From NCBI RefSeq assembly GCF_003991155.1, contig NZ_CP031293.1: a stretch of DNA of 64,000 bases. One strand, given 5' to 3'. The notes under the pieces are model-generated. The model saw only the letters and a program-made list of their open reading frames with translations, was not told where the DNA came from and searched no databases. Below, piece by piece: positions 1 through 64,000 of the stretch (position 1 is its first letter; every line of letters starts with the position of its first letter). Both the position numbers and the translations under genes were made by a program. The DNA is from Escherichia coli. GTDB taxonomy: Bacteria > Pseudomonadota > Gammaproteobacteria > Enterobacterales > Enterobacteriaceae.

Positions 1-631
1 TTACCTTGCGCTTCTCGCGGAAGATATTGAACGCGATATTCCCTACGATCCCGAACCCATTGGCAGATACAACGTCGCGCCGGGAACCAAAGTTCTTCTG
101 CTCAGTGAACGTGATGAACACCTTCATCTGGATCCGGTTTTCTGGGGATATGCTCCCGGATGGTGGGATAAACCGCCGCTGATTAACGCCCGCGTAGAAA
201 CTGCGGCCACCAGTCGTATGTTTAAACCGCTCTGGCAACATGGTCGGGCAATCTGTTTTGCCGATGGCTGGTTTGAGTGGAAAAAAGAAGGCGACAAAAA
301 ACAGCCTTATTTTATCTATCGCGCTGATGGACAACCTGTTTTTATGGCCGCGATAGGTAGCACACCGTTTGAGCGCGGTGACGAAGCCGAAGGATTTTTA
401 ATTGTCACTGCAGCAGCAGACCAGGGTCTGGTAGATATTCATGACCGCCGCCCGCTGGTTCTGTCGCCAGAAGCTGCACAGGAATGGATGCGGCAAGAGA
501 TTGGCGGTAAAGAAGCATCAGAAATTGCTACCAACGGCTGTGTGCCAGCAAACCAGTTCACCTGGCACCCGGTATCGCGCGCGGTGGGTAATATCAAAAA
601 CCAGGGAGCGGAGTTAATTCAACCGGTTTGA
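1..631 (+). CDS. yedK: SOS-response-associated peptidase YedK (SRAP), 5'-truncated by window start
   Basis: Frame continuous from window start; translation YLALLAEDIERDIPYDPEPIGRYNVAPG...MFKPLWQHGRAICFADGWFEWKK matches my recollection of YedK; stop at 631. Confidence 0.85.
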   Translation, partial: YLALLAEDIERDIPYDPEPIGRYNVAPGTKVLLLSERDEHLHLDPVFWGYAPGWWDKPPLINARVETAATSRMFKPLWQHGRAICFADGWFEWKKEGDKKQPYFIYRADGQPVFMAAIGSTPFERGDEAEGFLIVTAAADQGLVDIHDRRPLVLSPEAAQEWMRQEIGGKEASEIATNGCVPANQFTWHPVSRAVGNIKNQGAELIQPV

Positions 632-1035
632 TAAGCCAGGAGACTATTGATCAATAATACTGCGTCATAAGAAATCTCTATTAGACAAAGTAGACGCTCC
701 TTCCACATGCGCCACAAGAAACCTCTATTCCAGTGACACAATTACGCCTGATTATTTCCCTAGCCCGGAATATGAATAAAAACATCAACAAAGATTAAAT
801 TATTCAAACGTTACTGTTGCGTCTGCGGTCGTAACAACAACCGACCTGGTGATGCGTGTTAAAGGAGACACTCTGATGTTCAGGGGGGTTATCACGTATA
901 CGGATCGTGGATGGCAGAAAACAATCAGGATCAGGTATCCATTTTAAACCAGAAATTGAGTGAGTTTGCCCCATCCATGCCCCACGCTGTGGGATCGGAT
1001 GTAATTAAACAAGCATAGTCAACAGGTTACAAAAC

Positions 1036-1350
1036 CTACACCTGCATGGACATCACTTCCTGATACGCCGCCACCAGCTTATTACGCACCTGAATCCCCA
1101 TTTGCATTGAAACTGAGGCTTTTTGCATATCGGTCATCACATCGTTTAACGCCACGCCGGGTTCACCGAGGGTGAATTTTTCTGCCTGCGTGCGGGCGGC
1201 TGTTTGTGTATCGCTTATGCGATCGAGCGCGGCGTGCAGCTGCCCGGCAAAACTAATGGTCGGTTGTGGCAGTGATTCCTGCGCACGCGCACTCATCGCC
1301 GTAGCCTGTAACTGGCTGATAACCCCTTCAATCCCCTGTATCGCTGACAT
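1036..1350 (-). CDS. fliE: Flagellar hook-basal body complex protein FliE (104 aa)
   Basis: ORF 1036..1380 trimmed to Met11 ([15 protein letters not shown]...); divergent from fliF as in enterobacterial flagellar region. Confidence 0.93.
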
Positions 1351-1564
1351 TTTCGTCTCCCGAATAATTTCTGGTAGCAAAGCCTACCAGTAAGTCAATA
1401 AGACAAAGGCGCTAAATAGCAACAAAAAAACGGGTTTATTGGCGGATAGAAAAAAACGAAAGCACAAATAATGGCAGCGTCAATTTTTCGAGTTTGCTGA
1501 CCCGGGAGTGAGTCTTGTTCCACTTTGCCAATAACGCCGTCCATAATCAGCCACGAGGTGCGCG
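1351..1564. promoter_or_regulatory. fliE-fliF divergent intergenic region, expected to hold FlhDC-dependent class 2 flagellar promoters
   Basis: Position between divergently transcribed fliE and fliF; established flagellar regulon organisation; no motif was located precisely. Confidence 0.45.
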
Positions 1565-4889
<3,325 letters not shown>

Positions 4890-4890
<1 letters not shown>

Positions 4891-6263
4891 TGACCACGCG
4901 CCTGACTCGCTGGCTAACCACGCTGGATAACTTCGAAGCTAAAATGGCGCAGTTGCCTGCGGTACGTCGCTACGGGCGATTAACCCGCGCTACCGGGCTG
5001 GTGCTGGAAGCCACCGGATTACAATTGCCGCTCGGCGCAACCTGTGTGATTGAGCGCCAGAACGGCAGCGAAACTCACGAAGTAGAAAGCGAAGTCGTTG
5101 GCTTTAACGGTCAACGGCTGTTTTTAATGCCGCTGGAGGAAGTCGAAGGTGTCCTGCCCGGCGCGCGTGTTTATGCCAAAAACATTTCGGCAGAAGGGCT
5201 GCAAAGCGGCAAGCAGTTGCCGCTCGGTCCGGCGTTATTAGGTCGCGTTCTGGACGGCAGCGGTAAACCGCTTGATGGCCTCCCCTCCCCCGATACGACG
5301 GAAACCGGTGCGCTGATTACCCCGCCATTTAACCCATTGCAACGTACACCGATTGAACATGTGCTGGACACCGGCGTGCGCCCAATCAATGCCCTGCTTA
5401 CCGTCGGGCGCGGGCAGCGTATGGGGCTGTTTGCCGGGTCCGGAGTTGGTAAAAGTGTGCTGCTGGGGATGATGGCCCGTTACACCCGCGCCGATGTCAT
5501 TGTCGTGGGTTTGATTGGTGAACGAGGGCGCGAAGTAAAAGATTTTATTGAGAATATCCTCGGTGCCGAAGGACGTGCACGCTCCGTGGTGATTGCCGCT
5601 CCAGCGGATGTTTCTCCGCTCCTGCGAATGCAGGGTGCCGCCTATGCCACGCGCATTGCCGAAGATTTTCGCGATCGTGGTCAGCATGTGTTGCTGATTA
5701 TGGACTCCCTCACCCGCTACGCGATGGCCCAGCGTGAAATTGCGCTGGCGATTGGCGAACCACCTGCCACTAAAGGTTATCCACCGTCGGTGTTTGCCAA
5801 ATTACCGGCACTGGTCGAGCGTGCCGGAAATGGCATTAGCGGCGGCGGCTCGATTACCGCGTTTTATACCGTGCTCACCGAAGGCGATGACCAGCAGGAC
5901 CCCATTGCCGACTCCGCGCGGGCAATCCTCGACGGTCACATTGTGCTGTCTCGCCGACTGGCGGAAGCCGGGCACTATCCGGCTATCGATATTGAAGCGT
6001 CGATCAGCCGCGCAATGACGGCGTTGATCAGCGAGCAACATTATGCGCGAGTGCGCACCTTCAAACAGCTGTTGTCGAGTTTTCAGCGTAACCGCGATCT
6101 GGTTAGCGTCGGTGCGTATGCCAAAGGCAGCGATCCAATGCTCGATAAAGCCATCGCCCTGTGGCCGCAGCTGGAGGGCTATTTGCAACAAGGCATTTTT
6201 GAACGCGCGGACTGGGAAGCGTCTCTCCAGGGGCTGGAGCGTATTTTCCCGACAGTGTCATAA
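4890..6263 (+). CDS. fliI: Flagellum-specific ATP synthase FliI (457 aa)
   Basis: Walker A motif GSGVGKS, 457 aa, position in operon. Confidence 0.96.
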
Positions 6264-6281
6264 CCCAGGAGATAACGGCAG

Positions 6282-6725
6282 ATGGCAGAACATGGTGCGC
6301 TGGCGACCCTGAAAGATCTGGCAGAAAAAGAGGTAGAGGATGCCGCGCGCCTGCTGGGTGAAATGCGTCGCGGATGTCAGCAGGCGGAAGAACAGCTCAA
6401 AATGCTGATCGATTATCAGAATGAATATCGCAATAACCTCAATAGCGATATGAGTGCCGGGATGACCAGCAACCGCTGGATCAACTATCAGCAGTTTATC
6501 CAGACGCTGGAAAAAGCCATTACTCAGCATCGCCAGCAACTTAATCAGTGGACGCAGAAAGTTGACATTGCCCTGAACAGCTGGCGAGAAAAGAAACAAC
6601 GTTTGCAGGCCTGGCAGACACTGCAGGAACGGCAATCCACGGCGGCACTGCTTGCAGAAAACCGCCTCGATCAGAAAAAGATGGATGAGTTCGCCCAGCG
6701 CGCCGCCATGAGGAAACCTGAATGA
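6282..6725 (+). CDS. fliJ: Flagellar export chaperone FliJ (147 aa)
   Basis: 147-aa coiled-coil protein following fliI. Confidence 0.93.
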
Positions 6726-7849
6726 TTCGCATAGCGCCCTTGATTACCGCTGACGTTGATAACGCCACATTGCCTGGCGGCAAAGCCAGCGATGCTGCAC
6801 AAGATTTTCTCGCGTTGTTGAGCGAAGCATTAACAGGTGAGGCAACAACCGACAAAGCGACTCCCCAGTTGCTGGTGGCAACAGATAAGCCCACGGCAAA
6901 AGGCGAGCCGCTGGTCAGCGATATTCTTTCAGACGCGCAACAAGCAGATTTACTGATCCCTGTGGATGAAACACCGCCTGTCATCAACGACGAACAATCC
7001 ACATTAACACCGTTAACCACCGCTCAGACGATAACGTTGGCTGCGGCGGCTGACAACAATACGGCAAAAGACGAAAAAGCGGATGATCTGAATGAAGACG
7101 TCACCGCAAGCCTGAGTGCCCTTTTTGCGATGTTGCCGGGTTTTGACAATACGCCCAAAGTGACTGATGCACCGTCAACCGTGTTACCGACAGAGAAACC
7201 AACGCTTTTCACAAAACTGACTTCTGCGCAACTCACTACAGCACAGCCTGATGACGGCCCCGGCACGCCAGCTCAGCCATTAACACCGCTGGTAGCAGAA
7301 GCCCAGAGTAAAGCGGAAGTCATCAGCACGCCTTCGTCGGTGACCGCTGCCGCCAGCCCGCTAATCACTCCACACCAGACACAGCCACTGCCCACCGTCG
7401 CCGCGCCTGTTTTGAGTGCACCGCTGGGTTCTCACGAATGGCAACAATCATTAAGCCAGCATATTTCGCTGTTCACCCGCCAGGGGCAACAAAGTGCAGA
7501 GTTGCGTCTGCACCCACAGGATTTAGGTGAAGTGCAAATTTCCCTCAAAGTGGATGATAACCAGGCGCAAATCCAGATGGTTTCACCGCATCAGCACGTA
7601 CGCGCCGCCCTGGAAGCAGCGCTGCCGGTACTGCGTACGCAGCTGGCCGAAAGTGGCATTCAGTTAGGGCAAAGCAACATCAGTGGCGAAAGCTTTAGTG
7701 GTCAGCAGCAGGCCGCTTCCCAACAACAGCAAAGCCAACGCACAGCAAACCATGAACCTCTGGCGGGGGAAGACGACGATACGCTTCCGGTTCCCGTCTC
7801 TTTACAAGGGCGTGTAACAGGCAACAGCGGCGTTGATATTTTCGCCTAA
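6722..7849 (+). CDS. fliK: Flagellar hook-length control protein FliK (375 aa)
   Basis: 375 aa, Pro/Thr/Ala/Gln-rich, overlaps fliJ stop. Confidence 0.93.
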
Positions 7850-7953
7850 CGTCAGAGGTAGCACCGTAATCCGCGTCTTTTCCCCGCTTTGTTGCGCTCA
7901 AGACGCAGGATAATTAGCCGATAAGCAGTAGCGATACAGGAAGACCGCAACAC

Positions 7954-8418
7954 ATGACTGATTACGCGATAAGCAAGAAAAGCAAGCGATCGCTTTGGAT
8001 CCCGATTCTGGTATTCATTACCCTCGCGGCCTGTGCCAGCGCAGGTTACAGCTACTGGCATTCGCATCAGGTTGCCGCTGAAGACAAAGCGCAGCAACGC
8101 GTCGTGCCCTCCCCGGTCTTCTATGCGCTGGATACCTTTACAGTCAATCTGGGCGATGCGGATCGCGTGCTTTATATCGGCATAACCCTGCGACTGAAAG
8201 ATGAAGCTACCCGCTCGCGGCTGAGTGAGTATTTGCCGGAAGTCCGTAGCCGTTTGCTGTTACTGTTTTCGCGTCAGGATGCTGCCGTACTGGCGACAGA
8301 AGAAGGCAAGAAAAACCTGATTGCCGAGATTAAAACCACACTTTCCACCCCGCTTGTTGCCGGGCAACCGAAACAGGATGTCACCGACGTGCTGTATACC
8401 GCTTTTATTCTGCGATAA
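7954..8418 (+). CDS. fliL: Flagellar basal body-associated protein FliL (154 aa)
   Basis: 154 aa with single N-terminal TM helix; first gene of fliLMNOPQR. Confidence 0.93.
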
Positions 8419-8422
8419 CGAC

Positions 8423-9427
8423 ATGGGCGATAGTATTCTTTCTCAAGCTGAAATTGATGCGCTGTTGAATGGTGACAGCGAAGTCAAAGACGAACCGACG
8501 GCCAGTGTTAGCGGCGATAGTGACATTCGTCCGTACGATCCGAATACCCAACGACGGGTTGTGCGCGAACGTTTGCAGGCGCTGGAAATCATTAATGAGC
8601 GCTTTGCCCGCCATTTTCGTATGGGGCTGTTCAACCTGCTGCGCCGTAGCCCGGATATTACCGTCGGGGCCATCCGCATTCAGCCGTACCATGAATTTGC
8701 CCGCAACCTGCCGGTGCCGACCAACCTGAACCTTATCCATCTGAAACCGCTGCGCGGCACAGGGCTGGTGGTGTTCTCACCGAGTCTGGTGTTTATCGCT
8801 GTGGATAACCTGTTTGGCGGCGATGGACGCTTCCCGACCAAAGTGGAAGGCCGCGAGTTTACCCATACAGAACAGCGCGTCATCAATCGCATGTTAAAGC
8901 TGGCGCTTGAAGGCTATAGCGACGCCTGGAAGGCGATTAATCCGCTGGAAGTTGAGTACGTGCGTTCGGAAATGCAGGTGAAATTTACCAATATCACCAC
9001 CTCGCCGAACGACATTGTGGTTAACACGCCGTTCCATGTGGAGATTGGCAACCTGACCGGCGAATTTAATATCTGCCTGCCATTCAGCATGATCGAGCCG
9101 CTACGGGAATTGTTGGTTAACCCGCCGCTGGAAAACTCGCGTAATGAAGATCAGAACTGGCGCGATAACCTGGTGCGCCAGGTGCAGCATTCACAGCTGG
9201 AACTGGTGGCCAACTTTGCCGATATCTCGCTACGCCTGTCGCAGATTTTAAAACTGAAACCCGGCGACGTCCTGCCGATAGAAAAACCCGATCGCATCAT
9301 CGCCCATGTTGACGGCGTCCCGGTGCTGACCAGTCAGTACGGCACCCTCAACGGTCAGTATGCGTTACGGATAGAACATTTGATTAACCCGATTTTAAAT
9401 TCTCTGAACGAGGAACAGCCCAAATGA
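8423..9427 (+). CDS. fliM: Flagellar motor switch protein FliM (334 aa)
   Basis: ORF 8321..9427 trimmed to MGDSILSQAEIDALL start (334 aa), right after fliL stop. Confidence 0.93.
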   Translation: MGDSILSQAEIDALLNGDSEVKDEPTASVSGDSDIRPYDPNTQRRVVRERLQALEIINERFARHFRMGLFNLLRRSPDITVGAIRIQPYHEFARNLPVPTNLNLIHLKPLRGTGLVVFSPSLVFIAVDNLFGGDGRFPTKVEGREFTHTEQRVINRMLKLALEGYSDAWKAINPLEVEYVRSEMQVKFTNITTSPNDIVVNTPFHVEIGNLTGEFNICLPFSMIEPLRELLVNPPLENSRNEDQNWRDNLVRQVQHSQLELVANFADISLRLSQILKLKPGDVLPIEKPDRIIAHVDGVPVLTSQYGTLNGQYALRIEHLINPILNSLNEEQPK

Positions 9428-9837
9428 GTGACATGAATAATCCGGCCGATGACAACAACGGCGCAATGGACGATCTGTGGGCTGAAGCGTTGAGCGAGCA
9501 AAAATCAACCAGCAGCAAAAGCGCTGCCGACGCGGTGTTCCAGCAATTTGGCGGTGGTGATGTCAGCGGAACGTTGCAGGATATCGACCTGATTATGGAT
9601 ATTCCGGTCAAGCTGACCGTCGAGCTGGGCCGCACACGAATGACCATCAAAGAGTTATTGCGTCTGACGCAAGGGTCCGTCGTGGCGCTGGACGGTCTGG
9701 CGGGCGAACCGCTGGATATTCTGATCAACGGTTATTTAATTGCTCAGGGCGAAGTTGTCGTAGTCGCTGATAAATATGGCGTGCGGATCACCGATATCAT
9801 TACTCCGTCTGAGCGGATGCGTCGCCTGAGCCGTTAG
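9424..9837 (+). CDS. fliN: Flagellar motor switch protein FliN (137 aa)
   Basis: 137 aa; C-terminal SpoA-like region; overlaps fliM stop. Confidence 0.94.
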   Translation: MSDMNNPADDNNGAMDDLWAEALSEQKSTSSKSAADAVFQQFGGGDVSGTLQDIDLIMDIPVKLTVELGRTRMTIKELLRLTQGSVVALDGLAGEPLDILINGYLIAQGEVVVVADKYGVRITDIITPSERMRRLSR

Positions 9838-9839
9838 TG

Positions 9840-10205
9840 ATGAATAACCACGCTACTGTGCAATCTTCCGCGCCGGTATCTGCTGCGCCACTGCTGCAGG
9901 TGAGCGGCGCACTCATCGCCATTATTGCCCTGATCCTCGCTGCTGCCTGGCTGGTAAAACGGCTGGGATTTGCCCCGAAACGCACTGGCGTTAACGGTCT
10001 GAAAATTAGCGCCAGTGCTTCACTGGGCGCGCGTGAACGGGTTGTGGTTGTCGATGTGGAAGATGCACGGCTGGTGCTCGGCGTTACCGCAGGGCAAATC
10101 AATCTGCTGCATAAACTTCCCCCTTCAGCACCAACGGAAGAGATACCGCAGACCGATTTTCAGTCGGTTATGAAAAACTTGCTTAAGCGTAGCGGGAGAT
10201 CCTGA
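9840..10205 (+). CDS. fliO: Flagellar biosynthesis protein FliO (121 aa)
   Basis: Small single-TM protein between fliN and fliP; second Met of ORF chosen. Confidence 0.88.
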
Positions 10206-10942
10206 TGCGTCGTTTGTTGTCTGTCGCACCTGTCCTTCTCTGGCTGGTTACGCCCCTCGCCTTCGCGCAACTGCCGGGTATCACCAGCCAGCCGCTGCCT
10301 GGCGGTGGACAAAGCTGGTCGCTCCCGGTGCAGACGCTGGTGTTCATCACCTCGTTGACGTTTATTCCGGCAATTTTACTGATGATGACCAGTTTCACCC
10401 GCATCATCATTGTTTTTGGTTTATTGCGTAACGCGTTGGGAACACCCTCCGCGCCACCTAACCAGGTATTGCTGGGACTGGCGCTGTTTTTGACCTTTTT
10501 TATTATGTCGCCGGTGATCGATAAAATTTATGTCGATGCGTACCAGCCATTCAGCGAAGAGAAAATCTCAATGCAGGAGGCGCTGGAAAAAGGGGCGCAG
10601 CCGCTGCGTGAGTTTATGCTGCGTCAGACCCGTGAGGCGGATTTAGGGTTGTTTGCCAGACTGGCGAATACTGGCCCGTTGCAGGGACCTGAAGCTGTGC
10701 CGATGCGCATTTTGCTCCCGGCCTACGTGACCAGCGAGTTGAAAACCGCATTTCAGATAGGCTTCACGATTTTCATTCCTTTTTTGATTATCGACCTGGT
10801 GATTGCCAGCGTGTTGATGGCATTGGGGATGATGATGGTTCCCCCAGCCACCATTGCTCTGCCCTTTAAACTGATGCTGTTTGTACTGGTGGATGGCTGG
10901 CAATTGCTGGTCGGTTCGCTGGCGCAGAGCTTTTACAGCTAG
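10205..10942 (+). CDS. fliP: Flagellar export apparatus protein FliP (245 aa)
   Basis: 245 aa, signal peptide plus multiple TM segments, conserved FliP sequence. Confidence 0.95.
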
Positions 10943-10951
10943 AGAGGCAAA

Positions 10952-11221
10952 ATGACACCTGAATCGGTCATGATGATGGGGACTGAAGCGATGAAAGTCG
11001 CGCTGGCACTGGCTGCCCCACTGTTGCTGGTGGCGCTGGTCACGGGTCTTATCATCAGTATTTTGCAGGCCGCCACCCAGATTAACGAAATGACGCTGTC
11101 GTTTATTCCGAAAATCATCGCCGTATTTATCGCCATTATTATTGCCGGACCGTGGATGCTCAATCTGTTGCTGGATTACGTCCGCACCTTGTTCACTAAC
11201 CTGCCGTATATCATCGGGTAG
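10952..11221 (+). CDS. fliQ: Flagellar export apparatus protein FliQ (89 aa)
   Basis: 89-aa two-TM protein. Confidence 0.94.
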
Positions 11222-11229
11222 GCCGTACA

Positions 11230-12015
11230 ATGATGCAGGTAACAAGCGATCAATGGCTTTCCTGGTTAAGCCTGTACTTCTGGCCGTTACTGCGCGTGCT
11301 GGCGCTCATTTCTACCGCACCAATTCTGAGCGAACGCAGCGTGCCGAAACGGGTAAAACTGGGTCTGGCAATGATGATCACGTTCGCTATTGCCCCATCA
11401 TTACCTGCCAACGATGTTCCTGTTTTTTCGTTCTTTGCTCTGTGGCTGGCCGTGCAGCAGATCCTGATCGGCATTGCGCTTGGTTTTACCATGCAATTTG
11501 CCTTTGCCGCTGTGCGAACCGCTGGTGAAATTATCGGTCTGCAAATGGGGCTGTCATTTGCGACGTTTGTCGATCCGGCCAGCCATCTCAATATGCCCGT
11601 TTTAGCGCGTATCATGGATATGCTGGCGTTACTGCTGTTCCTGACATTTAACGGTCATTTATGGTTGATTTCACTGCTGGTCGATACCTTTCACACCCTG
11701 CCAATTGGTGGCGAACCGTTGAACAGCAATGCGTTTCTGGCACTCACCAAAGCAGGGAGTTTGATTTTCCTTAACGGGCTGATGCTGGCATTACCGCTCA
11801 TTACTCTGCTGCTGACCCTGAATCTGGCATTAGGCTTACTTAATCGTATGGCCCCGCAATTATCCATTTTTGTTATTGGATTTCCATTAACTCTGACTGT
11901 CGGTATCTCTTTAATGGCGGCATTAATGCCGTTAATTGCGCCTTTTTGCGAACATTTATTCAGTGAGATGTTTAATTTGCTGGCTGATATTATTAGTGAA
12001 TTGCCATTAATATAA
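11230..12015 (+). CDS. fliR: Flagellar export apparatus protein FliR (261 aa)
   Basis: 261-aa polytopic membrane protein, last gene of the operon. Confidence 0.94.
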
Positions 12016-12304
12016 TTCCGTAACGTTTATCATGTTATCCTAAGGATTATCCGAAAAATAATACCTACGAACATCTTCCAGGATACTCCTGCGGCGAAAT
12101 ATTTGTTTTAAGCTCACTCACATATCGCAACATTTACTTTACTTTAAGACAATTCCAGGCAAATTATACAACACTTTACGGGATAGTAAGTCCGCCTGAA
12201 AAATCGCGAGAGTGGCGCATTAGGTGACCCATGTTGTTCCGTTTAGTCATGATGAAATATTCAGGTAAGGGGAATTATCGTTACGCATTGAGTGAGGGTA
12301 TGCC

Positions 12305-12928
12305 ATGTCAACGATTATTATGGATTTATGTAGTTACACCCGACTAGGTTTAACCGGGTATCTGTTGAGTAGAGGGGTTAAAAAAAGAGAAATCAACGAC
12401 ATTGAAACCGTTGATGACCTTGCCATAGCTTGTGATTCACAGCGCCCTTCAGTGGTGTTTATTAATGAGGACTGTTTCATCCACGATGCTTCTAACAGTC
12501 AGCGTATCAAGCTCATCATTAATCAACATCCCAATACGTTATTTATCGTTTTTATGGCAATTGCCAATGTTCATTTTGATGAATATCTATTGGTCAGAAA
12601 AAATTTATTGATCAGTTCTAAATCGATTAAACCGGAATCTCTCGACGATATCCTTGGCGATATTCTGAAAAAAGAGACAACGATAACCTCGTTTTTAAAT
12701 ATGCCGACGTTATCATTGAGCCGAACCGAATCGAGTATGTTGCGAATGTGGATGGCAGGTCAGGGAACCATTCAAATCTCTGACCAAATGAATATCAAAG
12801 CCAAGACCGTTTCATCGCATAAAGGTAATATTAAACGTAAGATCAAAACGCATAATAAACAGGTTATCTACCATGTCGTCCGACTGACGGATAATGTGAC
12901 TAATGGTATTTTTGTCAACATGCGCTAA
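12305..12928 (+). CDS. rcsA: Capsule synthesis regulator RcsA (LuxR-type, 207 aa)
   Basis: 207 aa with C-terminal LuxR HTH; AT-rich upstream region; neighbours dsrB and dsrA. Confidence 0.93.
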
Positions 12929-12971
12929 CACATTCTGACTGGTGGTTTCCCACCAGTCAGGCTGAATTAGA

Positions 12972-13250
<279 letters not shown>

Positions 13251-13322
13251 CTATACTTAAGAGATGCCAGGCGGACTTAACGACTGGCGGCAACAACAGA
13301 GTAACGGTTGCGAGGAAAGATG

Positions 13323-13550
13323 ATGAAAACCGCAAAAGAGTACAGCGATACCGCAAAACGTGAGGTCAGCGTCGATGTCGATGCCCTGCTGGCGGCGATC
13401 AATGAAATTAGCGAAAGCGAAGTTCATCGCAGCCAGAACGATTCTGAACACGTTAGCGTCGATGGACGTGAATATCATACATGGCGTGAATTGGCGGATG
13501 CCTTCGAACTGGATATTCATGACTTCAGCGTCTCTGAAGTGAATCGTTGA
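13323..13550 (+). CDS. yodD: Small protein YodD (75 aa)
   Basis: ORF 13308..13550 trimmed to MKTAKEYSDTAKREV start. Confidence 0.85.
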   Translation: MKTAKEYSDTAKREVSVDVDALLAAINEISESEVHRSQNDSEHVSVDGREYHTWRELADAFELDIHDFSVSEVNR

Positions 13551-13563
13551 ATGCACAATAAAA

Positions 13564-13650
13564 AAATCCCGACCCTGAGGGGGTCGGGATGAAACTTGCT
13601 TAAGCAAGAAGCACTTAAAAAATTCGTTACACCAGGAAATCTGATGTGTT
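13564..13650 (-). ncRNA. dsrA: DsrA small regulatory RNA (Hfq-dependent; activates rpoS translation and antagonises H-NS)
   Basis: Reverse complement matches my recollection of DsrA, including the terminator hairpin CCCGACCCCCTCAGGGTCGGG plus U-run on the minus strand. Confidence 0.85.
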
Positions 13651-13829
13651 CATCACCTTATCCGCAATTTTTTTCGCTGACAAGAAAATATTCGTGATAT
13701 GAATGATTAACGCTACTTATGAATAGAAATGTGACGCGCGTCACCCCTTGGTGGCTCTGGCGTCAACGGGATCGCTCCCGAAAAAATCATCTTTGATAAT
13801 TTGTGCTGTTTTGAGAATCATCCTGGTAA

Positions 13830-16354
<2,525 letters not shown>

Positions 16355-16524
16355 CCTGACGACTCCAAACCTGCTTTTTTATGATTCTGGCATAACCCGG
16401 CGATAACGTACCGCAAAACAGCGATAATTTTATAATGGTGGCATGATAAGACGCGACTATCATTCATTGCAGGCATTGGCACACCAGGCCGGATGTGATC
16501 CGGCCTGGTGTTAATGATACCCTT

Positions 16525-16707
16525 TCAAACTTCTTCCGCAGAACGACTCCCCTCCCCCGGAACAAGCTCGGTTTCATGAAAAGCTTCCCGCTTGACCCCG
16601 TAACCGTCATACCAACGACACTCAACCATACCGCTGGAGTATCCAGTGACAATCATCCGCGGGCCGCCCTCTTTAACCGTAACTTCCTCACTAACCATAA
16701 AGCTCAT
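16525..16707 (-). CDS. yodC: Small protein YodC (60 aa)
   Basis: 60-aa ORF MSFMVSEEVTVKEGGPRMIVTGY... Confidence 0.8.
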   Translation of the reverse strand: MSFMVSEEVTVKEGGPRMIVTGYSSGMVECRWYDGYGVKREAFHETELVPGEGSRSAEEV

Positions 16708-16785
16708 ACTCGCCTCCTTTTTTCGAGTGAAACTTGTTCACCTTAGTTGAAGATGGCGAATTTTGCATAATAGCCTGTGCGAGTA

Positions 16786-17703
16786 TTAATGTGCCTGACC
16801 GCGCATTTTCGCTACGGCTTTCACTCCCAGCACCACGATGCCGCCGATGATAAATCCAAGAATCAGATTTAAAACAGTCGGTAATATCATCGCCACCACT
16901 GCACTTTGCTGCCCGGCGAAATGTTCAATGGCGTGATGCAACGGCGCAATACCATGTACCACAATCCCGCCGCCGACGAGGAACATCGCCAGCGTGCCGA
17001 CAATCGATAATGCTTTCATCAGCCAGGGCGCGATAATCAATAACCCTTTACCTAATGCCTGCATCAGCGCGCTGGATTTTTCCGCCAGCCAATACCCCAG
17101 GTCATCAATCTTAACGATAACCCCTACCAGACCGTAGACGCCCACGGTCACTACCAGCGCGATGCCTGAAAGCACCAGCACCTGATTAAGCAACGGTGCC
17201 TCTGCCACAATCCCCAGCGTGATGGCGACGATTTCCGCAGACAAAATAAAATCGGTACGAATCGCCCCTTTTATTTTGTCTTTTTCAAACTTCAGCGGAT
17301 CCTGCGCCGCCAGCTTCTCCAGACGCTGCTGACTCTGCGCCGGATCTTCTTTATGTTTACGCGCCTCCAGCATATGCAGCACTTTCTCTACCCCTTCAAA
17401 GCAGAGAAACGCGCCGCCAATCATCAACAGTGGCGTAATCGCCCACGGGATAAACGCACTGATGATCAGCGCCAGCGGCACCAGAATCACTTTATTGATC
17501 AGCGATCCTTTCGCCACGCCCCAGACCACGGGAAGTTCCCGGTTGGCGCGCACGCCTGAAACTTGTTGCGCATTGAGCGATAAATCATCCCCTAATACAC
17601 CGGCGGTTTTCTTCGCCGCCAGTTTGCCCATCACGGAGATATCGTCCAGCAGTGTGGCGATATCATCGAGCAACGTCAGTAAACTACTCCCGGCCAAAAG
17701 CAT
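16786..17703 (-). CDS. yedI: Inner membrane protein YedI (DUF808, 305 aa)
   Basis: 305-aa polytopic membrane protein, conserved position. Confidence 0.9.
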
Positions 17704-17875
17704 TCCCTCTCATTTTTATTTTTGAAGGGTGTAAGTATGAAGCAAAAACGGCAGCTCTGATACTTGCTTCACAGGTCAACATTTTTTTAACAATCAAGTG
17801 CAATTATATCTCTCGCCAGCAGAATGATTTTCACGTTTACTATGAACCACCTTTTTATTTCCACCGTGAGGGATT

Positions 17876-18808
17876 ATGCGTTTCCGCCAGTTGTTACCGC
17901 TTTTTGGCGCGCTGTTTGCGTTGTATATCATTTGGGGCTCAACCTATTTTGTCATTCGGATTGGAGTGGAAAGCTGGCCTCCATTAATGATGGCGGGCGT
18001 TCGATTCCTGGCAGCCGGTATTTTATTGCTGGCATTTTTGCTACTGCGCGGACACAAACTTCCCCCGCCACGTCCGCTGCTCAATGCCGTGCTGATTGGC
18101 CTGTTATTGCTGGCTGTCGGTAATGGCATGGTGACGGTTGCCGAACATCAAAATGTTCCTTCCGGCATCGCCGCCGTAGTGGTTGCAACCGTGCCCCTCT
18201 TTACCCTGTGCTTCAGCCGCCTGTTTGGCATTAAAACGCGCAAACTGGAATGGGTGGGTATCGCCATTGGGCTTGCCGGAATCATCATGCTCAATAGCGG
18301 TGGAAACTTAAGCGGCAATCCGTGGGGCGCGATTCTTATTTTAATCGGCTCGATTAGCTGGGCGTTTGGCTCGGTTTATGGCTCGGTTTATGGCTCGCGC
18401 ATTACCTTACCTGTAGGGATGATGGCGGGTGCGATTGAGATGCTGGCGGCTGGCGTGGTGTTAATGATTGCGTCGATGATTGCGGGTGAAAAACTGACGG
18501 CGCTCCCTTCCCTTTCAGGCTTCCTTGCGGTCGGCTATCTGGCGCTGTTTGGTTCGATTATCGCCATTAACGCTTATATGTATTTAATCCGCAACGTCAG
18601 TCCGGCTCTCGCCACCAGCTACGCCTACGTTAACCCGGTGGTTGCGGTCTTGCTGGGTACGGGACTGGGCGGCGAAACGCTGTCGAAGATTGAATGGCTG
18701 GCGCTCGGCGTGATTGTCTTCGCGGTGGTACTGGTCACGTTGGGAAAATATCTCTTCCCGGCCAAACCCGTTGTCGCGCCAGTTATTCAGGATGCATCAA
18801 GCGAGTAA
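17876..18808 (+). CDS. yedA: EamA/DMT-family transporter YedA (310 aa here)
   Basis: 10-TM DMT-family protein; contains an in-frame GSVY-GSVY tandem duplication (12-bp repeat near 18367-18390). Confidence 0.9.
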   Translation: MRFRQLLPLFGALFALYIIWGSTYFVIRIGVESWPPLMMAGVRFLAAGILLLAFLLLRGHKLPPPRPLLNAVLIGLLLLAVGNGMVTVAEHQNVPSGIAAVVVATVPLFTLCFSRLFGIKTRKLEWVGIAIGLAGIIMLNSGGNLSGNPWGAILILIGSISWAFGSVYGSVYGSRITLPVGMMAGAIEMLAAGVVLMIASMIAGEKLTALPSLSGFLAVGYLALFGSIIAINAYMYLIRNVSPALATSYAYVNPVVAVLLGTGLGGETLSKIEWLALGVIVFAVVLVTLGKYLFPAKPVVAPVIQDASSE

Positions 18809-19267
18809 ATGAATCCCCTGCGTGTCGATCTGCGCGCTGGCACCTTCGCCGCAGATCCACTCTTCCAGACGCTCGGTAAGCGCCGCATCCGTCAGCTTCT
18901 CGCGCCCACGTAACGCACACTCCCAGACAATCAGTACGCGCCAGCCAAGCTCCTGCAAGCGACTGATATCACGGCGATCCCGCTCAACATTTTTACCTAT
19001 CTTCTCCAGCCAGAACTCGGTTCGAGTCGCAGGCACTTTAAACAGATAGCAGTGATGATGATGCCAGAAGCAGCCATGGGTAAATATCACGCAGCGATAT
19101 TCATCAACGACAAAATCCGGGCGTCCGGGCAGACTGGCGTCCTGAACGCGAAACGCCAGGCCCTGCCCGGTTAACAGACTGGCGAGGCGCTTCTCTATCG
19201 CCGTATCACGCGTGGCAATCGCGCGCATATTTTTGCTGCGAGTGGCCTTATCGTGAACGTCGGCCAT
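18797..19267 (-). CDS. vsr: Very-short-patch repair endonuclease Vsr (156 aa)
   Basis: ORF trimmed to [17 protein letters not shown] start; overlaps 3' end of dcm in a different frame, the classic dcm-vsr arrangement. Confidence 0.92.
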
Positions 19268-20666
19268 GTTGTGCCTCTTGCTGACGCAACGCCACCGCCT
19301 GTTTGATTTTTGGCTCAAGCAGTTTTGCCACCGCGGCAAAGACCGGCACGACCACCGAGTTACCGAACTGGCGATAGGCCTGAGTGTCCGAAACCGGAAT
19401 GCGGAATTTCGCTTCTCCCGGCGCTTCAAAACCCATTAAGCGCGCGCATTCACGAGGCGTTAACCGACGTGGACGATGTTGCTGATTCAGCGGATCGTCA
19501 AAGTCTTTCTCACCCGTGGCCATATCCCAGCCGCGGTCGATTAAAATTTCCGCGCCATCCTTGTAATAACGCGCAGACAGCGTACGGGTGACGCTTTGCG
19601 GATTGTTCGGATAAACCATTCCATAACCGAAGCCGTTACCGCGCGCCTGATGTTTTTTCGCATATCGATAGAGGTACTTCCACAGCACCGGCGTCAGGAT
19701 ATATTTTGCCTCAACCATCGGGTCCAGCAGCTGCGCCAGCGTCACTCGCTGTGCAGGGAAACATTTGCTGATATCACGCAGAGTAAAATCGGCTTTCAGA
19801 TTCAGATCGCGACGAAAACCCACCAGCACGATGCGTTCACGGTGCTGCGGCAGGAAATGTTTACCATCGATGATTTTCGGATCGTCCGGCCCGTTATCTT
19901 CTGCATCAGCCACGTCATAGCCCAGTTCGTCCAGCGTCTGCATGATGATGCGGAACGTTTTACCCTGGTCGTGACTTTTCAGGTTTTTGACGTTTTCGAG
20001 CACAAACATCGCCGGACGACGCGCGTCGATAATGCGCACCACATCAAAGAACAGCGTGCCCTGGGTATCGCAGGCAAAACCGTGCGCCCGCCCGAGCGAG
20101 TTCTTTTTCGATACGCCAGCCAGCGAAAATGGCTGACAAGGAAAACCCGCCAGTAATACATCGTGTTCAGGAATGTGTTGACGAATATGTTCCGCCGCCG
20201 CCTCATCACTCACGCCTTCTTTATGGCTGAGGGTGATGTCGCGGATATCTTCATTAAAATGATGCGTCGCCGGGTCGCAATAATGGTTGGCTTTATAAGT
20301 GCGTACCGCATGTTTGTTCCATTCGCTGGTAAACACGCACTGTCCGCCAATCGATTCAAAACCGCGACGAATGCCGCCAATTCCGGCGAATAGATCGATA
20401 AAGCGAAACGCATAATGCGGATGATGTGCCGGTGGTTTGGGTAACAACGTTTGCAGATGGGCGAACTCTTTCTCACTTAAACGGTGCCATACCGAGTCAT
20501 TCGCCAGCGCACGTTTTAAAATTGCCGCGCTCCAGTGATTCTCACCCACACCATTAAGCTGCGCCACCAGCGTTTTAACATCATAAATTTGCAGCAGTTT
20601 CTCCAGCATTACCTGTGCGGCATTCCCGGTGCTGTATGAATCGGTTACTGATAAATTTTCCTGCAT
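19248..20666 (-). CDS. dcm: DNA-cytosine C5-methyltransferase Dcm (472 aa)
   Basis: C5-MTase motifs FAGIGG and PCQPFS; 472 aa. Confidence 0.95.
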
Positions 20667-20732
20667 AGATTTAACCGGCCATCTGAGATGGCCGACAGGT
20701 TAACATAATTACAGCCATTTAGGGCCACGCGC

Positions 20733-21428
20733 TCAGCCCGCGGGTGAAAACGCATCTATCACCTTGTGATCGACACCTTCATTCTCCCCCGCCAGTTCGG
20801 CACTGAGCTTCGCCATAAACTCGACTAAAAATTGCGCGTTGTGCTGCGCCAGCTGCTTGCCTCTTGCGGTTTGCATGGTTTGCGGTAGCTTCAGCAACTT
20901 AGTCTGGAAATGATCCAGCGCGTAGCGTTTATCATCAAGCGGACGATGCTGTGCGAACGGATCTTCACCATCAAACAGCGCCACGCCCAATGCCCCTGAA
21001 ACGGCAAACACGCGCGCCAGGCCAATCGCCCCCAGGGCTTCCAGCCGATCCGCATCCTGGACGATTTTAGCTTCCGTTGTTAAGGGGGCGATTTGCGCGC
21101 TGAAACTGTGAGCGGCAATGGCATGACAAACGGCCTCGATTTTCTCCGCCGGAAATTGCACGAACTCTTCACGGAGCAGGCGACGCGTCTCTTCTGCCGC
21201 CAGGATTGAAGAACGCTGCCGTTGTGGATGATCTTTCGCCAGGCTCACAATATCGTGAAAATAACAGGCGGTTAAAATCACCAGCATATCGACATCGTCA
21301 TCTGCCGCCAGCTTCTGTGCCGTAGCCCAGACGCGGCGAAAATGACATACGTCATGGGCCGCGTCCTGGTGCTGATGATGGTTTTTCAACCAGTTTTCGA
21401 ACTGTGCCTGCCAGTGTTGTAAGTCCAT
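20733..21428 (-). CDS. yedJ: HD-domain phosphohydrolase YedJ (231 aa)
   Basis: HD motif region (CHFRRVW ... HD); ORF trimmed to MDLQHWQAQ start. Confidence 0.88.
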
Positions 21429-21467
21429 ACGCGCTCCGTTGCCAAAGAGTCGCAACCTTAGCAGTTT

Positions 21468-21851
21468 TTATTCATAGCGTCTGCTACGTGCGGGACGAGG
21501 TCGGGTGTACCAGGCAATGCTGCCTAACAATGCCCCAACCAGAGCCATAAATAAAAAGCCGACCAATGCTCCTAACCACTTCCCCGCGGTAGATCCTAAA
21601 TCACTTTCAAATCCCGACACGGGGGCATCGGGGATCCGGCTCATTACCCAGATGTATCGCGCCATTGCCCAGACGAAATAGCCACACCATGTATAGAAAG
21701 CCCACAAAGCCAATTTGCCGCCAGGGCTGCGAGAGAGTCTCTCTTCCATCTTTGTCGAACCGTATTCCATTTTGAGATAACCCGGAAAATTCAGACTTAG
21801 AACTATTATGTGATAAAAGTCACATTTTTCCACATTGGATGAGCCAGTCAA
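21468..21851 (-). CDS. yedR: Inner membrane protein YedR
   Basis: Small two-TM protein downstream of yedJ; start codon uncertain. Confidence 0.75.
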   Translation of the reverse strand: MTGSSNVEKCDFYHIIVLSLNFPGYLKMEYGSTKMEERLSRSPGGKLALWAFYTWCGYFVWAMARYIWVMSRIPDAPVSGFESDLGSTAGKWLGALVGFLFMALVGALLGSIAWYTRPRPARSRRYE

Positions 21852-22398
21852 GACTCAATCATTTTTTGAACAAATAGATAATTTTTGCGCAATGGCAGTG
21901 AATACAGGAAAAATCGTTTTGAGCGATTTTATTTATCTTTGATATCGGCTTTATTAATTCATTCAATCAATATATTAGCACTGATTACAATTATACCTTT
22001 TTATTTTTCTGTGTCATGATGCCTCCGTTATTAGCCTTTTATCGTCTTGTTTATATTTTTTGGGCCGGCATGATGCCGGCTTTTTTTATGCCTTCATTAA
22101 TGTGCGCGTGATCACACCAGCCGTTTGGCGCAACAATCATTGATACCCCCCATGTTTCCGCTCAACTCATAACATATTGATATACATTTATAATTTTCAT
22201 GAATATTTATATTTAGAATTCATAATTCTGAATTATATCAAATAGATTAGAAACATTTTGAAATCTTTTAAATACATTTGTTACATGTAATCTTTAAAAT
22301 AAAATGAACTTCATAGAATAGTATCCAAATGTGCTTTTTTTTGGATAACGGCACTTATTGATATATTCATGAAGATTATAATCACAAGGGAATACATA

Positions 22399-23472
22399 AT
22401 GAAAAGAAAAGTTCTGGCAATGCTGGTCCCGGCGTTATTAGTTGCTGGCGCAGCAAATGCGGCTGAAATTTATAATAAAGATGGCAATAAAGTTGATTTC
22501 TACGGCAAGATGGTTGGCGAACGCATCTGGTCAAATACTGATGATAATAACAGCGAAAACGAAGATACCTCCTATGCTCGTTTCGGTGTTAAAGGTGAAA
22601 CCCAAATCACCAGCGAACTGACTGGTTTTGGTCAGTTTGAATACAACCTCGACGCCAGCAAGCCCGAAGGCTCTAATCAGGAAAAAACCCGTTTAACCTT
22701 CGCAGGTTTGAAATATAACGAGTTAGGATCTTTCGACTATGGTCGTAACTACGGTGTTGCTTATGATGCCGCAGCTTATACCGATATGTTAGTTGAATGG
22801 GGTGGTGATTCCTGGGCGTCCGCTGACAACTTCATGAACGGTCGTACCAACGGTGTTGCAACCTACCGTAACTCTGATTTCTTTGGTCTGGTTGATGGTC
22901 TGAATTTTGCTGTGCAATATCAAGGTAAGAACAGCAATCGTGGCGTTACTAAACAAAACGGTGATGGCTATGCGTTGTCTGTAGACTACAACATCGAAGG
23001 TTTTGGTTTTGTAGGTGCATATAGCAAATCTGATCGTACTAATGAACAAGCTGGTGACGGCTACGGTGATAACGCTGAAGTGTGGTCATTAGCAGCCAAG
23101 TATGATGCAAATAATATCTATGCAGCAATGATGTACGGTGAAACCCGCAACATGACCGTTTTGGCTAATGATCATTTTGCAAATAAAACCCAAAACTTTG
23201 AAGCTGTTGTACAGTATCAGTTCGACTTCGGTTTACGTCCGTCTTTAGGCTACGTATATTCCAAAGGCAAAGATCTTTATGCTCGTGATGGACATAAAGG
23301 TGTTGATGCTGACCGCGTAAATTATATCGAAGTTGGTACCTGGTACTACTTCAATAAGAACATGAACGTCTACACAGCATACAAATTTAACCTGCTGGAT
23401 AAAGACGATGCAGCGATTACCGATGCCGCAACTGATGACCAGTTTGCAGTTGGTATCGTCTACCAGTTCTAA
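22399..23472 (+). CDS. yedS: OmpC/OmpF-family general porin, intact YedS-type
   Basis: Signal peptide [21 protein letters not shown] then [15 protein letters not shown], typical porin beta-barrel sequence ending in F; lies between yedR and hchA. Confidence 0.85.
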
Positions 23473-23516
23473 TCAGCCAACGCGCCGCGGCGTGTTACTG
23501 TAAAACTTAACACTAG

Positions 23517-23552
23517 CCTGAGTTCGTCCCTCATCGAACTCAGGCTTTTTTA
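23517..23552 (+). terminator. Rho-independent terminator after porin gene
   Basis: Inverted repeat CCTGAGTTCG...CGAACTCAGG followed by T-run. Confidence 0.7.
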
Positions 23553-24063
23553 TTGGCATTTCATCTCCCTCTGCGGCACATGCAATTGCCAAAGCATATC
23601 GATACAGTACCTTACCCTGCCCCTGCTGGCACAATAACATCTACCCGCGACTCTTCCAGCCAACACCCAAATGCATTTCTTTATGAATTAATCTGCAACA
23701 AAACCGCCTCCCATACAGAAATATTTGCAAAAAAAGTGCATGGAAAAAGCTTTTTCTCTACCAATCCGGGATATAAATATTCATCAGCACCACAATATTC
23801 CACAGCACTAAATCTCTCCCTGCCGCCCCGTACCTCTGATAATGGTCTAAAATCATTGAGGCCACTTGCGACGACGTTGTTCAATAAGGAAAATTTGGCG
23901 TGAATAATATTCAACACCAGTGCAGCATCATCATTACATACTTACACCCGCCGACTACCGCTTTCGATATATTGACTCAATTTTCCAGCCTGGTTAAAAA
24001 TAGCGACCAGCTCAGTCGCAAATATAGTGACTACCCTAACTAAGCAACAACAAGGAATACACT

Positions 24064-24915
24064 ATGACTGTTCAAATAAGTAAAAATCCGCAGGTCGATA
24101 TTGCTGAAGATAATGCCTTCTTCCCTTCAGAATATTCGCTTAGCCAATATACCAGTCCCGTCTCTGATCTTGATGGCGTGGACTACCCAAAACCGTATCG
24201 CGGTAAACATAAAATTCTGGTGATCGCCGCGGACGAACGTTATTTGCCGACCGATAACGGCAAACTTTTTTCGACCGGTAACCATCCGATTGAAACGTTG
24301 CTGCCGTTGTATCATCTCCATGCTGCAGGTTTCGAATTCGAAGTGGCGACGATTTCCGGTCTGATGACCAAGTTTGAATACTGGGCTATGCCACACAAAG
24401 ATGAAAAAGTAATGCCATTCTTTGAGCAGCATAAATCGTTGTTCCGTAATCCGAAGAAACTCGCGGATGTTGTCGCCAGCCTCAACGCAGACAGCGAATA
24501 TGCAGCAATCTTTGTTCCTGGTGGTCATGGCGCACTTATTGGTTTACCTGAAAGCCAGGACGTGGCTGCCGCTTTACAGTGGGCAATCAAAAATGACCGT
24601 TTTGTTATCTCCCTTTGCCACGGCCCGGCGGCTTTTCTGGCGCTTCGCCACGGCGATAACCCACTGAATGGTTATTCTATTTGCGCATTCCCAGACGCCG
24701 CAGACAAACAAACGCCAGAGATAGGCTATATGCCGGGTCATCTCACCTGGTACTTCGGCGAAGAGCTGAAGAAAATGGGCATGAACATCATTAATGACGA
24801 CATCACCGGGCGAGTACATAAGGACCGTAAAGTTCTCACCGGCGACAGTCCTTTCGCAGCGAATGCGTTGGGTAAACTGGCGGCGCAGGAAATGCTGGCA
24901 GCTTACGCGGGTTAA
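24064..24915 (+). CDS. hchA: Glyoxalase III / protein deglycase Hsp31 (283 aa)
   Basis: 283 aa, DJ-1/PfpI-class sequence with catalytic Cys context SLCHGPAA. Confidence 0.93.
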   Translation: MTVQISKNPQVDIAEDNAFFPSEYSLSQYTSPVSDLDGVDYPKPYRGKHKILVIAADERYLPTDNGKLFSTGNHPIETLLPLYHLHAAGFEFEVATISGLMTKFEYWAMPHKDEKVMPFFEQHKSLFRNPKKLADVVASLNADSEYAAIFVPGGHGALIGLPESQDVAAALQWAIKNDRFVISLCHGPAAFLALRHGDNPLNGYSICAFPDAADKQTPEIGYMPGHLTWYFGEELKKMGMNIINDDITGRVHKDRKVLTGDSPFAANALGKLAAQEMLAAYAG

Positions 24916-24949
24916 TCCCTGTTACATTGTAATGTAAGCGTATAATCAA

Positions 24950-24988
24950 TCGCAGCCACGTTAATACTCACGACGTGGCTGCGTTTTT
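24950..24988. terminator. Hairpin terminator between convergent hchA and hprS
   Basis: GCAGCCACG...CGTGGCTGC stem followed by TTTTTT. Confidence 0.65.
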
Positions 24989-25022
24989 TCACGGTTAATT
25001 TATGGCGTACTGAAGCCCGATG

Positions 25023-26381
25023 TTAATTTCTTTGCGGTAACGTAATCCGGAACACATTATGCTTATTGAGATAGTGATACGTAGCACTTCCCCCATGCAA
25101 TTCGGCAATCGCTTTGACTAAAGAAAGACCAAGTCCCTGACCTACGGAATGACGCGAATTATCTCCCCGCCAAAATCTACGGAAGAGTTTTTCAGGCTCA
25201 TGAATTTTCGTTCCAGGACTGGCGATATCAATATTAAGAGAACCGTTGGTATCAAGAAAACTGGTTATCTGAATACGCGATTTTTCTGGCGAATATCGAA
25301 TAGCGTTAACAATAAGATTCGATAACATTCGTTGTAGTAAAATTTTATCCGCAAAGATGTGCTGATTGCACTCGACCTTAAAGCAAATCTCTTTCTCGTC
25401 TGAAAGGTATTCAAGATAGTCCAACAAATTTTCGACTTCATTATTGAGAGAAAGCGAGTCCAGTTTCACCAAAACATTATTTTTATCTGCCCTGGCAAGA
25501 AACAGTATGTTCTCTGTTAACCGCGAAATATTTTCCAGCTCTTCAATGTTTCCGGCAATTGTTTTTTGATATTCAGCGATACTTCTGGTTTGACTGAGCG
25601 TAACCTGATTATGACCCAGTAATGCATTAATTGGCGTTCTAAGTTCATGAGCGAGATCGTCAGCAAACTGACTTAGACGCTCAAAATCTTTGACTAAAGC
25701 TTGGTGCATTTTATTCAACGCCTGCCCAAGAGGTTTTAGTTCTCTCGGTAATGCGCTAACCTCAACAGGCTCTCGGCTATCGTTATAATTCAGCGCTTCC
25801 GTTACACCACTCAACTTTTTGATCTCTCGTAACCCCGTTCTGATTAACAACGGACTTAATACTGAGCACAGTATAATGGCGACAATGCAAATTATAATGC
25901 TATTAATTTTATACTGTTCAAGCATGTTATGTCTGGCTGAAGCCAATTTAGCCACAGTAACCGTTAATGATGGCGAAACTTCATCAATATTAATTCGTAA
26001 AGCATCTATCTCTGTGTCATTAATAATGCTTCTGTAAATGCCAGCTGCGCTAATTGTCTCACTAGCAGGTATGTTATTTAACATGCCATCACTGACATTT
26101 GTCCGGTTAACAATTTTATTGATGCCATCACCATGAATGATCAAGATATCCTGACTAACATCCATCATCCGGTTAAAGTACACAGGTAACGTATCTGGAT
26201 TTACCCCATCAATTAACAACTGCTTGATCTGCGCTGTCCGGTTAATGAGTGTTGTATCATCGCGCCATTTCAACTCACTTGCCAGGCCATTATAGAGAGT
26301 CCAGACAATTCCAGCGCCAGCAACAGACAGCAGCAATATAAAAAGCAAGGTTAAACGGACGGTTATAGATAATCTTTTCAT
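25023..26381 (-). CDS. hprS: Two-component sensor histidine kinase HprS/YedV (452 aa)
   Basis: Two TM segments, HAMP, H-box LAHELRTP, HATPase C-terminus. Confidence 0.92.
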   Translation of the reverse strand: MKRLSITVRLTLLFILLLSVAGAGIVWTLYNGLASELKWRDDTTLINRTAQIKQLLIDGVNPDTLPVYFNRMMDVSQDILIIHGDGINKIVNRTNVSDGMLNNIPASETISAAGIYRSIINDTEIDALRINIDEVSPSLTVTVAKLASARHNMLEQYKINSIIICIVAIILCSVLSPLLIRTGLREIKKLSGVTEALNYNDSREPVEVSALPRELKPLGQALNKMHQALVKDFERLSQFADDLAHELRTPINALLGHNQVTLSQTRSIAEYQKTIAGNIEELENISRLTENILFLARADKNNVLVKLDSLSLNNEVENLLDYLEYLSDEKEICFKVECNQHIFADKILLQRMLSNLIVNAIRYSPEKSRIQITSFLDTNGSLNIDIASPGTKIHEPEKLFRRFWRGDNSRHSVGQGLGLSLVKAIAELHGGSATYHYLNKHNVFRITLPQRN

Positions 26382-27052
26382 TATTTTTTTACCGCTACGA
26401 ATGAATAGCCCATCCCCCGGATTGTGGCGATTAGCTTTTCAGGAAAAGGATCATCAACTTTTGCGCGGAGCCTGCGAATGGCGACGTCCACCGTATTGGT
26501 ATCACTATCAAAGTTGATTCCCCAAATTTCACTCGCAATAACCGTTCTGGGGATAATCTCGCCAGCTCTGGAGGCCAGTAGCCAAAGTAACTGAAACTCC
26601 TTGCGCGTCAGTGTAATACTGATATTGTCCCTGCTCACACTTTGACTAACAGAGTCCATTCTTAAGCCGCTGATTTCTAATGATGAATTCAGAGCGTGAT
26701 GTTGCCTTAATTGTGCCCGAACCCTTGCCAGCAACTCAGAAAATGAAAAAGGTTTTACCAGATAATCATTTGCTCCACTGTCCAGCCCTCTGACTCTGTC
26801 ATCGACAGAATCCCTTGCAGTAAGGCAAATAACAGGGGTTTGCTTTGCTGTTCTTAACGTTTGTAAGATCTGCCAGCCATCCATACCCGGAAGCATAATA
26901 TCCAGAATGATCAATGCATAATCATCCTTCAGCGCAAGATAAAGCCCATCTCTGCCATCTGAAACGGCATCAATGACATAACCCGCTTCGGAAAGCCCCT
27001 GCGTTACCCATTCCTGGGTCCTTTGATTATCTTCAATAAGTAGAATCTTCAT
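26381..27052 (-). CDS. hprR: OmpR-family response regulator HprR/YedW (223 aa)
   Basis: ORF trimmed to MKILLIEDN start; receiver plus winged-helix domain; stop overlaps hprS start. Confidence 0.92.
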   Translation of the reverse strand: MKILLIEDNQRTQEWVTQGLSEAGYVIDAVSDGRDGLYLALKDDYALIILDIMLPGMDGWQILQTLRTAKQTPVICLTARDSVDDRVRGLDSGANDYLVKPFSFSELLARVRAQLRQHHALNSSLEISGLRMDSVSQSVSRDNISITLTRKEFQLLWLLASRAGEIIPRTVIASEIWGINFDSDTNTVDVAIRRLRAKVDDPFPEKLIATIRGMGYSFVAVKK

Positions 27053-27184
27053 GAAAATAATATGCCATAAATCATATGTTATAGAAACAGCCTGGTTCAT
27101 TACAAAATTGTAATGCTGCTGTAAGGTTACCCTGGACGTTTTTTCGCTATCCTCAAAACTCATTCACATGACAAGGATATAAAC

Positions 27185-27598
27185 ATGTTAAAGCGTTATT
27201 TAGTACTCTCCGTAGTAACGGCTGCATTTTCATTACCTTCTTTGGTTTATGCCGCACAACAAAACATTCTTAGCGTGCACATTTTGAACCAGCAAACAGG
27301 AAAACCCGCTGCCGACGTGACAGTCACTCTTGAAAAGAAAGCGGATAACGGCTGGTTACAACTTAATACCGCCAAAACAGATAAGGATGGACGAATTAAG
27401 GCACTGTGGCCCGAGCAAACTGCGACTACTGGCGATTACCGTGTCGTATTTAAAACCGGGGACTATTTCAAGAAACAAAATCTTGAAAGTTTCTTCCCTG
27501 AGATCCCCGTTGAATTTCATATTAATAAAGTGAACGAGCATTATCATGTGCCTTTGTTACTCAGCCAATATGGGTATTCAACCTATCGTGGCAGTTAA
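27185..27598 (+). CDS. hiuH: 5-hydroxyisourate hydrolase (transthyretin-like periplasmic protein) HiuH/YedX
   Basis: 137 aa with signal peptide, C-terminal YRGS motif of the transthyretin/HIUase family. Confidence 0.92.
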
Positions 27599-27700
27599 TG
27601 CATAAATATGTAAAAGCAGATCTCTGCTACTGTTAGGGAGGACACTCCCTGACAGATTAACAATAAACGGCTCTTGCTGGCTAAAGACAAAAAAGTGTGA

Positions 27701-28711
<1,011 letters not shown>

Positions 28712-29347
28712 ATGCGTCTGACAGCAAAACAGGTGACATGGCTGAAAGTTTGCCTGCATCTTGCCGGATTGTTGCCGTTTCTCTGGCTGGTCTGGGCGAT
28801 TAATCACGGTGGACTGGGTGCCGATCCGGTGAAAGATATTCAGCATTTTACCGGTCGCACTGCACTGAAATTTTTGCTGGCGACCTTGTTAATCACACCT
28901 CTGGCACGCTACGCAAAACAGCCGTTATTGATACGCACTCGCCGCCTGTTAGGATTATGGTGCTTTGCCTGGGCGACACTGCATTTAACCAGTTACGCAT
29001 TGCTGGAGCTGGGCGTGAATAATCTGGCGTTATTAGGTAAGGAGTTAATTACCCGGCCTTATTTAACGTTAGGTATTATCAGCTGGGTAATTTTGCTTGC
29101 GTTAGCGTTCACTTCAACCCAGGCGATGCAGCGAAAACTCGGCAAACACTGGCAACAGTTGCATAACTTCGTCTATCTTGTCGCGATCCTGGCCCCAATA
29201 CATTATCTGTGGTCAGTGAAGATTATTTCACCGCAGCCACTCATCTACGCTGGGCTGGCTGTACTGCTTTTAGCCTTACGGTATAAGAAGTTGCTTTCCC
29301 TTTTCAACCGGTTACGCAAGCAGGCCCACAACAAATTATCTCTATAA
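28712..29347 (+). CDS. msrQ: Methionine sulfoxide reductase haem-binding membrane subunit MsrQ/YedZ (211 aa)
   Basis: Polytopic membrane protein immediately after msrP. Confidence 0.93.
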
Positions 29348-29380
29348 CTTCATATTGCCGACAAACTTCGCGTTATCCCG

Positions 29381-29411
29381 GCCGGATGCGGCGCGAGCGC
29401 CCTATCCGGCC
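29381..29411. repeat. REP (repetitive extragenic palindromic) element
   Basis: GCCGGATGCGGCGCGAGCGCCCTATCCGGCC, classic E. coli REP consensus-like palindrome. Confidence 0.7.
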
Positions 29412-29604
29412 CACACAGATCGCATCAGGTTATGTTTCGTTTGTCATCAACCTTTCATCACCAGAATAATTTATTTTATTTCAATAAGATAGTTCAATAC
29501 ACCTGAGAATACCATGCTCTCATTTCCTAATGAGTTGTTGCATTTTTTCATATGTTACAATATAACATTACACATCATGTACATTAACTCTGGAGGAAAC
29601 TGTT

Positions 29605-30255
29605 TTGGCGATTCGTCTTCATAAACTGGCTGTTGCTTTTGGTGTCTTTATTGTCAGCGCTCCTGCCTTTTCGCATGGTCATCACTCACACGGCAAACCT
29701 TTAACAGAGATCGAACAAAAAGCTGCTAATGGTGTTTTTGATGATGCCAATGTACAAAATCGAACGCTCAGTGACTGGGATGGAGTCTGGCAATCCGTTT
29801 ATCCTTTACTGCAAAGTGGCAAACTTGACCCCGTCTTTCAGAAGAAAGCGGATGCAGATAAAACTAAAACATTTGCTGAAATTAAAGATTATTATCACAA
29901 AGGTTATGCGACAGATATCGAGATGATTGGCATTGAGGACGGCATTGTTGAATTCCATAGAAATAATGAAACAACATCCTGCAAATATGATTACGATGGA
30001 TACAAAATACTCACCTATAAATCAGGCAAGAAAGGCGTTCGTTACTTATTCGAATGTAAAGATCCTGAAAGCAAAGCCCCTAAATATATTCAATTTAGCG
30101 ATCATATAATTGCACCACGAAAATCATCTCATTTTCACATTTTTATGGGTAATGATTCCCAGCAATCTTTATTGAATGAAATGGAAAACTGGCCAACGTA
30201 TTATCCCTATCAGTTGAGTAGCGAAGAAGTAGTCGAGGAGATGATGTCTCATTGA
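29605..30255 (+). CDS. zinT: Periplasmic zinc/cadmium-binding protein ZinT/YodA (216 aa)
   Basis: Signal peptide then His-rich HGHHSHGKP motif; 216 aa. Confidence 0.93.
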
Positions 30256-30343
30256 TTTTTTTGCGCTGACTTCAATTATTTAACAGAACAGTGCCTGGTA
30301 GTAACGACAATAATTTACCAAGACAAATAAATAAGACAAACTC

Positions 30344-30377
30344 AGACACGCTCATGCTTGAGACGTGTCTTTTTTAT
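30344..30377 (+). terminator. Rho-independent terminator downstream of zinT
   Basis: AGACACG...CGTGTCT hairpin followed by TTTTTTATT. Confidence 0.7.
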
Positions 30378-40438: not shown

Positions 40439-41011
40439 ATGACAATGGAAATACTTACAGCAATTCTTGTTATCATTACAGGAATTTATGCATTTTTGAC
40501 ATACAAGATGTCGAGAATAAGCGAACGAACAGCTCAGATAATGAATGAGCAAACCGAGGCAATGTCTCGTCCTTATATAATAATCCAGCCAATGGTAAGA
40601 CCTCACTCGCAATTCCTATACCTGAAAATTTATAATAGCGGTAAGACACCAGCCTTGAATGTAAAATTAGAATTAGATAAGGATTTTTATCAGTTCGATG
40701 AACCAACTAAAAACCTAAAAGAAACAAGTGTTTTTACATCAACTATTGATAGCTTAGCGCCCAATCAAGAGTTATTCTTCGCCCTTGGTCAAGGTTGGGT
40801 TATTTTTGGAGAATCCAAAAACCCTTTACCACAACAATTTACAATAACTGCAACGTATAGTTATATGAATAAAGAAGTTGTTGAAAAAAACAATATAGAC
40901 TTAAGCCCTTTCATGCAAAGTGAAGGTGAGAAAAATCCTATTGTTGAAGAGCTTGAAAGAATAAGAAAAACTCAAGAAAAATTGATGAAGGTATCTAACA
41001 AATCGATATAA
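40439..41011 (+). CDS. Hypothetical membrane-anchored protein (190 aa)
   Basis: N-terminal hydrophobic helix ILTAILVIITGIYAFL then soluble domain; RBS AGGAG upstream. Confidence 0.55.
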   Translation: MTMEILTAILVIITGIYAFLTYKMSRISERTAQIMNEQTEAMSRPYIIIQPMVRPHSQFLYLKIYNSGKTPALNVKLELDKDFYQFDEPTKNLKETSVFTSTIDSLAPNQELFFALGQGWVIFGESKNPLPQQFTITATYSYMNKEVVEKNNIDLSPFMQSEGEKNPIVEELERIRKTQEKLMKVSNKSI

Positions 41012-41104
41012 TAAAATATCATTCACCACATTAAATGAAATACAATTCATGCCCCTTCTGTCACTTTCCACAGCGTAGCAGGGGCATTTTGATCCAGCAT
41101 CCTT

Positions 41105-41635
41105 TTAGTTAGCTTTCCAACCATTACTGGTCTTAACTAAATTCATGGCACTATCAGCAGGTTCATTCATCCCTTTAACGCTGGCGAAGGCTTTTTTGTC
41201 AATCCAGCCCGGAACGTCAACCAGCTTCCACGTATAAGTCACGCGAACTACTTTCTGATTACCGTTTCCCGGCTCAGTCCATTCCTTAATCTCGTCAACA
41301 GCACGACGACCAACACAGGCACCGTCTGTTGTGCTCCAGACTTTGGCTTTTTTGCCTTCCTCTGTTATCCCTAATACATTCGAATCATAACCCTGCTCAA
41401 AAACCATCAGGCCCTGCTCAATAAAACCATCGAGGATCACTGAATTCGTCCCTGTGCCAGTCGAATCAAGTCGTGGCTTGGCAAGACAGATGGGGAAGCT
41501 GGTGTTATTGTTATCCAGCGAGAAGCAGTATTTGTCTTGCCCAATCTTGGCATTAATCGCTTTCTCAAACTCACCTTTCTCACCACATCCCGCCAGTGTC
41601 AGAGTTGCGCCTACAACGAGTAAAATCTTCTTCAT
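41105..41635 (-). CDS. Lipoprotein (lipobox LAGC)
   Basis: MKKILLVVGATLTLAGC signal/lipobox; ORF 41105..41659 trimmed to Met9. Confidence 0.6.
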   Translation of the reverse strand: MKKILLVVGATLTLAGCGEKGEFEKAINAKIGQDKYCFSLDNNNTSFPICLAKPRLDSTGTGTNSVILDGFIEQGLMVFEQGYDSNVLGITEEGKKAKVWSTTDGACVGRRAVDEIKEWTEPGNGNQKVVRVTYTWKLVDVPGWIDKKAFASVKGMNEPADSAMNLVKTSNGWKAN

Positions 41636-42054
41636 CTGCTTATCCATCCTGATAATCAAAATTGCGTATGTTTTTTGACCTAATCCGGTCAGGGCTAGAG
41701 TTGTTGCGGGATCCGGCTGATATCACATGGCAAAATCACCGCTTAACCAATTGATAGGATTCAATTCTTTTTGAGGCTCGTCATATCGTTTAAAACGATC
41801 AAAAACAACCATATGATAGTTTTTAACTATCATAAATTGATATTCGATCGATTATAACAATTAATAACCGATCGATATCGCGATTTCAATCGTTATAATC
41901 TATCAATAACTCATTATCGATCTTTTATATCGATCATTATTTCAAGTTCTGATAGCCTTGCAACGCCGAGACCGACGCCATGAGTTTGGTGCAGTAGGAC
42001 GTATAAAACGAAGCAAAGCTCTGTGAGCGGGTTCAGTCTCTTTAACTCATTTAC

Positions 42055-42543
42055 ATGGAGGAAGTAAGAGTGGAAGCAACAAGTATCGTTTTTTTAGTGG
42101 TGCTCTTCGTCATTATCATGACCGCAGCAGTTATACAGAAGAAAAAGCACTACAACAGCTTTACGGAAGTTCTGGACGGCGACATTATTTCGTATGAATG
42201 CCAGCAGACAGGTATTGTAATTGATACTCAAAAACATACTGTCCGTATTTTCAATAAAGATAAAGACAGCACATATACTTTTGATGAAATCCGGGAAATA
42301 AATTATACGCTTTCAGAGGGTGGTAAGTTTTACGGCAATGGAACATTACGAGGTATGAATAATGCGGCTATTGCTAACTGGAGAGAACAACTTTCAGCGA
42401 ATAAACGGTCTGGCCTAAATATTTTAACCGATGATATTAAAAATCCCATGTGGAAAGTTAATGTTCCCCTGAAAAATAAAAGCACTTCAAATCACGAACT
42501 TTGTGAGCGATGGATGCTGGTATTTAAAAAGTATGTTTTCTGA
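42055..42543 (+). CDS. Hypothetical membrane-anchored protein (162 aa)
   Basis: N-terminal TM segment SIVFLVVLFVIIMTAAVI; RBS GGAGGAAG upstream. Confidence 0.55.
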   Translation: MEEVRVEATSIVFLVVLFVIIMTAAVIQKKKHYNSFTEVLDGDIISYECQQTGIVIDTQKHTVRIFNKDKDSTYTFDEIREINYTLSEGGKFYGNGTLRGMNNAAIANWREQLSANKRSGLNILTDDIKNPMWKVNVPLKNKSTSNHELCERWMLVFKKYVF

Positions 42544-42574
42544 GTCTCACCTTTCATCTATTTATGGAACAAAA

Positions 42575-42952
42575 ATGAAAAAATTATTACTTGCTATTTT
42601 TATCATATTACCACTTGGTGGCTGTACGGTTCATGGTAATAAATCCCTAACTGATGAAAATCATCAAACGGTTAAATTAAAAATCGTCAAGGGGAAAACT
42701 ACCCAACAAGAAATTCTTGCTGCCTTTGGAGAGCCTCAGACACGCGCTACGAATGATGGGCAGGAGATGTGGAACTACTCAAGTATGACGGGAGAAAGCC
42801 AACTATCTAACTACATACCGGGCCTTGCTCTATTGACCAATAGCAGCACGGCACACATTAAATCACTGGATATCTGGTTTAAGGGTGATGTTGTGGAACG
42901 TTATGATTTTCGTCAGACTGCAAGTAAGACATCTCGTGGCCTGCTTGATTAA
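42575..42952 (+). CDS. Small lipoprotein (about 125 aa)
   Basis: MKKLLLAIFIILPLGGC lipobox; ORF 42503..42952 trimmed. Confidence 0.6.
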   Translation: MKKLLLAIFIILPLGGCTVHGNKSLTDENHQTVKLKIVKGKTTQQEILAAFGEPQTRATNDGQEMWNYSSMTGESQLSNYIPGLALLTNSSTAHIKSLDIWFKGDVVERYDFRQTASKTSRGLLD

Positions 42953-43001
42953 TATGTGTATATATAGGCCACAAATAGTTGTGGCCCTTTTCCGTTATCA
43001 T

Positions 43002-43613
43002 CTATTTTTGTTTATATAAATCGTAGGAACTTAATTTTTTAGATTTCTCATAGGCATTTTCAATGTATAAAGATACATCTGCTAAAAATCGGTCTTCTTC
43101 TATCAATGAAATATAAGAACCAGTCAATTGATCATATGATTTGCACTCAGGGCAACAATATTTATCTTCTGAAGTTAAATTAAACCTATTATTATTAATA
43201 ATGTCATATAGTTCAGTTGTGTCAATAGTTCTTGATGAACATCCATCAGGCTTGATTGAAGAAGATACTAACCAGTCATAGCTATTATTAACCTTCATTA
43301 TCACACCAACAATGCCATTAGTTCGGGAAGTGGTTCCTCCTCTCTTGTATTCTTTCAATGCATATTCAATTTCCCAGTCAATCCATTTACTTTTAATCAT
43401 ATTCGGGGAAATAATAACGATTAAAACAGATGTCCCGAAAATCATATTTTTAAGATTGTTCTTTATATTATCTACTGTTGTATTACTTATATCAGGAGAC
43501 TCCGATGTTTCCCCTTTATAGTAAACAGCATCATCACCTAATGCCTTGACAATTTTGTCTCTTAAATCCTGTGCTTCACTATATTTATATGATATGAATG
43601 TTTCATGAGCCAT
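43002..43613 (-). CDS. thsB: Thoeris ThsB, TIR-domain protein (203 aa)
   Basis: N-terminal FISYKYSEA... TIR-like beginning, about 200 aa, immediately downstream of SIR2-SLOG gene. Confidence 0.75.
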   Translation of the reverse strand: MAHETFISYKYSEAQDLRDKIVKALGDDAVYYKGETSESPDISNTTVDNIKNNLKNMIFGTSVLIVIISPNMIKSKWIDWEIEYALKEYKRGGTTSRTNGIVGVIMKVNNSYDWLVSSSIKPDGCSSRTIDTTELYDIINNNRFNLTSEDKYCCPECKSYDQLTGSYISLIEEDRFLADVSLYIENAYEKSKKLSSYDLYKQK

Positions 43614-43629
43614 AACTTCACCTAATATA

Positions 43630-45066
43630 TTATTTATTCAGTTTGTTTATGATTTTTATTACAACTTCTATTGTTTTTTTTACCGAAAAATCTTTTTCAG
43701 TAAGCTCAGACAAATCATTATATATCCATTCATTACTTCCATAATATTTCTTAGGATCTTGTGATATTTGTTCAAATATATATTTAGACATATACCCGGT
43801 ATTGGGTAAAGGAATTGGTACAAGGCCATGTTGAACAGCAATCTCAAACTCTCTAAATACTCCCCTAGCATTTACTATATCATTATTTTCCTCTTGTTTA
43901 TTTCCAAAAATAAACAATGCAATACCACCAAGAGGAATCATTCTCTGTCTATACTCCTCCCAAAGTTCTTGAATATCTTTCCCCTTACTGACAGTTTGTG
44001 GAAATGGTCTAACAATGAGCTGTTCTTCTGATAATTTATCTGGCCTACTATAAATTGCATCCAACGCACCATTTATCACAGAACTTCCGACGCCCCATCC
44101 AAATCCATTCACTATCCTATAATTATTCTTTATAATCTCATATGCTAATGTGTGAATAAAATCTAATGCTTTAGGTCTTTCAAGATCCCCATATTTTTCT
44201 GCACTACCAGAAATAAATATCGTTTTCTTTTTAAATGATTGCTCTATCTTAGCTAGAATTTTAGGGATGTCAGAATATTCATCTATTAATAATACTTGTA
44301 TACCAAATCTCTTGAGATCATCGATTCGCAGTTTTTGTTTTCTGATCTTATAATTTACTGTTTCTTCATCATCTAGGGAATTATTAGCCTCATTCTTCAT
44401 AAAGCAATAGTGTGTCCTCTTGTCCCCAGAATGAGTATACAAACGACTCAAAATGTAATCCAGATTTGGGTCGGTAAAACTAAACCCTATGAATAGAAAG
44501 GTTTTTGATATTAAATCTCCGCTAAGTGCGGTGATAAATGAAGCGTGTGTTCTGTAGTATTTTTCATACTGCTCTTTATATAAAATAGCCTTGGATGGGG
44601 ACGAAATATCACCATGCATTTTATATACTATCGCGTCTCGCTTAGGTCGTGTTGTATTTAAATCATCTATGTTTCTTTTTACATCTGCAATTTTGTAAAC
44701 TTTCCGCAGACTATCTTCAATTAAAGTGTCATAGTTTGTTGTCCAAAATGTCTTAATCGGTAAACGAGCAATTATATTATGAACCTCTGATGGCTCGGCT
44801 TGCTCAGAAAACTCTTCGATTATCTTCCTTGTGAGTTTTGTAGCCCCTTTCTTTTCATTAACATGAAATTGAGCAAGCGATATTAGATCGTCTTCTTTAT
44901 TAATGTCTAAACTAAGCTCTTCTGCTATATCGCTAAGTAATTCTTTCCAATCAACATAACCTTGACTTTTAGACATTCCTGCGCCAGAAAAAATAGCAGC
45001 ACAATCATTTTCAAGATCTTTAACAAAATCTTTTATGAAAACTTCAATTTCATTACTAAACGTCAT
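43630..45066 (-). CDS. thsA: Thoeris ThsA, SIR2-SLOG NADase effector (478 aa)
   Basis: N-terminal SIR2-like motifs (FSGAGMS, TTNYD, MHGD) and C-terminal SLOG-like glycine-rich region (FISGSAEKYG...GFGWGVGSSVINGALD); start set at MTFSNEIEV with GGAG RBS. Confidence 0.8.
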   Translation of the reverse strand: MTFSNEIEVFIKDFVKDLENDCAAIFSGAGMSKSQGYVDWKELLSDIAEELSLDINKEDDLISLAQFHVNEKKGATKLTRKIIEEFSEQAEPSEVHNIIARLPIKTFWTTNYDTLIEDSLRKVYKIADVKRNIDDLNTTRPKRDAIVYKMHGDISSPSKAILYKEQYEKYYRTHASFITALSGDLISKTFLFIGFSFTDPNLDYILSRLYTHSGDKRTHYCFMKNEANNSLDDEETVNYKIRKQKLRIDDLKRFGIQVLLIDEYSDIPKILAKIEQSFKKKTIFISGSAEKYGDLERPKALDFIHTLAYEIIKNNYRIVNGFGWGVGSSVINGALDAIYSRPDKLSEEQLIVRPFPQTVSKGKDIQELWEEYRQRMIPLGGIALFIFGNKQEENNDIVNARGVFREFEIAVQHGLVPIPLPNTGYMSKYIFEQISQDPKKYYGSNEWIYNDLSELTEKDFSVKKTIEVVIKIINKLNK

Positions 45067-45274
45067 TACACTTATCTCCATTTTAACTATTATTCCCAAA
45101 AGTAGAGAATAAACCTTTCAACCGGAGTTCATGAAACAGCATCTAAAAATATTCTGCCGGATACGAGTAAAATCATACTGGATATAAAAACAGTTGTCGA
45201 GAACTAAAACAATTGAAAACATGGCCAGATGGCATAGATAATATTACATACGAAAATTATTAACCAGATAATAT

Positions 45275-46237
45275 TCACGATGGTGATGTTTCATCGGACA
45301 TCCTTACATTATAAAGAAAAACCAGATGCATATTTACATCATTTCTTTTCTTAAAATAGCTATAACGCTGGAGGCTCAGCCATTTTGATGTTGCCAATAC
45401 GTATGGGCAGCCCTCCTTCCTGCTGGCACAACTTCTTAATGGATTGCCACTCCGCTTTTCAGACTCCATGTGAGAAGTGAGCGAATCAAAAGCACCGTCG
45501 GCTACGACGATGGTAGGTTCTTCATCTGTTTCATTGCCGATCGACTCCGTATTTGTGCTTTCAGCACGTTCTTCTTCCAGTTCAGCCAGACTCGCTTTCA
45601 GCTCATCAAGGCTGCTGGCTGCGTCTTTTGGTGCATAGAAGAACAGCCCGCTAATGAAGATGGCTTCCATAACCTCTCTAAAAGAAAACGAGGTATCGCC
45701 ATAAACAAAGCAACTGTGCTTGGAACTCTTCACACCCGATACGTTTTTCTTCAGCAAACCGTCTTTCGGTGAAGTCATTAATGTCTGTTTGCTATAGAGG
45801 ATTACAGGAAGATTTTTAATTTGTTGAACATCGCCGCTGATACTCCAGCGTTCTTTATCTCCTTTGATAAAGCCGGAAGCATCACAGCTACTTTCTATGT
45901 CAAACTCATCAGTCGGGAAGCGCTCGCGATTAAAATAGGTCGAAAAATCCTCCCCTTCTTCCATATCCTGACGCTTGTAAGCGCGATAAACCGAGCTTCG
46001 ACGGTCAATTCCGATCCATTCAATATCCCATGCCGTTGGCCCGGACGGTTTTCTTACCTCATCTATATAAGCACCAACATCTCTGTCCAGATAAGCTGCT
46101 AACAAAGCCTTCCATGGTTCTATTGCCAGAAAGATACTTGCCAGCGTTGTTCCTTCTTCAATCAGAACGGTATGGTGGAAGAACCGGAGAAGAAAGAACG
46201 GATCGGTATTGGCTATGACGTTCTGGATGGATAGCAA
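45275..46237 (-). CDS. Hypothetical protein (320 aa), co-oriented immediately upstream of thsA
   Basis: Long ORF with higher GC than neighbours; acidic central segment; no family recognised. Confidence 0.5.
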   Translation of the reverse strand: MLSIQNVIANTDPFFLLRFFHHTVLIEEGTTLASIFLAIEPWKALLAAYLDRDVGAYIDEVRKPSGPTAWDIEWIGIDRRSSVYRAYKRQDMEEGEDFSTYFNRERFPTDEFDIESSCDASGFIKGDKERWSISGDVQQIKNLPVILYSKQTLMTSPKDGLLKKNVSGVKSSKHSCFVYGDTSFSFREVMEAIFISGLFFYAPKDAASSLDELKASLAELEEERAESTNTESIGNETDEEPTIVVADGAFDSLTSHMESEKRSGNPLRSCASRKEGCPYVLATSKWLSLQRYSYFKKRNDVNMHLVFLYNVRMSDETSPS

Positions 46238-46369
46238 TGGAACGGCAGCGGTTTCATCGTAATTGGATTGAAACCGTAGTATTGCATCGGAACAAAAATT
46301 AACTTACCTTCCATTGCTCATCCTTCTCCTGTAGTTATCAGACTAAATATTTTACCAGATCATAGGTTA

Positions 46370-46756
46370 TTATCGCATTTTGCTTTTTACTGATTCATAT
46401 TCGTTGGTGTGATCCTTAAAAGTGCTTATTGCTTTGGGCAATGACCTGTTAAATAAACCATTAATCTCCTGTGATGCTTTTCCGTTTCTGACAACCATAA
46501 TATATCCAAGAGTCAGATCTTGTCTTATCATTGGATTCAATGATTCTATACCTATGCTAATCCCCGTATTTTTGTATTTAGCAACCGGATACCCAACTGA
46601 ACTATGGATAACAATATTGCCGCTATCTGCAAGCCTTGATAACATTCTGTCGCTGTATATCGATTTTCTTAAATCCTCTAAAACAGGGATATAGTGTTTA
46701 TCCATTGTTCCTGTTAAAGTTGTAGGTATATAGATCTTTGTTTTTATTTTTAGCAT
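46370..46756 (-). CDS. Hypothetical protein (128 aa)
   Basis: ORF co-oriented with downstream cluster; start uncertain. Confidence 0.4.
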   Translation of the reverse strand: MLKIKTKIYIPTTLTGTMDKHYIPVLEDLRKSIYSDRMLSRLADSGNIVIHSSVGYPVAKYKNTGISIGIESLNPMIRQDLTLGYIMVVRNGKASQEINGLFNRSLPKAISTFKDHTNEYESVKSKMR

Positions 46757-46883
46757 GATATTTTCCTGTTATTGTTTTTATTTAATACCATGCAACTGAT
46801 CGTAATATCAAAGATATTTATTATGTTCAATATAACTTTTAAAACATCTGCGATTTTATAGTTTCTTCACTCATCTGTGTGAG

Positions 46884-47108
46884 TTATGAAACCAAACGAA
46901 TATAAATATTTTTCAACCTGTCTTTATCACAACGACTTACAGACTCTGATAACAGATAATGACTATAATTATTGACACAAATATTGTTGCCGTTTTCAAG
47001 GGTTAATTTCAATCCAAGTTCTGTATCTTCAACTTTGTTTATAATACAGATCATAAATGGTGTTTTGTCATGTGGATGGAAGAGTGTGATCATTTTGATA
47101 TTGTTCAT
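46884..47108 (-). CDS. Hypothetical small protein (74 aa)
   Basis: Short ORF at head of minus-strand cluster. Confidence 0.3.
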   Translation of the reverse strand: MNNIKMITLFHPHDKTPFMICIINKVEDTELGLKLTLENGNNICVNNYSHYLLSESVSRCDKDRLKNIYIRLVS

Positions 47109-48022
47109 TGTGTTTGTCCTTTTTTATTTATTACTGGTTAATACTCTATCGCAAGTGTAAAAATCAAATATATTTTCATTTATTAATGATTTTACTTCTT
47201 ATTATTAAACTTCTTTTTGAAAAGATTTTTATCTCTGTGCTTATGCACGGCTACGCCCTAAAACTGACATTTTGTATTTTATTTTACTACTATGAGGTAA
47301 TAAGTGAATGTATTCGATCATAGTCAGATCTATTTTCCTTTTAACTTTTAATTCGGTTCCTATGTTTGAACATAGCATTCCTCCTCTGACATATAGCATT
47401 TGCTCTTAAATGTATAGGAAAACTATATCTTTAGTAGCAGCACTTCGTGATTGTTGCCAACAATCACTTTGCTGAACAGGGCTTGTCCCTGTTAATTATG
47501 GATTTATCCAAAAAAAGATCGCGTCGAAGACGCATATAAAGTAAAAGGAAAATTAATTAAGCTCTCACAGTAAATGCAGCGGTTCGTGATTGTATGCAAC
47601 AATCACTTCGCTGTAATAACATAGTAAGGAAGATAAAGTTCAATAACGTTAGTAGGTGCCATTTATATAAGACACCAATCAACTAAAAAGAAGAACTGTT
47701 TTCTATATTTCATCCTTTTAAACGTCATCCAAAGCTTCGCTATTTGAATAATGAAGAAGAAAAATGCTCTCAAGCCAGTTATAGCTTAAAACAAAGTACG
47801 CACTCTCGGGAGTTAAAGTCCCGAATCCCGGTACTTAAGATGATAATCATTATCAATAATAAAAAATAATACAGCTCCTATTTTTACTTATTTCAGAACT
47901 TGAAGTTTTTAATAACCAAACTTCAAGTATTATTATTTTTATAAAAACTGCACTTAAAATATTGACTAACTAAAAATAGTACGTTATCTACTTTATATAA
48001 AAAGAATAAAGGGGAAAGTATT

Positions 48023-48568
48023 ATGTTAGATAATAAAATAAAAAAATCAAGAAGAGGTCTACCTCGCCATGTAAAAAACCCATTCCTTAATGATACAAAT
48101 ATACATACAAAAACAGGTATCAGACGTATCACAACAGGAAAAGATCGCTTAGCCGTAGTAAATGAAAATACAGGAGAACAGGTTGGGCATGGTGGTTTCT
48201 TTCAGTCAATGGAAGTAGACAAGACACAGTTCGTGAAGCTTTATGTGGATGGCGTATCAGCTATTGAGGGTTTATCCTCATCCGGTAAGAAAGTATTTAA
48301 GATACTGTATCTTGCTATTAGAGACAATAAAGATACAGATACGATATTAATGTCATTCGATATTGTTGATCAAGAGATTGTAAAAATATCAAGAACGACA
48401 TATTTCAAAGGGATGAAAGAACTTGCTGACAAGAAATTTATTGCTGAGACCATGATACAGAACTATTATTTTATTAATCCAGACTATATGTTTAATGGTG
48501 ATCGTTTAACTTTCATGAAAACTTATTACTTGAAGGGTAAAAAGAAAACAGCGAATAATAAAAATTAA
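48023..48568 (+). CDS. Hypothetical protein, possible winged-helix DNA-binding / replication-initiator-like protein (181 aa)
   Basis: RBS GGGGAAAG upstream; basic N-terminus and a central segment that reads like a wHTH; weak call. Confidence 0.45.
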   Translation: MLDNKIKKSRRGLPRHVKNPFLNDTNIHTKTGIRRITTGKDRLAVVNENTGEQVGHGGFFQSMEVDKTQFVKLYVDGVSAIEGLSSSGKKVFKILYLAIRDNKDTDTILMSFDIVDQEIVKISRTTYFKGMKELADKKFIAETMIQNYYFINPDYMFNGDRLTFMKTYYLKGKKKTANNKN

Positions 48569-48722
48569 TTACCAACGGGAAAACAGGTTAAAAAATCGCC
48601 GTAATAAACTACGATTACATTAAAGGTATTTTCTTGCCAAGAGAGAAACATCACCAATTTGACACCTGAACCATATCTCGTAATATAAATATATCAACCA
48701 TTTTATTTACGAGGTATTTCTT

Positions 48723-49202
48723 ATGAGAAAAGTAAAAACAGACAACAGTGATTTAATCGAATACGTAAATACAGTTAAAGAACTAAAAAATCACATTCCA
48801 ATAGAAGAATACAGAAATGAATATCGTAAACTGCGTTCCGATGATATTCCATTGGTTAAAGCTCAGAAATTTAAATCTGCCCATACCGAACTTCGCAGAC
48901 TTGAAAAAAAGAGAGAGTCTCTTATTGAATACTTTATTGACGAGTTAAATCCCATCAGCAGTTCAAAAGCTAACACATCAGCGAGATCAACTAGTAATCT
49001 CGATTTATTTAACGAACGCGTGTTATACCGTAAGGCTATTTCAGAAAAGAGTGATGAAGAAATAGTAGCCTTGGTCATAAAACAACGCACAGAAGCCGCT
49101 GTTGAGTTCCAACGTTCAATTGAACATAGTCTTGAGCAACTATCTCGTATCTCGTCAGAGTTCGAACCAGCAAGCCAAAAGCGCAGGAAAATGTCTCTTT
49201 AA
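48723..49202 (+). CDS. Hypothetical coiled-coil protein (159 aa)
   Basis: ORF with charged, helical-looking sequence. Confidence 0.45.
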   Translation: MRKVKTDNSDLIEYVNTVKELKNHIPIEEYRNEYRKLRSDDIPLVKAQKFKSAHTELRRLEKKRESLIEYFIDELNPISSSKANTSARSTSNLDLFNERVLYRKAISEKSDEEIVALVIKQRTEAAVEFQRSIEHSLEQLSRISSEFEPASQKRRKMSL

Positions 49203-49359
49203 AACGACTCTATGCTATTCGTGTGAAATGTGATGTATTAGATTGCTTATGCAATAATGTTTACTATATTATTTACTGACTGTTTTTTTTGATTTTTCCA
49301 ACAGCACCGTAAGCATTATTTTTATTAATCGCCTATTTTAAAACACCGGATGACATACT

Positions 49360-49764
49360 ATGAGTGAAGCTCTCAAGGCACTGAACAATATTCGTACACT
49401 TCGCGCACATGCTCGTGAAACAGATCTGACAACTCTGGAAGAGATGCTGGAAAAGCTCTCTGCTGTCGTTGAAGATCGCCGTGAGGAAGAAAATTCAGCC
49501 CGTAAAGAACAAGAAGAACGTCAGGCTAAACTGGAAGCCTTCCGCCAGAAATTGTTAGAAGACGGTATCGATCCTACAGAACTACTCGCTGCTGTTAGTT
49601 CATCCCAGCCTAAAGCCAAATCAACTCGTGCTCCTCGTCCTGCTAAATACAAATATACAGATGAAAACGGTAATGAGCAGACTTGGACGGGTCAGGGCCG
49701 TACTCCTAAAGCAATCGCCGCTGCTATCGAAGCTGGTAAGACACTGGAAGACTTTGCAATCTAA
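49360..49764 (+). CDS. H-NS-family nucleoid-associated protein (horizontally acquired paralog, Hfp/Hns2-like; 134 aa)
   Basis: [33 protein letters not shown]...[13 protein letters not shown] closely parallels H-NS N-terminal dimerisation and C-terminal DNA-binding motif. Confidence 0.88.
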
Positions 49765-49827
49765 CCGCTACAGCATATCCGGGCTTCACTGTTCTCAAGA
49801 TAACAGGCCCGGAAAATATTCGATTTT

Positions 49828-50208
49828 TCATCCAAGGCTATCCCAGTCTGGCAGGTTGTTAACGACCTTTCGCCACCAATGATACGCAGCCATAAGAACA
49901 CCAAAACAAATACCTGCGACGACGCTTGAGACAAATGCAGTGCCCGGTTGTATCCCTGTATCCTTCCAAGTAAAAAACCACATACAGATCCCCCATGCCG
50001 GACCAAACCATCCACCCATCAACAAAGTGATTTGCCAGAATGAGGCAAAAGGTAGCGGTGGTATCTTGAGTCCAGCTTTCCATGCGAGGTGTAGCAAAGG
50101 AGGGGCATAATTACTTCGCCACATCTTCTTGCTTTCCATGATGGCAATAGCGTGTTTCTTTTTAGCTTCAAAGCCCATACGGTTCCCTCCAGCTCCACCT
50201 TTACTCAT
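49828..50208 (-). CDS. Hypothetical small membrane protein (126 aa)
   Basis: Hydrophobic, Trp-rich segments (WQITLLMGGWFGPAWGICMWFF). Confidence 0.45.
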   Translation of the reverse strand: MSKGGAGGNRMGFEAKKKHAIAIMESKKMWRSNYAPPLLHLAWKAGLKIPPLPFASFWQITLLMGGWFGPAWGICMWFFTWKDTGIQPGTAFVSSVVAGICFGVLMAAYHWWRKVVNNLPDWDSLG

Positions 50209-50282
50209 CTATCGATAAAAAGCCACAATAGACAATAATGATTATCAATTCCATGTATGTAAGTCAAAAATAACTCAAATAG

Positions 50283-50525
50283 TCATTCCTTTAGATCTTC
50301 TGGCGAAACCCGGTCACATGCCATTTTCTCAAGCATTCTTTGTAATCTTTTCATTTTCAACTTACGCGCTTTTTTCTCACCAATCTCCTGATAGTATTCT
50401 TCACGACGTTCGTTGACCACGCTCCTGAAATTTTTCAAAAGCTGTTCAAGTGTTTTGATGTCAGTAGTTGCGGCTTCCGCTTGGATTTTTTTATACATAT
50501 ACATCACATGAAATTCATCGATCAT
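50283..50525 (-). CDS. Truncated H-NS-like protein (H-NST-like, 80 aa; dimerisation domain only)
   Basis: TLEQLLKNFRSVVNERREEYYQEIGEKKARKL resembles the H-NS N-terminal oligomerisation helix and lacks any DNA-binding domain. Confidence 0.65.
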   Translation of the reverse strand: MIDEFHVMYMYKKIQAEAATTDIKTLEQLLKNFRSVVNERREEYYQEIGEKKARKLKMKRLQRMLEKMACDRVSPEDLKE

Positions 50526-50598
50526 TTTTTAGCTCCTTGAATAGACAAATAATATTTGTTATCAGCCCCAAGAAGGGGCCGATAGACACCAGAACATA

Positions 50599-50955
50599 TC
50601 AACATATTGATTCCGCCAGAACCGTATAATGCATTTTGGCTAATGCCTGCTTAACCCCCTTAAAATCCACCTCAGATAGTTTTTCAGCCGCGTTCTTTTT
50701 CCATGCTTTTTTCAGAAGATGTTTCTCCGCATTTCTCATCGCCAGATCGATTAGCCTACAGACAAACTCATGATCCATTACATGCGTTATAATCATATTA
50801 CTGGTCGTTTTATCCTTTGAGTTAAAAAGCTCCGCGTAGATATGCAAGGACACAACATAAAAGATTTCAGTATTTTTATTTTTAAATGTATTCATTGGCT
50901 TTTCCTTTTGGTTAATATTAAAAATGAAATGCTGTAGCATTAGCGGTATACACAC
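50599..50955 (-). CDS. Hypothetical protein
   Basis: ORF, start uncertain (possible Met21). Confidence 0.4.
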   Translation of the reverse strand: MCIPLMLQHFIFNINQKEKPMNTFKNKNTEIFYVVSLHIYAELFNSKDKTTSNMIITHVMDHEFVCRLIDLAMRNAEKHLLKKAWKKNAAEKLSEVDFKGVKQALAKMHYTVLAESIC

Positions 50956-51242
50956 TTATAGACAATCCAAAGCTGACGAAGGTGTTGTTTTACCTTACTG
51001 TGGCTTACTTCTCCATAAATCCGATTCCTTTGGTCTTCTTCTGTGTCATCATAAAAATGATATCTCGTTTTTTTAATGATACTTTCCATAATGTCATTCA
51101 TATTGTATTTATTGTTGAGAAAATAATAAAAATCATCTGGTGCATTCCTCTGCAATTCGTCCATATAGTTCCTAAAATAACATTCGGCTTGTTCAATAAA
51201 CTGTTTTGTCGTAATAAGTTCTATCTTCATATTCTTCTCCAT
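50940..51242 (-). CDS. Hypothetical protein (100 aa)
   Basis: ORF co-oriented with alpA-like gene. Confidence 0.4.
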   Translation of the reverse strand: MEKNMKIELITTKQFIEQAECYFRNYMDELQRNAPDDFYYFLNNKYNMNDIMESIIKKTRYHFYDDTEEDQRNRIYGEVSHSKVKQHLRQLWIVYKCVYR

Positions 51243-51311
51243 TATTATTTAGGATAATAAAATGCCCTGTGCGAACAGTTATCTGTTCGACACGAGATCT
51301 TGTTTCTGTTT

Positions 51312-51530
51312 TTATGCAGCGTTCTGGCGTGAGTTTCGAATAGTCGTTTCAATCCATTCATCAATCTCACTTTCAACAAAAGCAACACACCTCGGACCTA
51401 TTTTTACTCTGTCAGGAAAGTTTCCTTCCTTAATACGCTCATATAAAGTCGTGCGACTGAATCCCACTCGATTTAAAACATCAGGAACGCGGATAAATCG
51501 TTTTACGCTGGTTTCAATATTTTCTTTCAT
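51312..51530 (-). CDS. alpA: AlpA-family phage/island transcriptional regulator (excisionase-like HTH), about 72 aa
   Basis: KRFIRVPDVLNRVGFSRTTLYERIKEGNFPDRVKIGPRCVAFVESEIDEWI matches the AlpA/MerR-like HTH pattern; start trimmed to MKENIET. Confidence 0.75.
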   Translation of the reverse strand: MKENIETSVKRFIRVPDVLNRVGFSRTTLYERIKEGNFPDRVKIGPRCVAFVESEIDEWIETTIRNSRQNAA

Positions 51531-51745
51531 TGTCTGTCCTCTATTATTGTAAGTAATCTCTATGAGATTTCGCTTTTCTCTATGTTGTTTCGACGTGAAC
51601 AATGATAGCGATTTTGCTTATGGTAATTTAGGGACGTTCAAAGAAGTTTTTTTTGAAAAATTCGAAGGGGCACGGATGGAAAGATAACGGTTAACACTGG
51701 ATGAGATCACGTTCGCTCGGAGCGAACGTAACCCTTTTACTTGGC

Positions 51746-52639
51746 TTATTTTTTCTTATTCCTGTCGTCTTCTACATGCTTTTCAACAGGGGAGTCTTTC
51801 AAGTGGTTGTTTTCCATCATGTAATCTTCAAGCGATTTCAGATAGCTCGCATCCGTCAGAAAAGCCATTGCTAACGGGTAGTCCGTTGCCTTTAGCATTC
51901 CTTCATCACGATCGTTGTCGCTGTCCTCGTGAAGCAGCGAAGAAATCAGTGAAAGCGGGATTTTAATGCCGTTATCTTCTCCCCAGAAGATCAGGTCCAT
52001 CATCGGGATAAGACGATATTCAATGATTTTTCTGAATGTGCTTTTGCCGAAACGATACTCTCTTGGCGCTGGAGACTTCATCTTAAGCTGTCTCTTCCAT
52101 TGAGGGATCAGCACTTTCAGATGTTCAATGATTTCTTCAGTTGATGCCTCTTCCAGATGAATATCGACAGTAATGCGTGAAAGATTATTAAGGGATGTTT
52201 CTTTTAGATACTCGGACAGAAATTCGGATTCGCTTAACGCGGAAAGCTCAGGCGTGGCTTCGGTTAATGCCAGCGTTTTCGCATAAAATTGCGCGTGGCT
52301 TCGTGTCGTAGGATTTACCGCGTAGGTTCTGGCAAGCTCATGTCCAAGGGTAGCGGTATCACCACTGAAAAAGATTTCACCGCTGAGGATCTTGTTGCGG
52401 TAATCATCCAGCATTAATCGGTTAAAGGTAGGTATGGTGTTCCGGCTCAACAACATTCTGTAAGCCAAGATACGCCGCTCAACCTCAACATAAAACTGCT
52501 GTAAGGTGAGTTTCTCTATCGCCTCATATCGTTCCACATCAAACCATGCTTCCAGTGCTTTCCTGATTTCACTTCTTTTCATCCATCCTCCAACAATCCA
52601 TTTCCTTTGATATATCTTCACAGGATCCGTTTGGAACAA
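51746..52639 (-). CDS. Hypothetical protein (297 aa) adjacent to serU
   Basis: ORF with RBS; no family recognised. Confidence 0.5.
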   Translation of the reverse strand: MFQTDPVKIYQRKWIVGGWMKRSEIRKALEAWFDVERYEAIEKLTLQQFYVEVERRILAYRMLLSRNTIPTFNRLMLDDYRNKILSGEIFFSGDTATLGHELARTYAVNPTTRSHAQFYAKTLALTEATPELSALSESEFLSEYLKETSLNNLSRITVDIHLEEASTEEIIEHLKVLIPQWKRQLKMKSPAPREYRFGKSTFRKIIEYRLIPMMDLIFWGEDNGIKIPLSLISSLLHEDSDNDRDEGMLKATDYPLAMAFLTDASYLKSLEDYMMENNHLKDSPVEKHVEDDRNKKK

Positions 52640-52860
52640 TTGAAGTTCAACTGTTTTGTCATCAGAGACGGGGGAATGGCTAAGTTGTTGTTAAGAGTGT
52701 GAACTCGAGAGCATAAAAGTGGATGCCCGACGCGCGGCAAAATGGTAAAAAACAGCATCAGTAGTAAGAAAAATTGAGCGAGAGAAAGGAATTTTAATGC
52801 AGGGATTTATGCATGACAAAATCAAAAATACTTTGTAAGTGATTGATTTTGTTGAATGAT

Positions 52861-52950
52861 TGGCGGAGAGAGGGGGATTTGAACCCCCGGTAGAGTTGCC
52901 CCTACTCCGGTTTTCGAGACCGGTCCGTTCAGCCGCTCCGGCATCTCTCC
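52861..52950 (-). tRNA. serU: tRNA-Ser (anticodon CGA)
   Basis: Reverse complement GGAGAGATGCCGGAGCGGCTGAACGGACCGGTCTCGAAAACCGG...GGTTCAAATCCCCCTCTCTCCGCCA has long variable arm and CGA anticodon. Confidence 0.92.
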
Positions 52951-53043
52951 GTTCAGATGGTTGCCATGATGCCAGGAAATTTGGCATTTTAACAGTCCCT
53001 GTCCGTGCAATTTTGTTCAAGTGACGAGTTTGCGAGCAAAACG

Positions 53044-53841
53044 ATGATTAAGTGGCCCTGGAAAGTACAAGAATCAGCACATCAAACTGCCCTTCCCTGG
53101 CAGGAAGCACTATCGATCCCCCTTTTAACGTGTCTGACGGAACAGGAACAAAGCAAATTAGTCACTCTTGCCGAACGTTTTTTACAGCAAAAGCGGCTTG
53201 TTCCTTTACAGGGCTTTGAACTGGATTCATTAAGAAGCTGCCGGATAGCACTTCTATTTTGCCTACCCGTTCTGGAGTTAGGACTGGAATGGCTGGATGG
53301 TTTTCATGAAGTCTTAATTTATCCTGCGCCATTTGTGGTCGATGATGAATGGGAAGACGATATCGGTCTGGTGCATAACCAACGTATTGTTCAGTCAGGT
53401 CAGAGCTGGCAGCAAGGGCCTATCGTTTTGAACTGGTTGGATATACAAGATTCTTTTGATGCTTCTGGTTTTAACCTGATTATTCATGAAGTCGCTCATA
53501 AGCTGGACACCCGTAACGGCGATCGCGCCAGCGGAGTTCCCTTTATTCCGTTGCGTGAGGTTGCTGGCTGGGAACACGATCTTCATGCTGCAATGAACAA
53601 CATTCAGGAAGAAATCGAATTGGTTGGCGAGAATGCGGCGAGCATCGATGCTTATGCTGCCAGTGATCCTGCTGAATGTTTTGCCGTACTTTCTGAATAT
53701 TTCTTTAGCGCCCCAGAACTTTTTGCTCCTCGTTTCCCTTCATTGTGGCAACGTTTCTGCCAATTTTATCAACAAGATCCTTTGCAGAGACTGCATCACG
53801 CTAATGATACAGACTCGTTTTCGGCGACGAATGTTCATTAA
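53044..53841 (+). CDS. mtfA: Mlc titration factor / zinc-dependent peptidase MtfA (265 aa)
   Basis: ORF trimmed to MIKWPWKVQ start; HEXXH motif IHEVAHKLD. Confidence 0.92.
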
Positions 53842-53941
53842 TTAACAACTTTGCAGATTAATTAACCAATTGAAATGACTTATGAAATTTATTGTTGACA
53901 GACAAGGTACCGCTAAGTAATATGCGCCCCGTTCACACGAT

Positions 53942-54017
53942 TCCTCTGTAGTTCAGTCGGTAGAACGGCGGACTGTTAATCCGTATGTCACTGGTTCGAG
54001 TCCAGTCAGAGGAGCCA
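53942..54017 (+). tRNA. asnT: tRNA-Asn (anticodon GTT)
   Basis: TCCTCTGTAGTTCAGTCGGTAGAACGGCGGACTGTTAATCCGTATGTCACTGGTTCGAGTCCAGTCAGAGGAGCCA, 76 nt. Confidence 0.93.
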
Positions 54018-54183
54018 AATTTTAGTCTTGAGACATCTCTATAAGTCTCAGGATAGTTAAAAAACAAGAACTTATCTTTACCCGGTTGTCTCGCAAGAGG
54101 CTGCTGGGTTTCTTGACATCCATAGTTTTTAGGGGCCTAATCAGGGGCCTCACGGTTCGGTGAGCAAACGGAGCCCCCACGCT

Positions 54184-55446
54184 ATGGCATTAACAGACAC
54201 CGCTATTCGCAAGACTAAACCCTCTGACAAACCCTTCAAAATGACGGACAGTTCTGGACTGTACCTGTTGATCAAACCTAACGGCTCAAAACTCTGGTAT
54301 ATGAAGTACCGCATCGACGGCAAAGAGAAGAAACTGGCCTTTGGCCCCTACCCGGAGATCTCCCTGTTGCAGGCTCGCCGCCTGCGCGAAACAGCACGCA
54401 ATAACATTCATGCAGGCGTCGATCCGGCTGCGGTGAAGCAAACCGAGAAACAGAAGAGGAAAAACGGGCAGACGTTCAGCCAGATCGCCATCAACTGGCA
54501 TAGCGAGCATAAACGCTGGTCTGAGCATTACGCGAAAACGGTTATGCGCAGGCTGGAAATGTACGTTTTCCCGGATATCGGGGATCGCCTTATCGAGGAG
54601 ATCGAAACGGAGGATTTGTTATTCACGTTGCGCAAGGTAGAGAGTAAAGGCTTTCTGGAAATCACCGCGCGGCTGAAAAACTACGTCACCGATATCATGC
54701 ACTACGCGATGAAAAAGAAACTGCTCAAAGCGAACCCGGCGCTGTATCTGGACGGTGAGTTTGCCGCGCCAGAAACCAGTCACTACCCGGCCCTGTCGCT
54801 GGATAAGTTGCCTGAGCTTTTATCCCGGACAGAGAATTACTGCGGCAGGCTGCTGACGAAATACGCCCTCAAACTTTCGCTGCTGTTTTTCGTGCGCTCC
54901 AGCGAGCTACGTTTTGCCCGCTGGAGTGAAATCGACTGGCAGCAAAAACTGTGGGTGATCCCGGAAGAACGCGAGCAGATCGAAAACGTGCGCTTCTCTT
55001 ACCGGGGGGCGAAAATGAAAATCCAGCACATTGTGCCGCTGTCGGATCAGGCGATTGCGATACTGAAGCAGATCGAGGCCCTCTCCGGGCATCTGGCCTT
55101 TATTTTTCCCGGCGAATACGACCAGAACAAGTGCATGAGCGACAACACCGTCAACAAGGCGCTGCGCGTGATGGGTTACGACACCAAAAAGGATATCTGC
55201 GGGCATGGCTTCCGGGCAATGGCCTGTAGTGCGCTGAGCGAATCGGGATTATGGAGCAAAGAAGCCATTGAAAAGCAGATGAGCCACCAGGAAAGAAACA
55301 GCGTCCGTGCTGCCTATATTCACAAGGCTGAATATCTGGAGGAACGGATCGAGATGATGCAGTGGTGGTCAGATTATCTTGATGCAAACAGTGACGGGTA
55401 TGTCTCGGCTTACCAGTATGCCCGCCGCCTAAAACAGGCGTCGTAA
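54184..55446 (+). CDS. P4-like tyrosine integrase of asnT-associated island
   Basis: MALTDTAIRKTKPSDKPFKMTDSSGLYLLIKPNGSKLWYMKYR N-terminus typical of P4-family integrases; directly downstream of the tRNA 3' end. Confidence 0.9.
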   Translation: MALTDTAIRKTKPSDKPFKMTDSSGLYLLIKPNGSKLWYMKYRIDGKEKKLAFGPYPEISLLQARRLRETARNNIHAGVDPAAVKQTEKQKRKNGQTFSQIAINWHSEHKRWSEHYAKTVMRRLEMYVFPDIGDRLIEEIETEDLLFTLRKVESKGFLEITARLKNYVTDIMHYAMKKKLLKANPALYLDGEFAAPETSHYPALSLDKLPELLSRTENYCGRLLTKYALKLSLLFFVRSSELRFARWSEIDWQQKLWVIPEEREQIENVRFSYRGAKMKIQHIVPLSDQAIAILKQIEALSGHLAFIFPGEYDQNKCMSDNTVNKALRVMGYDTKKDICGHGFRAMACSALSESGLWSKEAIEKQMSHQERNSVRAAYIHKAEYLEERIEMMQWWSDYLDANSDGYVSAYQYARRLKQAS

Positions 55447-55569
55447 GTTAACAAAGCATCAGAGGGGGAAAAGGTATATTCCCCCTTTGTGCGTTTCAAA
55501 TGTCGATGCTGACTGTAGCTTTTAAACTAAATTACTGGATAAAAAGTAGCTTTTAAGCTACTATCTTTT

Positions 55570-55743
55570 ATGAAAACGATAAAGACCTACATAACTGCCG
55601 ACGGGCGAGATCTGTATGCAGAGTTTTTTAAAGGGTTACGCAACCCCATCGCGAAGGCAACGATCGCTTCCCGGATCAACCGGATGGCTTCGGACAATTT
55701 TGGCGACCATAAGCCCTGCCGGGAAGGTGTCTGGGAACTGTAG
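55570..55743 (+). pseudogene. Addiction-module killer-type toxin gene (RelE/ParE superfamily), 3'-truncated by IS insertion
   Basis: MKTIKTYITADGRDLYAEFFKGLRNPIAKATIASRINRMASDNFGDHKPCREGVWEL then stop inside the IS left end. Confidence 0.6.
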
Positions 55744-55746
55744 TGG

Positions 55747-57709
<1,963 letters not shown>

Positions 57710-57988
57710 ATCTCGTTCTCCTTCATAACATTCCAGATTCCAGAGGTACTTCGTGCTGCTATAACGTACCCGACAACCGGAACACCGGGACAGACAATGG
57801 ATGCGGTATTCGGTTATAAAACGGTATATATTTAAATAGTGAACACCATGAGCGTAATATATTTATTTGATGAATGTATTGATGAAAGGAAAATTGCTTT
57901 TTAGCTATTATCGGCGGGTGTATAATTTAGTCCGTTTTTTTCAAATAAATAATCGCAAATAGCATCTGATGCCACTGAGGACGCAGGT

Positions 57989-58780
57989 ATGAATTTCAGA
58001 CCAGCAGTATATTTATGTGCAGCAACATTTTTACTGGCTGGCTGTGCGCCACGCTCCCCCATTGATGCGAAGAAAACGGGCGCATCCGCCAAAGAGAGCA
58101 GCATCAGCAAAAACACAACGGCACAACTGACCGATAAAGATATTTTTGGCAATGAAACCACGCTGGCAGTTTCTGAGGAAGATATTCAGGCAGCACTGGA
58201 AGGCGAAGCGTTCCGCGTGCCGCTGAATTCACCCGTGATTCTGGTTCAATCCGGTAGCCGCGCACCGGAGGCCATGATGCAGCAGGAAATGAGTAAATAT
58301 TATACCGTTGCCACATTCTCCGGTATCCCGGACAGACAAAAACCTGTGACCTGTAACAAAGACAAAAACAAAGATAAAAGCGAGAACCAGGATGTTGCTG
58401 TTGTTGAGAATATGAACTGGATGCAGGCACTGCGTTTTGTGGCTGCAAAAGGACATCAGAAATCGATTATTGTTTACCAGGATACGTTGCAGACAGGAAA
58501 ATATGACTCTGCGCTGAAATCAACAGTGTGGTCAGATTATAAAAATCAAAAACTAACTGACACAATGTCATTACGTTTTTTGGTTCGCTTCACTCTGGTG
58601 GATGTGGCAACTGGCGAGTGGGCTACCTGGTCACCTGTAAATTATGAGTCCAGAGTTATCTTCCCTCAGACTGAAAAAAAGGGTGCAATCACTACCGATG
58701 TGACAGAGCAACAAATCACCCAGCTTAAGCAGAAAACATACGCAGCAATGACCAGGGATCTGGTGAACCGCTATCAGTAA
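57989..58780 (+). CDS. Lipoprotein (263 aa)
   Basis: Signal/lipobox FLLAGCAP; Lys/Asp-rich central region. Confidence 0.6.
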
Positions 58781-58988
58781 GCAACATCCCCCTTACCTGC
58801 CGCTAATAAATAGTGGCGGCAGGCACTGGCACGAAAAACTCCCTGATGCTGACGATTATTAAACATCTTTCTGGTATTTTCTGTTGCAAACCATCCCATT
58901 CATAGCATATCAGTATCCATCATTTTAAATTTACAGTGATTGTATGCCTCAAAGCTAATCGCTTCCGATGATGGTGCCCGCAATAAAT

Positions 58989-59288
58989 TTAATCGGAATC
59001 GTCTTCTGTATCCTCCTCATATGAATCCCTGACGGTCCCCAGTTTTGTATTGCCATTGGCAGGCGTCCCATCTCCCATCAGAACGTCGATGTCATAGCCA
59101 GGATATTGTTTCTTTATATTGCGTTTGAACTCTGAGACCGTCGAATCATTTTTGGACATTTTCACCCGCTGATATTGTGGCATATCTTTTTTATCACCCC
59201 GGACGTCCTTACCATCGGGTGTTTTGAAGCGAACATCAAATCCCTGTACATCCCAGATTTTCTTTTCAACATTTTTTACTAATGGCAT
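58989..59288 (-). CDS. Hypothetical small protein (99 aa) downstream of hcp
   Basis: ORF with acidic C-terminal tail. Confidence 0.45.
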   Translation of the reverse strand: MPLVKNVEKKIWDVQGFDVRFKTPDGKDVRGDKKDMPQYQRVKMSKNDSTVSEFKRNIKKQYPGYDIDVLMGDGTPANGNTKLGTVRDSYEEDTEDDSD

Positions 59289-59340
59289 TTTTATTCTCTC
59301 TTCAGAAAATTACACTAAATCAAAAAAAGTATCGCTATTC

Positions 59341-59820
59341 TTAATAGAGTCTCTCTTCCCATAAGCTATATGCACTGGTTCCTGCAACACAGTGCTCCTG
59401 AGTAATACTTTCATAGGTGAATGATATGGCCTCTTCTGGTTGTCCCTGGCTATTGTTGACAGTGTGCGGCACAATATGCTTTATGCTGGCAATGCGGGCG
59501 TTAATCAGCTTCACTTTGAAATACAGCTCGTTAATACCAAAACGGTTGGTGCGGTAATACTCAAAATCACAGGTCAGACACTCATTTTCGCTGATAGCCT
59601 TACTCAACAAAGGGGAAGATTTATCCACGGGTTTCTGAATAATGAGCGCTTGATGATTCACGTTTTGTGCACGGGTTAATCCGTGGCTGAGTCCCAGCAC
59701 CATGATCTGATCCATATGCGCAATCTGCGCTTTGTTCCCAATAGATGCCAGTGATGAACAGCCTGCGGAGATCAGCCCCTGGAGATCGCCGTTCAGTGTC
59801 AGGTAAACAGGATTTGCCAT
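59341..59820 (-). CDS. hcp: Type VI secretion system tube protein Hcp (159 aa)
   Basis: MANPVYLTLNGDLQG...KPVDKSSPLL...ISFTYESITQEH pattern characteristic of the Hcp family. Confidence 0.8.
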   Translation of the reverse strand: MANPVYLTLNGDLQGLISAGCSSLASIGNKAQIAHMDQIMVLGLSHGLTRAQNVNHQALIIQKPVDKSSPLLSKAISENECLTCDFEYYRTNRFGINELYFKVKLINARIASIKHIVPHTVNNSQGQPEEAISFTYESITQEHCVAGTSAYSLWEERLY

Positions 59821-59841
59821 ATTAAGCTCCTTGGTCCGGGG

Positions 59842-61197
59842 TTATTTCCCGACCCCTTTATCAATAATTGCCGTTTCCGGTAGAGAGTGATTTTTCAGCA
59901 ACAACCAGCGACTTAACACGCCGTCCAGCCGCTCGTTAATCTGTTTTTCCAGTACGTCGGTATTCTGCCCCTGCGCACGGGCGTCCTGGTACTGCGTCAG
60001 CAGCGACTCAACGGGTGTTTCCTGCCCCAGCCCCCGCTCCGCCTGCCAGATAACATTTTTGATGTAGGAAAGGGTTACCCCCTCTTTCTCACGTTTCATC
60101 ACGAGGTCTGCAAAGGCATGTAAGTCCTGGCGGGCCTGTAACCAGCCGCGTAACTGTGGACTACTCTGCGCACGAGTTTTCAGCGTCTCATTCCACTGTG
60201 CGGTGGCCTGCTGCTGTTGCAGACTCTCCGGCCAGCGGCTGTCGGCGGTACGCGCCATCTGTAAGCCCGTATTCAGCGGCTGAACAGGTGAAGCATCAAG
60301 GAGTTGCTGTAGCCTGCGCTCATAGTTTTCCAGCTCAGGCGACACAAGCCAGACTGTCGCAGCGCCCTGCGCGGTATCGCTGACCTGGGTGAGTTGTTGC
60401 TGCATGGGAGAGACCAGCCACCACCAGAGAGCGGCGGCAACAGCCCCGGAGCAGAGAACACCCGCGATAAAACCTTTCACCGCACTGCCCTGCTTTGCCA
60501 CACTGGTCGGTGGCGTACTGTCAGCCAGGCTGCGCACCTCCACCTTCATCTCCGGCAGTTCAGGCAGCGGCGGCATCACCGTTTCGGTTGCTGGCGTAAT
60601 ACCGTTTTCCGGGGCATAAATCAGCGTTCTGACCGTGGTCTGTGCGGTGTGTTCAACGCTGCTTTTCGGCTGCGGCTCAAGTCGTTTACGCGTGTTCTGA
60701 ACAAAATAAAGCAGGTTTTCCACGCGCGGCTGGCGCTTCAGTTCCACCTGCTGGAGCTTGTCACAGATAAGCTGTAGTGCCCGTTCCGTGCGATATAACA
60801 GAGGCAGGTCAGCCTCCACAAAGGATATCTGCTGGCGCAGGATATTCCCGGTGCGGGTGTTGAACCAGTCCAGCATCTCGGTCCGCGCCGGGCCGCCCTG
60901 CGGCCAGAAGTTATCCCACTCGTGAGTGACCATCGCCGCCAGCAATTCCGCCCCTTCGCAGAATCCCGCCAGCCCCTGTGTCCGGGTCCGGGCCAGCGTG
61001 TAGTAGGTGGCGGTATGCAAATCCACCCCGTTGGCCTTAAATATCGCCAGCGCCAGCGACTCCACCAGTTTCCAGTTCAGCTCCGGCTGCGACGGGTGGC
61101 TGGCCTTGTTGATTTCCTCGCGGATGGCGCTGAACTCTGGCAGGCCACGCGGGTCACTGCCGGTAACGATAGTTTGTGTCAGTACGTTATTGCTCAT
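59842..61197 (-). CDS. Type VI secretion TssA/VasL-family protein (ImpA N-terminal domain with internal TM segment)
   Basis: N-terminal ImpA-like region (DPRGLPEFSAIREEINK...NWKLV...LLAAMVTHEWDNFWPQ), hydrophobic segment FIAGVLCSGAVAAALWWWLV; start set at MSNNVLTQ with GAGGAG RBS just after tssM stop. Confidence 0.7.
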   Translation of the reverse strand: MSNNVLTQTIVTGSDPRGLPEFSAIREEINKASHPSQPELNWKLVESLALAIFKANGVDLHTATYYTLARTRTQGLAGFCEGAELLAAMVTHEWDNFWPQGGPARTEMLDWFNTRTGNILRQQISFVEADLPLLYRTERALQLICDKLQQVELKRQPRVENLLYFVQNTRKRLEPQPKSSVEHTAQTTVRTLIYAPENGITPATETVMPPLPELPEMKVEVRSLADSTPPTSVAKQGSAVKGFIAGVLCSGAVAAALWWWLVSPMQQQLTQVSDTAQGAATVWLVSPELENYERRLQQLLDASPVQPLNTGLQMARTADSRWPESLQQQQATAQWNETLKTRAQSSPQLRGWLQARQDLHAFADLVMKREKEGVTLSYIKNVIWQAERGLGQETPVESLLTQYQDARAQGQNTDVLEKQINERLDGVLSRWLLLKNHSLPETAIIDKGVGK

Positions 61198-61207
61198 CCC
61201 TGTCTCC

Positions 61208-64000: not shown

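Follow-up and report, generated by a model that had tools for sequence, protein, structure and literature searches.

A YafT-family lipoprotein and a phage-family protein beside hcp in an Escherichia coli T6SS island: neighbours of apparently different origin

Two genes that lie next to hcp in an Escherichia coli T6SS island appear, on balance, to be of different origins, and neither seems to be a classical effector or immunity gene. By homology, the proteins that they encode, of 263 and 99 aa, are additions to existing, uncharacterised families: PF25851 (‘YafT’) of Pfam and phrog_10601 of PHROG, respectively. Both open reading frames exist at the coordinates that an earlier sequence-only reading had given, the first on the plus strand and the second on the minus strand (Table 1), and RefSeq annotates both as CDS for hypothetical proteins in identical E. 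coli genomes. Neither is a mere chance reading frame: the exact sequence of each protein is present on more than 300 public contigs, the lipoprotein family has low dN/dS values and the 99-aa family numbers 755 relatives. The earlier reading had placed the pair downstream of hcp, which holds for the 99-aa gene, on the hcp strand with its start 52 nt after the hcp stop, and fails for the lipoprotein gene. That gene runs convergently on the opposite strand, so that in terms of transcription it does not follow hcp. The homology and structure searches that had been proposed as a check have now been run, and they lead to the YafT family and a PelC/LptE-like predicted fold for the lipoprotein and to phrog_10601 for the 99-aa protein.

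The window (the whole 64,000-nucleotide stretch of DNA that was analysed) is E. coli chromosome carrying an i1-type T6SS island integrated at tRNA-Asn. The region from 57700 to 59900 shows 100% identity with 28 of 5426 complete E. coli genomes, and the island is fully annotated from tssB to tssM in the chromosomes identical to the window. In one identical record, NZ_CP029747, the cluster goes on with tssA, vasI, tssH, tssL, tssK, tssJ, tagH, tssG, tssF, tssE, tssC and tssB. At the attachment end, a relE/parE fragment and an IS3 element lie beyond the integrase in the RefSeq annotation of the identical locus. The 242-aa protein encoded divergently from the lipoprotein gave no match in Pfam, NCBIfam or PADLOC scans. 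Its homologues are found upstream of YafT in loci L032, L044 and, in broken form, L043, and are absent from that position at the aspV locus; the gene is a variable companion upstream of YafT that occurs in some islands only.

Table 1. Positions of the features discussed in the text, numbered from the first letter of the window
Feature	Position	Strand	Basis
tRNA-Ser	52861–52950	-	ARAGORN; followed by mtfA and tRNA-Asn
tRNA-Asn	53942–54017	+	ARAGORN
tRNA-Asn and P4-type tyrosine integrase, the island attachment end	53942–55446	+	ARAGORN; Pfam Arm-DNA-bind_3, Phage_int_M, Phage_integrase
Hypothetical protein, 242 aa, divergent from the lipoprotein gene	56981–57709	-	
Sigma-70-like promoter match (weak, putative)	57882–57911	+	Consensus scan, 9/12 matches
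YafT-family lipoprotein gene, 263 aa	57989–58780	+	ORF list; Pfam PF25851 homology
Variable cassette slot, yafT stop to hcp stop, with the 99-aa gene as its sole content here	58781–59340	.	
GC-rich stem-loop, 10-bp stem, between the convergent genes, no U-tract	58796–58823	.	Folding
99-aa protein gene	58989–59288	-	ORF list; RefSeq CDS
hcp (tssD), 159 aa	59341–59820	-	Pfam T6SS_HCP 6.8e-19; TIGR03344 3e-57
vasL, 451 aa (RefSeq), TagA-type TssA-like	59842–61197	-	Pfam ImpA_N and VasL; RefSeq
tssM, C-terminal part, running past the window end	61208–64000	-	RefSeq, identical locus L001

The 263-aa protein begins with 18 residues that precede a cysteine and close in a canonical lipobox (LLAG|C, residues 15–19), as the earlier description of a lipoprotein had it. 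The codon of Cys19 occupies positions 58043–58045, and this residue is at least 90% conserved in an alignment of 55 diverse YafT-family members. By the E. coli Lol sorting rule, alanine at position +2 directs a lipoprotein to the outer membrane; the 263-aa protein has alanine at +2, which predicts outer-membrane sorting. The mature lipoprotein is 27 kDa with a pI of 8.49. Upstream of the gene lies an AT-rich intergenic region of 279 bp.

The view that the lipoprotein has no recognised family does not hold, since PF25851 is precomputed on all 120 of the homologues listed. A direct Pfam scan gave no match, with a model set that apparently does not include PF25851, and NCBIfam and PADLOC likewise gave none. 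Aligned over its full length, the protein has 76% identity to the YafT proteins of K-12 and an APEC strain, and the gene has ~81% nucleotide identity to the aspV-linked yafT, with ~4000 E. coli genomes matching. An all-against-library search extended the family to 183 representatives with identities down to ~25–30%, nearly all of them lipoproteins of ~250 aa. Pairwise dN/dS values within YafT are 0.08–0.16, comparisons of the T6SS-less K-12 copy with copies from T6SS-positive genomes included, and such codon-based estimates show purifying selection on the lipoprotein family. The protein gave no NCBIfam or Pfam match to TssJ, and the island carries its own tssJ. We found no functional study of YafT in the searchable literature, where yafT figures as a T6SS-island flank, as a place for reporter insertion within a region of low transcription and as a site bound by the RpoS holoenzyme; published genome comparisons treat it as a core flank.

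The closest known counterpart is E. coli YafT itself (b0217, beside aspV), with which the lipoprotein shares 76% of its amino acids, its length, the lipobox and the C-terminus DLVNRYQ. It also takes the same position, as the first gene after the tRNA and convergent on hcp–vasL–tssM. Unlike the aspV-linked yafT, the gene studied here is a second copy, diverged in sequence, whose tRNA-Asn island is distinct and present in only 28 of 5426 complete genomes, and an integrase, an IS3 element and the 242-aa gene stand between the tRNA and yafT.

An AlphaFold2 model of the lipoprotein, built on the 55-sequence alignment, has a mean pLDDT of 79 and a globular core above 90. In this model, a disordered linker (approximately residues 20–45) follows the lipid anchor, an α/β domain of PelC/LptE-like type spans approximately residues 80–225, and a long C-terminal helix covers residues 235–262. 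Embedded in the α/β domain is a low-complexity loop rich in Lys, Asp and Asn (residues 113–142). The predicted globular domain is structurally similar to the fold of PelC/LptE-like outer-membrane lipoproteins, and the YafT-like lipoprotein would thus share its fold with lipoproteins of the PelC, LptE and CsgG type, a fold group that also takes in TolB-N, LpoB, TraT and flagellar ring proteins. The likeness is one of predicted structure: sequence identity to the PelC/LptE/CsgG type is only 7–13%, with no profile match, and sequence-profile searches of the PDB gave no significant match for either the YafT family or the 99-aa family. The K/D/N-rich loop and the long C-terminal helix are additions relative to that type, and the locus, unlike those of the PelC, LptE and CsgG systems, has no Pel, Lpt or curli context.

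The TslA/TagM1-type periplasmic lipoproteins of i4b systems (PMC9251886) offer a precedent: like the 263-aa protein, they are accessory proteins, exported or held by a lipid anchor, whose genes lie at a T6SS cluster's edge and do not count among the 13 core genes. TslA-like proteins are recognised by a TPR domain, a pI above 8.7 and a gene that lies upstream of tssBC in the same direction (PMC9251886). We reject a TslA/TagM1 identity for the lipoprotein: its predicted fold is PelC-like and not TPR, its mature pI is 8.49, and its gene is convergent at the hcp/vasL end of an i1 system, which leaves lipoprotein character as the only defining trait in common.

The linkage of YafT to T6SS islands was surveyed by a scan of one genome per species, followed by tblastn with island proteins. 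The scan recovered 35 YafT loci, nearly all in Enterobacterales, one of them a 251-bp contig labelled Ursidibacter. T6SS genes adjoin YafT in 26 of the 31 informative loci, and the commonest layout is YafT(+) convergent on [hcp]–vasL–tssM(-). The aspV locus has the arrangement seen in the window, in the order tRNA-Asp, yafT(+), hcp(-), vasL, tssM and tssA. YafT proteins of 35–88% identity are found beside T6SS clusters in many genera, independently of what the slot next to hcp carries, and the association holds at about 35–41% identity in Phytobacter, in Budvicia and on one metagenomic contig. In Buttiauxella izardii, a 35%-identical YafT adjoins hcp–tssB–tssC at the opposite end of the cluster, and in Atlantibacter YafT lies 7 kb from hcp–tssBC. 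Islands with YafT are located after four tRNAs: tRNA-Asp, tRNA-Phe, tRNA-Ser(gga) and tRNA-Asn. Linkage across genera and at four tRNA sites indicates that YafT travels as part of the island and does not belong to the core genome around the integration site.

The association is not universal. K-12 retains yafT though its T6SS is lost, and YafT is kept without nearby T6SS genes in several genomes (K-12, Citrobacter sedlakii and others). Distant PF25851 members, at ~30% identity, do not lie beside T6SS genes and have as neighbours VIT/VWA and ABC-transporter genes, MoxR or PurS. The identities of YafT and TssM are only loosely coupled; in Citrobacter youngae (L046), for example, they are 49% and 87%, respectively. 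Because YafT persists in T6SS-less genomes, the linkage could reflect hitchhiking at the island border rather than function.

The stretch between the stop codons of hcp and yafT is a genuine exchange slot. In L095, the closest relative with different content, nucleotide identity to the window is 96% in the part that begins with the hcp stop codon (59341) and 88.6% over yafT as far as its stop codon (58780). Between the two stops there is no similarity, and the breakpoints fall exactly at both stop codons; the L095 slot encodes an unrelated pair, a protein of 309 aa and a membrane protein of 61 aa. The aspV locus cannot be aligned across the hcp–yafT interval and has no equivalent of the 99-aa gene. 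Within the window slot, the stem-loop between the convergent genes has folding energies of -20.8 kcal/mol on the plus strand and -25.1 kcal/mol on the minus strand (z-scores -2.5 and -1.9). It was not called by a terminator scan, and folding suggests a possible bidirectional transcript end.

The interval measures anything from about 150 bp to 4 kb in other species, and the longer versions contain genes on the hcp strand. Buttiauxella has a protein with PG_binding_1 and M23 peptidase domains, followed by small exported proteins; in Lelliottia, a glucosaminidase comes first and an exported protein of 127 aa second; Superficieibacter and C. youngae have LysM-containing or unassigned proteins of 220–300 aa, again followed by small exported proteins. 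Further slots hold a DUF4225 protein or 300-aa membrane-active-looking proteins, then polytopic membrane proteins. The cargo proteins gave no naming match in NCBIfam. From their domain content and arrangement, we infer that the slot contents of these relatives are effector/immunity-like pairs. Traces of such a pair appear to survive in K-12, where ykfM has 94% identity with an immunity-like 155-aa protein of a Citrobacter slot and the yafU pseudogene 95% identity with the C-terminal end of the effector-like protein of 302 aa that is encoded next to it; by these matches, ykfM and yafU are remnants of one slot cassette pair.

The premise of the sequence-only reading, that genes adjacent to hcp often encode effectors or immunity proteins, is thus borne out by the slot in other Enterobacterales, which carries effector-like genes and small partners. 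The 99-aa gene lies where Hcp-linked cargo is exchanged, so the positional logic of that reading was sound. Effector/immunity cassettes linked to Hcp and located downstream of hcp are familiar, for example from Tae4/Tai4-type arrangements. The 99-aa gene resembles them in occupying the same slot as the PG_binding and M23, glucosaminidase, LysM and DUF4225 genes. It is unlike them in being single, with no toxin domain or partner, and in belonging to a family that is otherwise phage-borne.

The 99-aa protein is hydrophilic, with a mass of 11.4 kDa and a pI of 5.2, has no signal peptide and is predicted to be cytoplasmic. Its C-terminus, EEDTEDDSD, is indeed acidic, as had been described; short acidic tails are common in the family, and this one is the longest of the family alignment. 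Neither a terminator scan nor folding revealed a terminator-like hairpin between hcp and the 99-aa gene, and the two genes are probably co-transcribed, as judged from their layout. No toxin domain was detected in the protein by Pfam, NCBIfam or PADLOC. The 208 bp downstream of the gene are non-coding, there is no other open reading frame of at least 50 aa on the hcp strand in 58781–59340, and the slot of this island holds no effector-like gene.

That the 99-aa protein belongs to no recognised family is correct for Pfam and NCBIfam, neither of which gives a match, and has to be revised for PHROG. Residues 6–92 of the 99 match phrog_10601 with an E-value of 8.5e-9, a modest match, and the same PHROG family is matched by 45 of the 48 members of the 99-aa family. 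Relatives numbered 68 in a sequence search and 755 in a profile search, and nearly all of them are 92–97 aa long, 45–73% identical to the query and devoid of a Pfam domain; a member-by-member Pfam scan returned scattered chance matches only. Their hosts include Pectobacterium, Dickeya, Pseudomonas, Aeromonas and Lysobacter, as well as Brevibacillus, Paenibacillus, Clostridium, Roseburia and Anaerovoracaceae, and further Bacteroides, Opitutaceae and Acidobacteria.

Every context examined for these relatives is a prophage or a mobile island. The relative in a P. fragi prophage follows the Q antiterminator, and that in a Pectobacterium prophage lies in the nin region near an AcrIF11-like gene. 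Elsewhere, the gene stands beside an Acb2/Tad1-hairpin-like gene, between lysis and terminase genes. A Brevibacillus prophage also holds a relative, and one relative adjoins a DUF4917/SIR2-like gene. In Dickeya, the gene is found in a P4-like primase island that also contains an Imm63 gene. Relatives occur on 34 viral contigs of IMG/VR with GC contents from 0.29 to 0.61, and in several of these the next genes are those of the small and large terminase. In prophages, the family usually occupies an accessory hot spot immediately ahead of the terminase or lysis genes.

No conserved neighbour or partner gene emerged for the family, no T6SS gene was found in the flanks of relatives at any of 46 loci outside E. 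coli, and none of 48 other YafT loci carries a homologue of the 99-aa protein. A tblastn search with the protein against INPHARED phages gave no match at 1e-3. The BFVD includes structural relatives from Erwinia and Serratia jumbo phages, and one structural neighbour there is labelled ‘putative toxin protein’, an unverified annotation. The fold matched no solved structure, and the protein matched no known Imm or anti-defence family. With respect to phrog_10601 members, the match is full-length, but the copy in the window is chromosomal and lies in a T6SS island, not in a prophage.

These observations bear differently on the two proteins. The lipoprotein had been put forward as T6SS cargo or immunity, and this does not survive its Sec/Lol signal, its location on the opposite strand and its retention whatever the cargo and in K-12. 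A Sec/Lol export signal and a mature mass of 27 kDa argue against Hcp cargo; the lack of a cognate effector, the opposite orientation and the presence of YafT whatever the cargo argue against cognate immunity. YafT would leave the cytoplasm through Sec, acquire its lipid anchor and be delivered by Lol to the inner leaflet of the outer membrane, where it could belong to an envelope machine, as an oligomer or as an adaptor, comparable to PelC, LptE, CsgG, FlgP-type ring proteins and TraT. Most likely it would be an accessory or envelope-protecting factor brought by the T6SS island and not a substrate. The accessory or envelope-factor reading has serious rivals in pure hitchhiking and in a general protective role. 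A further possibility, which we hold only tentatively, is that the i1-type T6SS of Enterobacterales has in YafT an accessory component not recognised so far, an outer-membrane lipoprotein of PelC/LptE fold, possibly ring-forming, that may work with the TssJLM envelope complex or condition the outer membrane at the firing site. That YafT is a general envelope lipoprotein without a part in T6SS function, co-inherited by linkage at an ancestral island border, is somewhat doubtful; it agrees with the VIT/VWA, MoxR, ABC-transporter or housekeeping neighbours of distant members, with the convergent orientation and putative promoter region of its own, with survival after T6SS loss and with the published treatment of yafT as a core flank. 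Simple hitchhiking would, however, be expected to erode over the distance observed, and YafT stays linked to the T6SS in one genus after another, at identities as low as 35%, at four tRNA sites and even in L052, a cluster of different arrangement in which it lies beside hcp–tssB–tssC. A protective, immunity-like envelope factor directed against attack by the T6SS of kin or another envelope insult, which we regard as rather unlikely, would explain why YafT is retained after T6SS loss and is kept in K-12 with the immunity-like ykfM; its predicted location in the periplasm or outer membrane and its faster evolution than TssM point the same way. This protective role is opposed by the lack of an adjoining cognate effector, the orientation opposite to the cargo genes, the presence of YafT regardless of slot cargo, the immunity-like genes that the slot cassettes bring with them, and dN/dS values of ~0.1 with no diversifying pattern.

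For the 99-aa gene, the proposal of T6SS cargo or immunity keeps its footing in the cargo slot and the small size of the protein, and loses it in the lack of a toxin domain or partner and in the phage-family relatives. The family distribution, the stand-alone nature of the gene and the lack of a toxin or immunity hallmark together make a phage-derived passenger most likely. The slot would have captured a ‘moron’ of phage origin that is transcribed by read-through from hcp, and its product may exert its effect within the cell that makes it, for example on a conserved component of the host or of a phage, without being fired by the T6SS. Less likely than such a passenger are an orphan protective factor and an atypical Hcp substrate. 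Effectors carried by Hcp travel in its lumen, for which 11 kDa is small enough, and delivery of the 99-aa protein to target cells in this way would suit its size (11.4 kDa), its place in a slot where relatives hold effector-like genes, a start 52 nt after hcp with no intervening terminator and likely co-transcription, and the unverified toxin label of one BFVD neighbour. We nevertheless consider an Hcp-carried effector improbable, given that Pfam, NCBIfam and PADLOC reveal no toxin domain, that no immunity-like open reading frame adjoins the gene and the next 208 bp are non-coding, that the gene stands alone with no conserved partner, and that all 46 loci outside E. coli have no T6SS genes, many of them in phages of Gram-positive bacteria or Bacteroidota. 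Protection retained after the loss of an effector, either as immunity to a widely shared toxin domain or as an anti-defence or superinfection factor, is unlikely too. On this reading, phages would carry the family for the same reason, and a small, stand-alone, predicted cytoplasmic protein in an effector/immunity slot would be expected; phage hot spots with Acb2/Tad1-hairpin-like, AcrIF11-like and DUF4917/SIR2-like genes, and the Imm63 gene on the Dickeya island, are in keeping with it. These neighbourhood associations are anecdotal, however, and neither a known Imm or anti-defence family nor a solved structure matches the protein, whose family keeps more than 50% identity from phylum to phylum, an unusual degree for immunity proteins.

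The 99-aa gene draws attention to a very conserved, cross-phylum phage family that may be worth study, though the analysis gave no sign of a T6SS toxin. The interval between hcp and yafT can now be treated as a sharply delimited site of cassette exchange, which should help in the search for Hcp-linked effectors. YafT, usually taken as a core flank of T6SS-1, is seen here to travel with i1-type islands in many genera and at four tRNA sites, which makes it a readily testable candidate for an envelope accessory still missing from a well-studied machine. The yafT–ykfM–yafU segment of K-12 can be reinterpreted as island remnants and, if YafT is such an accessory component, these three genes would be the last remnant of the T6SS-1 island in that strain.

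The K-12 yafT-ykfM-yafU' segment, which is cut by an ISAs1 remnant, seems to be what is left of one end of the T6SS-1 island, because ykfM and yafU' match an adjoining pair in the hcp-yafT slot (the cassette-exchange interval between the hcp and yafT stop codons) of a Citrobacter T6SS island. K-12 ykfM is 94% identical to the 155-aa slot protein, a polytopic membrane, immunity-like protein, and the C-terminal 115 residues of the neighboring 302-aa effector-like protein share 95% identity with the yafU pseudogene. The E. coli yafT alleles are strongly divergent (dS 0.65 for the K-12 allele against that of an APEC strain). Two YafT-matching places were found in only 8 E. coli records, whereas the tRNA-Asn island is present in 28, so that most island-bearing strains seem to have an aspV-linked yafT that is missing or too diverged to match.

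The 242-aa protein encoded divergently from the lipoprotein gene has no family match. Judged by eye, its N-terminus resembles a small DNA-binding segment of AlpA/excisionase-like type. Citrobacter sp. wls619 (L032 and L044) carries homologues with ~46–50% identity upstream of YafT, and a broken homologue occupies this position in Superficieibacter (L043). The aspV locus contains no homologue. On the other side of the 242-aa gene, an IS3-family element truncates a relE/parE-family toxin gene after 57 codons (window 55570–56960). Elsewhere in the window, adjacent TIR-domain and SIR2-family genes form a Thoeris-like pair; they belong to a separate mobile element adjoining tRNA-Ser that also carries MobQ relaxase, RepL and H-NS-like genes.

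Coordinates of the features discussed (TIR/SIR2 window positions are those of L001, a locus identical to the window, 5303-7367, plus an offset of 37699)
Feature	Location	Strand	Remark
TIR-domain and SIR2-family protein genes, adjacent	window ~43002-45066	(-)	RefSeq annotation
IS3-family element	window 55747-56960	(-)	between island integrase and 242-aa gene
242-aa hypothetical protein gene	window 56981-57709	(-)	divergent from lipoprotein gene
ykfM/yafU region	L003 (K-12 derivative) 3866-5633		compared with Citrobacter slot, L031 1357-2747
region with Acb2/Tad1-hairpin-like gene	L010-L012 (phage) 7590-8291		beside 99-aa family gene
region with AcrIF11-like ADP-ribosyltransferase gene	L009 (phage) 11014-11499		near 99-aa family gene
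region with DUF4917/SIR2-like gene	L070 (phage) 5409-6425		99-aa family gene directly upstream

Judging from these last three neighbors, phage genes of the 99-aa family anecdotally occupy accessory or counter-defence hot spots. The family retains >45% identity among phages of Proteobacteria, Firmicutes, Bacteroidota, Verrucomicrobia and Acidobacteria. In the family alignment (A1), whose member here is encoded at window 58989-59288, residues E8, V51, G74, G79, L83, R87 and Y90 are invariant and an R30-G-D32 motif is nearly so. By the standards of small phage accessory proteins this conservation is unusually high, which hints that the 99-aa family proteins have a universally conserved target.
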